Part shown: positions 1 to 64,000 of the stretch, piece by piece
Position numbering within the stretch: the first letter of the stretch is position 1
Layout of the letters: the number at the start of each line of letters is the position of its first letter
NCBI GenBank assembly: GCA_964016885.1
Contig: OZ024742.1
Coordinates: forward strand, 36,022,001-36,086,000
DNA: 64,000 bases
Direction: 5' to 3'
Source of the DNA: Eledone cirrhosa
Taxonomy: Eukaryota
Notes under the pieces: model-generated
What the model saw: the letters and a program-made list of their open reading frames with translations, nothing else
What the model was told of the DNA's origin: nothing
The model's database searches: none
Made by a program: the position numbers and the translations under genes

Positions 1-112
1 CCATTTATTAATATATTGTATATTTATTCCATTTAATGTTGAGTGCTTTATATCAGTTATAAAAATGTTTTAAGCTTGTTGAATCCCAACAAATTAAATA
101 TAACCTCTACAT
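1..112 (+). mobile_element. 3' tail of HHR element family G, cut by the window edge
   Basis: Similar to the tail at ~9490-9593 (gagtgct.t..atcagttataaa...ccaacaaattaaata); ends in (TA)n. Confidence 0.5.
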
Positions 113-122
113 ATATATATAT

Positions 123-262
123 GTAAAAGGTAAACAGAAATAACAACACAATCTGTACAGTATATGGACGGTATATATTAGGTTAACGCTTGATATAGAA
201 GAAAGAGGGTCTTAACGTTTCGGACGCTAGTCCTTCATCAGAAGAAAGAATGGTAAATAAAA
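123..262 (-). mobile_element. Penelope-like pLTR fragment, family A
   Basis: Reverse-complement match to ~700-837; same family as 56710-56835, 59936-60116 and 62181-62372; contains an HHR. Confidence 0.75.
210..245 (-). ncRNA. Minimal type I hammerhead ribozyme (family A)
   Basis: Minus strand reads UCUU CUGAUGA A GGAC-UAGC-GUCC GAAA CG UU AAGA: stem I UCUU/AAGA, stem II GGAC/GUCC, palindromic ACGU in place of stem III. Confidence 0.75.
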
Positions 263-265
263 TAG

Positions 266-309
<44 letters not shown>

Positions 310-312
<3 letters not shown>

Positions 313-490
313 AGATTCAGCTCCGACCGTTTCGACAGCTAGACCCGAAATCGGATCTAGCTGTCGAAACGGCCGGAGCTCAGCCGTCGAGGTCCTGAAT
401 CTTTTCATATTACCCACGTACTACCCCAAGTATTGAGTACTCTGGTCGGTCATGGTCCACCTGGTTTCTTTTACCACACCCTATCTGATA
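310..490 (+). mobile_element. Fold-back fragment of HHR family B (3' half of ribozyme plus tail)
   Basis: Hairpin agctccgaccgtttcgacagctaga/tctagctgtcgaaacggccggagct; tail matches 3389-3512 and 18888-19020 in reverse. Confidence 0.65.
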
Positions 491-542
491 TATGTATATA
501 TATATATATATGTGTGTGTGCATGTGTGTGTGTATGTGTATA

Positions 543-640
543 CAGGGCGTCCCCCATAAAATGTATACATACTTTGATTACCTGTACAGGCAATATTCAT
601 TAGAATGTAGTCTTTTTGTATACATTTTTCGGACACCCTG
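543..640. mobile_element. Tc1/mariner-like MITE (~100 bp)
   Basis: Imperfect TIRs CAGGGCGTCC...AAAATGTATAC / GTATACATTTT...GGACACCCTG, preceded by TA; the right-hand TA is not intact. Confidence 0.55.
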
Positions 641-834
641 TGTTATTTTTATCTAAAGACATTTTTTCCAATTCCAACCCGCCCGTCCCCTCAATCTATC
701 TTATTTCTCATCTTTCTTCTGATGAAGGACTAGTGTCCGAAACGTTAAGACCCTCTTCCTGCTATATCAAGCGTTAACCTAATATATACCTTCCATATAC
801 TGTACCGATTGTGTTGTTATTTCTGTTTACCTTT

Positions 835-837
<3 letters not shown>
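641..837 (+). mobile_element. Penelope-like pLTR fragment, family A
   Basis: Inverted partner of 123-262; near-identical to the reverse complement of 62181-62372; ends next to (TA)n. Confidence 0.75.
715..750 (+). ncRNA. Minimal type I hammerhead ribozyme (family A)
   Basis: TCTT CTGATGA A GGAC TAGT GTCC GAAA CG TT AAGA. Confidence 0.75.
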
Positions 838-867
<30 letters not shown>

Positions 868-870
<3 letters not shown>

Positions 871-963
871 TTATTCAGGATAATAATAAATGAAGACATT
901 CACATTATCAATATATATATTGATTATGTGAATGTCTTCATTTATTATTATTCTGAATAATAA
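868..963. repeat. Near-perfect ~96-bp palindrome next to (TA)n
   Basis: ttattattcaggataataataaatgaagacattcacattatcaatata mirrored by tatattgattatgtgaatgtcttcatttattattattctgaataataa. Confidence 0.8.
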
Positions 964-1359
964 TAACCCCAGAAAATTTTCTTGTAGGGTGCTTTTAATC
1001 TATTGTAAAACTATATTCATTGAGTAATCAATGAACCACATTAATCTTTGGTCTATATATATATACAATAGCACAGCATATTCGAAGTTCGATCAGCAGC
1101 CAAACCAACGAATGCCTACAGCAGTGGAGCCAAACACTCGACAAGGAATAAACCTCAGAGTAATAACATACACTTTAAAGGGCTTTGCAAATTGAAAATA
1201 GCGACCGCTAAGTTAGCAGCGTGATCTGTAGCAACGAAAGAACTGACTAGTGAGAAAATGAAATACTCACATATATATATATCATATATTGAGTTATAAA
1301 CTCGAAATAGTCTTTTACAATTAAATAGCTCAAAGAAGGGAATATTTCCGAGCCGTGTA

Positions 1360-1933
1360 ATACAAATGAATATATGAGAGGGATGAACACAGATACAAGT
1401 ATACATGTGTTCGAATTGCAAATGACCAAGTTAACTAGATTGAAAAATACTAATTTGAAATAATATGGTTTGCCTGTCTCGATTTAAAGTAATAAATCAA
1501 TAAAAATAACAAACCTATATTGGTAATAGGCCGTGATACCCGGACAGATTCTAAATCTGTTTCGCAACAATTATTAAGTGAAAGTCACTATCCCTGTGCT
1601 CTTCTGCGGGTAGCCAGGAAATTCGTACCTTTCACTTCAAAATACTCAAGAAGACTGAGAGATATGTGTTGTTGAACGCACATGTGTCACAGCGCCTAAC
1701 TCGTCTCATACTTTCACTTAATAATTGTTGTGAAACAGATTTAGAATCTGTCCGGGTATCACGGCCATTACCAATATAGGTTTGTTATTTTTATTGATTT
1801 ATTACTTTAAATCGAGACAGGCAAACCATATTATTTTAAATTAGTATTTTTCAACCTAGCTAACTTGGTCATTTGCAATTCGAACACATGTATACTTGTA
1901 TACATGTGTTCATCCCTCTCATATATTCATTTG

Positions 1934-1936
<3 letters not shown>
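1360..1936. mobile_element. Inverted-repeat element (arms ~1360-1585 and ~1710-1936), pLTR-like
   Basis: Arms of ~225 bp are highly similar in inverted orientation; they contain GAAAC-AGATT-TAG-AATCT-GTC (3' half of an HHR) but no clean CUGANGA. Confidence 0.7.
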
Positions 1937-1968
<32 letters not shown>

Positions 1969-2339
1969 AAATATAGAATCAGCAATTTCTACTTGTTTTC
2001 TGTCACGCATATACACAATATTTCATCCTTACTCACATATACATATACACCATATAGATCATTGACATATATTTCTGCTTAATCTTCCCTCTGGACAGCC
2101 AGTCGCCCACATAATAGTTATCTCCCCTTCATTTCTTCTCACCTACATATTACCCACAACACCTCTCTCTCATACGTATATAGGAACGGACACACTTCTC
2201 TACATGAATGTATACACACGCACATAAACACTTACAAACGCACATAGATGAACGTGGACGCACATATATGCACTCCTACTAACCCCCGCCTCGCTGCTCC
2301 TTTCTCATCTCTCTCATATCTATCTATCTATCTAGCTAG

Positions 2340-2366
2340 CTATATATATATATATATATAATAAAG

Positions 2367-2453
<87 letters not shown>

Positions 2454-2655
2454 TATATATATATATATATATACATACACACATATATATATATATATAT
2501 GAATATATATATATATTTACATACATACACACATATATATATATATATTTCACATACTCTCGACACAGACACACATATACACATGCATGCAAGAACACAT
2601 TTTCTCACACACATACACCCTCCTGTTTCCTCATCTCTTTCTCCCTTACCCCCCT

Positions 2656-2723
<68 letters not shown>

Positions 2724-2870
2724 CACATAGACAATCACACACAAACGCACAATTTCTCACATTCGTATACACACACTCAAATGTATTGTGTATAAAGTAC
2801 TCACATCTCTCTTACTCGCATACATACAGGCGCCTTGTATGTATACACACACACACACATACACACACAT
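2340..2870. repeat. (TA)n, (CT)n and (CA)n microsatellite cluster
   Basis: Read directly. Confidence 0.95.
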
Positions 2871-3100
2871 ATGCATTCAGACACACGCACATGTGCGCCA
2901 AGAGACCCTTCTCTTTGATGTCCTCTCCCGCCGACCATCCCCACCACTACCACTTCTCTCTTCAATCTCCCACGTTATTGAATCAAGTATCAACCGTACG
3001 TTATGTATGACGTATAATTATTGAACAGAAGGGATTCACGGCTAGAATGTCATGTGACCACGACCTTTCTGTGTTTATCAAATTCTATTAATATGGCGGA

Positions 3101-3512
<412 letters not shown>

Positions 3513-3554
3513 TAAAATTCCATTATAACGAATACCACTATAACGACTTTTACG

Positions 3555-3963
3555 TTACAACGAATTTTTTTTAACCTCTTTACTCGCAATATTCATGCCA
3601 TTTGGTGTGGCTACGTCCATGATCTGACAGTATTTATCTTTCTTACTCAATACAACAATGTCCGGTAGGCGATACTCAATTACTCTATACGTCTGAAAAT
3701 GATAATCCCAGATTATCGTAACTTTCCCATCCTCCTGCATTACTTTACAAGGCATATGCTCATATCAATTCTCTATGACTTCGTATTGGTATTTACGATA
3801 TAACAGCCAATGAAGATACAAACAGACTTTATTATGGCGGCACTTGTATTCCTTTTTGTCTCTCACATCCACTTACCAAGTGTTTACACAGTTTCTTTAC
3901 ACAGAGTCAACATTTCTGGGTGTCAGTAATTTTATAGATGTTATACTTCATCGAATTAGTAGC
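3555..3963 (-). pseudogene. R4/Dong-like non-LTR retrotransposon remnant (CCHC knuckle plus restriction-like endonuclease)
   Basis: Minus-strand translation across stops and frameshifts: KC*LC..ET..HLVSGC..EYKCRHNK..HW..KY..YEH.P.KV..IIWDYHFQT...RLPDIVVLSKKDKYCQIMDVATP....KE..K. Confidence 0.8.
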
Positions 3964-3989
3964 AAAAGAATGGACGTTTGGTGCAATTA

Positions 3990-4262
3990 TAACGCTTTTA
4001 GTGGATTGCTTCGTGGCATGGAGTTACGAACCTTTACGTTCTGAGTTCAAATCCCGCCGAGGTTAACCTTGCCTTTCATCATTACAGAGTCGATGAAATA
4101 AAGTACCAGTAATGCCCTGGGGTTCGATTTAATCGACTTTCTCCTTCCCCAAAAAATTGTTGGCTTTGTGCCTAATCCCGCCGAGGTTAATTTTGAATTT
4201 CATCCTTACGGGGTCGAAATAAAATACCAGTAATACACTGGGATAATTGCCGACAATTATTA
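3990..4262 (+). mobile_element. tRNA-derived SINE with Nin/Deu-like core, plus a partial second copy
   Basis: B-box-like GAGTTCAAATCC followed by gccgaggttaacYttgcctttcatcc...gtcgataaaataaagtaccag; about 10 copies in the window. Confidence 0.8.
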
Positions 4263-4265
4263 TTA

Positions 4266-4827
4266 CTAATAGAATCCCGTCACTACGTTGCCGGTAAAAT
4301 ACAGACACAGCCTCGGTCAAACGTCATGGTGTTTTTTTGAAGTTTGTGTTACCTTGTCTATATGTTGAAGGACACACACGCATATACACACACACATGCA
4401 CACACAATCACACACACACAATCACGCACACAAGGATACACACACACACAACCACACAATCACATACACACACACAGAAACAATAATACACAATAATACA
4501 CTCACACGCACAATGACACACACACACAATAACACGCGCGCACACTCACACACACACACAATAACACGCGCACACACTCACACACACACACAATAACACG
4601 CGCACACACTCACACACACAATCACACACACACAATCACATACACACACAATCATACATATACACACAATCACGCGTACACACTCACACACACACACAAT
4701 CACACATACATAATCACATACACACAATCATACATACACACACACACACGATCACGCGCACATCCTCACACACACACACACACACACACACATTCATACA
4801 CACACAATCATACACACAGACACACAA

Positions 4828-4907
<80 letters not shown>

Positions 4908-4953
4908 ACACACACTCAATCACATGCACACACACACGTTTTATACAAATGGA
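4266..4953 (-). mobile_element. Putative non-autonomous Helitron carrying a (CA)n-rich interior
   Basis: Minus strand begins A|TCCATTTGTATAAAACGTGTG and ends with an imperfect GC hairpin then TTAG|T (degenerate CTAG), at an A/T junction. Confidence 0.45.
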
Positions 4954-5559
4954 TGACTTGCACGCAACAACGGAAAACACCTCTGTAAACTCCAGAGAAA
5001 ATGTTTCCTGAGGGAAGATATTGAAATATGTTAATTTGTTATTATGACGTCAACGTATTGGTGAATTATGCTTTAACTATCTTTCACACACACACACACA
5101 TGGCGCGCGCGGACGCACACACACACACACACATACACGCACACACACACACACACATACACGCAAACACACACACACATACACGCACACACACACACAT
5201 ACACACACATTTACATACACACACACACTCTCTCACTCTCACGTTTTCTCTCTTTCTCTCACTATTTTTCTCTCTCAATAACAACAATAGCAACAACAAC
5301 TGTCAAAATGAAAGTCTTTTTTTTAAGTTTGTCGTCACTACTTTCATTCTTACGTCATAAAAGATCCGCCTTCCTTTCACCCCCCCCCCTCTCTCTCTCT
5401 CTCTCTCACTCTCTCCCTTTCTCACTCTCTCTCTCTCTCTCTCTCACTCTCTCCCTTTCTCACTCTCTCTCTCACCGTGTTTCTTAACAACAACCACTTT
5501 TCACTCCTCCCCTTCTACATATATGCTGTGATGAACAGACGGAGAAAAAGCTTCTATTT

Positions 5560-5790
5560 TCAGCCACAAACCCCGCGGCTCGCAATGCAAAGGAAAGGAA
5601 GGTCCGGCCACTTCCTCTTCGCATCGGTCGCCGTCGAGACCTCAGACGTCCTCGGACCTCATACTGCCGAGCTCCTTGGCAAGATCAGAACGTCTGCAGC
5701 CCCACCCGAGGAAGGAGGTCCATGAGGTGGAGTGGCTGTTGCAGCGAGTGTCTCTGGCCATTGTCCTTGGAAATGTTTTTACAGGTTTGT
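5560..5790 (+). pseudogene. CRE-clade non-LTR retrotransposon 3' remnant (RLE endonuclease C-terminus)
   Basis: FLFASVAVETSDVLGPHTAELLGKI...EVEWLLQRVSLAIVLGNVF resembles the CRE motif F.P.AVET.G..GP.A...L.QR.S.A..RGN. Confidence 0.7.
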
Positions 5791-5977
5791 CCGCGGGATG
5801 CAGCCCCAACACCACCACCGCGCCCTAGGCCCAGGGCCCATCACCCTCTCTTCTTACCCCTACTTTCCCATACAGCCAAATCTGCCCTGCTTTACTACCT
5901 CGCCATTTCTGAGGTTATTAATACAATTGTAAATAAAAGTTCTAAAAAAATATGTATATATATAATTGTATAGATTA

Positions 5978-6388
5978 TTGTGGATTGGCAGAATTGGTAG
6001 AGGGTCTGACGTCATGCTTTCCAGCATAATTACCTCCCTTTACGATCTGAGTTCAAATCCCACAAGGTTAACTTTGCCTTTCATCCTTATGAGGTCGATA
6101 AAATAAAGTACCAGTAATGTACTGGGTAATTGCTGGCCTTGTGCCTAAAGTAGAAACAATTAGTATTATCATTGGTGGTGAATTGACAGTATCGGTAGAG
6201 CGTCAGACACCATGCTTTGCAGAATAGTATTCCGGCCCTTTACGGTCTGAGTTCAAATCCCGCTGAAGTTAACTTTGCCTTTCATCCATACGAGGTCGAT
6301 AAAATAAAGTACCAGTAATGTACTGAGGTCGATTTAATCGACTTTCCCCTCCCCCCAAATTACTGGCCTTGTGCCTATACGAGAAATC
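5978..6388 (+). mobile_element. Two tandem tRNA-derived SINEs (~5978-6160, ~6172-6388)
   Basis: A-box-like tggcagaattgg, B-box gagttcaaatcc, shared core and gccttgtgccta tail. Confidence 0.85.
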
Positions 6389-6424
6389 CTTATATATGGG
6401 ATAATATACATATATATACTTTTA

Positions 6425-6497
<73 letters not shown>

Positions 6498-6504
<7 letters not shown>

Positions 6505-7199
6505 GAGAGGTATAGAGATTGTTTTAGCAAGAAGCTAACGGCATTCTATAACATATATGCGACTATAACGTCAAGATGGGAAAAGTAGTTAACGAAAGAT
6601 TTAGGAAAAATAACTCAAACTCATCTCAAAAGAGAATCAGGATATAAATTCATCCACAGAATTTAGTAAAATCCAGGGAAAAATCTATAGACCTTTAACT
6701 CATGATAAAATAAAGTTTGAAACACTTATCCTTCAATTTGGAATAACATCAAATGCTCTGTATAGTCTTAAAAGACTATTTCATGAAAACTTTCATTGGA
6801 GATGGTCACGGTTGGATTTCATTCATCAGCAGAGCTCAACAGAAACCAGGGCTCTCACAGTAATATAATCCGAAAAAGGGAATTCTAAAACTGGCTAGTT
6901 TGCCTTTATGTGTAATTGTGAAAAAGCACATGAGGAAAAAACGGGGCTAGTGACGTCAGGATGGAAGTGAATGTTTATTTACAAGAAATAGCAGTCAAAT
7001 ACATTCTGAAAAAAACTCTACAAAAGGAGTTCAGCAAAATAGCAATAATTATCACAGTTTTATGAAAAAAACCGGGATTAGTCACAGATAGTTTAAGCAC
7101 TCTAGGAAAAGAATCCGAGTATAAATATAAATGAGAGGTATAGAGATTGTTTTAGCAAGAAGCTAACGGCATTCTATAACATATATGCGACTATAACGT

Positions 7200-7202
<3 letters not shown>
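6498..7202 (-). mobile_element. Terminally redundant non-coding HHR element (family E; 628-nt unit plus 77-nt repeat)
   Basis: 6498-6574 is identical to 7126-7202; (TA)n on both sides; internal HHR; partial second copy at 22800-23025. Confidence 0.8.
6755..6835 (-). ncRNA. Complete type I hammerhead ribozyme (family E)
   Basis: GCUCUG CUGAUGA AUGAAA...UUUCAU GAAA UAGUCU-UUUA-AGACUA UA CAGAGC: 6-bp stem I, 6-bp stem II, full stem III, AUA triplet. Confidence 0.9.
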
Positions 7203-7251
<49 letters not shown>

Positions 7252-7298
7252 AGAGTAAAACAAAGAAGCCTTTAATACATCAAAAGTTTTTATTAGCC

Positions 7299-7333
7299 GT
7301 CAATGTTTCGTCCTATTAAGGACTCATCAGGGC
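7299..7333 (-). ncRNA. Minimal hammerhead motif (family F), partly decayed
   Basis: GCC CUGAUGA GUCCU-UAAU-AGGAC GAAA CA UU GAC; core and stem II are canonical, stems I and III are imperfect. Confidence 0.6.
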
Positions 7334-9137
7334 AATTAAAACAACAAGAAGTAATATCGGCAGATACAAGCCGGAAGCTCCGAAGAATATGGAGTGTACA
7401 TACACTAAAGTCTTGCAAAAATATATAATAAAAATAATAAAAATATATAATAAGAATAACTAAGGATGTATATAACATTAAGAACCATATTACAAATATA
7501 GTCCAAAGCAAATAACCTAGAGTTAAACAAAGGTGGTTATATAGAGCAGGAATTATATATAACACAATGTAATATAATATAATACATTATAATAATATAC
7601 ATTTACCAACATTAAAATTACAATAAAAACAAAAATCAAAAGGTACAATATGCACATGTATATATGTGCGCACACGCACACACACACACACACATACAAC
7701 AATACGCACATCTATCTTCAACTACACAAATTAAACCTTATTAGGAGTTTGAATATAAAAATAAGCATGATAAGAGTGAAAATAATAATAATAATAATAC
7801 CAATACATCTACCCAATATACATGAGGTAATAATATGATATAATTACAAGAAACACATATAATAAATAATAAACAATACAATTATATAATTCAATATAAT
7901 AGATGATCCCCGGTTAATTTACACAAACAATATAGATGTCACAATAATAATATAATAATAATATATTAACAATGTACTAACATTTACAATAAACAGTATA
8001 TAATGGTACTCAAGTAAACAAATCGATTCATACTGGGTTACAGAGTAAATGAGGAAAAATAAATTATACAATACTCAAAAAACATTATGATGGTACAGAA
8101 AAATACAAACATCTTACATGATATATAAAGTTTAAATATCATAATGTTACATATAATGAACAGTAAGTAATAAGGATCAATATTACAATACAATATAATA
8201 TAATATATTATATAAAATAAATTGACATAATATAATATATAATTACTTATAATTACAAGGTTAGTAGACAGACATATGTGGATGTGTAAGTAAGTGCCAG
8301 ACAGTGAATAGTAAATAGTAAATATAATGCCCAGTAGTATTTCAAATAAAATATAGAATATAAAATATAGAATAAAATAAATAAATATAATCAACCGGAA
8401 ATTACAAAACAAAAACAAAGATATACATTTAGGTCTCACATGCGGTTAAGTAGTTAAGTAAAAACTAAGGAAAACAATCCCTGTAAATGACTTGAAAACC
8501 CTATTTGATAAATTAATATTAAAAATATTTAAACTATCCAATAAGGTAGTATAATATTAGCTATAGTTTAAGTCATTAAAGTTTATAAACTTTAATGTTT
8601 CGTTACAAATGTTTACAAAAAGGAATGAAATTTTTTACTATCATATACATAACGATATCTAAAAAACTGACTTAAGTAGAATTAAGGTAGGCTAATGGGG
8701 ACAGAATTGAAGAAATATATGGAGGATGCAAAGGGGCATAAAATATAGTCGATATACTATAATAAATAATAGAACGGAGCGTAAAAGAGGGGGGGGGTTA
8801 AATATAATCATAGTCAATTTGGAGGGGTTGACAATAAGTTTATGTGCGCATGGGGGGGGGGGAGGGGGTATCCAAACATGAATCTGAATAAAGATAAAAA
8901 TAAAATTAAAAATAAAATTAAAAATAAAAATAAAAATAAAAATAAAAATGAGGATAATAATAAAATAAAGTAAATAGCGTAAAGTATGTAATCTTATATA
9001 TATTCACAAGGTGTAATAGTGAAAATTTAATGCGTAAGAAGACAGATATGGTACAGTAGCCAAATGATTATGAGAGCTAGAATAAAGAGTCATCAAAAAC
9101 CAATGATAATAATGATGATAATAATAATGTTGGCAAA

Positions 9138-9194
<57 letters not shown>

Positions 9195-9236
9195 GATATT
9201 AAATAAATGGAAACTATATTTATGAAATCATATTTA

Positions 9237-9293
9237 TTCTATTATATATATTTCAAGAGTACCAAAACTTTGGTACGCTCTCATCAGATAAAA
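9237..9293 (-). ncRNA. Minimal type I hammerhead ribozyme (family G)
   Basis: UUUUAU CUGAUGA GAG-C-GUACCAAA..UUUGGUAC-U-CUU GAAA UAUAUA UA AUAGAA. Confidence 0.75.
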
Positions 9294-9396
9294 TACAAAG
9301 AGTGTTTTATAAATTTTGACAGAGCCAAGGAAGAAAATTCAACTGATAAGGTATGATTTCATTGGCTATGTCAACATTTATAAAACACTCTTTGTA

Positions 9397-9455
9397 TTTT
9401 ATCTGATGAGAGCGTACCAAAGTTTTTTGGTACCCTTGAAATATATATAATAAAA
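9397..9455 (+). ncRNA. Minimal type I hammerhead ribozyme (family G)
   Basis: TTTTAT CTGATGA GAGCGTACCAAA..TTTGGTACCCTT GAAA TATATA TA ATAAAA; palindromic ATATATAT stem III. Confidence 0.8.
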
Positions 9456-9647
9456 CAAATATGGTTTTATAAATATAGTTTCTATTTAATTAATATCATT
9501 GAATATTTACTCCAGAATACTGTCGAGTGCTCTGAATCAGTTATAAACATTTATATTTGTTGTATTTCCAACAAATTAAATATCCCTTCTACTTATATAT
9601 ATATATCTTAGATGTATGTATATTATCCCATATATAACGATAATAAT

Positions 9648-9748
9648 AATGTTTCTACTATAGGCACAAGGCCAGCAATTTGGGGAAGGGGAAGTCAGTT
9701 GATTAATTCGACCAGTGCATTACTGGTACTTTATTTTATCGAACCCCA
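9648..9748 (-). mobile_element. SINE 3' fragment
   Basis: Reverse complement of the SINE core and tail (taggcacaaggccagcaatt...ctggtactttattttatcga). Confidence 0.75.
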
Positions 9749-9895
9749 AAGAGTACGGTGCACTTGGAGAGGTATTTTACTTCTATTTCTAGCGGATTGA
9801 GCGACTCAGTAGGGCAGCATTAGTTGAGCGATGAATGGGGAGAGCGAGAGAGACGGAGGCAGTGACAGTGGGAGTTTAGTTGTTTGTGTTGGGAG

Positions 9896-12800
9896 CCGGA
9901 GTGTGTGTTTCACCGACATACAGTCCGGAGTGTGTGTTTCACCGACACACAGTCCGGAGTGTGTGTTTCACCGACACACAGTCCGGAGTGTGTGTTTCAC
10001 CGACATACAGTCCGGAGTGTGTGTTTAACCGACATACAGTCCGGAGTGTGTGTTTCACCGACATACAGTCCGGAGTGTGTGTTTAACCGACATACAGTCC
10101 GGAGTGTGTGTTTAACCGACATACAGTCCGGAGTGTGTGTTTCACCGACATACAGTCCGGAGTGTGTGTTTCACCGACATACAGTCCGGAGTGTGTGTTT
10201 CACCGACACACAGTCCGGAGTGTGTGTTTCACCGACATACAGTCCGGAGTGTGTGTTTCACCGACATACAGTCCGGAGTGTGTGTTTAACCGACATACAG
10301 TCCGGAGTGTGTGTTTCACCGACACACAGTCCGGAGTGTGTGTTTCACCGACATACAGTCCGGAGTGTGTGTTTCACCGACATACAGTCCGGAGTGTGTG
10401 TTTCACCGACATACAGTCCGGAGTGTGTATTTCACCGACATACAGTCCGGAGTGTGTGTTTCACCGACACACAGTCCGGAGTGTGTGTTTCACCGACACA
10501 TAGTCCGGAGTGTGTGTTTCACCGACACATAGTCCGGAGTGTGTGTTTCACCGACATACAGTCCGGAGTGTGTGTTTCACCGACATACAGTCCGGAGTGT
10601 GTGTTTCACCGACACACAGTCCGGAGTGTGTGTTTCACCGACACACAGTCCGGAGTGTGTGTTTCACCGACACACACTCCGGAGTGTGTGTTTCACCGAC
10701 ACATAGTCCGGAGTGTGTGTTTCACCGACATACAGTCCGGAGTGTGTGTTTCACCGACACACAGTCCGGAGTGTGTGTTTCACCGACACACAGTCCGGAG
10801 TGTGTGTTTCACCGACACACAGTCCGGAGTGTGTGTTTCACCGACACACAGTCCGGAGTGTGTGTTTCACCGACACACACTCCGGAGTGTGTGTTTCACC
10901 GACATACAGTCCGGAGTGTGTGTTTCACCGACACACAGTCCGGAGTGTGTGTTTCACCGACATACAGTCCGGAGTGTGTGTTTCACCGACACACAGTCCG
11001 GAGTGTGTGTTTCACCGACATACAGTCCGGAGTGTGTGTTTCACCGACACACAGTCCGGAGTGTGTGTTTCACCGACACACAGTCCGGAGTGTGTGTTTC
11101 ACCGACACACAGTCCGGAGTGTGTGTTTCACCGACATACAGTCCGGAGTGTGTGTTTCACCGACACACAGTCCGGAGTGTGTGTTTCACCGACATACAGT
11201 CCGGAGTGTGTGTTTCACCGACACACAGTCCGGAGTGTGTGTTTCACCGACATACAGTCCGGAGTGTGTGTTTCACCGACACACAGTCCGGAGTGTGTGT
11301 TTCACCGGCACACAGTCCGGAGTGTGTGTTTCACCGACATACAGTCCGGAGTGTGTGTTTCACCGACACACACTCCGGAGTGTGTGTTTCACCGACACAC
11401 AGTCCGGAGTGTGTGTTTCACCGACACACAGTCCGGAGTGTGTGTTTCACCGACACACAGTCCGGAGTGTGTATTTCACCGACATACAGTCCGGAGTGTG
11501 TGTTTCACCGACATACAGTCCGGAGTGTGTGTTTCACCGACACACACTCCGGAGTGTGTGCTTCACCGACATACAGTCCGGAGTGTGTGTTTCACCGACA
11601 CACAGTCCGGAGTGTGTGTTTCACCGACACACAGTCCGGAGTGTGTATTTCACCGACACACAGTCCGGAGTGTGTGTTTCACCAACACACAGTCCGGAGT
11701 GTGTGTTTCACCGACACACAGTCCGGAGTGTGTTTCACCGACACACAGTCCGGAGTGTGTTTCACCGACACACAGTCCGGAGTGTGTGTTTCACCGACAC
11801 ACAGTCCGGAGTGTGTGTTTCACCGACATACAGTCCGGAGTGTGTGTTTCACCGACATACAGTCCGGAGTGTGTGTTTCACCGACATACAGTCCGGAGTG
11901 TGTGTTTCACCGACACACAGTCCGGAGTGTGTGTTTCACCGACACACAGTCCGGAGTGTGTGTTTCACCGACATACAGTCCGGAGTGTGTGTTTCACCGA
12001 CATACAGTCCGGAGTGTGTATTTCACCGACACACAGTCCGGAGTGTGTGTTTCACCAACACACAGTCCGGAGTGTGTATTTCACCGACACACAGTCCGGA
12101 GTGTGTTTCACCGACACACAGTCCGGAGTGTGTTTCACCGACACACAGTCCGGAGTGTGTGTTTCACCGACACACAGTCCGGAGTGTGTGTTTCACCGAC
12201 ATACAGTCCGGAGTGTGTGTTTCACCGACATACAGTCCGGAGTGTGTGTTTCACCGACATACAGTCCGGAGTGTGTGTTTCACCGACACACAGTCCGGAG
12301 TGTGTGTTTCACCGACACACAGTCCGGAGTGTGTGTTTCACCGACATACAGTCCGGAGTGTGTGTTTCACCGACATACAGTCCGGAGTGTGTATTTCACC
12401 GACACACAGTCCGGAGTGTGTGTTTCACCAACACACAGTCCGGAGTGTGTATTTCACCGACACACAGTCCGGAGTGTGTTTCACCGACACACAGTCCGGA
12501 GTGTGTTTCACCGACACACAGTCCGGAGTGTGTGTTTCACCGACACACAGTCCGGAGTGTGTGTTTCACCGACATACAGTCCGGAGTGTGTGTTTCACCG
12601 ACATACAGTCCGGAGTGTGTGTTTCACCGACATACAGTCCGGAGTGTGTGTTTCACCGACACACAGTCCGGAGTGTGTGTTTCACCGACACACAGTCCGG
12701 AGTGTGTGTTTCACCGACATACAGTCCGGAGTGTGTGTTTCACCGACATACAGTCCGGAGTGTGTATTTCACCGACACACAGTCCGGAGTGTGTGTTTCA

Positions 12801-13040
12801 CCAACACACAGTCCGGAGTGTGTATTTCACCGACACACAGTCCGGAGTGTGTTTCACCGACACACAGTCCGGAGTGTGTTTCACCGACACACAGTCCGGA
12901 GTGTGTGTTTCACCGACACACAGTCCGGAGTGTGTGTTTCACCGACATACAGTCCGGAGTGTGTGTTTCACCGACATACAGTCCGGAGTGTGTGTTTCAC
13001 CGACATACAGTCCGGAGTGTGTGTTTCACCGACACACAGT
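9896..13040. repeat. 29-bp tandem satellite (CCGGAGTGTGTGTTTCACCGACAYACAGT), ~109 units, with a 373-bp higher-order repeat distally
   Basis: Near-identical units with no spacers; the CCAAC variant recurs at 11682, 12055, 12428 and 12801. Confidence 0.97.
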
Positions 13041-13169
13041 CACTGTTTAATTATTGTGAATGCTATTCTGGTCCCGGAACCCGGATTACGGTTGGAATTA
13101 CTTCAGCATTTAATCATCGTTTTCAGATTTGCTGGCGGTGGGAGAGCTGCTGAGATAGTGCTAGCTGAG

Positions 13170-13350
13170 ATGATATTGATGATGGACATGATGATGATGG
13201 TGATGAAATGAACACGACGATGTTGATGATGATGATGATGATAAGGAGGAGTTGGTGGTGGTGGAGTGGATAATGATGATCAGTGATGGTGTGTGATAAT
13301 AATGATGCTAATGATGATGATGATGATGATGATGATGATGCTAATGATGT

Positions 13351-13386
<36 letters not shown>

Positions 13387-13640
13387 GGAGGAGGAGGAGG
13401 AGGAGGAGGAGTAGTCGATGATGATGATGTTAGTGCTGGTGGGGATAATAATGATGGTAGTGATGATGTAGATGATGATGATAATGGTATGATGACAGCT
13501 ACCATGACGATGATAAATAGTGTTGACTGTGATGATAATGACGATGATGATGATGATGACGATGACGACGATGATCATGGTGAGGATGATGATAATGATG
13601 ATGATGCCAGTACTCAATATATGATGACGTTGATGTACGA
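13170..13640. repeat. Degenerate (GAT)n/(GAG)n microsatellite
   Basis: Read directly. Confidence 0.9.
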
Positions 13641-13742
13641 CAATAGTGACTTTCTGTGCATTACACAGCGCCACTCCATTTGAACATTTGAAACATAAAT
13701 TCTGTCTCTAAGTGGATCTAGACAGCAATTACACACACACAC

Positions 13743-13921
<179 letters not shown>

Positions 13922-13966
13922 TATTGATGCTCTGAAATAGCGATGTATACATGAATGTATGTATAG

Positions 13967-14034
<68 letters not shown>

Positions 14035-14101
14035 CAAGGTTTAGCAAATAAGAAAAAGTTTTAAAATAAATTTTAAAAAGTTCACTCTACCTACTATATT
14101 T

Positions 14102-14185
14102 ACTCTTACCGCGAGGTTTCAAGTCTCAAAATAAATGGATAATCCATGCGGAAATTCATTGAGAAGAAGACTTTCGTCAGAGGGT
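14102..14185 (-). ncRNA. Type I hammerhead ribozyme (family H)
   Basis: ACCCU CUGACGA AAGUCUU...GAGACUU GAAA CC-UCGC-GG UA AGAGU (one stem I mismatch). Confidence 0.8.
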
Positions 14186-14310
14186 TCTTCTCACTCGGAG
14201 AATATAAAATTCCCGAGTTCAAATCACGAACTGGCGCCATACAGAACTATTCCCGGATGAGAGTGTATGATGAAGAAACAATTTTGTCTAGTGCGGTCCG
14301 AGTGAGAAGA

Positions 14311-14394
14311 ACCCTCTGACGAAAGTTTTCTTCTCAATGGATTTCCGCATGGATTATCCATTTATTTTGAGACTTGAAACCTCGCGGTAAGGGT
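14311..14394 (+). ncRNA. Type I hammerhead ribozyme (family H)
   Basis: ACCCT CTGACGA AAGTTTT...GAGACTT GAAA CC-TCGC-GG TA AGGGT; GUA triplet. Confidence 0.88.
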
Positions 14395-14579
14395 AATTAC
14401 AGCAGGTACAGTGAACTTTTTAAAATTTATTTTAAAACTTTTTCTTATTTGCTAAACATTGATTATATATGTTCTGGCTCGTTAATTTATTAACCTGCCA
14501 TAGAACAACAATGGCATACGGTTGGATAATACATGTGTCCCTATATAACATATATATACATATATATATGTATATACAT

Positions 14580-14622
<43 letters not shown>

Positions 14623-14671
14623 TATGTATATATGTATATATGTATTTATATATATATATATTTATTTATAC

Positions 14672-14708
<37 letters not shown>

Positions 14709-14831
14709 TATGTATATATGTATATATGTATTTATATATATATATTTATTTATACGTATATATATATATATATATATATATGAATATGTATATATGTATA
14801 TATGTATTTATATATATATATTTATTCATAC

Positions 14832-14881
<50 letters not shown>

Positions 14882-15600
14882 CTTTATTTATTTTTCCGTT
14901 CTAGAACTTTTCTCCACTCGTTTATCTATATTAATTCTTCATGTGAAATGTTATGCTCCCACGCATCCTTCCCTTCATACAAGGTTATATTTTAACCCGA
15001 CCTCATGCTATTCATAATAGCATCTGGCTTCTTTACACCTGTTTCCATGTTTGAGATTCATACAATTTTATGAAAATGTTTACACACTCATCGCTCTAAT
15101 TTATTTCATAGCATGTTTTATATATACTTGTAGAAAAACCACCCTTCGGGTGGTTTTTCTGCTAGTATGTGTAGTTTGCATATTGATATTATACGTAAGT
15201 ATATATACATGTAGATATGATACATCAAATACAATCGTAATTGACAATATACACAGAAATTGAACGAAGACTGCGTTACACTGTCTTATGTAATCAGTAA
15301 CGTGATCTATGATACATTAAAAAAAGACGATATTATATATAAACTGCATTAGGACAAAATTAGTGACGGAAATATATGAATGTTTATTTAAGCGATCGCT
15401 AACCGGGAGTGTTGACATTTGAAAATTTTAAAGAAGTGAATCTTTAAATAAGGAATAAAATATATTTAATCAACAGCTACGAAATTTAGTAGATAAATTG
15501 TGTAATATTCATTCATTATTTATTCAAAGTAATCCAACTTATTTTACTAACTGGATTAAAAGAAATAAACCGTACCCAGTCTCCCACTACTTACCTTATT

Positions 15601-15669
<69 letters not shown>

Positions 15670-15692
15670 ATTTATATATACCCCCCCCCCTT

Positions 15693-16135
15693 CATATCTC
15701 AGTCCTTGGTACCCTTTAACATCACGGATTACAGGCCTCGCGCACCAAGACTGAGCAGTGTCTGATTTTCTGCATTGGGAGCAGTTTCCCTAATGGTCTC
15801 AACTCCTCAATTTCTTTAATCTTCCACGCATTCGCTCGTGCTTACTTTTATACTCCTAGCCACTGTCCGCTGCCACACAGGCGCGCCTACATTCACCCCA
15901 TTGTTTCTTAAGGCTCTGTTATGGTCAGAAGCACACACTTCTACAGCTTATACAGACCAACAAAATATGCACACACTTCTACATTTACCTTCACAGCTCT
16001 GTACACACACACACACACACACACACACAGCCCCTTATATACACACATTTTCTTACAGCTTCGTACTTACAATCACGCACACACTCTCTTGTACTTACAT
16101 ATAAACACATATATCCTCTTGGAACGTACGGACGT
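15693..16135 (+). mobile_element. 5'-truncated Penelope-like element (GIY-YIG C-terminus plus 3' tail)
   Basis: ISVLGTL*HHGLQASRTKTEQCLIFCIGSSFPNGLNS; homologous in reverse to ~57030-57470. Confidence 0.75.
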
Positions 16136-16178
16136 ATACCCCCCCCCCCCACACACACACCTACACGTACAGCTCTAT

Positions 16179-16455
16179 ATGTCACTTACTTCTTTTTTCA
16201 GCAAAAGAAGGGAGATAAGCTGACATATCTGTTTCACACTGTTGGTATAAGAATCCAGCCTCTATAATTTTCGGCAAAGGTCGGCGAGTGCTAGTCTCTG
16301 ATGAACACCAACAGTGTGAAACAGATCTGTCAGCTTATCTCCCTACCTTTGCTGAAAAAAGAAGTAAGTGACATCGTCACCACTTTAAAATAATAGCGCA
16401 AGGTCTTCAAAATGTTTTTAATTAAACATACAGTATATTGCTAAATATACTATAC
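16179..16455. mobile_element. Inverted-repeat HHR element, family I (arms 16179-16246 and 16307-16374, plus tail)
   Basis: Arms of ~68 bp; a diverged relative lies at ~52835-53030. Confidence 0.8.
16293..16335 (+). ncRNA. Type I hammerhead ribozyme (family I)
   Basis: AGTCT CTGATGA ACAC-CAACA-GTGT GAAA CAGATCTG TC AGCT; GUC triplet; stem I has a bulge. Confidence 0.8.
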
Positions 16456-16477
16456 ATACATATATATATATATATAT

Positions 16478-16732
16478 ATTTAATTAGAAAGTGAAAAACA
16501 CAAAATATAACTACTCCATTACCAAAGGTTTCTGGATCCTAGACAATCATAATACACGTCTGGATTGGTCGTGAGACAGAGGACCGACCCAGACGTATAA
16601 TATTATTGTCTAGGATCCAGAAACCTTTGGTAATGGAGTAGTTATATTTTGTTTTGTTCACTTTCTAATTAAATAGCTCTGTTCTATACATAGAGCACTC
16701 TTTTTTCTTTGCCTTTCCTTCGGAATTACCTA
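16478..16732. mobile_element. Fold-back element (hairpin 16478-16674 plus tail) with only the 3' half of an HHR
   Basis: Arms of ~90 bp; GAAA CC-TTT-GG TA present, CUGANGA absent; (TA)n-rich flanks. Confidence 0.65.
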
Positions 16733-16740
16733 ACACACAC

Positions 16741-17262
<522 letters not shown>

Positions 17263-17345
17263 TTAAAAGAATAGAGGTGTAACACAAGAGTTGTGATATA
17301 TTGGTAAAAGGAAAAGAAAATGCTGACAAATTGTTCATATATCTC

Positions 17346-17409
<64 letters not shown>

Positions 17410-17410
17410 C

Positions 17411-17465
<55 letters not shown>

Positions 17466-17466
17466 C

Positions 17467-17500
<34 letters not shown>

Positions 17501-17855
17501 TGGTAAAAGGAAAAGAAAATGCTGACAAATTGTTCCCATTGAAAAATAGTTTAATTAGGAATAAGTAAAAATTAGTAATAAGTATTGGTTAGTATTCAGT
17601 TTTAGTTTAGCTTTTACCGGTTGCGCATTTCTAATGCTTTTCAAAAATAATTTGATGTTTGCTCTAATCGGATTAGAGCAAACATCACGGGCGCTCTATC
17701 TCAATATTTGTTTTGAAAAGCATTAGAAATGCGCTACCGGTAAAAACTTAAAACTAAAACTGAATACTAACCAATACTTATTACTAATTTTTACTTATTC
17801 CTAATTTAATTATTTTTCACTGGGAACAATTTGTCAGCATTTTCTTTTCCTTTTA

Positions 17856-17946
<91 letters not shown>

Positions 17947-17947
17947 G

Positions 17948-18024
<77 letters not shown>

Positions 18025-18051
18025 GCACATATATATATATACACACACATG

Positions 18052-18117
<66 letters not shown>

Positions 18118-18127
18118 GAGATATATG
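17263..18127. mobile_element. Large fold-back element (core 17498-17862) whose symmetry extends through flanking microsatellites
   Basis: Arms of ~150 bp, an internal perfect hairpin tgatgtttgctctaatc/gattagagcaaacatca, and catatatctcattat (~17336) mirrored by ataatgagatatatg (~18113). Confidence 0.75.
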
Positions 18128-18168
18128 TTTACAAACTGTGAGACTTTACGTCCTATAGAATGGAAATA

Positions 18169-18247
18169 GCTTTCTGAAGAGTGGATCTTTCCATTGGAAG
18201 TCGTTTGGATTCCCAATCTTTTGAGAGGCGAAACCGTCGGTAAAAGC
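18169..18247 (+). ncRNA. Type I hammerhead ribozyme (family L, copy 1)
   Basis: GCTTT CTGAAGA GTG...GGC GAAA CC-GTC-GG TA AAAGC; stem II base weakened relative to copy 2. Confidence 0.75.
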
Positions 18248-18646
18248 ATTTTGGACAGGTAAATATTTAAATCGTATTTTAATTTATTGAAAAGATTGTT
18301 TAATGTTTACTTGTTCCGCTCATCTCAATTTTATAGTTCTGGTATCTCAAATTAATACCATTGAACAACAAATGTATTATAGACACCCTATATATTTCCG
18401 TGGGTACTTAGTACCTGTGGAGATATTAATCTCATTTTATGTATGTTCTTCCATATGTGTAGAGAAAAAAGCGTTGTACCTAACTGCTATTTTTAGTAGC
18501 GTGACAAACAACATGTCTATAACATTCCCGCTTTTACTAACGACCAGTTTATGTGTTGGTCATTTTAACGACCTGACCTTACGCTAGCTGGCAGTAGGCG
18601 ATATATTTACTTACTGTGAGACTTTACGTCCTATAGAATGGAAATA

Positions 18647-18725
18647 GCTTTCTGAAGAGCCGATCTTTCCATTGGAAGTCCTTTGGATTTCCAATCTTTT
18701 GAGAGGCGAAACCGTCGGTAAAAGC
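18647..18725 (+). ncRNA. Type I hammerhead ribozyme (family L, copy 2)
   Basis: GCTTT CTGAAGA GCC...GGC GAAA CC-GTC-GG TA AAAGC; loop II holds small hairpins; predicted cut after 18720. Confidence 0.88.
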
Positions 18726-18804
18726 ATTTTGGATAGGTAAATATTTAAATCGTATTTTAATTTATTTAAAAGATTGTTTAATATTTACTTGTCCCGCTCA
18801 TCTC

Positions 18805-18887
<83 letters not shown>

Positions 18888-18888
<1 letters not shown>

Positions 18889-19374
18889 CGAAGGAAATGT
18901 GGTAAGGAACCAGGTGGACCATAACGCACCAAAGTACTCTATACTTGGGGTAGTAGAGTGGGTAATAGGAACCAGTAAGACCCCGACAGCTGAGCTCAAG
19001 CCGTTTCGACGGCTAATTCTGGACTAAATGAAAATTTATCCTGGTATTTAAATATTCTACCTACCGTTTCGACTTCCTCCCCTCCCCCTCCCCTGTATCT
19101 TCTTTGACCTCATGCCCAGCTGTAGCTGGCACTACAAACGCTTGATTGGGTCTACTCCACCCCCTCCCCTCTTTCTCCTACTGGCAGGTTTAGCCACCAT
19201 CTCCCCTACTAATTTGCAACCACAGAATTACTACCGATTTTTGACAATCACTTTGACCATATATGGAATTACCCCTTGAGAAGATCGGCTATTTAAATAC
19301 CAGGATAAATTTTCATTTAGTCCAGAATTAGCCGTCGAAACGGCTTGAGCTCAGCTGTCGGGGTCTTACTGGTT

Positions 19375-19379
<5 letters not shown>
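18888..19379. mobile_element. Inverted-repeat HHR element, family B (arms ~18965-19054 and ~19290-19379)
   Basis: Apparently perfect ~90-bp arms; the left arm has an extra tail and lacks the 5' core; (TA)n on both sides. Confidence 0.85.
19271..19364 (+). ncRNA. Type I hammerhead ribozyme with U3:A8 core (family B)
   Basis: ACCCC TTGAGAA GA(T)CGGCTA...TAGCCGTC GAAA CGGCT-TGAGCTC-AGCTG TC GGGGT; GUC triplet. Confidence 0.8.
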
Positions 19380-19418
<39 letters not shown>

Positions 19419-19503
19419 TGTGTGTGTGTATGCGCGTATATATATGTGTGTGTGTGTATACATATGTACATTCAGACCAAAATACACACACACGCACACA
19501 ACG

Positions 19504-19605
<102 letters not shown>

Positions 19606-20040
19606 ATATCCTTAATATCATTAATATTTTTATTTTAATAATACATATTAATAAATTCTCTTTTTTTTTTTCGCACATATTATTAAACCCTTCAATACAT
19701 AAACATAAATTAATACTATTCCTAATTCCTTTTTCTTCAATCATAAAGATCAACATCCATAAACCTCATTAACTTTTAATTTCAAAATCTTTTTAAATTA
19801 TCTATTATCTTCCAACGGTTTTTTATTTCTCTCTGTGAGACAATGTTTTCTCAGTTGTAAAGCCTATTTCTCTCTCTCTATCATTCATTTCTCCTCCTCT
19901 CTCATCCTTCCTTCTTATACTCCTCCCCCACCATCCTTTATTTTCTTTCTTCCTCTTCCTTACCTTTTCCTACCCCTCCCCCTCATTTTTACCCAATCTC
20001 ATATATCCATCTTACTTTTAAGCTTCATATCATGTCTCCC

Positions 20041-20111
20041 TATTTTATCTGATGAGAACGCAGATATCATCCCATGATGATATTTGTTTTTGAAATGCGC
20101 ATAATAAAATA
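20041..20111 (+). ncRNA. Type I hammerhead ribozyme
   Basis: TATTTTAT CTGATGA GAACGCAGATATCATC-CCAT-GATGATATTTGTTTTT GAAA TGCGCA TA ATAAAATA: 8-bp stem I, palindromic ATGCGCAT. Confidence 0.85.
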
Positions 20112-20637
20112 CTTGGAACTCTTTTAACCATCTTTTGATCTTATATTATATATATATATATACTAGCAGTGGTACCCGGCGTTGCACGGGATAAGGTATT
20201 TTGGAACGCGGGCCACCAACAGACCTAATCGGGGAAAAACTGCATGCCTCGACAATATGTAAAGAAAATAAACCGAATACTCTGTTGGCTGGATAATCTA
20301 AGATTTTCCTTGATGAAGCAGGGAAAAGGCAGGTTTTCACCTAATGCTGGCCCTAGGGGATCAAGAGAATGAATTTTCGGGAAAATCGGCTAGACGTAAA
20401 CGCCTCAAAAAAGCCCTATAAAGCTAAAAGAAATGAAGTTTTTTACCTAATGCGGGCCGGGCCCTAGGCCATAAAAAAAAGTTGGATTTTCTTTGCTCAC
20501 GGTATGAAGAAGAGACTGACTAATACATAGTTATAATTTCAAGGAAATCGGTTTGACGTAACGCTTCAAAAAACCCCTAAAAAGCTGGAAAAAGGCAGTT
20601 TTCCACCTAATGCGGGCCCTAGGAGATAAAAAATTAT

Positions 20638-21623
20638 AATTATACCGACCCGGATGCTCTCCAGGTGGCATTTTCGAGGCATCAATTACCACATTAAAAT
20701 TGGCTGTGATATCTATCTGCTTCCAAGGGGCATACTTGAAGCTAATGACATAGCTGATTTTTGTGTGCAGAATGTCTTGCAATTTCCTTATAAGCTCGAC
20801 ATTGGTACCGGGTGAAATGGAGTTTCTCATGGCTGCCTGCTCGTTGACATTCCCAACAAAGTACAGCTGAAGAAATTGAGGTTCTTGATTGGCGGCAGGT
20901 TGGAGGGATCCGATTCTATGGTACACCTGATATTGAACCTTAAATGTGGGCATAAATCCGCCTTCCTTGACAATGTTCGCCCCGAAAGATGTCATTTGGA
21001 AAGCACAGTTATACCTCCGGATGTAAGTCAGGAAATGCCGTGACTCCGCAGTACTGCCTGAATATAGGAGCTTCAACGGTTGTGGTGGATCCTCCAGGGG
21101 ACGTAATTTTACTTTTCCATTTGCACAACACAAGCCAGGTGTTTCTCCGGGCCACTTTTTTGCATTGCAGAAAGAGCATGTCTTTGACATACTCCCAATT
21201 CGCATGTCTGGATGGCCACTGTAATCAAAGTCAGGGTTGTACTCGAATGCTTTCAAGGACCATCGGCCTTGAAATACCCTGTCCAAAGGCCCTTCGTTGA
21301 GCATTACATTGTAGTCGAATGTCTCGTTCTTGCGAGGCCTGTGTAGCTCGCGCAGCAGCAGTATTCGTTGCATCCGTACTCCGACGTCTTTTACTCTGGT
21401 CGTCCGTCTCGGCTGCTCGTGCAACAGAAGTTGATGCGGCATTAGCGGTTCGGCGAATGGTTCGTTGATTGTCTGTTTCAAGTGCTCTTCTGGTGGCAGC
21501 ACGTTTAGCATCTTGCGACCTTCGAATAGCAGATTCCACTGACGATTCGTTTGCCCGCCCTGTTCTTGTTGTTGCTGCTTTCGCAGTTTTTCGGCCAACG
21601 GAGTATCTCTTCCTTCGAGGCAT
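20638..21623 (-). pseudogene. Helitron Rep/helicase N-terminal part, frameshifted near 21270 and truncated before the HUH and helicase domains
   Basis: MPRRKR plus 23-aa ES/ET...R..R repeats (STPR-like), then CSFCNAKKWPGETPGLCCANGKV, FLTYIRRYNCAFQMTSFGA, TFKVQYQVYHRIGSL, PQFLQLYF, GEHPGRYN. Confidence 0.88.
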
Positions 21624-22114
21624 GACCTAAAAGAAGTACAAAGTACAATGAAACTCACTGGTAGAGTAAGGAGTAAACTCGTCAGTGAATTAAAAACCGA
21701 TGCATGTGATTTCCGAATGGGGTATGGATAGGGAGAGGGGTAACAGTAAGAGCAGCGGTTGGAATGAGTGTAAGTTAGTGAATATGTTGTCAGTGACAAA
21801 AATGGCGTAAATGAAACGCCACACGCAAGTACACACACACACTGAAGCACGCAAACGCAGAAACGCACGCAAACTCACACACACACATGTTAATAGATTT
21901 AACTCATAATGGAACCCTGCGCGAACACACACACACACACACACGCACACGCACACATACACACGCGCGCACACACACACATGCACACGTGTTAATTACT
22001 TATAGCTTTCCTTCCACTCTTCCAGCGTCTCTCTCTCTCTCCCGCTATCCCCCTCTTTTAGTATGTCTGTTTCTTTCATTCTCACTCTTTCTCTTTATAA
22101 CCCACTCACATTAA

Positions 22115-22247
22115 TACTAAAGGGTTAAGGTATTGTTCTCAAAATAAATAATATTAAATCTATGAGATTTTTATATTATGTGAGATAAAGCCTTTACCAT
22201 GAAAATAATATAGTATATATAGAGTAATGTAAATGCTAAAGGGTTAA
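22115..22247 (-). mobile_element. Partial piggyBac-like MITE nested in the Helitron
   Basis: AATGCTAAAGGG|TTAA end; reverse complement matches ~55026-55165. Confidence 0.6.
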
Positions 22248-22799
22248 TTCCATCAGACCATGAGAGAGTTTATAATCACTCACGCACACATACACACTCA
22301 CGCATGCAAACGCACACAAACTCACACACACACGCACGTACACACACACGCAATAGTTATTCCACTTTTATGTATCTTTGACGCATACAACTCTCAAAAG
22401 ACGGCGTCTGTCACTCTCTCGCTCCCGCTTATCCCCTCTTTTAGTCTGTCTGTTTCTTTCATTCTCACTCTTTCTCTCTGTAAATCGTTCACATTTCTCC
22501 CCTATATCGAAAAACGCTGTGACGAATAGGGAGAAGCAGGAGGAGGAGTAGAGAGCCACTTCTTCACTTCGCCTCTCCGTTTCTTTCTCTCCCCTCTCAC
22601 TCCCTCATTATATACAGACATTAGCCACTTCACTAATTCGATCCCCAGGTCACAATAATTTGAAATTTGTTTTTGCTCAAAACACTTCCGGGGCCATACG
22701 GGTTACATGTGTAGAGTTTGAAAAAAAACGGTTGGGTACTTCTCGAGTTTTAGGGAAACAGACACACAGACATCCTCTGTTTTATATATATATATATAT

Positions 22800-23020
22800 G
22801 AGTATTTTAAACTTTATTTTATCATGAGTTAAGGCTCCATTGATTTTTCCCTGGATTTCATTAAATTCTGTTGGATAAATCTATATCCTGATTTTTTTGA
22901 ATTGAGTTTGAATTATTTTTCCCACATCTTACGTTAACTATTTTCCCATTTTGACGCTATAGTCACTTATATATTATGGAATACTGTTGGCTTCTTGCTG
23001 CAATAATTTCTATACTTTTC

Positions 23021-23025
<5 letters not shown>
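22800..23025 (+). mobile_element. Truncated, diverged copy of family E (no HHR)
   Basis: Reverse complement aligns to ~6499-6728; (TA)n on both sides. Confidence 0.75.
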
Positions 23026-23070
<45 letters not shown>

Positions 23071-23098
23071 GTGGTTACACAACAGTTAGTTCACCATA

Positions 23099-23138
23099 CC
23101 GAGAACAATTGTTTCACCTTCGCGGATCTTCAGCTCGA
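23099..23138 (-). ncRNA. Minimal type I hammerhead motif
   Basis: UCGAG CUGAAGA UCC-GCGAA-GGU GAAA CAAUUG UU CUCGG; weak stem II, palindromic ACAAUUGU. Confidence 0.7.
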
Positions 23139-23192
23139 GATGTGTATCTTATATATACATATATATTTAATTATATATATATATATATATAT

Positions 23193-23743
23193 ATAAATGG
23201 AATAGAATGAAACGAAATTTCATTTCTCACTCTTAGTAGGGCACTTACTTAAATGCAAGTATGTATGTATACGTACATACATATATGTATACAGACGTAC
23301 AGTAGTATGTATATATATATACATACATGCACACATATATATATGCACGTATCGGTTCACCGAACATTTATTATAATGCTCGGTTTGTTCGTTTGTAAAC
23401 AAACAGCCCGAATTACGCCGTACAGTGTTTAGGCAACCACGTCACCCTTTTGTTCAACACTGACACAGGAACGATGTACTAGTTTCAAGCTTATTAGCTA
23501 TCGTCAGCATCGCATACCTTCCTGCCAGATGGTTGAACGTCTGAAAGTATATACCTTCCTTATGCATATTAACGGCTGAGCAGCCCAATTTGCATATCGA
23601 GTGAGTTCAGTCGGCCGGACACACCGAAAACGATAAATGGAATAGAATGAAACGAAATTTCATTTCTCACTATTAGTACGGCAATTACTTAAATGTAAGT
23701 ATGTATGTATGTATACGTACATACATATATGTATACAGACGTA
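23193..23743 (-). mobile_element. Terminally redundant non-coding HHR element (440-nt unit plus ~107-nt repeat)
   Basis: 23193-23299 matches 23633-23743; single internal HHR; (TA)n on the left. Confidence 0.8.
23472..23512 (-). ncRNA. Minimal type I hammerhead ribozyme
   Basis: CGAUG CUGACGA U-AGCU-AAUA-AGCU-U GAAA CUAG UA CAUCG; palindromic ACUAGU; GUA triplet. Confidence 0.82.
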
Positions 23744-23869
23744 ATGCCAATGTGGTTCAATGGCAGGTTAATAAATTAACGAGCCAGAACATATATAAAC
23801 AAGGTTTAGCAAATAATGAAAAAGTTTCAAAATAAATTTTAAAAAATTGACTTTACCTACTATAGTTAC

Positions 23870-23871
<2 letters not shown>
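23741..23871 (-). mobile_element. Family H tail fragment
   Basis: Reverse complement of ~14392-14520. Confidence 0.75.
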
Positions 23872-23960
<89 letters not shown>

Positions 23961-24157
23961 GAGAAGAAAGAAGAATACTGCGTGGTTTGCACATGGGTTA
24001 CATATGATAAAAATAGTCCTTCGTCAGTGATTTTCCAACCATCATTGGTATTTCATCGCATTAAAAATCAGATACCTCAGGTTGGTACGAGAAATAATCT
24101 AAAAAAAGTTATTGGGATCAGTAAGCGCGTAAAGCGAGGGGGACAGTGAACAACATA

Positions 24158-24217
<60 letters not shown>

Positions 24218-24389
24218 CATTTAAACGGTAATAGATTTTCTCGCCCATATACCACGCAGTAAGAGATTCCAATTCAGAATTATGGCTTCCATTTTTGTTA
24301 ACCCTTTTCTCTCCTGGGAAAATTATGGTGGCCTTCTCATATATAAACATTAAAGATCTTCTATAAATATCAAGTGGCCTGTCTAGCCA

Positions 24390-27300
24390 TGTTGGTGGTG
24401 GTGATCATGGTTACGGTAGTGGTGTTGATTGTTCGGTAGTGATGATGGTGTTGTTGTTGTTGCTGTAGTGGTGGTAGTGATGCTGTTGATGCTGCTACAT
24501 ATTGTTAGTGGTTGTGTTGGTAGTGGTGATGGTGTTGTTGTTGTTGCTATAGTGGTAGTAGTGATGGTCACATGTTGATGCTGCTGCTGATTGTAAGTGG
24601 TGATGTTGGTGGTGGCGTACGTGTGGAGGTGGTGTTAGTGCTTATTGCTATAGACATTGTATTGGTGGTGGTCATTGTAGTGTTGTGGTTGTTGCTGTTG
24701 ATGGTAGCGGTGGTAGTGGTGGTGATGTTGGTGGTATTGATGGTAGTGGTGGTGATGTTGGTGGTATTGATGGTAGTGCTGGTGTTGTTGGTGGTATTGA
24801 TGATAGTGGTGGTGATGTTGGTGGTATTGATGGTAGTGGTGGTGATGTTGGTGGTAGTGGTGGTGATGTTGGTGGTATTGGTGGTAGTGGTGGTGATGTT
24901 GGTGGTATTGGTGGTATTGGTGGTGATGTTGGTGGTAGTGGTGGTGATGTTGGTGGTATTGATGGTAGTGGTGGTGATGTTGGTGGTAGTGGTGGTGATG
25001 TTGGTGGTATTGATGGTATTGGTGGTGAAGTTGCTGGTATTGATGGTAGTGGTGGTGATGTTGGTGGTATTGGTGGTATTGGTGGTGATGTTGGTGGTAT
25101 TGGTGGTAGTGGTGGTGATGTTGGTGGTATTGGTGGTAGTGGTGGTGATGTTGGTGGTATTGGTGGTAGTGGTGGTGATGTTGGTGGTATTGATGGTAGT
25201 GGTGGTGATGTTGGTGGTATTGGTGGTAGTGGTGGTGATGTTGGTGGTATTGATGGTAGTGGTGGTGATGTTGGTGGTATTAGTGGTAGTGGTGGTGATG
25301 TTGGTGGTATTGGTGGTAGTGGTGGTGATGTTGGTGGTATTGATGGTAGTGGTGGTGATGTTGGTGGTATTGGTGGTAGTGGTGGTGATGTTGCTGGTAT
25401 TGATGGTAGTGGTGGTGATGTTGGTGGTATTGATGGTAGTGGTGGTGATGTTGGTGGTAGTGATGGTAGTGGTGGTTATGTTGGTGGTATTGGTGGTATT
25501 GGTGGTGATGTTGGTGGTATTGGTGGTAGTGGTGGTGATGCTGGTGGTATTGGTGGTGATGTTGGTTGTATTTGTGGTAGTGGTGGTGATGTTGGTGGTA
25601 TGGGTGGTAGTGGTGGTGATGTTGCTGGTATTGATGGTAGTGGTGGTTATGTTGGTGGTATTGGTGGTATTGGTTGTGATGTTGGTGGTATTGGTGGTAG
25701 TGGTGGTGATGTTGCTGGTATTGATAGTAGTGGTGGTTATGTTGGTGGTATTGATGGTAGTGGTGGTGATGTTGGTGGTATTGGTGGTAGTGGTGGTGAT
25801 TTTGCTGGTATTGATGGTAGTGGTGGTGATGTTGGTGGTATTGGTGGTAGTGTTAGTGATGTTGGTGGTATTGGTGGTAGTGTTAGTGATGTTGGTGGTA
25901 TTGGTGGTAGTGGTGGTGATTTTGCTGGTATTGATGGTAGTGGTGGTGATGTTGGTGGTATTGGTGGTAGTGTTAGTGATGTTGGTGGTATTGGTGGTAG
26001 TGTTAGTGATGTTGGTGGTATTGATGGTAGTGGTGGTGATGTTGGTGGTATTGATGGTAGTGGTGGTGATGTTGGTGGTATTGGTGGTAGTGGTGGTGAT
26101 GTTGGTGGTATTGGTGGTAGTGGTGGTGATGTTGGTGGTATTGGTGGTAGTGGTGGTTATGTTGGTGGTATTGATGGTAGTGTTAGTGATGTTGGTGGTA
26201 TTGATGGTAGTGGTGGTGATGTTGGTGGTATTGGTGGTAGTGGTGGTGATGTTGGTGGTATTGATGGTAGTGGTGGTGATGTTGGTGGTATTGATGGTAG
26301 TGCTGGTGTTGTTGGTGGTATTGATGGTAGTGGTGGTGATGTTGGTGGTATTGATGGTAGTGCTGGTGTTGTTGGTGGTATTGATGGTAGTGGTGGTGAT
26401 GTTGGTGGTATTGATAGTAGTGGTGGTGATGTTGGTGGTATTGATGGTAGTGGTGGTGATGTTGGTGGTATTGATGGTAGTGCTGGTGTTGTTGGTGGTA
26501 TTGATGATAGTGGTGGTGATGTTGGTGGTATTGATGGTAGTGGTGGTGATGTTGGTGGTAGTGGTGGTGATGTTGGTGGTATTGGTGGTAGTGGTGGTGA
26601 TGTTGGTGGTATTGGTGGTAGTGGTGGTGATGTTGGTGGTATTGGTGGTAGTGGTGGTGATGTTGGTGGTATTGATGGTAGTGGTGGTGATGTTGGTGGT
26701 ATTGGTGGTAGTGGTGGTGATGTTGGTGGTATTGGTGGTAGTGGTGGTGATGTTGGTGGTATTGGTGGTAGTGGTGGTGATGTTGGTGGTATTGGTGGTA
26801 GTGGTGGTGATGTTGGTGGTATTGGTGGTAGTGGTGGTGATGTTGGTGGTATTGGTGGTAGTGGTGGTGATGTTGGTGGTATTGGTGGTAGTGGTGGTGA
26901 TGTTGGTGGTATTGGTGGTAGTGGTGGTGATGTTGGTGGTATTGGTGGTAGTGGTGGTGATGTTGGTGGTATTGGTGGTAGTGGTGGTGATGTTGGTGGT
27001 ATTGATGGTAGTGGTGGTGATGTTGGTGGTATTGGTGGTAGTGGTGGTGATGTTGGTGGTATTGGTGGTAGTGGTGGTGATGTTGGTGGTATTGGTGGTA
27101 GTGGTGGTGATGTTGGTGGTATTGGTGGTAGTGGTGGTGATGTTGGTGGTATTGGTGGTAGTGGTGGTGATGTTGGTGGTATTGGTGGTAGTGGTGGTGA
27201 TGTTGGTGGTATTGGTGGTAGTGGTGGTGATGTTGGTGGTATTGGTGGTAGTGGTGGTGATGTTGGTGGTATTGATGGTAGTGGTGGTGATGTTGGTGGT

Positions 27301-30300
27301 AGTGGTGGTGATGTTGGTGGTATTGATGGTATTGGTGGTGATGTTGGTGGTATTGATGGTAGTGGTGGTGATGTTGGTGGTAGTGGTGGTGATGTTGGTG
27401 GTATTGGTGGTAGTGGTGGTGATGTTGGTGGTATTGGTGGTAGTGGTGGTGATGTTGGTGGTATTGGTGGTATTGGTGGTGATGTTGGTGGTATTGGTGG
27501 TAGTGGTGGTGATGTTGGTGGTATTGGTGGTAGTGGTGGTGATGTTGGTGGTATTGGTGGTAGTGGTGGTGATGTTGGTGGTATTGGTGGTAGTGGTGGT
27601 GATGTTGGTGGTATTGGTGGTATTGGTGGTGATGTTGGTGGTATTGATGGTAGTGGTGGTGATGTTGGTGGTATTGGTGGTAGTGGTGGTGATGTTGGTG
27701 GTATTGGTGGTAGTGGTGGTGATGTTGGTGGTATTGGTGGTAGTGGTGGTGATGTTGGTGGTATTGATGGTAGTGGTGGTGATGTTGGTGGTATTGGTGG
27801 TAGTGGTGGTGATGTTGGTGGTATTGATGGTAGTGGTGGTGATGTTGGTGGTATTAGTGGTAGTGGTGGTGATGTTGGTGGTATTGGTGGTAGTGGTGGT
27901 GATGTTGGTGGTATTGATGGTAGTGGTGGTGATGTTGGTGGTATTGGTGGTAGTGGTGGTGATGTTGCTGGTATTGATGGTAGTGGTGGTGATGTTGGTG
28001 GTATTGATGGTAGTGGTGGTGATGTTGGTGGTAGTGATGGTAGTGGTGGTTATGTTGGTGGTATTGGTGGTATTGGTGGTGATGTTGGTGGTATTGGTGG
28101 TAGTGGTGGTGATGCTGGTGGTATTGGTGGTGATGTTGGTTGTATTTGTGGTAGTGGTGGTGATGTTGGTGGTATGGGTGGTAGTGGTGGTGATGTTGCT
28201 GGTATTGATGGTAGTGGTGGTTATGTTGGTGGTATTGGTGGTAGTGTTAGTGATGTTGCTGGTATTGATAGTAGTGGTGGTTATGTTGGTGGTATTGGTG
28301 GTAGTGTTAGTGATGTTGGTGGTATTGGTGGTAGTGGTGGTGATTTTGCTGGTATTGATGGTAGTGGTGGTGATGTTGGTGGTATTGGTGGTAGTGTTAG
28401 TGATGTTGGTGGTATTGGTGGTAGTGTTAGTGATGTTGGTGGTATTGATGGTAGTGGTGGTGATGTTGGTGGTATTGATGGTAGTGGTGGTGATGTTGGT
28501 GGTATTGATGGTAGTGGTGGTGATGTTGGTGGTATTGGTGGTAGTGGTGGTGATGTTGGTGGTATTGGTGGTAGTGGTGGTGATGTTGGTGGTATTGATG
28601 GTAGTGGTGGTGATGTTGGTGGTATTGGTGGTAGTGGTGGTGATGTTGGTGGTATTGATGGTAGTGGTGGTGATGTTGGTGGTATTGATGGTAGTGGTGG
28701 TGATGTTGGTGGTATTGGTGGTAGTGGTGGTGATGCTGGTGGTATTGGTGGTGATGTTGGTTGTATTTGTGGTAGTGGTGGTGATGTTGGTGGTATGGGT
28801 GGTAGTGGTGGTGATGTTGCTGGTATGGGTGGTAGTGGTGGTGATGTTGGTGGTATTGATGGTAGTGGTGGTGATGTTGGTGGTAGTGATGGTAGTGGTG
28901 GTTATGTTGGTGGTATTGGTGGTATTGGTTGTGATGGTGGTATTGGTGGTAGTGGTGGTGATGTTGCTGGTATTGATAGTAGTGGTGGTTATGTTGGTGG
29001 TATTGGTGGTAGTGTTAGTGATGTTGGTGGTATTGGTGGTAGTGGTGGTGATTTTGCTGGTATTGATGGTAGTGGTGGTGATGTTGGTGGTATTGGTGGT
29101 AGTGTTAGTGATGTTGGTGGTATTGGTGGTAGTGTTAGTGATGTTGGTGGTATTGATGGTAGTGGTGGTGATGTTGGTGGTATTGATGGTAGTGGTGGTG
29201 ATGTTGGTGGTATTGGTGGTAGTGGTGGTGATGTTGGTGGTATTGGTGGTAGTGGTGGTGATGTTGGTGGTATTGGTGGTAGTGGTGGTTATGTTGGTGG
29301 TATTGATGGTAGTGTTAGTGATGTTGGTGGTATTGATGGTAGTGGTGGTGATGTTGGTGGTATTGATAGTAGTGGTGGTGATGTTGGTGGTATTGATGGT
29401 AGTGGTGGTAATGTTGGTGGTATTGGTGGTAGTGGTGGTGATGTTGGTGGTATTGGTGGTAGTGGTGGTGATTTTGCTGGTATTGATGGTAGTGGTGGTG
29501 ATGTTGGTGGTATTGATGGTAGTGGTGGTGATGTTGGTGGTATTGATGGTAGTGGTGGTGATGTTGCTGGTATTGGTGGTATTGGTGGTGATGTTGGTGG
29601 TATTGGTGGTAGTGGTGGTTATGTTGGTGGTATTGGTGTTAGTGGTGGTGATGCTGGTGGTATTGATGGTAGTGGTGGTGATGTTGGTGGTAGTGATGGT
29701 AGTGGTGGTTATGTTGGTGGTATTGGTGGTATTGGTTGTGATGTTGGTGGTATTGGTGGTAGTGGTGGTGATGTTGGTTGTATTTGTGGTAGTGGTGGTG
29801 ATGTTGGTGGTATGGGTGGTAGTGGTGGTGATGTTGGTGGTATTGGTGGTAGTGGTGGTGATGTTGGTGGTATTGGTGGTAGTGGTGTGGATGTTGGATG
29901 TATTGGTGGTAGTGGTGGTGATGTTGGTGGTATTGATGGTAGTGGTGGTGATGTTGGTGGTAGTGGTGGTGATGTTGGTGGTATTGATGGTAGTGGTGGT
30001 GATGTTGGTGGTATTGGTAGTAGTGGTGGTGATGTTGGTGGTATTGGTGGTAGTGGTGATGATGTTGGTGGTATTGGTGGTAGTGGTGGTGATGTTGGTG
30101 GTATTGATGGTAGTGGTGGTGATGTTGGTGGTATTGGTGGTAGTGGTGGTGATGTTGGTGGTATTGGTGGTAGTGGTGTGGATGTTGGTGGTAGTGATGG
30201 TAGTGGTGGTTATGTTGGTGGTATTGATGGTAGTGGTGGTGAAGTTGGTGGTATTGATGGTAGTGGTGGTGATGTTGGTGGTATTGATGGTAGTGGTGGT

Positions 30301-33300
30301 GATATTGGTGGTATTGATGGTAGTGGTGGGGATGTTGGTGGTAGTGGTGGTGATGTTGGTGGTATTGATGGTAGTGGTGGTGATGTTGGTGGTAGTGATG
30401 GTAGTGGTGGTGATGTTGGTGGTATTGATGGTAGTGGTGGTGATGTTGGTGGTATTGATGGTAGTGGTGGTTATGTTGGTGGTATTGGTGGTATTGGTTG
30501 TGATGGTGGTATTGGTGGTAGTGGTGGTGATGCTGGTGGTATTGGTGGTGATGTTGGTTGTATTTGTGGTAGTGGTGGTGATGTTGGTGGTATGGGTGGT
30601 AGTGGTGGTGATGTTGGTGGTATGGGTGGTAGTGGTGGTGATGTTGGTGGTATTGATGGTAGTGGTGGTGATGTTGGTGGTATCGATGGTAGTGGTGGTG
30701 ATGTTGCTGGTATTGATAGTAGTGGTGGTGATGTTGGTGGTATTGGTGGTAGTGGTTGTATTAATGGTAGTGGTGGTGATGCTGGTGGTATTGGTGGTGA
30801 TGTTGGTTGTATTTGTGGTAGTGGTGGTGATGTTGGTGGTATGGGTGGTAGTGGTGGTGATGTTGGTGGTATGGGTGGTAGTGGTGGTGATGTTGGTGGT
30901 ATTGATGGTAGTGGTGGTGATGTTGGTGGTATTGATGGTAGTGGTGGTGATGTTGGTGGTTTTGATGGTAGTGGTGGTATTAATGGTAGTGGTGGTGATA
31001 TTGATGGGATTGATGGTAGTGGTGGTATTAATGGTAGTGGTGGTGATTTATGGTGGTATTGATGGTAGTGGTGGTGATGTTGGTGTTATTGATGGTAGTG
31101 GTGGTATTAATGGTAGTGTTGGTGATGTTGGTGGTTTTGATGGTAGTGGTGGTGATGTTGGTGGTATTGATGGTAGTGGTGGTGATGTTGGTGGTATTGG
31201 TGGTAGTGGTGGTGATGTTGGTGGTATTGATGGTAGTGGTGGTGATGTTGGTGGTATTGATGGTAGTGGTGGTATTAATGGTAGTGGTGGTGATTTATGG
31301 TGGTATTGATGGTAGTGGTGGTGATGTTGGTGTTATTGATGGTAGTGGTGGTATTAATGGTAGTGTTGGTGATGTTGGTGGTTTTGATGGTAGTGGTGGT
31401 GATGTTGGTGGTATTGATGGTAGTGGTGGTGATGTTGGTGGTATTGGTGGTAGTGGTGGTGATGTTGGTGGTATTGATGGTAGTGGTGGTGATGTTGGTG
31501 GTATTGATGGTAGTGGTGGTGATGTTGGTGGTATTGGTGGTAGTGGTGTGGATGTTGGTGGTAGTGATGGTAGTAGTGGTTATGTTGGTGGTATTGATGG
31601 TAGTGGTGGTGATGTTGGTGGTATTGATGGTAGTGGTCGTGATGTTGGTGGTATTGGTGGTAGTGGTGGTGATGATGGTAGTGGTGGTGATGTTGGTGGT
31701 ATTGATGGTAGTGGTGGTGATGTTGGTGGTATTGATGGTAGTGGTGGTGATGTTGGTGGTATTGATGGTAGTGGTGGTTATGTTGGTGGTATTAATAGTA
31801 GTGGTGGTGATGTTGGTGGTATTGGTGGTAGTGGTGGTGATGTTGGTGGTATTAATGGTAGTGGCGGTGATGTTGCTGGTATTGATGGTAGTGGTGGTGA
31901 TGTTGGTGGTATTGGTGGTAGTGGTGGTGATGTTGGTGGTATTGGTGGTAGTGGTGGTGATGTTGGTGGTATTGATGGTAGTGGTGGTGATGTTGGTGGT
32001 ATTGATGGTAGTGGTGGTGATGTTGGTGGTATTGGTGGTAGTGGTGTGGATGTTGGTGGTAGTGATGGTAGTGGTGGTGATGTTGGTGGTATTGGTGGTA
32101 TTGGTGGTGATGTTGTTGGTATTGATGGTAGTGGTGGTGATGTTGGTGGTATTGATGGTAGTGGTGGTGATGTTGGTGGTATTGATGGTAGTGGTGGTGA
32201 TGTTGGTGGTATTGGTGGTAGTGGTGGTGATGTTGGTGGTATTGGTGGTAGTGGTGGTGATGTTGGTGGTATTGATGGTAGTGGTGGTGATGTTGGTGGT
32301 ATTGATGGTAGTGGTGGTGATGTTGGTGGTATTGGTGGTAGTGGTGGTGATGTTGGTGGTATTGGTGGTAGTGGTGGTGATGTTGGTGGTATTGATGGTA
32401 GTGGTGGTGATGTTGGTGGTATTGATGGTAGTGGTGGTGATGTTGGTGGTATTGATGGTAGTGGTGGTGATGTTGGTGGTATTGATGGTAGTGGTGGTGA
32501 TGTTGGTGGTATTGATGGTAGTGGTGGTGATGTTGGTGGTATTGGTGGTAGTGGTGGTGATGTTGGTGGTATTGGTGGTAGTGGTGGTGATGTTGGTGGT
32601 ATTGATGGTAGTGGTAGTGATGTTGGTGGTAGTGATGGTAGTGGTGGTTATGTTGGTGGTATTGATGGTAGTGGTGGTGATGTTGGTGGTATTGGTGGTA
32701 GTGGTGGTATTGATGGTAGTGGTGGTGATGTTGGTGGTATTGATGGTAGTGGTGGTGATGTTGGTGGTATTGATGGTATTGGTGGTGATGTTGTTGGTAT
32801 TGATGGTAGTGGTGGTGATGTTGGTGGTATTGGTGGTATTGGTGGTGATGTTGTTGGTATTGATGGTAGTGGTGGTGATGTTGGTGGTATTGATGGTAGT
32901 GGTGGTGATGTTGTTGGTATTGATGGTAGTGGTGGTGATGTTGGTGGTATTGATGGTAGTGGTGGTGATGTTGGTGGTATTGATGGTAGTGGTGGTGATG
33001 TTGGTGGTATTGGTGGTAGTGGTGGTGATGTTGGTGGTATTGATGGTAGTGGTGGTAATGTTGGTGGTATTGGTGGTAGTGGTGGTATTAATGGTAGTGG
33101 TGGTAATGTTGGTGGTATTGATGGTAGTGTTGGTGATGTTGGTGGTTTTGATGGTAGTGGTGGTGATGTTGGTGGTATTGGTGGTAGTGGTGGTGATGTT
33201 GGTGGTATTGGTGGTAGTGGTGGTGATGTTGGTGGTATTGGCGGTAGTGGTGGTGATGTTGGTGGTATTGATGGTAGTGGTGGTGATGTTGGTGGTATTG

Positions 33301-36300
33301 GTGGTAGTGGTGGTGATGTTGGTGGTATTGATGGTAGTGGTGGTGATGTTGGTGGTATTGGTGGTAGTGGTGGTGATGTTGGTGGTATTGGTGGTAGTGG
33401 TGTTGATGTTGGTGGTATTGGTGGTAGTGGTGGTGATGTTGGTGGTATTGGTGGTAGTGGTGGTGATGTTGGTGGTATTGATGGTAGTGGTGGTGATGTT
33501 GGTGGTATTAATGGTAGTGGTGGTGATGTTGGTGGTATTGATGGTAGTGGTGGTATTAATGGTAGTGGTGGTGATGTTGGTGGTATTGATGGTAGTGGTG
33601 GTATTAATGGTAGTGGTGGTGATGTTGGTGGTATTGATGGTAGTGGTGGTGATGTTGGTGGTATTGATGGTAGTGGTGGTATTAATGGTAGTGGTGGTGA
33701 TGTTGGTGGTATTGATGGTAGTGGTGGTATTAATGGTAGTGGTGGTGATGTTGATGGTATTGATGGTAGTGGTGGTGATGTTGGTGGTATTGATGGTAGT
33801 GGTGGTGATGTTGGTGGTATTGGTGGTAGTGGTGGTATTAATGGTAGTGGTGGTGATGTTGGTGGTATTGATGGTAGTGGTGGTATTTATGGTAGTGGTG
33901 GTGATGTTGGTGGTATTGGTGGTAGTGGTGGTATTAATGGTAGTGGTGGTGATGTTGGTGGTATTGATGGTAGTGGTGGTATTAATGGTAGTGGTGGTGA
34001 TGTTGATGGTATTGATGGTAGTGGTGGTGATGTTGGTGGTATTGATGGTAGTGGTGGTGATGTTGGTGGTATTGGTGGTAGTGGTGGTATTAATGGTAGT
34101 GGTGGTGATGTTGGTGGTATTGATGGTAGTGGTGGTATTTATGGTAGTGGTGGTGATGTTGGTGGTATTGGTGGTAGTGGTGGTATTAATGGTAGTGGTG
34201 GTGATGTTGATGGTGGTGGTAGTGGTGGTATTAATGGTAGTGGTGGTGATGTTGGTGTTATTGGTGGTAGTGGTGGTATTAATGGTAGTGGTGGTGATGT
34301 TGGTGTTATTGATGGTTATGGTAGTATTAATGGTAGTGGTGGTGATGTTGGTGGTATTGGTGGTAGTGGTGGTATTAATGGTAGTGGTGGTGATGTTGGT
34401 TGTATTGGTGGTAGTGGTGGTATTAATGGTAGTGGTGGTGATGTTGATGGTATTGGTGGTAGTGGTGGTATTAATGGTAGTGGTGGTGATGTTGATGGTA
34501 TTGGTGGTAGTGGTGGTGATGTTGATGGTATTGGTGGTAGTGGTGGTATTAATGGTAGTGGTGGTGATGTTGATGGTATTGGTGGTAGTGGTGGTATTAA
34601 TGGTAGTGGTGGTGATGTTGGTTGTATTGGTGGTAGTGGTGGTATTAATGGTAGTGGTGGTGATGTTGATGGTATTGGTGGTAGTGGTGGTGATGTTGGT
34701 GGTATTGGTGGTAGTGGTGGTATTAATGGTAGTGGTGGTGATGTTGATGGTATTGGTGGTAGTGGTGGTATTAATGGTAGTGGTGGTGATGTTGGTTGTA
34801 TTGGTGGTAGTGGTGGTATTAATGGTAGTGGTGGTGATGTTGATGGTATTGGTGGTAGTGGTGGTGATGTTGGTTGTATTGGTGGTAGTGGTGGTGATGT
34901 TGGTGGTATTGGTGGTAGTGGTGGTATTAATGGTAGTGGTGGTGATGTTGATGGTATTGGTGGTAGTGGTGGTATTAATGGTAGTGGTGGTGATGTTGGT
35001 GTTATTGGTCGTAGTGGTTGTATTAATGGTAGTGGTGGTGATGTTGATGGTATTGGTGGTAGTGGTGGTATTAATGGTAGTGGTGGTGATGTTGATGGTA
35101 TTGATGGTAGTGGTGGTATTAATGGTAGTGGTGGTGATGTTGGTGTTATTGATGGTAGTGGTGGTGATGTTGGTGGTATTGATGGTAGTGGTGGTGATGT
35201 TGGTGGTATTGATGTTAGTGGTGGTGATGTTGGTGGTATTGATGGTAGTGGTGGTGATGTTGGTGGTATTGATGGTAGTGGTGGTTATGTTGGTGGTATT
35301 GATGGTAGTTGTGGTGATGTTGGTGGTATTGATGGTAGTGGTGGTGATGTTGGTGGTATTGGTGGTAGTGGTGGTGATGTTGGTTGTATTAATGGTAGTG
35401 GTGGTGATGTTGGTGGTATTGATGGTAGTGGTGGTGATGTTGGTGGTATTGATAGTAGTGGTGGTGATGTTGGTGGTATTGATGGTAGTGGTGGTGATGT
35501 TGGTGGTATTGATGGTAGTGGTGGTGATGTTGGTTGTATTAATGTTAGTGGTGGTGATGTTGGTTGTATTAATGGTAGTGGTGGTGATGTTGGTGGTATT
35601 GATGGTAGTGGTGGTGATGTTGGTGGTATTGATAGTAGTGGTGGTGATGTTGGTGGTATTGATGGTAGTGGTGGTGATGTTGGTGGTATTGATGGTAGTG
35701 GTGGTGATGTTGGTGGTAGTGGCGGTATTAATGGTAGTGGTGGTGATGTTGGTGGTATTGATGGTAGTGGTGGTATTAATGGTAGTGGTGGTGATGTTGA
35801 TGGTATTGATGGTAGTGGTGGTGATGTTGGTGGTATTGATGGTAGTGGTGGTGATGTTGGTGGTATTGGTGGTAGTGGTGGTATTAATGGTAGTGGTGGT
35901 GATGTTGGTGGTATTGATGGTAGTGGTGGTATTTATGGTAGTGGTGGTGATGTTGGTGGTATTGGTGGTAGTGGTGGTATTAATGGTAGTGGTGGTGATG
36001 TTGATGGTGGTGGTAGTGGTGGTATTAATGGTAGTGGTGGTGATGTTGGTGTTATTGGTGGTAGTGGTGGTATTAATGGTAGTGGTGGTGATGTTGGTGT
36101 TATTGATGGTTATGGTAGTATTAATGGTAGTGGAGGTGATGTTGGTGGTATTGGTGGTAGTGGTGGTATTAATGGTAGTGGTGGTGATGTTGGTTGTATT
36201 GGTGGTAGTGGTGGTATTAATGGTTGTGTTGGTGATGTTGGTGTTATTGATGGTATGGAGGTAGTGGTGGTATTGATGGTAGTGGTGGTGATGTTGGTTG

Positions 36301-39300
36301 TATTGGTGGTAGTGGTGGTATTAATGGTAGTGGTGGTGATGTTGGTGTTATTGATGGTAGTGGTGGTATTAATGGTAGTGGTGGTGATGTTGGTGTTATT
36401 GATGGTAGTGGTGGTATTAATGGTAGTGGTGGTGATGTTGATGGTATTGGTGGTAGTGGTGGTATTAATGGTAGTGGTGGTGATGTTGATGGTATTGATG
36501 GTAGTGGTGGTATTAATGGTAGTGGTGGTGATGTTGATGGTATTGGTGGTAGTGGTGGTATTAATGGTAGTGGCGGTGATGTTGATGGTATTGGTGGTAG
36601 TTGTGGTATTAATGGTAGTGGTGGTGATGTTGATGGTATTGATGGTAGTGGTGGTATTAATGGTAGTGGTGGTGATGTTGGTGTTATTGATGGTAGTGGT
36701 GGTATTAATGGTAGTGGTGCTGATGTTGGTGTTATTGATGGTAGTGGTGGTATTAATGGTAGTGGTGGTGATGTTGATGGTATTGGTGGTAGTGGTGGTG
36801 ATGTTGATGGTATTGGTGGTAGTGGTGGTATTAATGGTAGTGGTGGTGATGTTGGCTGTATTGGTGGTAGTGGTGGTATTAATGGTAGTGGTGGTGATGA
36901 TGATGGTATTGGTGGTAGTGGTGGTATTAATGGTAGTGGTGGTGATGTTGGTTGTATTGGTGGTAGTGGTGGTATTAATGGTAGTGGTGGTGATGTTGAT
37001 GGTATTGGTGGTAGTGGTGGTATTATTGGTAGTGGTGGTGATGTTGGTGGTATTGGTGGTAGTGGTGGTATTAATGGTAGTGGTGGTGATGTTGATGGTA
37101 TTGGTGGTAGTGGTGGTATTAATGGTAGTGGTGGTGATGTTGTTTGTATTGGTGGTAGTGGTGGTATTAATGGTAGTGGTGGTGATGTTGATGGTATTGG
37201 TGGTAGTGGTGGTATTATTGGTAGTGGTGGTGATGTTGGTGGTATTGGTGGTAGTGGTCGTATTAATGGTAGTGGTGGTGATGTTGGTGGTATTGATGGT
37301 AGTGGTGGTATTAATGGTAGTGGTGGTGATGTTGATGGTATTGATGGTAGTGGTGGTATTAATGGTAGTGGTGGTGATGTTGATGGTATTGATGGTAGTG
37401 GTGGTATTAATGGTAGTGGTGGTGATGTTGGTGGTATTGATGGTAGTGGTGGTATTAATGGTAGTGGTGGTGATGTTGGTGGTATTGATGGTAGTGGTGG
37501 TATTAATGGTAGTGGTGGTGATGTTGGTGGTATTGATGGTAGTGGTGGTATTAATGGTAGTGGTGGTGATGTTGGTGGTATTGGTGGTAGTGGTGGTATT
37601 AATGGTAGTGGTGGAAATGTTGATGGTATTGATGGTAGTGGTGGTATTAATGGTAGTGGTGGTGATGTTGGTGGTATTGATGGTAGTGGTGGTATTAATG
37701 GTAGTGGTGGTGATGTTGGTGGTATTGATGGTAGTGGTGGTATTAATGGTAGTGGTGGTGATGTTGGTGGTATTGATGGTAGTGGTGGTATTAATGGTAG
37801 TGGTGGTGATGTTGGTGGTATTGGTGGTAGTGGTGGTATTAATGGTAGTGGTGGAAATGTTGATGGTATTGATGGTAGTGGTGGTATTAATGGTAGTGGT
37901 GGTGATGTTGGTGGTATTGATGGTAGTGGTGGTATTAATGGTAGTGGTGGTGATGTTGGTGGTATTGATGGTAGTGGTGGTATTAATGGTAGTGGTGGTG
38001 ATGTTGGTGGTATTGATGGTAGTGGTGGTATTAATGGTAGTGGTGGTGATGTTGGTGGTATTGATGGTAGTGGTGGTATTAATGGTAGTGGTGGTGATGT
38101 TGGTGGTATTGGTGGTAGTGGTGGTATTAATGGTAGTGGTGGAAATGTTGATGGTATTGATGGTAGTGGTGGTATTAATGGTAGTGGTGGTGATGTTGGT
38201 GGTGTTGATGGTAGTGGTGGTATTAATGGTAGTGGTGGTGATGTTGGTGGTATTGATGGTAGTGGTGGTATTAATGGTAGTGGTGGTGATGTTGGTGGTA
38301 TTGATGGTAGTGGTGGTATTAATGGTAGTGGTGGTGATGTTGGTGGTATTGGTGGTAGTGGTGGTATTAATGGTAGTGGTGGTGATGTTGGTGGTATTGA
38401 TGGTAGTGGTGGTATTAATGGTAGTGGTGGTGATGTTGGTGGTGTTGATGGTAGTGGTGGTATTAATGGTAGTGGTGGTGATGTTGGTGGTATTGATGGT
38501 AGTGGTGGTATTAATGGTAGTGGTGGTGATGTTGGTGGTATTGGTGGTAGTTGTGGTATTAATGGTAGTGGTGGTGATGTTGGTGGTATTGATGGTAGTG
38601 GTGGTATTAATGGTAGTGGTGGAAATGTTGGTGGTATTGATGGTAGTGGTGGTATTAATGGTAGTGGTGGTGATGTTGGTGGTGTTGATGGTAGTGGTGG
38701 TATTAATGGTAGTGGTGGTGATGTTGGTGGTATTGATGGTAGTGGTGGTATTAATGGTAGTGGTGGTGATGTTGGTGGTATTGGTGGTAGTTGTGGTATT
38801 AATGGTAGTGGTGGTGATGTTGGTGGTATTGATGGTAGTGGTGGTATTAATGGTAGTGGTGGTGATGTTGATGGTATTGATGGTAGTGGTGGTGATGTTG
38901 GTGGTATTGGTGGTAGTGGTGGTATTAATGGTAGTGGTGGTGATGTTGGTGGTATTGATGGTAGTGGTGGTATTAATGGTAGTGTTGGTGATGTTGGTGG
39001 TATTGGTGGTAGTGGTGGTATTAATGGTAGTGGTGGTGATGTTGGTGGTATTGATGGTAGTGGTGGTATTAATGGTAGTGGTGGTGATGTTGGTGGTATT
39101 GGTGGTAGTGGTGGTAGTGGTGGTATTAATGGTAGTGGTGGTGATGTTGGTGGTATTGATGGTAGTGGTGGTATTAATGGTAGTGGTGGTGATGTTGGTG
39201 GTATTGGTGGTAGTGGTGGTATTAATGGTAGTGGTGGTGATGTTGGTGGTATTGGTGGTAGTGGTGGTATTAATGGTAGTGGTGGTGATGTTGGTGGTAT

Positions 39301-42300
39301 TGATGGTAGTGGTGTTATTAATGGTAGTGGTGGTGATGTTGATGGTATTGATGGTAGTGGTGGTGATGTTGGTGGTATTGATGGTAGTGGTGGTGATGTT
39401 GGTGGTATTGGTGGTAGTGGTGGTATTAATGGTAGTGGTGGTGATGTTGGTGGTATTGGTGGTAGTGGTGGTATTAATGGTAGTGGTGGTGATGTTGGTG
39501 GTATTGATGGTAGTGGTGGTATTAATGGTAGTGGTGGTGATGTTGGTGGTATTGGTGGTAGTGGTGGTATTAATGGTAGTGGTGGTGATGTTGGTGGTAT
39601 TGATGGTAGTGGTGGTATTAATGGTAGTGGTGGTGATGTTGATGGTATTGATGGTAGTGGTGGTGATGTTCGTGGTATTGATGGTAGTGGTGGTGATGTT
39701 GGTGGTATTGGTGGTAGTGGTGGTATTAATGGTAGTGGTGGTGATGTTGGTGGTATTGATGGTAGTGGTGGTATTAATGGTAGTGGTGGTGATGTTGGTG
39801 GTATTGGTGGTAGTGGTGGTATTAATGGTAGTGGTGGTGATGTTGGTGGTATTGATGTTAGTGGTGGTATTAATGGTAGTGGTGGTGATGTTGATGGTAT
39901 TGATGGTAGTGGTGGTGATGTTGGTGGTATTGATGGTAGTGGTGGTGATGTTGGTGGTATTGGTGGTAGTGGTGGTATTAATGGTAGTGGTGGTGATGTT
40001 GGTGGTATTGATGGTAGCGGTGGTATTAATGGTAGTGGTGGTGATGTTGATGGTATTGATGGTAGTGGTGGTGATGTTGGTGGTATTGATGGTCGTGGTG
40101 GTGATGTTGGTGGTATTGGTGGTAGTGGTGGTATTAATGGTAGTGGTGGTGATGTTGGTGGTATTGATGGTAGTGGTGGTATTTATGGTAGTGGTGGTGA
40201 TGTTGGTGGTATTGGTGGTAGTGGTGGTATTAATGGTAGTGGTGGTGATGTTGATGGTATTGGTGGTAGTGGTGGTATTAATGGTAGTGGTGGTGATGTT
40301 GGTGTTATTGGTGGTAGTGGTGGTATTAATGGTAGTGGTGGTGATGTTGGTGTTATTGATGGTTATGGTGGTATTAATGGTAGTGGTGGTGATGTTGGTG
40401 GTATTGGTGGTAGTGGTGGTATTAATGGTAGTGGTGGTGATGTTGATGGTATTGATGGTAGTGGTGGTGATGTTGGTGGTATTGATGGTAGTGGTGGTGA
40501 TGTTGGTGGTATTGGTGGTAGTGGTGGTATTAATGGTAGTGGTGGTGATGTTGGTGGTATTGATGGTAGTGGTGGTATTAATGGTAGTGGTGGTGATGTT
40601 GGTGGTATTGGTGGTAGTGGTGGTATTAATGGTAGTGGTGGTGATGTTGATGGTATTGATGGTAGTGGTGGTGATGTTGGTGGTATTAATGGTAGTGGTG
40701 GTGATGTTGGGGGTATTGATGGTAGTGGTGGTATTAATGGTAGTGGTGGTGATGTTGATGGTATTGATGGTAGTGGTGGTGATGTTGGTGGTATTGATGG
40801 TAGTGGTGGTGATGTTGGTGGTATTGGTGGTAGTGGTGGTATTAATGGTAGTGGTGGTGATGTTGGTGGTATTGATGGTAGTGGTGGTATTAATGGTAGT
40901 GGTGGTGATGTTGGTGGTATTGGTGGTAGTGGTGGTATTAATGGTAGTGGTGGTGATGTTGGTGGTATTGATGGTAGTGGTGGTATTAATGGTAGTGGTG
41001 GTGATGTTGATGGTATTGATGGTAGTGGTGGTGATGTTGGTGGTATTGATGGTAGTGGTGGTGATGTTGGTGGTATTGGTGGTAGTGGTGGTATTAATGG
41101 TAGTGGTGGTGATGTTGGTGTTATTGGTGGTAGTGGTGGTATTAATGGTAGTGGTGGTGATGTTGGTGTTATTGATGGTTATGGTGGTATTAATGGTAGT
41201 GGTGGTGATGTTGATGGTATTGATGGTAGTGGTGGTGATGTTGGTGGTATTGATGGTAGTGGTGGTGATGTTGGTTGTATTGGTCGTAGTGGTGGTATTA
41301 ATGGTAGTGGTGGTGATGTTGGTGGTATTGATGGTAGTGGTGGTATTAATGGTAGTGGTGGTGATGTTGATGGTATTGATGGTAGTGGTGGTGATGTTGG
41401 TGGTATTGATGGTAGTGGTGGTGATGTTGGTGGTATTGGTGGTAGTGGTGGTATTAATGGTAGTGGTGGTGATGTTGGTGGTATTGATGGTAGCGGTGGT
41501 ATTAATGGTAGTGGTGGTGATGTTGATGGTATTGGTGTTAGTGGTGGTATTAATGGTAGTGGTGGTGATGTTGGTGGTATTGATGGTCGTGGTGGTGATG
41601 TTGGTGGTATTGGTGGTAGTGGTGGTATTTATGGTAGTGGTGGTGATGTTGGTGGTATTGGTGGTAGTGGTGGTATTAATGGTAGTGGTGGTGATGTTGG
41701 TGGTATTGGTGGTAGTGGTGGTATTAATGGTAGTGGTGGTGATGTTGGTTGTATTGGTGGTAGTGGTGGTATTAATGGTGGTGTTGGTGATGTTGGTGTT
41801 ATTGATTGTATTGGTGGTATTAATGGTAGTGGTGGTGATGTTGATGGTATTGATGGTAGTGGTGGTGATGTTGGTTGTATTGGTGGTAGTGGTGGTATTA
41901 ACGGTAGTGGTGGTGATGTTGATGGTATTGGTGGTATTAATGGTAGTGGTGGTGATGTTGATGGTATTGGTGGTAGTGGTGGTATTAATGGTAGTGGCGG
42001 TGATGTTGGTGTTATTGATGGTAGTGGTGGTATTAATGATAGTGGTGGTGATGTTGATGGTATTGGTGGTATTAATGGTAGTGGTGGTGATGTTGATGGT
42101 ATTGGTGGTAGTGGTGGTATTAATGGTAGTGGTGGTGATGTTGATGGTATTGGTGGTAGTGGTGGTATTAATGGTAGTGGCGGTGATGTTGGTGTTATTG
42201 ATGGTAGTGGTGGTATTAATGATAGTGGTGGTGATGTTGATGGTATTGGTGGTATTAATGGTAGTGGTGGTGATGTTGATGGTATTGGTGGTAGTGGTGG

Positions 42301-45300
42301 TATTAATGGTAGTGGCGGTGATGTTGATGGTATTGGTGGTAGTGGTGGTATTAATGGTAGTGGTGGTGATGTTGATGGTATTGGTGGTAGTGGTGGTATT
42401 AATGGTAGTGGTGGTGATGTTGGTGTTATTGATGGTAGTGGTGGTATTAATGGTAGTGGTGGTGATGTTGATGGTATTGGTGGTAGTGGTGGTATTAATG
42501 GTAGTGGTGGTGATGTTGATGGTATTGGTGGTAGTGGTGGTATTAATGGTAGTGGTGGTGATGTTGATGGTATTGGTGGTAGTGGTGGTATTAATGGTAG
42601 TGGTGGTGATGTTGGTGTTATTGATGGTAGTGGTGGTATTAATGGTAGTGGTGGTGATGTTGGTGTTATTGATGGTAGTGGTGGTATTAATGGTAGTGGT
42701 GGTGATGTTGATGGTATTGGTGGTAGTGGTGGTATTAATGGTAGTGGTGGTGATGTTGGTTGTATTGGTGGTAGTGGTGGTATTAATGGTAGTGGTGGTG
42801 ATGTTGATGGTATTGGTTGTAGTGGTGGTATTAATGGTAGTGGTGGTGATGTTGATGGTATTGGTGGTAGTGGTGGTATTAATGGTAGTGGTGGTGATGT
42901 TAGTTGTATTGGTGGTAGTGGTGGTATTAATGGTAGTGGTGGTGATGTTGATGGTAGTGGTGGTAGTATTGGTAGTGGTGGTGATGTTGGTGGTATTGGT
43001 GGTAGTGGTGGTATTAATGGTAGTGGTGGTGATGTTGATGGTATTGGTGGTAGTGGTGGTATTAATGGTAGTGGTGGTGATGTTGATGGTATTGGTGGTA
43101 GTGGTGGTATTAATGGTAGTGGTGGTGATGTTGGTTGTATTGGTGGTAGTGGTGGTATTAATGGTAGTGGTGGTGATGTTGATGGTATTGGTGGTAGTGG
43201 TGGTGATGTTGGTGGTATTGGTGGTAGTGGTGGTATTAATGGTAGTGGTGGTGATGTTGATGGTATTGGTGGTAGTGGTGGTATTAATGGTAGTGGTGGT
43301 GATGTTGGTGTTATTGGTGGTAGTGGTTGTATTAATGGTAGTGGTGGTGATGTTGATGGTATTGGTGGTAGTGGTGGTATTAATGGTAGTGGTGGTGATG
43401 TTGATGGTATTGATGGTAGTGGTGGTATTAATGGTTGTGTTGGTGATGTTGGTGTTATTGGTGGTAGTGGTGGTGATGTTGGTGGTATTGATGGTAGTGG
43501 TGGTATTAATGGTAGTGGTGGTGATGTTGATGGTATTGATGGTAGTGGTGGTGATGTTGGTGGTATTGATGGTAGTGGTGGTGATGTTGGTGGTATTGAT
43601 GGTAGTGGTGGTGATGTTGGTGGTATTGATGTTAGTGGTGGTGATGTTGGTGGTATTGATGGTAGTGGTGGTATTAATGGTAGTGGTGGTGATGTTGGTG
43701 GTATTGATGGTAGTGGTTGTATTAATGGTAGTTGTGGTGATGTTGGTGGTATTGGTGGTAGTGGTGGTGATGTTGGTGGTATTGATGGTAGTGGTGGTGA
43801 TGTTGGTGGTATTAATGGTAGTGGTGGTGATGTTGATGGTATTGATGGTAGTGGTGGTGATGTTAGTGGTATTGGTGGTAGTGGTGGTGATGTTGGTGGT
43901 ATTGATGGTAGTGGTGGTATTGATGTTAGTGGTGGTGATGTTGGTGGTATTGATGGTAGTGGTTGTATTAATGGTAGTTGTGGTGATGTTGGTGGTATTG
44001 GTGGTAGTGGTGGTGATGTTGGTGGTATTGATGGTAGTGGTGGTGATGTTGGTGGTATTAATGGTAGTGGTGGTGATGTTGATGGTATTGATGGTAGTGG
44101 TGGTGATGTTAGTGGTATTGGTGGTAGTGGTGGTGATGTTGGTGGTATTGATGGTAGTGGTGGTATTAATGGTAGTGGTGGTGATGTTGGTGGTATTGAT
44201 GGTAGTGGTGGTATTAATGGTAGTGGTGGTGATGTTGGTGGTATTGATGGTAGTGGTGGTGATGTTGGTGGTATTGGTGGTAGTGGTGGTGATGTTGGTG
44301 GTATTGATGGTAGTGGTGGTATTAATGGTAGTGGTGGTGATGTTGGTGGTATTGATGGTAGTGGTGGTATTAATGTTAGTGGTGGTGATGTTGATGGTAT
44401 TGATCGTAGTGGTGGTGATGTTGGTGGTATTGGTGGTAATGGTGGTGATGTTGGTGGTAATGATCGTAGTGGTGGTGATGTTGCTGGTATTGATGGTAGT
44501 GGTGGTGATATTGGTGGTATTGGTGGTAGTGGTGGTGATGTTGGTGGTATTGATGGTAGTGGTGGTGATGTTGGTGGTATTAATAGTAGTGGTGGTGATG
44601 TTGGTGGTATTGGTGGTAGTGGTGGTGATGTTGGTGGTATTGGTGGTAGTGGTGGTATTAATGGTAGTGGAGGTGATGTTGGTGGTATTGGTGGTAGTGG
44701 TGGTATTAATGGTAGTGGTGGTGATGTTGGTGGTATTGGTGGTAGTGGTGGTATTAATGGTAGTGGTGGTGATGTTGATGGTATTGGTGGTAGTGGTGGT
44801 ATTAATAGTAGTGGTGGTGATGTTGGTGTTATTGATGGTAGTGGTGGTATTAATGGTAGTGGTGGTGATGTTGGTGGTATTGGTGGTAGTGGTGGTATTA
44901 ATGGTAGTGGTGGTGATTTTGGTTGTATTGGTGGTAGTGGTGGTATTAATGGTAGTGGTGGTGATGTTGGTGGTATTGGTGGTAGTGGTGGTATTAATGG
45001 TAGTGGTGGTGATGTTGATGGTATTGATCGTAGTGGTGGTGATGTTGGTGGTATTGGTGGTAATGGTGGTGATGTTGGTGGTAATGATGGTAGTGGTGGT
45101 GATATTGGTGGTATTGGTGGTAGTGGTGGTGATGTTGGTGGTATTGGTGGTAGTGGTGGTGATGTTGGTGGTATTAATAGTAGTGGTGGTGATGTTGGTG
45201 GTATTGGTGGTAGTGGTGGTGATGTTGGTGGTATTGGTGGTAGTGGTGGTGATGTTAGTGGTATTGATGGTAGTGGTGGTTATGCTGGTGGTATTAATAG

Positions 45301-48300
45301 TAGTGGTGGTGATGTTGGTGGTATTGGTGGTAGTGGTGGTGATGTTGGTGGTATTGGTGGTAGTGGTGGTGATGTTAGTGGTATTGATGGTAGTGGTGGT
45401 TATGTTGGTGGTATTAATAGTAGTGGTGGTGATGTTGGTGGTATTGGTGGTAGTGGTGGTGATGTTGGTGGTATTGGTGGTAGTGGTGGTATTAATGGTA
45501 GTGGTGGTGATGTTGATGGTATTGGTGGTAGTGGTGGTATTAATGGTAGTGGTGGTGATGTTGGTGTTATTGGTGGTAGTGGTTGTATTAATGGTAGTGG
45601 TGGTGATGTTGATGGTATTGGTGGTAGTAGTGGTATTAATGGTAGTGGTGGTGATGTTGATGGTATTGATGGTAGTGTTGGTGATGTTGGTGTTATTGGT
45701 GGTAGTGGTGGTGATGTTGGTGGTATTGATGGTAGTGGTGGTATTAATGGTAGTGGTGGTGATGTTGGTGGTATTGATGGTAGTGGTGGTGATGTTGGTG
45801 GTATTGATGGTAGTGGTGGTGATGTTGGTGGTATTGATGTTAGTGGTGGTGATGTTGGTGGTATTGATGGTAGTGGTGGTATTAATGGTAGTGGTGGTGA
45901 TGTTGATGGTATTGATGGTAGTGGTGGTGATGTTGGTGGTATTGGTGGTAGTGGTGGTGATGTTGGTGGTATTGATGGTAGTGGTGGTGATGTTGGTTGT
46001 ATTAATGGTAGTGGTGGTGATGTTGGTGGTATTGATGGTAGTGGTGGTGATGTTGGTGGTATTGATGGTAGTGGTGGTGATGTTGGTGGTATTAATGGTA
46101 GTGGTGGTGATGTTGATGGTATTGATAGTAGTGGTGGTGGTGATGTTAGTGGTATTGGTGGTAGTGGTGGTGATGTTGGTGGTATTGATGGTAGTGGTGG
46201 TATTAATGGTAGTGGTGGTGATGTTGGTGGTATTGATGGTAGTGGTGGTATTAATGGTAGTGGTGGTGATGTTGGTGGTATTGGTGGTAGTGGTGGTGAT
46301 GTTGGTGGTATTGGTGGTAGTGGTGGTGATGTTGGTGGTATTGATGGTAGTGGTGGTATTAATGGTAGTGGTGGTGATGTTGGTGGTATTGATGGTAGTG
46401 GTGGTATTAATGGTAGTGGTGGTGATGTTGATGGTATTGATCGTAGTGGTGGTGATGTTGGTGGTATTGGTGGTAATGGTGGTGGTGTTGGTGGTATTGG
46501 TGGTAGTGGTGGTGATGTTGGTGGTATTGATGGTAGTGGTGGTGATGTTGGTGGTATTGATGGTAGTGGTGGTGATGTTGGTGGTATTGGTGGTAGTGGT
46601 GGTGATGTTGGTGGTATTGGTGGTAGTGGTGGTGATGTTAGTGGTATTGATGGTAGTGGTGGTTACGTTGGTGGTATTAATAGTAGTGGTGGTGATGTTG
46701 GTGGTATTAATAGTAGTGGTGGTGATGTTGGTGGTATTGGTGGTAGTGGTGGTGATGTTGCTGGTATTGATGGTAGTGGTGGTGATGTTGGTGGTATTGG
46801 TGGTAGTGGTGGTGATGTTGGTGGTATTGGTGGTAGTGGTGGTGATGTTAGTGGTATTGATGGTAGTGGTGGTTACGTTGGTGGTATTAATAGTAGTGGT
46901 GGTGATGTTGGTGGTATTAGTGGTAGTGGTGGTGATGTTGGTGGTAATGATGGTAGAGGTGGTGATGTTGCTGGTATTGATGGTAGTGGTGGTGATGTTG
47001 GTGATATTGGTGGTAGTGGTGGTGATGTTGGTGGTATTGATGGTAGTGGTGGTGATGTTGCTGGTATTGGTGGTAGTGGTGGTGATACTGGTGGTATTGG
47101 TGGTAGTGGTGGTGATGTTGGTGGTATTGATGGTAGTGGTGGTGATGTTGGTGGTATTAATAGTAGTGGTGGTGATGTTGGTGGTATTGATGCTAGTGGT
47201 GGTGATGTTGCTGGTATTGGTGGTAGTGGTGGTGATGTTGGTGGTATTGATGGTAGTGGTGGTGATGTTGCTGGTACTGGTGGTAGTGGTGGTGATGTTG
47301 GAGGTATTGGTGGTAGTGGTGGTGATGTTGCTGGTATTGATGGTAGTGGTGGTTATGTTGGTGGTATTGATGGTAGTGGTGGTGATGCTGGTGGTATTGA
47401 TGGTAGTGGTGGTGATGCTGGTGGTATTGGTGGTAGTGGTGGTGATGTTGCTGGTATTGATGGTAGTGGTGGTGATGTTGGAGGTATTGATGGTAGTGGT
47501 GGTATTAATGGTAGTGGAGGTGATGTTGGTGGTATTGGTGGTAGTGGTGGTATTAATGGTAGTGGAGGTGATGTTGGTGGTATTGGTGGTAGTGGTGGTG
47601 ATGTTGGACGTATTGATGGTAGTGGTGGTGATACTGGTGGTATTGGTGGTAGTGGTGGTGATGTTGGTGGTATTGGTGGTAGTGGTGGTGATGTTGGAGG
47701 TATTGGTGGTAGTGGTGGTATTAATGGTAGTGGTGGTGATGTTGGTGGTATTGGTGGTAGTGGTGGTATTAATGGTAGTGGTGGTGATGTTGATGGTATT
47801 GGTGGTAGTGGTGGTATTAATGGTAGTGGTGGTGATGTTGATGGTATTGGTGGTAGTGGTGGTGATATTGGTGGTATTGATGGTAGTGGTGGTGATGTTG
47901 GTGGTATTGGTGGTAGTGGTGGTGATGTTGGTGGTATTGATGGTAGTGGTGGTGATATTGGTGGTATTGATGGTAGTGGTGGTGATGTTGGTGGTATTGA
48001 TGGTAGTGGTGGTGATATTGGTGGTATTGATGGTAGTGGTGGTGATGTTGGTGGTATTGATGGTAGTGGTGGTGATGTTGGTGGTATTGATGGTAGTGGT
48101 GGTGATGTTGGTGTTATTGATGGTAGTGGTGGTGATGTTGGTGGTATTGGTGGTAGTGGTGGTATTAATGGTAGTGGTGGTGATGTTGGTGGTATTGGTG
48201 GTAGTGGTGGTATTAATGGTAGTGGTGGTGATGTTGATGGTATTGGTGGTAGTGGTGGTGATATTGGTGGTATTGATGGTAGTGGTGGTGATGTTGGTGG

Positions 48301-49378
48301 TATTGGTGGTAGTGGTGGTGATGTTGGTGGTATTGATGGTAGTGGTGGTGATATTGGTGGTATTGATGGTAGTGGTGGTGATGTTGGTGGTATTGATGGT
48401 AGTGGTGGTGATATTGGTGGTATTGATGGTAGTGGTGGTGATGTTGGTGGTATTGATGGTAGTGGTGGTGATGTTGGTGGTATTGATGGTAGTGGTGGTG
48501 ATGTTGGTGGTATTGGTGGTAGTGGTGGTGATGTTGGTGGTATTCAGGGTAGTGGTGGTGTTGATGGTAGTGGTGGTGATGTTGGTGATATTGATGGTAG
48601 TGGTGCTGATGTTGGTGGTGATGGTAGTGGTGGTGATGTTGGTGGTATTGATGGTAGTGGTGGTGATGTTGGTGGTATTAATAGTAGTGGTGTTGATGTT
48701 GGTGGTGATGGTAGTGGTGGTGATGATGGTAGTGGTGGTGATGTTGGTGGTGATGGTAGTGGTGGTGATGATGGTAGTGGTGGTGATGTTGTTGGTGATG
48801 TTGGTGGTGATGGTAGTGGTGCTGATGTTGGTGGTATTCAGGGTTATGGTGGTGATGATGGTAGTGTTGGTGATGTTGGTGGTGATGGTAATGGTGGTGG
48901 TGATGATGGTAGTTGTGGTGATGTTGGTGGTGATGGTAGTGGTGGTGATGATGGTAGTGGTGGTGATGTTGGTGGTGATGGTAGTGGTGGTGATGTTGGT
49001 GGTGATGGTAGTGGTGGTGATGATGGTAGTGGTGGTGATGTTGGTGGTATTGATGGTAGTGGTGGTGATGTTGCTGGTATTGATGGTAGTGGTGGTGATG
49101 TTGGTGGTATTGGTGGTAGTGGTGGTGATGTTGGTGGTATTGATGGTAGTGGTGGTGATGTTGGTGGTATTGATGGTAGTGGTGGTGATGTTGGTGGTAT
49201 TGATGGTAGTGGTGGTGATGTTGGTGGTATTGATGGTAGTGGTGGTGATGTTGGTGGTATTGGTGGTAGTGGTGGTGATGTTGGTGGTATTGGTGGTAGT
49301 GGTGGTTATGTTGGTGGTATTGGTGGTAGTGGTGGTGATGTTGGTGGTATTGGTGGTAGTGGTGGTGATGTTGGTGGT
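24390..49378. repeat. ~25-kb (GGT)-derived satellite with a 30-bp unit (GGTGGTGATGTTGGTGGTATTGRTGGTAGT) and a 48-bp variant (+GGTGGTATTAATGGTAGT)
   Basis: Read directly; plus strand is almost C-free; internal block duplications. Confidence 0.97.
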
Positions 49379-49669
49379 CAATTTTCTCACTACTCTGATC
49401 ATAGTGAAGAAAATTACAAATGATATAAAAAACGTATTATTACTTAATATCAAGTGGGATAAGGTAGCCGGAGCTATTTTAATCATTATGTTATAGAAAT
49501 AGAGTGTGGCTGTGCTGAAAACCTGGACCCATATATATATAAGTGTGGACAGATTTCGCTACATATATAGCTGATTACTATTGTAAACCATAGCAAATGG
49601 ACTATGTGAAATCACAGATCCTTTGGCCGTCTAAAAACATGGGACTGATAAAATGACAAGTCAGTCAAT

Positions 49670-49985
49670 CATATTGGCGGCCTCCTCACAGCCCCGGCGG
49701 ACAGAATAGAGAAGACGTTTACCTGGAGGACGGCAAGGGAGACGCACTGGAAAAGCCATTCCAGCTCGCCGGGCTCACACCTGCGGCTGATCAGCTCACC
49801 GCCTATGGTGGTGAGTAGAGCGGTAGCCCTAGGGCCGAGGACACCAGAAATCTCCACTGCCAAGTGTACAACCGCAAACCTGTCGGAGAGCGACTGGTAT
49901 TTGAAGAGTTTGGCCTCCTCAGCTCCCCGACGTGCAACAGAACCTGGGTTAGTCGGAGACTGCACTAGGTTGCGGTTGGAGGAGT
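49670..49985 (-). pseudogene. CRE-clade retrotransposon 3' remnant (RLE C-terminus)
   Basis: AEEAKLFKYQSLSDRFAVVHLAVEISGVLGPRATALLTTIG...LEWLFQCVSLAVLQVNVFSIL. Confidence 0.78.
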
Positions 49986-50029
49986 TGGCTGTGCCACCAT
50001 GTGCATCTAGGTTTCGCTCCCTCTGCGTG

Positions 50030-50112
50030 TGACTGGGAACATGGGCAAGTGGTTGCTACTACAGGCTCGGGTTGAACGACGCTTTGTGAGTGATATTTGA
50101 AATAACACGGAA
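50030..50112 (+). mobile_element. Fragment of a second SINE family
   Basis: gggcaagtg...ctacta..gctcggg....ac..gctttgtgagtg resembles the reverse complement of 58055-58415. Confidence 0.5.
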
Positions 50113-50242
50113 TATATATTTAAGGGTCTGTTTTTCTTTTTTTTTTTTCCTTTCTTTGATTCGTCAAAGTGACATTATTGAAAAAATGAGAGGGACAATT
50201 CTTTTTAAAAAGAGTTTTATAATGTATATAAAGTATAACACG

Positions 50243-50286
50243 TATAACCGGTTTCGATGTATTAGTAAAATTCATCTTATCAAATG
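50243..50286 (-). ncRNA. Minimal hammerhead motif with U3:A8 core
   Basis: CAU UUGAUAA GAUG...CAUC GAAA CCGG UU AUA; stem I weak; lies in a repeat (~50125-50330) with a relative at ~51195-51420. Confidence 0.6.
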
Positions 50287-50599
50287 TTGAGTATTACAAT
50301 TAAAAAGAATTAATAAGAATTAAAAACTAAAAATTACAGACTTTAAATTAAGCGTTGAGGTAAGTTTTTTTCATCTTTCTTGTTGAGAAGGAGACTGGAA
50401 AATGAACTCTTGTATATAGAGAGAAAGGTGTGTAGTCAAATATATATAAATATATATATTTGGTGTGGGATGCTTAAAGCGTCCGTATGCCGTAAGCCGT
50501 TTGAGCACTCGACGCTTTTACAGAGCAGAGTATAATATCACATAAGAAACGGAGAATCAATGGTGCGACGAATTATGGAAACTCTGCTTCGAGAGATTG

Positions 50600-50696
50600 A
50601 GACGTATCTGAAGAACTTGCGATTTCAGAGTCAGGTTCGATCATCGCATCGATCGTATCTTGAGCTGGTCGCCAGGGAAACGATTGTAATATGTCT
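50600..50696 (+). ncRNA. Type I hammerhead ribozyme inside a short inverted-repeat element (50542-50739)
   Basis: AGACGTAT CTGAAGA ACTTGCGA...TCGCCAGG GAAA CGATTG TA ATATGTCT; 8-bp stem I. Confidence 0.75.
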
Positions 50697-50809
50697 AATA
50701 TATTCTAATTCGTCGCACAACTGATTCTCCGTTTCTTATATATATATATATATAAATATAAAATAAAGTTAAATAAAAGTCAAATGATTAAAATTTAGCT
50801 TCGTTTATT

Positions 50810-50864
50810 ACTGCTATATATATTTCAGTGACAGCCATCTTTGGCTGTGACCTCTTCAGGCAGT
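50810..50864 (-). ncRNA. Type I hammerhead ribozyme
   Basis: ACUGC CUGAAGA GGU-C-ACAGCCA-AAGA-UGGCUGU-C-ACU GAAA UAUAUA UA GCAGU. Confidence 0.85.
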
Positions 50865-51077
50865 TTGAATTAGTATGGTATAGACAAGTACATATGTTGT
50901 TTAGGTGTATGATATTGTCAATACTCTGATATGCCCAGTTCCTTGTTGGGTTGTTAATTCACTGGGGAACTGGAGTCATACACTACTCCGGAGTAACCAA
51001 GCCAACCTGCGCACTTCGTCGAGTGCTCCAGCCTGCATACTGAGGTGTTGGTATACAACCAACATAAACTCAAAATC

Positions 51078-51191
<114 letters not shown>

Positions 51192-51322
51192 AATTGGAAA
51201 TAGCACGGTAAAAGCTGTTTTTCTTTTTTTTTTTCTTTGATTCGTCAAAGTGATATTATTGAAAAAATGAGAAAAACAAATCTTTTAACAAGAGGAATTT
51301 TAATATGTATAAAAATATCTAA

Positions 51323-51370
51323 AATATAATCGGTTTCGTTGTATCGGTGTGGACCATCTTGTCAAATGTT
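51323..51370 (-). ncRNA. Decayed minimal hammerhead motif with U3:A8 core
   Basis: AACAU UUGACAA GAUG...CAAC GAAA CCGA UU AUAUU; followed by a fold-back at ~51360-51510. Confidence 0.5.
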
Positions 51371-52069
51371 GAATATTACAATGAAAAAGAATAAAAAAGA
51401 ATAAAAAAGAATAAAAAATCTCAAATTTAAAATTAAATGTTGAACATTTTTAAATTTTAAATTTGTTATTCTTTTTTATTCTTTTTAATTGTAATATTCA
51501 ACATTTGACATTTCTTTCTTGCGTCTGTTGCACTTGGTGCATGAATGGCAGAGTGGCAGGGGGGAATGAACAGATAGAGAGTGAGGATTAGATAGGTTGA
51601 TGGGTTCCATAAAGGGTGAGAATTAAGAGAAAAGAAAAATGTATAGACCCAAATTGGTTAGAATTTGATAGGTGGCATTTTAGTAAAAGAAACATATGTA
51701 GAAAATACAAATAGGAAATAAAAAAGGGGGAGGGAGCCCCCGGAGAGGTCAGAGAATTTGCGTCATGCATGGCTGTGGTCTAATGAATGAAATCAGTAAA
51801 AGATTGTAAATCATTCGTATTTGCTCAGGTAATGTTCGTTGCTTCTTTAAATTTTTGTCTGTCGTTTCATGTATTCGTTTGAAAAATTACATTTTCCCTG
51901 GTCTAACAAAGGTGAATGACGAAAATAGAATATAACGTTGTACAATACTCTGTGAAATGTCGTCTGCAAAGTAATGGAGATGTCCTGGTTGTGTTGATGA
52001 CGCAAGTTAATTCGAAGAAAGCAGACGACAGCTTGACAAATTAGAAAGTAAGGTAGTTGAAGAGAGAAT

Positions 52070-52156
<87 letters not shown>

Positions 52157-52195
52157 AGCAGCGATTCTTTGCTTAAACTTTAATCTGTTATTTTA

Positions 52196-52264
<69 letters not shown>

Positions 52265-52662
52265 CATACATATATATATGTATTCATTTACGTATAGCAC
52301 GGAGCATATGTGCTTAAACACACATGCACCGTGTTGTATTATGACAGTATTGTATTAGCTCAATGTACAAAAACAGAATCTCTTTATATTATCTTCCTTT
52401 TATTTTTTTTTATTATTTTATTATTATTTTTTATTATGTTTTAACCATTGCTTGTATTCTTTGCTTTTGTGTGCCATCAATTGTATCTGCATCTTGTGAA
52501 ATCCGCTTGTGCCCTAGCATTTAGCTGTGGTGTTTAACAACCCCAACATGTACCCCCTCCTTGTTCGCCATCTCCGATCTCCCTATCTTTACCCTCTTTT
52601 GCATTCCGATTGTTCGCGTGACTAGGCTCTGTAGAGCTTATACTCAGCACTTTGTTTATTAA

Positions 52663-52707
52663 GCTCTGAGGATTCCTACCAAACGGTATGAATGAAACAT
52701 TGTAAGC
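52663..52707 (+). ncRNA. Minimal hammerhead motif
   Basis: GCT CTGAGGA TTC-C-TACC-AAAC-GGTA-T-GAA-T GAAA CATTG TA AGC. Confidence 0.65.
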
Positions 52708-52768
52708 AAATAAAAACTGTTTGAGTATGTAAGCGTTCTTTGGTTTCTTTTACATATATATATATGTA

Positions 52769-52815
<47 letters not shown>

Positions 52816-52959
52816 TAACGATGTATATATGAATGTATATATAGTGTATTTTGCAATACACTGTATGCTTAATTTAAAGCATTTGGAAGACCTTACGCTA
52901 TTGTTGTAGAGTAGTGACAGTCTCACTTAATTTAAATTTTCAGCAAACAGGGGAGATAA

Positions 52960-53004
52960 AGCTGACAGAGCTCTGTTTCGTACTTTTTGGTACTTATCAA
53001 AGCT
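52960..53004 (-). ncRNA. Type I hammerhead ribozyme with U3:A8 core (family I relative, element ~52835-53030)
   Basis: AGCU UUGAUAA GUAC-CAAAAA-GUAC GAAA CAGAGCUCUG UC AGCU. Confidence 0.85.
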
Positions 53005-53167
53005 AAGTACTCCACCTGTTTGCTGAAAATCATGAATGTTTGAGTCTTATAGAATTCTAGTAATAATCAGGAACTGATTATACAGAGCGGTTGCCGGTCA
53101 AGCAGAAATTGAAAATTAGAATTGGTGCTCTGAAATAGCGATATATATATGAATGGATATATATATA

Positions 53168-53279
<112 letters not shown>

Positions 53280-53309
53280 GCACAAACAGATAGACAAATA
53301 GCTAGTATA

Positions 53310-53371
<62 letters not shown>

Positions 53372-53452
53372 AGAACGACAGAGGGACAGCGAATTATACA
53401 GCGACAGAGATAGATAGGTAGAGAGCGAACGAGTGACAGTGTGAGTGTGTAT

Positions 53453-53453
<1 letters not shown>

Positions 53454-53512
<59 letters not shown>

Positions 53513-53693
53513 TGGTGGTGGTGGTGGTGGTGATGGTGTGGTGGTAGTAGTAGTAGTAGTAGTAGTGGTAGTGGTGGTGGTGGTGGTAGTGGTGTTAGTA
53601 GTAATAGTAGTAGTAGTAGTAATAGTAGTAGTTGTAGTAGTGGTGGTGGTGGTGGTGGTGGTGGTGGTGGTGGTGGTAGTAGTAGTAGTAGTA
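53454..53693. repeat. (TAG)n/(TGG)n microsatellite
   Basis: Read directly. Confidence 0.95.
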
Positions 53694-54049
53694 TGGTGCT
53701 TGGCATGTCTGCTAAGTTGGTGATATTTCTTCATAAATTTAACACATTGCTGTCATTGGATGACATGAGAATCTAATCCATACCAGTGTGTTATAATATA
53801 TGATGGATCCTCCGTCGCTTTCGATGGTGAGCATTCAGTAGCTCGATTACCCAGCTCATGAATTAACGTGTAAACTGTGGAGAATTCCACAAATATGTAT
53901 ACCCTTAATGTATTCCCAAGCTGATTCAGGGTAGCACAATATGTGACATAGCTGAACCTTTCAGCTGGCCCTTTATATGCAGATCTGCGGCCAGCACAAA
54001 TATTTTTACAGCTCAAACATGTTTTATCTTCGTAATATAAAATTTAAAA

Positions 54050-54148
54050 AATGAGTTGTAATGTGCGCAATCAGTTGTCGTGTGTGGCCCTCAGACAACA
54101 CATATGTGACCCATGTGGCCCTTTGCGATCTTCAGTTTGACATGCCTG
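54050..54148. mobile_element. hAT/Charlie-like transposon end
   Basis: ...atgtggccc...agtttgacatgcctg terminus (CAGGCATGTCAAAC in reverse); second copy at 55700-55797; partner end not found. Confidence 0.55.
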
Positions 54149-54404
54149 ATCTAAACTATATTTTAATCTGTAATCCATGTTTCATTTCTGTCTCAACTCA
54201 TTTCCTCCCCTCACTATTTCTCTCTCTCTTCCCCTCTGTGATATTTGAATCTACTATGATTTGGGCTGACCTTACTATATATGTTTTTGCATGTCAGATT
54301 CAAACTTACAATGATTGGCATTATATATATATATATAATATGTGAAATTAATAAACATTCGTTGTACTGCCTCTCTGTTTTGTCCCTGTTCAAATTTTTC
54401 CATT

Positions 54405-54498
<94 letters not shown>

Positions 54499-55025
54499 GT
54501 GTGTGTGTTTGTTAAAATAATTAAATTAAATTAATTCAACAGTTAAACACAGAGGAATAATGTTGTTACCAAAGAGCCAGAAGATTGACAAGTCGACCCT
54601 AAATATGACTAATAGTTCTAGGAAAGCCATGAACGACACATCTTTTTAACTTTGATTTTGAAAATAGGCTTATAATTATTAATTTTCATTATACTTTTGT
54701 AGTTGTGTCGGGCGCCTAGTAGGGGAAATCGTAGCCGGTGGTGATCCTGGTTTGAAGTTCGATCCTGGTCGAGAGTAGGGTTCCCGGTAAACCTTTTCAG
54801 TTTTTTGGGATGTAAAATAAAAACTGAAGAAATTACATGCACCTCTTGACCAGGATAGAACCCATAGCCAGGATCTCCATCGTCTCTAGCACCTACCGCT
54901 AGGCCACAGATACAGCAACGAAAATCTTCTGAAATTTCATATTTATAAACACCTACTTTCAACATTTTCAATACAAAATAATCTGGTGTCGTTCATGTCT
55001 TTCTTAATGTTATTGCTCCTACTTA

Positions 55026-55234
55026 CCCTTGAGCATTCACATTACTCTATATTTACTATTGTATTTTGGTAGTAAAAACTTTATCTTACATAATTATCTC
55101 ATATAATATCGAATCTATGAGATTTTGATGTTATTTATCTTGAGAATAATACCTTAACATCAGTATGAGTGGCCAGTTACAGCTGATTTGAACAGAAAGT
55201 GGTGAGACATATGGCCGGTTTGAATGCTAAAGGG
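55026..55234. mobile_element. piggyBac-like MITE
   Basis: TIRs CCCTTGAGCATTCA / TGAATGCTAAAGGG, with TTA on the left and TTAA on the right. Confidence 0.7.
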
Positions 55235-55350
55235 TTAAGGTCGACTTCGAAATCATTTGGGTGTTTCATAAACTACATCCTCGTATTGTTTCTCATCTAT
55301 CTAGACTATATTTTAACCTGTAATCCATGTTTCATCTCTGTCGCACCTCA

Positions 55351-55403
<53 letters not shown>

Positions 55404-55409
55404 CTTACA

Positions 55410-55535
55410 TAGGCGATGAGCTGGTCAGCCGCAGGTGTGAGCTCACGAGATGGAATGGCACTTCCACCGCATCTCCCTTACCATCCTCAGCGGAAACACC
55501 TTCTCCATTTTTTCCGCTGGGGCTGTGGGGCGGCC
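55410..55535 (+). pseudogene. CRE-clade 3' terminal remnant
   Basis: IGDELVSRRCE...MEWHFHRISLTILSGNTFSIFSAGAVGRP; homologous to 49675-49806 in reverse. Confidence 0.7.
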
Positions 55536-55699
55536 AGCATGTGGGACCCCCTTTGCTCACAGTACAGAGAGATGGAGAGAGCAAGAGAGATGTCAAACGA
55601 CTTCATTACTTCGAATTCATGAATGCTGCTAAAACATTTGTATGTTTCTAAATTTAAGGAACACATTTTTCTGCAATCAATTTTATTAAAGGACTTTAA

Positions 55700-55797
55700 T
55701 TAGTTCTAATGTGCACAACTAATTGTCGTGTGCATCCCTCAGATAACACATATGTGACCCATGCGGCCCTTGGGGGATCCTCAATTTGACATGCCTG
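55700..55797. mobile_element. hAT/Charlie-like transposon end
   Basis: Homologous to 54050-54148. Confidence 0.55.
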
Positions 55798-55799
55798 CT

Positions 55800-55975
55800 T
55801 TATAGCATATAGTTACGGTCCTTTATGTTCTGAGGTCAAATCCCGCCGAGGTTAACTTTGCCTTTCATCCTTACGGGGTCGATAAAATAAAGTACCAGTC
55901 ATGCACTGGGGTTCGATTTAATCGACTTTCCCCTCCCCCAAAACATTTCTGGCTTGTGCCTAAATCAGAAACCAT
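55800..55975 (+). mobile_element. tRNA-derived SINE, 5'-truncated
   Basis: Same core and tail as 6172-6388. Confidence 0.8.
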
Positions 55976-56069
55976 TATAGTATAGGAGGTGTTGTCACAA
56001 ATTGTCACACTGAATTTCCCTGTCATCTATTTTACTGATACACGTGTCAGTGAAATACTTAGTACAAGA

Positions 56070-56262
56070 TGCACTGTGCCTGTAATTCAAAGTGCCAGCC
56101 TTACCACACAATGTATCACCCTGAATCCCCCTAAGAACAATGTTTACGATGCTCAAGTATATATAATACTCAGTTACTTGCACGTTAAAATCACGGGCAG
56201 GCTGTTCTGTTGTTCGTACCATAGAAATGCTCGTCGTCGGAACAGAGGAAGATTCAACAATA
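56070..56262 (+). mobile_element. Diverged interspersed repeat, probably a SINE body or tail; inverted relative at ~53790-53965
   Basis: accctgaatc..., cacgttaa.. motifs shared in reverse with 53790-53965; family assignment is from recall only. Confidence 0.45.
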
Positions 56263-56546
56263 TTATATATGCGCAATAGCTTCTTCCAGTGTAGAAATGA
56301 AGCCAAGATGCATTTTTATTTTTTTTAAATCTGGTTTCTTATATATTTTGTTGAGGTTGTGGTTGTTATTTTGTAGTTGTTTGTGTTTGGTTTGTTTTTG
56401 TTCTTTTTCATAGAAACTTACTATCGGATTAATATCTTATCATCATTCAATGCCCCCTCTCGTTCTCGACGTTTCCCTCTTTCTTCTTGCTTTGGTGTTC
56501 TAGAAGATAACAGAGTAAAACACACACACGCGCACCCACACACATG

Positions 56547-56605
<59 letters not shown>

Positions 56606-56799
56606 ATGCATGTGTATGTCTATAATTTTACATGAGTATACATTTCTACACAAACAGATGCTCCTCTCGACATAGGTGTATATATGTATATATATATATA
56701 TATATATATGCAAAAGACAGACAGAAATAACAAGGCAAACGATACAGTACAATGAAGAGATATATTTTTAGTTTTACGCTTGATATGATAGGAAAAGTG

Positions 56800-56835
56800 T
56801 CTTAACGTTTTGGACGCTAGTCCTTCGTCAGAAAA
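56800..56835 (-). ncRNA. Decayed family A hammerhead (G12 changed to A)
   Basis: CUGACGA A GGAC-UAGC-GUCC AAAA CG UU AAGA. Confidence 0.6.
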
Positions 56836-57336
56836 TATAAAACATTTTTTAGAGAAAAATAACTAGAAAAATAACATGCTGCTATCTCTAGGAAAACTGT
56901 TGATGTTTTGTGTATGTATACTTGTTTTAAAAGGTAGTGACCGATCGAGTCTATCTGAAAGAGGAAAAAAAACGTTTTGTATATATAGCTGTGTGTGTAT
57001 GTGCGTGTATGTGTGTATTTTTATACGCTGTACGAAGCTAAGACGATATGTATGTGTGTATATGTAAGTGTAAGTGTGTTTTTTTAAGTACGAAGCCGTG
57101 AGCAAATGTGTATGTATATAAGGGTGTGTGTGTGTGCACAGAACTGTGAAGGTAAATATGAAGGTATGTGTGCGTTTTATGTTGGTCTTTATAAACAGTA
57201 AGATAGTGTGTTTCTGACCATAACAGGACCTTAGGAACCTAGGGTATGAATGTATACGCGCGTGAGTCACAACGGTCGAGGTAAAGGTGACAGTGGAAAG
57301 GGGTTGAGAAGTAAACAGAAGTGTATGTGTGTAAGA

Positions 57337-58025
57337 TTAAAGAAATTGGGGAGCGGAGTTGAGTACATTGGGGAAACTGGACACAAGGCGAAAAATCAGG
57401 TTCTGCTCAGTCCTGGTGCGCGAGGCCTGTGATCCATGATGTAAAAGAACACCAAGGACTGAGACATGTAGGCCTGGGAACGGAAATAACGAGTGATGGG
57501 GGTTTCCATACCGAGTCGTATGTCCATGAAATGTTCTACCAAACGGTCTGCCAAACGGCGTCTTGTTTGTGCGATGTATAAGGATCGGCAAAGGGAACCC
57601 CGGATGGCATAGATTACGTAGGTGGATGTGCAGATGAAGGAGTAGCAGATACGAAATGAACCATTGGTCCTTGTGAGAGGAGTAAGGTTAGAAATGAAGG
57701 GACAGGTGTTGCAGTGGGGACGAGAACAGGGGCGAGAGCTGGGTGGTGTCCTAGGAGCAGAAGGGAAGGAACTATGTACCAGGAGTTCACGGAGATTACG
57801 GGCGCACTTAAATGCGGTGATAGATGGATTTGGAAAAAAGCGAGAAGTGACGGGGTCAGAAGAGAGGATTTTTCACCGGAGAGGTGGGGTGATGGGGTAG
57901 TAGGTGATGAGGAAAGGAAAGTTGGTGCTGGGAGGGCGGAGTGGGTGAGAGGGCTGTGATACGGTCGGTTTCACGGGCACGTGTGAAGGCCGCTTGGACA
58001 GGGGTGGGGGGATATCCTCGCTGGC
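57337..58025 (-). pseudogene. Penelope-like ORF C-terminus: Cys-rich linker plus GIY-YIG endonuclease, frameshifted
   Basis: RGYPP...FKCARNLRELLVHS...PCSRPHCNTCPF...FICTSTYVIYAIRGSLCRSLYIAQTRRRLADRLVEH...RTRTEQNLIFRLVSSFPNVLN. Confidence 0.88.
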
Positions 58026-58054
58026 TGAAGCGGAAGATTACAGGTACAATCTAT

Positions 58055-58415
58055 CCGATGGGCTTCCAAACAGTTCCGTCTACCAAATTTCCCTAAACAT
58101 CTTGTACTAACTCGAGGTTATGGTAAAAAGACACTTGCTTGAGATGTCGCGCAATAAGTCGAACTTGGAAACTTAGAATTGACAAGAGAACTTTTTAATT
58201 TTAATCATTCGGTTGTCATGTTGTGTGACATAGCTGCTACTTTAAGTTGCAGGTAGAGCCCCTTTGACGGGCTTCGTTACAGTTTCTGTCTATCAAGCTT
58301 CACTCATAAGGCTTGACTCTTTCCGAGGCTATGGTAAATAAAAATACTCATATTCCACAGCAGGATCGCCTGCGAGAACTCGTGACTGCGAAGTGAATCC
58401 CTTAACTATTCGGCC
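58055..58415 (-). mobile_element. Two tandem diverged SINEs of the second family (~58055-58205, ~58265-58415)
   Basis: Both share gggcttc...acagtt.c.gtcta.caa...cgagg.tatggtaaa and have tRNA-like heads on the minus strand. Confidence 0.6.
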
Positions 58416-58803
58416 ATATTGTTTCGTCCAAAATTCATTGACGAACAAATGGGAGAAACACAGGCCGAAATATTTTGTTGTGATTCATGAATTAAAAACA
58501 ATAGTAAATATTAGCTAGCGTGGGAAATATTCCTGGTTATACTTCCATACATTCCATTCATAACATGATTCATTAGGAATAGCAGCGCCGAGCCGTATAC
58601 GCACGAAATTTAATGAACGAATTACGTGTAACAACCTCATCCATTGTGTAAATGTCGCCAAACAAATAATTGTATATATTAACAAGTTCTATTGATTTAT
58701 ATCAGAAACAAGGGGCGTTTATGCGAATGAAATAAACACTTACACATGCACATAGGCATTTATAAACACACAAACATATATATATATATATATATATAGG
58801 TAT

Positions 58804-58854
<51 letters not shown>

Positions 58855-59396
58855 AAGGGATGAATCAATAGCTGTATACACATTTGTACGTACATATAGG
58901 TGTGGGGTGTTCAGTAAGTATATATATATATATATATATATTCACATCCACACACACACATAATATACATACATGCATACACATATACATACACACATAC
59001 ATACACACATACATACATATACACACACACATACATACACACACACATACATACACACACATACATACACACACATACATACATACACACACATACATAC
59101 ACACACATACATACATACATACAAACATATTAGTCATAAAACAAAAGAAGAGGAAATGAAAATAAATGAGGTAGACTGAGAATTAAGTGAATGTAGGTGG
59201 AGCCACTGACTCAATTGATAACTGAGGTGAACATAAAACATACACACATACATACGAACACATACACCCATATACCCATGTACACATACATATGTATATA
59301 CATCCATATATTATATAGATACACAGGCCTGTACATATATATATATATATATATATTGTGTGTATCTTTATATATATATATATATAAAAGATACAC

Positions 59397-59454
<58 letters not shown>

Positions 59455-59457
<3 letters not shown>

Positions 59458-59638
59458 TGTTTCTACTTTAGGCACAAGGCCAGCAATTACCCAGTTCATT
59501 ACTGGTACTTTATTTTATCAATCCCGTAAGGATGAAAGGCAAAGTCAACCTCGGCGGGATTTGAACTCAGATCGTAAAGGGACGTAACTATGCTGGAAAG
59601 CATGGCGTCCGACCCTCTACCGATACTGCCAATCCACC

Positions 59639-59641
<3 letters not shown>
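59455..59641 (-). mobile_element. Full-length tRNA-derived SINE
   Basis: Minus strand starts ggcggtggattggcagtatcgg, then gagttcaaatcc, core and tail. Confidence 0.88.
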
Positions 59642-59677
<36 letters not shown>

Positions 59678-59733
59678 TATATAATATTAAAATACAAATA
59701 TTAATAAAATAGATGTACTTTTGATCAATTAAA

Positions 59734-59784
59734 TTTTATTATACATATTTCAGAGGTACAACAGTACGTCCTCATCAGACAAAA
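59734..59784 (-). ncRNA. Minimal type I hammerhead ribozyme (family G-like)
   Basis: UUUUGU CUGAUGA GGA-C-GUAC-UGUU-GUAC-C-UCU GAAA UAUGUA UA AUAAAA. Confidence 0.75.
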
Positions 59785-59935
59785 TATAATGATACATGAC
59801 ATACCCTGAGATGTTAAATGGTTAATATTTAATCAAGGTAGTGATTAACCTAAGAGAAAACTCAACATTTATACCCTAATAATGAGAAAATGTACTCATT
59901 GAATCTTGTTTAACTCTTTAATATATATATATATA

Positions 59936-60116
59936 AGACTTTTTTCAAATTCTACACCGCCCGTCCCTTCAATCTATCTTATTTCTCATTCTTATTTCTG
60001 ATGAAGGACTAGCGTCCGAAACGTTAAGACCCCCTTCCTGCTATTTCTACCATTAACCTAATATATTCCTTCCATATACTGTATCGATTGAGTTGTTATT
60101 TATGTTTACCTTTTAC
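59936..60116 (+). mobile_element. Family A pLTR fragment with HHR at ~59994-60029
   Basis: CTGATGA A GGAC TAGC GTCC GAAA CGTT AAGA; aligns to 655-837. Confidence 0.75.
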
Positions 60117-60185
60117 ACACACACACACACACACACACATATTATGTGTTATAGAATCTTGAGTTGATCAATCGCGTCGGTTGAA

Positions 60186-60340
60186 GCAAGCAGAATTTTG
60201 CCTGCTTGCTAAATCGTAGACACATAAAAAGATAACATACACACACACACACACACATACACACAAACACACGACAGCTTTGGGGCAAGCAGAATTTTGA
60301 CTGCTTACTAAATCGTAGACACATAAAAAGATAACACACA
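60186..60340. repeat. Local direct duplication (~50-bp unit plus (CA)n, ~100-bp period)
   Basis: gcaagcagaattttg.ctgctt.ctaaatcgtagacacataaaaagataaca occurs twice. Confidence 0.8.
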
Positions 60341-60506
60341 CACACACACACACACACACTAGATAACACTACATGCGGCTTTGACCGGGAGGGTCATTTA
60401 GAGGGAATTGGGGGGGGGGGTAATGGTGCACAACCCCACTTTCCGCCATGGCGATTGGACTGCATGCCCTGCTTTCCAGGTTACCCTTCGCCACTGATAC
60501 ATATAC

Positions 60507-60576
<70 letters not shown>

Positions 60577-60636
60577 CATGTTGTGAGCTAAGCAGCCGAA
60601 GTGTATGATAAACATGATATCTGTATATATACATAG

Positions 60637-60780
60637 AGGCGGCGAATTGGCAGGTCGTTAGATAGAATGTTTTATGGTATTCCTTCCAGCTCTCTCCTTC
60701 AAATCCCGCCGAGGTCAACTTTGCCTTTCATCCTTTCGAGGTCAATAAAAAAGTACCAGTCTAGTACTGGAGTCAATTCT
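60637..60780 (+). mobile_element. Diverged tRNA-derived SINE
   Basis: ggcggcgaattggcag head, ttcaaatcccgccgaggtcaactttgcctttcatcc core. Confidence 0.75.
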
Positions 60781-61139
60781 CCCTGTATATCTCTTTCTCA
60801 TTTCCTCTGCTGTACTCAGGCCCGGAGAGGGATGGGCTCTGCCAGGATTCAAAAATGCCCAATAAACGCCGTATGTCAATACAGTGCCCCAACAACTCTA
60901 TCGGGAGTTATAGGACCATACATACATATTCATTATAGAAGTAACCGAGATTGCGCTAATGTGTATATAAATTTATACATCTTTACTATATAGACTAAAT
61001 ATACGTATTTACCTATAAATTGAAAACAAAAATTATAAACGCATGTAACTAATTTTCAAGCATTGTTGGGCTTTCAACAGAAGCCATGTTTATCTTCTTA
61101 ACTACAGATAATCGAGGGGCTAATATACCCTATGACATA

Positions 61140-61720
61140 TAATTGTTTCTACTTTTGACACAAGGTACTTTATTTTATCGACCCCGTAAGAATGAAAAGC
61201 AAAGTTAACCTCGGCGGGATTTGAACTCAGAAAGGCAAGGGCCGTAACTCTATGCGTCAAAGCATAGCGTCCGACCCTCTACCGACACTGCCAATCCACC
61301 GCCTATGACATGTAATAATTGTTTCTACTTTTGGCACAAGGCCAGCAATTATCCCAGTGCATTACTGGTACTTAATTTTATCGACCCCGTAAGGATGAAA
61401 GGCAAAGTTAACCTCGGCGAGATTTGAACTCAGTCCGTAAAGGGATGTTACTCTGTGCTTCAAAGCATGGCGTCCGACCCTCTATGTAATAATATCCTGA
61501 AATGTGCGTAGAAATTTGAATATTGTTAGTGTTGATTTTCAGTATCGGTAGAGGGTTGGACGCCTTGCTTTCCAGCATAGTTACGCCCCTTTACGAACTG
61601 AGTTCAAATCCCGCCGAGGTTAACTTTGCCTTTCTCATCCTTACGTGGTCGATAAAATAAAGTACCAGTAATGTGCTGGGATAATTGCTGGCCTTGTGCC
61701 AAAAGTAGAAACAATTATTA
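61140..61720. mobile_element. Three SINEs: ~61140-61303 (-), ~61315-61483 (-), ~61540-61720 (+)
   Basis: Same family as 59455-59641. Confidence 0.88.
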
Positions 61721-62104
61721 GTGCTTAAGCTGGTAGTTAATTAAGAGATATATTAAGTTGCGCACTGGGCTGCCGGAGTATATGATATAATTAAATGTGT
61801 ATATATATAGAATAGAAGTAACGGAAACTGTATATATGTGTACATTTTTATATACTTATTATAGGAGAATATATACATTTGGCATGTTTACATGATTCTA
61901 TAATAAGAATGAGTAAATCTATATACAAATTGACGCAGTTTTGGTTAATGCTCTTCTGTGTATATATATTACTTTATCTCTATATATATGGAGATATAAA
62001 AGATACAGAAGGGAAAACATACCAAACAATATGACTCTCCCCAAGTATAACAATATATATATATATGTGTGTGTGTGGGGGGGTGTGTCTGTGTCTGTGT
62101 CTGT

Positions 62105-62180
<76 letters not shown>

Positions 62181-62186
<6 letters not shown>

Positions 62187-62372
62187 GGTAAACAACGCAA
62201 TCGGTACAGTATATGGAAGGTATATATTAGGTTAACGTTTGATATAGCAGGAAGAGAGTCTTAACGTTTCGGACGCTAGTCCTTCATCAGAAGAAATAAT
62301 GAGAAATAAGATAGATTGAGGGGACGGGCGGGTTGGAATTGGAAAAAAATGTCTTCAGATAAAAATAACAGG
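62181..62372 (-). mobile_element. Family A pLTR fragment with HHR at 62259-62294
   Basis: Reverse complement of 641-837; UCUU CUGAUGA A GGAC-UAGC-GUCC GAAA CGUU AAGA; abuts (GT)n. Confidence 0.8.
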
Positions 62373-62633
62373 TCCATTGATGTTGACATCTCTTGCAAAA
62401 CTGTTGGTGCTGGCGTTTTGTGTATATATATATACACAATACATATGTATATATAGAATATAGAAACGGCTTCTACAGGACTAGAACTGTTTCATTCGAG
62501 GGAAGTCATCATATTTATATTCGGCTATGTATTGCGTACCTTACTTACTGTGGTTACCCCCGATTGAACCCGGGATACACACACAAACACTCAGGCACAC
62601 ACATGTATGTGTGTGTATGTATGTATATGTATG

Positions 62634-62702
<69 letters not shown>

Positions 62703-62759
62703 CTTATATACATAATGATTGCTTTATCCTGTCAGGTGACACCTGTCTTAGCATGATCT

Positions 62760-64000
62760 CAATCCCTCCAGCAAATTTACACCCTCCCATGAGAGCGGAT
62801 GTGAATTTTCAATCTAATAAGTCATTTAGAAGGTCTTTAGTACAAGTAACAGATGTATGCCAATGTATATACTGGATGTGGAATTTCATGTTAAACTTTC
62901 ATATGGCGTTTTAATCCGGAGGTTGTCTTACATATCTTGCTATAAAGTTGACAAGTAGTCACATCTGGAGGTGCTGGGAGATTTGAAACATTATCTGCTT
63001 GTGTCGTTGTAGTTCATGCATTTTCATATATTTACAAAACCGGTTTTAGAGAGGACACGGTGACAGAAATAGCAATTTCCTATAATCTATATTTTCAAAC
63101 CCTGCCAACTCAACCTTTCTTAGTGCCCCTTTTAATTCTGCTTTTGCTTTTTTCGTTTCATCCAATAATTGACACCCTGATTTAATTGTCTTTCTTCGTG
63201 TATTACGATCAAAAGCTTGCTTTTCCCATTGATTTATATTTAAACCCAGATATTTTACATTTTCCTTAAAACAGTCTTTGTACCTTTTCTTAGGCTCATT
63301 CTGTTGTCTTTTTCCTTGCACAAGCTAACCTTAAAAGATTTCCTTTGGAACCCTTGCATCGTTCAAGCGAACAAGTTACCCTACTTAGCGCACCAGACTC
63401 TTAATAACAAGGGAACTGATTGTAGAACACCTAGGTCTTTGTAAAACTTCAGTGTCAAGTGTCATGTTACTCCATTAATACCTAGGATCTGCTGAAGGCA
63501 CTTTTGCTGGAATGTTTCAAGTATCTTGAAATGCCGCTTCACACCCATACAACATACTGTAAGCACACGTGCCTCATACACAGTTACTTTTTGTCCTCAA
63601 TGTTATGCCTCTGTCTGACCACACCCTTTTCACTAATTTTCCAAAATGGAACACTTGCCTTCTATAATTGAAGATGTATTTCTGCATCTAAACTTCCGTC
63701 CCTTGACAGAGTACTACCTAGATAAACAATAGCGTCCATCATCGGCAGCCTAGACCCATTCACATATATATTTAACACAATATAAGGTTTTCTGGTGCTG
63801 GAGTGTACATCACCATGTTCTTAGTTTATCTTACAGTGAGAGCCCAAAGAGGACATTCTTAAGAACATTTATCCATCGTGTACTACATGTCAGATTCCAA
63901 GTGTACAACAAAGTCTGCATCGTCTCGAATTAATACATTGAATGTCACAGATATATTATTGAATCTTCTTGAATTAAAGACTTGACCTTATGTTCGGAAA
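62760..64000 (-). pseudogene. RTE/BovB-like LINE remnant (RT C-terminal half plus C2H2-like fingers), continuing beyond the window
   Basis: DDADFVVH (YADD-like), YLGSTLSRDGSLDAEI, FGKLVKRVWSDRGIT, LYGCE, PKKRYKDCFKENVK..WEKQAFDR; many stops and frameshifts. Confidence 0.85.

Follow-up and report, generated by a model that had tools for sequence, protein, structure and literature searches.

The window analyzed here is a 64,000-nt stretch of the Eledone cirrhosa genome (contig OZ024742.1, positions 36,022,001 to 36,086,000), and it contains a 705-base insert whose features are read on the minus strand (Table 1). The ends of the insert are direct repeats, identical at 77/77 positions with an offset of 628 nt, and pure (TA)n lies on both flanks; on these two points the initial annotation was correct. 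The exact direct match reaches 78 nt once positions 6497/7125 are counted. The insert corresponds to 1.12 head-to-tail copies of a 628-nt unit and carries one hammerhead motif, which is located 260 nt upstream of the 3′ junction in the minus-strand sense. The arrangement is a partial tandem (pseudo-LTR), i.e., a 77-nt copy of the 3′ end precedes a full unit. The unit closes head-to-tail, so that the sequence read upstream from the ribozyme meets its own 3′ end after 364 nt; its G+C content is 33%, and its longest frame does not exceed 58 aa when the ribozyme strand is read as a circle. A second copy lies on the opposite strand, with 84% identity over 233 columns, between (TA)n runs at 22783-22799 and 23024-23067. 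It includes the sequence of the 77-nt repeat, which is therefore part of the element; the initial annotation was right that no target-site duplication is involved. The 3′ end position of this second copy is identical to that of the 705-base insert. Both copies are flanked on either side by (TA)n, and a target duplication is not discernible. In addition, two sequences are possible promoter elements: the palindrome TGACGTCA at 6951-6958, some 120 nt upstream of the hammerhead, and a TATA-like segment where the units join (7119-7131).

Table 1. Features of the 628-nt element and of related loci in the window (positions are those of the window).
Feature	Position	Strand	Remarks
(TA)n at 3′ junction (RNA sense minus)	6404-6501		also downstream of SINE-like repeat at about 6172-6401
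77-nt repeat, copy 1 (3′ end of unit)	6498-6574	-	exact repeat match
Long predicted hairpin between ribozyme and 3′ end	6603-6732	-	most pair probabilities >0.9
Type I hammerhead motif	6755-6835	-	core, stems and triplet drawn from sequence
Stem I	6835-6830 with 6760-6755	-	6 Watson-Crick pairs
Core CUGAUGA	6829-6823	-	sequence motif
Stem II	6822-6817 with 6788-6783	-	6 pairs, 28-nt loop
GAAA	6782-6779	-	sequence motif
Stem III	between GAAA and AUA triplet	-	7 pairs
AUA triplet	6763-6761	-	predicted cleavage 3′ of 6761
Non-coding segment upstream of ribozyme	6836-7125	-	related contigs diverge upstream of about 6840 (loose ends 6839-6841)
AAUAAA in upstream segment	6979-6974	-	sequence motif
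77-nt repeat, copy 2	7126-7202	-	pseudo-LTR-like partial tandem; copied beyond one unit, then cut short
(TA)n at 5′ junction	7202-7248		target-site duplication indiscernible
Second copy, 5′-truncated	22798-23027	+	about 230 nt, 84% identical; same 3′ end, stops before ribozyme
Partial tandem, unit 478, redundancy 213 (94%)	18123-18813	+	unrelated; (TA)n at 18056-18115 and 18808-18887
Partial tandem, unit 440, redundancy 111 (93%)	23193-23743	-	unrelated; 3′ end on (TA)n 23172-23195
Inverted pair with hammerheads	9183-9509		cores 9287/9403; next to (TA)n
Inverted pair with hammerheads	14026-14470		cores 14180/14316; next to (TA)n
Inverted pair with hammerhead	50531-50750		core 50608; next to (TA)n

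All three stems of a hammerhead can be drawn at this locus. The earlier description of the ribozyme as fully paired is overstated in one respect, because the predicted folds favour a local hairpin over stem II. In the minimum-energy fold of the isolated motif (-19.0 kcal/mol) stems I and III were retained and stem II was replaced by that hairpin, with the hammerhead fold 1.5 kcal/mol above it (-17.5 kcal/mol). When the 628-nt unit was folded as a circle, stem III formed with pair probabilities of 0.85-1.0, whereas stems I and II had 0.04 and 0.0. The circular fold was only moderately better than those of shuffled sequences (z = -2.8, 1 of 40 equally good, 58% paired), and the opposite strand scored equally well (z = -3.5). 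The pair adjacent to the core is A-U in this copy, versus a conserved G-C. No hammerhead match was found with Rfam at the gathering score in the window, and at E≤5 the region 6400-7300 gave only chance matches, none of them to a hammerhead. A strict hammerhead descriptor gave 9 matches in the 35,188 non-array bases, whereas 100 Markov controls averaged 0.01, hence the motif is not a chance match.

The element, or part of it, was present in 10 of 14 listed public runs; no RNA run was among those containing it, which speaks neither for nor against expression. Its copies were tallied by aligning the reads or contigs of four public DNA runs (X1, X2, X6 and X12). Element-matching records amounted to 36 contigs in X1, 24 contigs in X6, 1025 contigs in X2 (209 with 99% identity or more, 286 with 95-99%, 355 with 90-95% and 175 below 90%) and 3355 reads among the 12.5 million of X12; depth along the unit was left aside, since it mixes divergence with contig breakage. 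Diverged copies with the same 3′ end, beginning TATATAAATG, were found in X1 and X6, and truncated copies entered (TA)n near 6716 (2 contigs, X2) and near 6583 (1 contig, X6). An X6 contig that covers 6790-7143 with 7 substitutions spans the head-to-tail junction, which is thus family sequence. As the repeat and the junction recur in other copies, both a target-site duplication and an assembly artefact were rejected as the origin of the repeat. The joint 7125→6498 was crossed by one X1 contig, which extends 147 nt past it, and by two X12 raw reads with two different starts, which we infer to reach up to 29 nt beyond the 77-nt repeat (estimated from the 150-nt read length and a 44-nt short side). 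Because the second window copy lacks the terminal repetition, and one contig and two reads exceed 77 nt, the redundancy length of the family appears variable rather than fixed at 77 nt as LTRs would have it, although the evidence above 77 nt is thin, i.e., two raw reads and a contig whose assembler may have walked a repeat longer than its word size. The initial annotation had anticipated a fixed 3′ end, a variable redundancy and multimers: the 3′ end is indeed fixed and the redundancy seemingly variable, but a two-ribozyme dimer of the 628-nt family was found neither in the window nor in the X1, X2, X6 and X12 records, the longest wrap (147 nt) falling short of a second ribozyme. Furthermore, several contigs had the ribozyme and all of the 3′ sequence in common and left the alignment at about 6840, which suggests that the 3′ portion of the family is a conserved module to which different upstream sequences can be joined.

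With respect to age, the absence of differences in 2 × 77 nt bounds the divergence at 1.9% per copy (95%), and the contig closest to this copy shows 5 substitutions and 3 gaps in 340 nt outside the repeat. A recent insertion is plausible; the identical repeats lend weak support to the young insertion suggested earlier, but the suggestion was too strong in view of that bound and of the differences elsewhere. The 77-nt stretch is highly variable across the family, and position 6540 differs in 264 of 297 X12 reads. Several other signals were discarded. The X12 end peaks at 6881/6884, 6735/6738 and 6660 were set aside as library cuts at EcoRI/AATT sites, and the peak at 6613 adjoins, in our reading, an AATT created by a family variant. 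A 68-nt skip in one X6 contig was not taken as an intron, GT-AG ends being absent.

When the variants in these alignments were placed on the predicted structures, the hammerhead core carried no substitution (among the 40 of 157 variant sites listed), and the ribozyme indels among the listed variants were mostly in loops (6769, 6770, 6815), with one at 6822. In the long hairpin the pair was kept by 6 of the 8 listed variants at paired sites, and by 6/6 of the transitions (P ~0.04; 40 of 157 sites listed). This hairpin is a candidate recognition structure for the helper enzyme. Covariation support from two sequences (8 one-sided and 0 two-sided changes) was not counted, because the structure had been derived from those same two sequences, and the alignment of four unrelated hammerheads gave no information. 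A repetition of AUGAAA in loop II was rejected as an insertion mark: T6796 is nearly private to this copy, with G in 949 of 1060 X12 reads. A possible change of the stem I pair 6830/6760 from G-C to A-U was likewise put aside; its two sides come from separate X12 loose-end consensus lines, one of them at 0.49 agreement, so that their linkage is not established.

The 705-base insert is most likely a non-autonomous passenger of Penelope-like elements (PLEs), of the class termed solo non-LTR retrozymes, and it probably entered (TA)n through target-primed reverse transcription. The latter is indicated by the fixed 3′ end and the variably truncated 5′ ends (in the ribozyme sense), which are seen in the two window copies and in the loose ends of the public contigs. 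The initial annotation had counted attachment to a PLE ORF against its reading; kinship with PLEs is instead what most probably accounts for the architecture. The traits described for PLEs include non-autonomous forms, a bias towards microsatellites, 5′ truncation, partial tandems and inverted copies lying next to each other (PMC8557442), and animal retrozymes have been argued to be non-autonomous PLE derivatives, with solo monomers and units of 51-972 bp (bioRxiv 10.64898/2026.07.22.740005). One PLE trait, an optional tail of 30-40 bp with two start sites, was looked for, and both window copies gave one common end place, with few ends to compare. No reverse transcriptase or GIY-YIG domain (Pfam) was detected among the 118 frames of the window, and pattern scans for the family in metagenome contigs and viral contigs gave 0 matches. 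We found no literature on this 628-nt family or on cephalopod retrozymes, in a search that did not extend to Repbase and Dfam. The kind of element is already in print, and the 628-nt family adds another member.

The metazoan non-LTR retrozymes described so far (PMC7229834; bioRxiv 10.64898/2026.07.22.740005) are, like this element, non-coding and low in G+C (below 45%), with a single type I hammerhead per unit and head-to-tail closure, and movement by PLEs through circular RNA has been proposed for them, the circle being a proposal here as well. The 628-nt unit is about twice the typical size (150-300 bp), within the range of 51-972 bp, and it differs in its long stem III (7 bp), its long loop II (28 nt) and the A-U pair that closes the core. 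An 'active' retrozyme is defined there by two ribozyme-bearing units, and this locus does not qualify because it has 1.12 units with one ribozyme. The relevant passages of the retrozyme papers do not mention a fixed internal start or (TA)n targeting, both of which are proposed here. Of nine retrozyme dimers predicted in Xenopus, eight remained uncleaved in vitro (bioRxiv 10.64898/2026.07.22.740005). MRC1 of Chlamydomonas and the pseudo-LTR partial tandems of PLEs (PMC8557442) share with this element a pseudo-LTR that mimics LTRs, 5′ truncation, insertion into microsatellites and an indiscernible target duplication. Naiad and most Chlamys elements are described as lacking canonical hammerheads (PMC8557442), whereas the 628-nt family itself carries a hammerhead motif, which by analogy points to a hammerhead-bearing helper such as Neptune, for which a microsatellite bias is noted (PMC8557442). 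In Poseidon of Anolis carolinensis (PMC11167929), as in the present proposal, reverse transcription begins within the RNA, 3′ of the hammerhead and at AT-rich DNA, and an intact cleavage site is copied through. However, Poseidon is autonomous, and its start lies within the ORF (111-118 nt in) and lacks homology to the target, whereas the 628-nt unit has no ORF and would start 260 nt from the cleavage site, with a 5-nt match to the target.

In the proposed pathway, a master locus bearing at least two ribozymes would be transcribed on the minus strand, the hammerheads would excise 628-nt monomers, and a host ligase would close them into circles. The GIY-YIG endonuclease of a PLE would nick (TA)n, and the DNA 3′ end would pair through about 5 nt with a UA-rich RNA site 260 nt downstream of the cleavage site, which would serve as a fixed internal start. 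Reverse transcription would start at about 6497-6501, where the internal sequence and the (TA)n target have the 5 nt ATATA in common. The enzyme would read through the intact cleavage junction, often stopping early, as in the 230-nt copy; in the 705-base insert it would have gone once round plus 77 nt, and the 5′ end would finally be joined to (TA)n. The 705-base copy itself is likely a dead end, since with a single ribozyme it would be unable to release unit-length RNA by double cleavage.

The initial annotation had attributed the more-than-unit insert to a circular or multimeric RNA. Since the insert holds the cleavage junction uncut and away from its ends, the template had either never been cleaved or been ligated again, but a circle and a linear multimer are not separated by this observation because both predict the same insert. 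The published views differ, i.e., circles (PMC4209133, PMC7229834) versus uncleaved RNA in vitro (PMC11167929). Reverse transcription of a ligated circle over more than one unit was proposed for PLEs in 2014 (PMC4209133) and for retrozymes later (PMC7229834; also the 2020 review PMC7761336), and retrozyme circles have been demonstrated in coral, mussel and axolotl (PMC7229834). We prefer the circle as template, with confidence that is evenly poised. The 77/77 identity, in a stretch that is very variable in the family, points to it. The main rival, somewhat less probable and still to be taken seriously, accepts the same class of element but needs no circle: a master locus with tandem units would be read through into a linear RNA, which would serve as template without being cleaved. 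The circle is disfavoured by the sole PLE reconstituted in vitro, that of the anole, which starts internally downstream of the hammerhead and mainly used unprocessed RNA, and whose ribozyme mutants inserted normally (PMC11167929). The predicted misfolding of the hammerhead within the full 628-nt unit also suits the linear tandem, and the redundancies of the other two direct units of the window are 94% and 93% identical, as the units of an array (or age) would give. On the other hand, identity at 77/77 positions in a variable stretch points to a single template molecule or a very homogeneous array, and the 7-bp stem III should, by prediction, permit cleavage of monomers, which would shorten the life of a tandem transcript.

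Two further readings concern the nature of the unit. It is rather unlikely that an autonomous PLE left the insert behind as a remnant of its terminal pseudo-LTR region, in which case there would be no separate non-autonomous family. Most PLE insertions are 5′-truncated stubs (PMC8557442; bioRxiv 10.64898/2026.07.22.740005), and some of the contigs that share the ribozyme and the 3′ part and diverge upstream of 6840 may be the pseudo-LTRs of coding elements, but the upstream sequence of this copy loops onto its own 3′ end rather than entering an ORF, and coding traces are absent in every frame. Improbable, too, is that the unit is a linear RNA with its true 5′ end near 7125, the 77 nt being a second, truncated round of copying (by a template jump or a re-insertion). 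In favour of this, the TA-rich junction (TATAAATATAAA) might be what remains of a target, and nicking by PLEs at AT-rich sites within their own repeats is known (PMC11167929). However, diverged contigs and reads of X1, X6 and X12 cross the junction, which marks it as an inherited, fixed family sequence; a pile-up of ends at 7125 is absent among the loose ends listed (212 more exist), and the listed X12 end peaks fall on EcoRI and AATT sites. A miniature LTR element (of the TRIM or LTR-retrozyme type) with 77-nt LTRs is scarcely tenable, in spite of the identical direct terminal repeats and a TG...CA pair a few bases inside the repeat ends, as it is already contradicted by a repeat that the second copy lacks and that three records extend beyond, by flanks beside TG and CA that are mismatched as a target duplication (4 bp in LTR retrozymes), and by a type I ribozyme outside the repeat, unlike the type III hammerhead within the LTR of LTR retrozymes (bioRxiv 10.64898/2026.07.22.740005).

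The 628-nt element is not alone in the window. A relaxed scan detected 12 hammerhead motifs, which belong to several unrelated families, and a thirteenth (core 18174) was spotted by eye. A (TA)5+ run was present within 290 nt downstream of 12/12 scan-detected hammerheads versus a baseline of 0.39, with a cut-off chosen after seeing the data and about 9 of the loci independent. The unrelated 478-nt partial tandem carries a type I hammerhead motif in each copy of its redundancy (cores 18174 and 18652; circular fold z = -6.7); because two ribozyme motifs are present, this locus could release unit-length RNA, and it is better suited to a test of the circle than the 628-nt locus. The 440-nt unit has a compact internal hammerhead (core 23507; circular fold z = -6.3), and at its 5′ end it continues into sequence of the family seen at 14388-14564, of which it is a further copy there. 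Three inverted pairs with hammerheads lie next to (TA)n (Table 1), and PLE insertions with an adjacent inverted copy have been described (PMC8557442).

We tentatively propose a genome with several unrelated, dispersed retrozyme families (628, 478 and 440 nt within 18 kb), copied by PLEs from circular RNA with a (TA)n-primed fixed start. If so, each insert would be a record of one pass round a single RNA circle, the identity of the repeats and the spread of their lengths would be the first genomic read-out for circles over linear tandems, and the copies would map the start site and the hairpin recognised in trans by the PLE enzyme. The circle model is already in print and is unlikely to surprise specialists, and the value of the locus is as test material: with dispersed inserts of just over one unit, a mapped start and neighbouring families, circle and tandem become distinguishable by counting copies. 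The 628-nt element itself is well-formed and ordinary for this genome.

Other features of the window were also noted. Single type I hammerhead motifs have their cores at 16298 (+), 20049 (+), 50859 (-) and 59778 (-); in these four, stem III is short and mostly palindromic (the dimer type), and (TA)n lies 43-287 nt downstream. A 447-aa frame (20534-21874, minus strand) is Helitron helicase-like by features in residues 150-420 (score 0.96), with no Pfam match, and the frame 21234-21626 gave a weak STPR match. A 25-kb array (24696-49378) consists of GGT-rich 6-, 30- and 48-nt units, with a plus strand that is almost C-free and stop-free frames of thousands of codons, and a 29-nt minisatellite (9896-13041) comprises 109 copies with 96% matches and is partly self-complementary. 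One SINE-like family, presumably similar to the octopus SINEs, is present in many copies (4007-4250, 5975-6401, 55796-55987, 59450-59641 and 61164-61720), one of which stops where the (TA)n run around the 628-nt element begins.

Follow-up and report, generated by a model that had tools for sequence, protein, structure and literature searches.

A hammerhead ribozyme insertion in Eledone cirrhosa and its dispersed non-coding family, a candidate record of rolling-circle reverse transcription by Penelope-type enzymes

The window, the whole stretch of Eledone cirrhosa DNA analyzed here (64,000 nt), contains a short insertion with two hammerhead ribozyme motifs on the same strand. The features of the locus are as follows.

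18128..18808, + strand: whole insertion, 681 nt or 1.42 units, 5'-truncated, with its 3' end at the short (S) end of the family, in (TA)n
18128..18330, + strand: repeat A, the upstream partial unit, pLTR-like
18169..18247, + strand: type I hammerhead A, damaged; stem I 18169-73/18243-47, core 18174-80, predicted cut after 18242
18181-83 and 18227-29, + strand: stem II of hammerhead A, GTG facing GGC; hairpin 18194-18216 weakened
18243..18720, + strand: predicted cut-to-cut monomer, 478 nt, GC 35%, non-coding, structured
18322..18336, + strand: S site, about +87 from the cut, the commonest 3' end of family copies; TTTATA comes next; putative first reverse transcriptase (RT) start
18429..18445, + strand: L site, about +193 to +203, the second fixed 3' end; TTTATG comes next; putative second RT start
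18606..18808, + strand: repeat B, the 3' partial unit, finishing at the S site at 18807-18808
18647..18725, + strand: type I hammerhead B, intact; stem I GCTTT/AAAGC, core 18652-58, predicted cut after 18720
18672-18694, + strand: 10-bp hairpin of hammerhead B, around which stem II (GCC/GGC) lies; GAAA at 18708-11; stem III a 3-bp palindrome
18809..18887, no strand: (TA)n target tract at the 3' junction

An earlier note on this DNA had claimed two direct repeats at a spacing of 478 nt, and these were indeed found: 18123-18335 and 18601-18813 are 94% identical over 213 nt, and each carries one hammerhead core and one GUA site. The element proper starts and ends inside this repeat call, at about 18128-18330 and 18606-18808; the limits were trimmed because the TA tract and ATGAGATATATG immediately 5' of the locus are part of a neighboring element's inverted duplication. 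For the same reason, the idea that a very small L arm lies in inverted orientation at the 5' junction was rejected. The insertion is a single arm with an S end and has TA tracts on both sides, and no target-site duplication was discernible at the (TA)n 3' junction (18809..18887). The neighbor at 17250-17860 is an inverted pair of 3' ends (pLTR) of a Neptune-type Penelope-like element (PLE) and matches L052, L058 and L064; its short and long TA-joined ends lie about 40 nt apart, and the inverted duplication in its flanking TA tracts reaches 18127. At 18886-19380, a TA-inserted head-to-head element with long inverted arms was observed, which recurs in the flanks of L005, L049, L055 and L159.

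Both copies of the ribozyme share the string CTGAAGA...GAAA CCGTCGG TA^AAAGC, and the GUA motif is present at both predicted cut sites, after 18242 and after 18720. A strict descriptor of the core plus three stems, which gave 0 matches on 100 shuffled windows, was passed by copy B and failed by copy A on account of GTG in stem II. This weakness of the first copy (GTG for GCC) had been pointed out in the earlier note and was confirmed; GTG was found once among 108 ribozymes, at copy A of this locus. Four changes in helix II of copy A are missing from, or rare among, 26 close relatives, and the computed hammerhead fold of this copy is -7.8 kcal/mol versus -18.5 kcal/mol for copy B. No Rfam hammerhead was detected, whether the whole window was scanned at the gathering threshold or 17000-20000 at E ≤ 10, probably because helix II, which is closed by stem II and includes the inserted 10-bp hairpin, is about 50 nt long. 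Folded as a hairpin, stem III has a computed energy of +0.4 kcal/mol, compared with -11.3 kcal/mol when it pairs as a self-duplex, and a double hammerhead is therefore predicted, within which site A would be cut by the intact core B. Six further strict hammerhead motifs, all of other families, lie in the window at 9287(-)/9403(+), 14316(+), 20049(+), 50859(-) and 59778(-). Those in 9200-9560 and 14030-14470 belong to head-to-head pairs (second core of the latter at 14180(-)), and helix II carries a long insert in those at 14316 and 20049.

The predicted 478-nt monomer is highly structured, with a fold z of -6.0 in linear and circular form alike. The absence of a convincing open reading frame (ORF) from the unit was borne out, the longest in 18135-18808 having 98 amino acids from stop to stop and 94 from ATG. 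Release of the 478-nt monomer by this locus, as the earlier note had proposed, is doubtful: copy A bears the four rare helix II changes, and only about 40 nt of element sequence lie upstream of it. A monomer from the locus would require transcription starting upstream of 18169, probably read-through, and the locus copy is decayed and therefore probably a poor monomer source. A candidate intron from GT at 18259 to AG at 18336 was rejected, as neither splice site is conserved from one subfamily to another. Three contig runs of one sample, given no weight as evidence, showed variants of the family and no splice joint, with no information on RNA ends. Elsewhere in the window, a 447-aa frame at 20531-21874 (-) has short direct repeats in its flanks (20316-20633); we take it to resemble the N-terminal part of a Helitron Rep-helicase, and Pfam gave no match for nine window ORFs, this frame included. 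Two long arrays were also seen, a 25-kb G/T-rich one of period 30/48 with a GC skew near 1 (24696-49378) and one of 109 29-nt repeats with 96% matches (9896-13041).

The insertion has many relatives. In the 3.0-Gb assembly, a DNA search gave 3,196 candidates, 40 of which were scored. An exact pattern for the 3' part of the ribozyme matched 1,188 times genome-wide (control pattern, 1), a pattern for the 5' part 134 times, and a dual-core pattern at unit spacing 53 times; with these 53 matches and arms of up to 19 ribozymes, the multimers that a genome search had been expected to reveal do exist. We inspected the 30 best loci and 60 among 100 listed 5'-pattern matches. Units measure 442 to 493 nt. 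Between the upstream and downstream repeats of 14 pairs, no systematic difference was seen beyond one column (3 C/T cases). Three dual-ribozyme copies with identical listed sequence lie about 20 kb apart (C4:294002245, 294022633 and 294042433) and are probably a segmental tandem duplication. The locus is an aged, 5'-truncated 1.4-unit copy of a dispersed family of non-coding hammerhead retroelements (non-LTR retrozymes).

Among the 108 ribozymes, 44 of which were scored as fully intact, the middle pair of stem I is TA in 41, AT in 16 and GC in 8, and the third pair of stem II is CG in 48 and TA in 26. Pair counting gave 35 compensatory cells versus 12.8 ± 3.1 expected, a value reached by 0 of 500 shuffles, in a sample of 39 rows of which 36 had been picked for intact stems, the 60 loci having been picked by core motif, and in which the compensatory changes represent few subfamily events. 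In a whole-unit comparison of 23 units, both sides changed in 7 of 74 predicted pairs. These counts show that the hammerhead stems of the family covary and that the ribozyme is maintained. Satellite-like tandem DNA, amplified at the DNA level and carrying a vestigial ribozyme, would account for the existence of tandem arrays and for the fact that intact ribozymes are only 44 of 108, but the compensatory changes in the stems argue against such an origin, and the copies bear marks of retroposition in that they are dispersed, truncated 5', inverted in places and inserted at TA with fixed 3' ends. We regard it as highly unlikely. The description of the unit as retrozyme-like is supported, the family hammerhead being covarying, the unit non-coding and structured and no PLE ORF attached.

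The genome also contains PLEs with RT and GIY-YIG domains, and one PLE family has a GUA hammerhead, ACCGGT in stem III and TA-joined ends. In Neptune-type PLE 3' hammerheads (L047:-, L048:6103, L055:5903 and L057), the core is TTGAAAA for CTGANGA and stem III is the palindrome ACCGGT. The TTGAAAA core is a U3-A8 swap, a probably active form of the hammerhead. A CX2-5CxxC linker, which the accessible part of PMC8557442 attributes to Neptune/Nematis, is present in 4 of 5 PLE proteins checked. If the repeats were pseudo-LTRs of a coding PLE and the locus a truncated piece of it, every insertion hallmark would be PLE-like, as is the case, and the neighbor at 17250-17860 is just such a PLE end. However, no coding PLE was found attached. 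At all 60 loci chosen by the ribozyme 5' motif, the upstream match continues in the unit or ends; in 90 loci, no PLE-protein tblastn match adjoins a 5' end (table inspected by eye) and no RT plus GIY-YIG ORF lies in or beside the unit; and no ORF above 69 aa occurs in 2 kb of a young multi-unit array. A coding PLE as the source of the repeats is thus largely refuted and, in our estimate, very improbable. In a partial sampling of 35 PLE loci, blastn detected no unit DNA except one nested family copy, and the likeness of the unit to the sampled PLEs is at the motif level only (ribozyme stem III, ends). The earlier note had posed retrozyme and PLE pLTR as an either/or; the retrozyme side stood insofar as no PLE ORF is attached, but the opposition is too sharp, as the family behaves like a non-autonomous PLE passenger.

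The insertion ends bear on how this passenger may move. The 5' ends of family copies are variable, and among 127 arms classified by their 3' end, 74 finish at S and 30 at L (23 unclassified); 100 of the 104 S- or L-ended arms run into (TA)n. The stretch from S to L is an optional tail of about 107 to 112 nt. Head-to-head inversions were found at 19 of 60 pattern-picked loci, and S was paired with L in 38 of 40 classifiable inversions (18/18, 13/14 and 7/8 in the individual samples; P ~7e-10 versus independent ends), the rule being broken in 2 of the 40; a further 15 inversions were unclassifiable and stand outside this count. Fixed 3' ends with an optional tail, 5' truncation, an inverted 5' copy and a microsatellite target are all marks of the PLE-mobilized type. 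TTTATA-like bases lie 3' of both S and L and are retained at some junctions, and base-paired priming is therefore possible. The 5' ends do not pile up at the cut site (3/46 versus 2.1 expected), and 6/46 fall at S (P = 0.018, uncorrected and post hoc, and given no weight here). In the literature searched, which excludes most subscription journals, no report of an S+L pairing count or of private-haplotype evidence was found.

Evidence on the template comes from a young 457-nt subfamily, which has about 70% identity to the window unit and 302 exact motif matches. At C1:156425700-156438650 (L146+L147), a 13-kb head-to-head array in (TA)n contains 19 + 9 hammerhead units of 457 nt; the 19-ribozyme arm has an S end, the 9-ribozyme arm has an L end, and most of 26 units are identical. 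Comparable arrays are L170-L173, L177 and L180, with at least 18 units in L171. The sample comprised 30 insertions, mostly chosen as multi-unit, 23 of which have at least 2 full units (120 units). In 8 of these 23, private variants are fixed in all units and absent at the other sampled loci, and wherever both arms span the site, both carry them. Two variants were checked genome-wide: for one, 10 of 10 matches lie inside one insertion, on both arms, and for the other, 29 of 31 lie in the C1 array. If one RNA circle were copied, each insertion would be preceded by a monomer bottleneck and many turns would follow; these multi-unit insertions fit rolling-circle reverse transcription of one circular monomer. 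The circular RNA that the earlier note had proposed thereby gains indirect support at the level of the family; it is the 478-nt release at the locus that is doubtful. A parent array outside the single assembly is a possible alternative source of the private variants. Eight mosaic variants were found within arrays (5 of 26 units carry one of them), and they point to a degree of duplication after insertion or of mixing between templates.

We consider it likely, with a probability of about 0.65, that the locus was copied by a borrowed Neptune-type Penelope enzyme, primed in (TA)n and probably rolling round a circular unit-length RNA. Tandem units would be transcribed, and the hammerheads would cut at GUA, probably as dimers via the palindromic stem III; the structured monomer would then be ligated to a circle, as in published retrozymes. 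A PLE RT/GIY-YIG dimer would nick (TA)n, and cDNA would start at two positions inside the unit, S (at about +87) and L (at about +193), where the UUUAUA-like bases that follow each would be able to base-pair with a TATA primer; the fixed ends and the targeting of TA are observed here, and a PLE is the probable source of the enzyme. Each RT would move upstream through the cut site, complete between 0.2 and about 19 turns and stop at random, and the two cDNAs would be joined head to head to give an S+L inverted insertion, a pattern that is observed and that rolling would explain. The copy at the locus would represent about 1.4 turns from S, with decay afterwards.

The same passenger could be copied from a linear template, a mostly uncut multimer transcript of genomic arrays, with unequal exchange homogenizing the arrays and circles, if any, being by-products. 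Long arrays able to act as masters do exist, and they hold mosaic variants. The locus itself is mosaic: 10 of 198 sites distinguish repeat A from repeat B, and 3 of the differences are polymorphisms common to close relatives. One circle would yield this state only through a template switch or conversion, an event at which the three shared polymorphisms hint, and the state counts against a single-circle origin. Also counting against a circle is the finding, in the accessible part of PMC11167929, that PLE insertion in vitro did not need ribozyme cleavage, that the main template was uncut RNA and that no reads ended at the cut site. However, a linear template sits poorly with private variants fixed across all units and both arms in an assembly without a parent, and with the maintenance of the ribozyme that covariation indicates. 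Moreover, just 4 variants among 60 singleton calls recur at another locus, and parental mosaics are therefore not passed on. On balance, we consider the linear template unlikely, though by no means far-fetched.

For the family as a whole, the rolling-circle reading would be that it is the genomic record of Penelope-type RT dimers performing target-primed reverse transcription on a single ribozyme-made circle, with subunits at S and L, one per target strand, making up to about 19 turns each, and with the 457-nt subfamily as the currently active substrate. To this we give somewhat better than even odds. Animal retrozyme circles are known, and their route back into the genome remains a hypothesis; if true, rolling-circle copying would turn a hypothesized life cycle into a documented one. 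The family allows a direct test: it has a young subfamily with defined start sites, S is paired with L almost strictly, multi-unit arms are each of a single haplotype, and Neptune-type PLEs whose RT-EN frames are long occur in the same genome. Its long-helix-II hammerhead, moreover, goes undetected by Rfam. The interest lies more in the family than in the locus: the young arrays, which make rolling-circle mobilization testable, are the best experimental substrates, and the locus, old and damaged, is a poor choice.

The comparison with known systems draws on the accessible portions of the sources cited. Plant LTR retrozymes (PMC4918200, as summarized in PMC7229834) likewise have a monomer bounded by two flanking hammerheads. 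However, they have type III ribozymes, true LTRs, PBS/PPT and 4-bp TSDs (PMC7229834), none of which was seen at the locus. A plant-type LTR retrozyme was ruled out by the type I topology, by the repeats, which are overlaps of a truncated unit, and by junctions in (TA)n.

With EN+ PLEs (Poseidon PAc, PMC11167929; Neptune/Naiad, PMC8557442), the family shares partial tandems, 5' truncation and an inverted 5' copy. Both have two internal sites at which RT starts (putative in the family) with a hammerhead upstream of them, insert into AT-rich or (TA)n DNA and bear an optional tail, in many cases at a single end. The PLE tail, 30 to 40 bp and often single-ended (PMC8557442), has been explained by a predicted RT dimer that starts at two internal sites (PMC11167929). 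Unlike those elements, the family has no ORF, a tail of about 107 to 112 nt rather than 30 to 40 bp and arms of up to 19 units; its putative start sites precede TA-like bases, whereas PAc initiation is reported to be non-homologous to the target (PMC11167929). Vertebrate retrozymes have been linked to PLE pLTRs (bioRxiv 10.64898/2026.07.22.740005), with in vitro cleavage by 1 of 9 dimers tested; the accessible text of that preprint contains no insertion-end or haplotype analysis. The family resembles them in co-occurring PLEs, in its monomer, dimer and multimer organization and in a length inside 51 to 972 bp, and differs from such PLE-derived retrozymes in that its unit has no sequence homology to a PLE pLTR in the 35 sampled loci.

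On its testable features, the family belongs to the metazoan non-LTR retrozymes (PMC7229834), for which PLE-driven tandem cDNA from circles has been proposed, not demonstrated. It differs from them in its helix II of about 50 nt with an inserted 10-bp hairpin and in (TA)n targeting with no visible TSD. Its units, at 442 to 493 nt, lie mostly just over the range of about 150 to 450 bp given there and, at about 457 to 490 nt for the bulk of the family, are longer than the expressed metazoan circles of 170 to 400 nt, the circle here being a putative one. Like the retrozymes of coral, mussel and axolotl, it is built of non-coding units in tandem, each containing a single type I hammerhead, and has a GC content below 50% and a structured monomer without LTR, PBS or PPT. 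Where helix II begins at its base, the young subfamily has the same U-U mismatch as the axolotl HHR_Amex2, and a short palindromic helix III is common to both (PMC7229834).

Follow-up and report, generated by a model that had tools for sequence, protein, structure and literature searches.

A Repeat Family and Two Copies of Its Hammerhead Motif

The window, i.e., the whole 64-kb stretch of DNA analyzed here, is rich in microsatellites. Between two (TA)n tracts it holds, on the minus strand, one unit of a repeat family of about 320 nt (52820-53139; GC 34%), in which no protein family was found. The unit is bounded by a 32-nt terminal direct repeat, whose 3'-end copy (52812-52843; repeat family D4, 91% identical) and 5'-end copy (53132-53163; found by repeat comparison) lie 320 nt apart, each adjoining (TA)n. 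It has the features that define non-LTR retrozymes, namely a length of 150-450 bp, a type I hammerhead, a GC content <50%, and the lack of coding capacity. Its folding z-score is -6.4, and that of the opposite strand is -5.1.

The type I hammerhead motif of this unit (copy B; 52960-53004, minus strand) has a U3:A8 core. Its core and stems II and III span 52964-53000 on the minus strand (sequence reading and Rfam HH9 alignment, 24.5 bits), with U3 at 53000 and A8 at 52995. Stem II is GUAC/GUAC (52993-52990 with 52983-52980) with a loop of 6 nt; it is followed by the GAA box (52979-52977), a 12-nt palindromic stem III (52976-52965), and a GUC triplet with C17 at 52964, the predicted cut lying between 52964 and 52963. 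Stem I (52937-53029, minus strand; fold of -42.7 kcal/mol, z -9.0) consists of 4 bp on the core side (53004-53001 with 52963-52960), UAC in a bulge (53009-53007), and a long distal helix (53029-53016 with 52937-52950). As regards a possible tertiary contact between loops 1 and 2, both loop 2 and the UAC bulge agree with the Rfam HH9 consensus; positions 53007 and 52986 vary in at least a third of the reads of run X8 (see below).

A related element lies on the plus strand (copy A; 16250-16465, delimited by alignment to copy B). Its body is 5'-truncated, with (TA)n at its end, and its hammerhead (16293-16335, plus strand; sequence reading, Rfam HH9 15.6 bits, E 0.19) carries a C3:G8 pair (C3 at 16298, G8 at 16303). 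Here stem II is ACAC/GUGU (16305-16308 with 16314-16317), the palindrome is 10 nt long (16321-16330), and the GUC triplet ends in C17 at 16331. The core-proximal part of stem I is imperfect in both copies, copy A having a mismatch or bulge there. The first-pass annotation had described these two motifs exactly, leaving only the strand of copy B (minus) unstated.

Two further pieces of the family occur in the window. Part of copy A is duplicated in inverted, 5'-truncated form at 16179-16246 (minus strand); this duplicate lacks positions 3-9 and differs from copy A by 3 mismatches in 68 nt, one of them in the palindrome. A third family fragment (13917-13967, minus strand) spans the junction between units and sits inside (TA)n. 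A host target-site duplication was considered as the origin of the 32-nt end repeat and rejected, since the same junction recurs at 13917-13967 and in sequencing reads. Penelope-type insertion is characterized by an inverted 5'-truncated copy, a microsatellite context, and a tail of 30-40 bp (PMC8557442, in the part consulted). Comparable traits are present in this small number of copies, namely the inverted truncated arm at copy A, (TA)n at all three copies, and the 32-nt end repeat at copy B. No complete tandem of the ~320-nt unit occurs within the 64-kb window, which holds a monomer and truncated pieces. Of the window's 136 ORFs of at least 90 aa, 35 lying outside long simple repeats were scanned for Pfam domains, and none matched a reverse transcriptase or GIY-YIG domain. 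Directly after copy A, at 16477-16675, lies a 94-nt inverted repeat (93% complementary, 11-nt spacer).

Homology and Paired Changes

Copies A and B are 75.3% identical over 243 nt (blastn, E 1.6e-37); identity is about 80% in each of three parts, the core and its 5' and 3' flanks. The first-pass annotation had named flanks lacking homology as grounds for abandoning its reading, a condition that does not apply: the 3' flanks alone, with the ribozyme excluded, score 130 against a shuffle mean of 31 and a maximum of 58.5 (2000 shuffles). Overall divergence is 19%, and 25 of the 39 differences are transitions.

The type I core (U4 G5 A6 N7, A9, G12 A13 A14, A15.1-U16.1, H17) is complete in both copies. 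Stems I, II, and III surround it, and the structure is open at stem I. A Watson-Crick 3:8 pair is present in each, U:A in copy B and C:G in copy A, and the other 11 core positions are identical. The palindrome has two more central bases in copy B than in copy A and remains palindromic.

In total, 42 base pairs were compared between the copies: 33 are identical, 8 show double changes, 1 has turned into a wobble, and no pair is lost. Distal stem I accounts for three of the double changes (all dependent on an ungapped register), stem II for two, and the 3:8 pair for one; the remaining two fall one in each of two 3' hairpins (52843-52882, minus strand), helices picked by eye from both copies. When the comparison is made on a MAFFT alignment, all of 36 pairs remain paired (100%) and 5 of them are double changes, a result equaled by 17 of 500 shuffles; such pair statistics are weak, as they rest on two sequences and the helices beyond the hammerhead were chosen after both copies had been seen. 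Control structures slid along the same alignment are 30-49% paired and show 0 double changes.

The change at 3:8 is a single event between two copies, and the neutral chance of a double transition at a given pair is about 0.015, which is modest. It appears to be the only difference between the copies that is specific to the catalytic fold, lying outside any helix and DNA palindrome. Because 3:8 is a lone tertiary pair, correction of DNA palindromes should not account for the swap. CpG decay was rejected as its source as well, neither position being in a CpG. As judged from the sequences, the matched changes of paired bases likely reflect selection on the RNA.

The Family in Sequencing Reads

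Reads or contigs of four (X1, X4, X6, and X8) of ten listed runs were aligned to 52820-53140 at 80% likeness, a cut-off that disfavors A-type reads. The unit attracted 3394 contigs in X1, 38 in X4, 13 in X6, and 6397 reads in X8, with all identity bands occupied. This spread indicates many divergent copies of the family, read depth not being equal to copy number. In all four runs, joints lead from 53139 to 52820, stepping back 316-320 nt head to tail. Their shorter sides measure 62-70 letters in X1, X4, and X6, compared with the 24 letters that the terminal repeat can explain, and head-to-tail units thus exist somewhere in these genomes. In 16 contigs of X1, a loose end matching the 5' flank of copy A in 26 of 30 letters (counted by eye) runs into B-type sequence at 53045, which means that the A-type, too, exists in multiple copies. 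Read depth rises at 53063-53110 and at 52820-52874, and many reads stop at these limits; it appears that other repeat families share the unit's 5' and 3' hairpin modules.

Both partners of the stem II swaps vary at matching shares. In X8, the change from U-A to C-G (the state of copy A) is found in 353 of 1302 reads at 52992 and in 358 of 1313 at 52981 (0.271 and 0.273), and that from C-G to U-A in 189 of 1304 at 52990 and 196 of 1297 at 52983 (0.145 and 0.151). For both partner pairs the shares match in the other runs too. These are per-site frequencies and not linked molecules, and the RAD reads start at only about 40-65 places. Since position 52972 shows the same pattern, each swap is counted once, as one subfamily event.

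Positions 53000 and 52995 (U3 and A8) are absent from the best 40 of 185 variant rows. In each of those 40 rows the variant share is about one third or higher in at least one run, and B-like reads therefore probably carry U3 and A8 for the most part. The covariation of positions 3 and 8 within the family, as proposed in the first-pass annotation, rests on one event between copies A and B, accompanied by stem II swaps in the reads; its extension to the whole family does not follow, the two positions being absent from those best 40 of 185 rows.

Motif Searches and Other Hammerheads in the Window

A relaxed hammerhead descriptor allowing any letters at positions 3 and 8 gave 13 matches in the 64-kb window (10 C:G, 2 U:A, and 1 G:U). 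In shuffled windows it gave 1.0 per window, of which 0.05 C:G and 0.05 U:A (20 shuffles), and the hammerhead motifs are therefore not due to chance. Neither copy reaches the Rfam gathering threshold of 52 bits (RF02275 and RF00163), copy B scoring 24.5 bits and copy A 15.6 bits. An excess of the bare UUGANAA...GAAA pattern (14 vs. 1.7) was discarded because whole-window shuffles ignore uneven composition, and Rfam microRNA matches in the window were dismissed as microsatellites. Hammerhead pattern scans of metagenomes returned 0 matches; the single match of a viral pattern scan is without hammerhead boxes and was attributed to chance.

At least five hammerhead-bearing families are present in the window. 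A second family, unrelated to the one described above, is found at 50252-50283 and 51334-51365 (both minus strand), with 78% identity over 237 nt and an inverted arm reaching to about 51510. U3 and A8 are present in both of its hammerhead-like motifs, which differ at position 7; their stems are weak or partly decayed, and the relaxed descriptor leaves them unmatched. Minimal-type C3:G8 hammerheads with a long stem II and 8-nt palindromes lie at 9287 (minus), 9403 (plus), 59778 (minus), 20049 (plus), and 50859 (minus), those at 9287 and 9403 forming an inverted pair, as described for Penelope elements. A short C3:G8 hammerhead family with a 4-nt palindrome occurs at 241 (minus), 719 (plus), and 62290 (minus), with relatives at 59922-60121 and 56680-56833 (82-93% identical). 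Finally, a hammerhead motif at 6829 (minus) has an 18-nt palindromic stem III, and 7292-7336 (minus) gives a weak match to Rfam Hammerhead_1 (23.9 bits).

Large repeat arrays occupy other parts of the window. A 24.7-kb array of GGT-rich 30/48-nt units (24696-49378), with extreme GC skew and open frames of >6000 codons, may be either a satellite or a low-complexity coding exon. A 29-nt minisatellite spans 9896-13041 (109 copies, 96% matches).

Predicted Folds and a Possible Mechanism

We put at roughly 78% the probability that copies A and B belong to one ~320-nt non-coding hammerhead family, likely a non-LTR retrozyme, which exists in subfamilies with differing predicted catalytic pairs. It is most likely a non-autonomous Penelope-like element moved by a Penelope-type enzyme. 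Tandem units would be transcribed, and the hammerhead would cleave after GUC, either as a monomer or as a dimer via the palindromic stem III (dimer cleavage of hammerheads is summarized in PMC6765202, part of which was consulted). The unit-length RNA thus freed would be able to circularize, and a Penelope-type reverse transcriptase and endonuclease, acting in trans, would copy it back into (TA)n tracts. Many offspring would arise only from master copies in which both the fold and the 3:8 pair are intact, so that, on this proposal, matched changes would build up between subfamilies.

Owing to the long palindrome, stem III should be able to form either weakly inside a monomer or between two copies. 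Within a monomer this stem is predicted at -1.8 kcal/mol for copy B and 0 for copy A; palindrome duplexes are predicted at -20.1 kcal/mol for B/B, -13.6 for A/A, and -8.7 for A/B. When dimers are cofolded, the best fold is not of the hammerhead type, the method being uninformative for a tertiary fold. In the predicted best fold of each copy, the core is trapped in another helix; this fold is more stable than the hammerhead fold by 2.9 kcal/mol in copy B and by 6.1 kcal/mol in copy A, a possible sign that activity is low or regulated.

A bolder reading is that a single high-copy family holds both catalytic-pair states as amplified subfamilies, with the stem III palindrome serving as a self-recognition code; this is speculative and rather unlikely. 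If true, the path from C3:G8 to U3:A8, perhaps via U3:G8, would be traceable on a tree of thousands of genomic copies, and differing palindromes would confine dimer cleavage to like copies, letting subfamilies diverge.

Weighing the Alternatives

A first question is which property of the RNA has been selected. The fold may have been kept for its stability or for recognition by the reverse transcriptase instead of for cleavage, with the 3:8 swap hitchhiking in a weak or dead ribozyme. Double changes also occur at a distance from the catalytic core, in distal stem I and in the 3' hairpins, and the trapped core of the predicted best fold is of the same tenor. Published work consulted in part lends this idea further weight: minimal hammerheads of Penelope elements cleave poorly in vitro (PMC4209133), cleavage mutants of one Penelope-like element inserted normally in vitro (PMC11167929), and some Penelope clades spread well with no canonical hammerheads (PMC8557442). 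Yet a fold as such does not need the single-stranded core letters, which are the same in copies A and B; moreover, the second, unrelated family likewise keeps U3 with A8, and similarly built retrozyme hammerheads cleave during transcription (PMC7229834, in the part consulted). We therefore regard selection on the fold alone as unlikely. The first-pass annotation had taken the changes to preserve structure and to indicate selection for cleavage. Its structural half holds, given that 0 of 42 pairs are broken; cleavage over fold as the selected trait does not follow from these pairs, insertion of one Penelope-like element having proceeded without cleavage in vitro (PMC11167929). In short, the feature is real and the structural reading right, and covariation throughout the family and a selective role of cleavage are plausible readings of these sequences.

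Two other explanations concern the origin of the repeat and of its matched changes. The repeat could be the terminal repeat (pLTR) of an autonomous Penelope-like element, copies A and B then being 5'-truncated remnants and not a separate small element. The inverted truncated arm at copy A, the (TA)n context, and an end extension of about 30 nt are all Penelope-type traits, and at 53063-53068 and 53110 many reads pass into dissimilar sequence, which means that other repeats share parts of the unit. This origin is nonetheless improbable: in all four runs the joints link the end of the unit back to its start after 316-320 nt, the size and loop of stem II fit canonical HH9 and not the minimal form with long stem II of metazoan Penelope elements (PMC4209133, in the part consulted), and the 35 of 136 window ORFs scanned contain no reverse transcriptase. 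Still less probable, and indeed very doubtful, is that template switching or repair at the DNA level perfected the inverted repeats, with positions 3 and 8 being two independent neutral transitions in copy B. Most double changes do fall in hairpins that are DNA inverted repeats too, and transitions make up 25 of the 39 differences; the 3:8 pair, however, lies outside DNA palindromes, most reads on copy B probably have U3 and A8 (judging by the best 40 of 185 variant rows), and the one-sided variants at 52846, 52972, and 53004 (from those same 40 rows) are G-U on the minus strand and mismatches on the plus strand. A non-LTR retrozyme family thus remains our preferred reading.

Comparison with Known Systems

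Copies A and B are a good example of a known phenomenon, both the swap and the kind of element having been described already. The Watson-Crick 3:8 pair and natural U3:A8 variants, which the first-pass annotation had invoked as established, are indeed in print: in several natural hammerheads U3 and A8 replace C3 and G8 in a covarying manner, and in vitro activity is cited for such ribozymes (Perreault et al. 2011, PMC3088659, in the part consulted). That work is a cross-genome survey, and its consulted part does not follow the swap inside a single repeat family. In Schistosoma mansoni, Cercyon Penelope-like elements carry U3-A8 minimal hammerheads (Cervera and De la Pena 2014, PMC4209133). According to the consulted part of the same paper, these were found by Penelope-element homology after a C3-G8 descriptor had missed them, and a new descriptor yielded about 1,300 hits. 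The earlier remark that CUGANGA-only searches would overlook such motifs is therefore true and was published in 2014 (PMC4209133). The present case confirms this published point that hammerhead searches in repeat-rich eukaryotic genomes need to allow a U3:A8 core; Rfam thresholds miss such motifs too, both copies being below them.

Beyond searches, the two copies offer a naturally matched pair within a family that has many genomic copies, so that the kinetics of both forms could be compared and changes at the catalytic pair followed on a tree. This bears on whether Penelope-type spread needs cleavage. For an Anolis Penelope-like element, the insertion of catalytic mutants was normal in vitro, and the cut site showed no RNA ends, as far as the consulted part of PMC11167929 reports.

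The Cercyon hammerheads resemble copy B in having the same core swap, family homology, compensatory changes, and a palindromic stem III, but their stem II is 7-8 bp long and they have almost no stem III, compared with 4 bp, a canonical-type loop, and a palindrome of 10-12 nt in the family described here (PMC4209133, in the part consulted). Metazoan non-LTR retrozymes have units of 150-450 bp (Cervera and De la Pena 2020, PMC7229834) and have been tied to Penelope-like elements (bioRxiv 10.64898/2026.07.22.740005). In the consulted parts of these two sources, they share with our family head-to-tail units of 150-450 bp, a type I hammerhead, GC <50%, and a non-coding nature, and they also occur as many solo monomers with a proposed Penelope-like origin. 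Circular RNA and cleavage have been demonstrated for the retrozymes, whereas the present family is known from DNA sequence; the same parts make no mention of a U3:A8 core in metazoan retrozymes (PMC7229834, bioRxiv 10.64898/2026.07.22.740005). Rfam Hammerhead_HH9 (RF02275, clan CL00010), on the other hand, has the same layout, and copy B fits it in loop 2 and in the UAC bulge. Unlike HH9, copy B has a U3:A8 core, and its family has a longer palindromic stem III.
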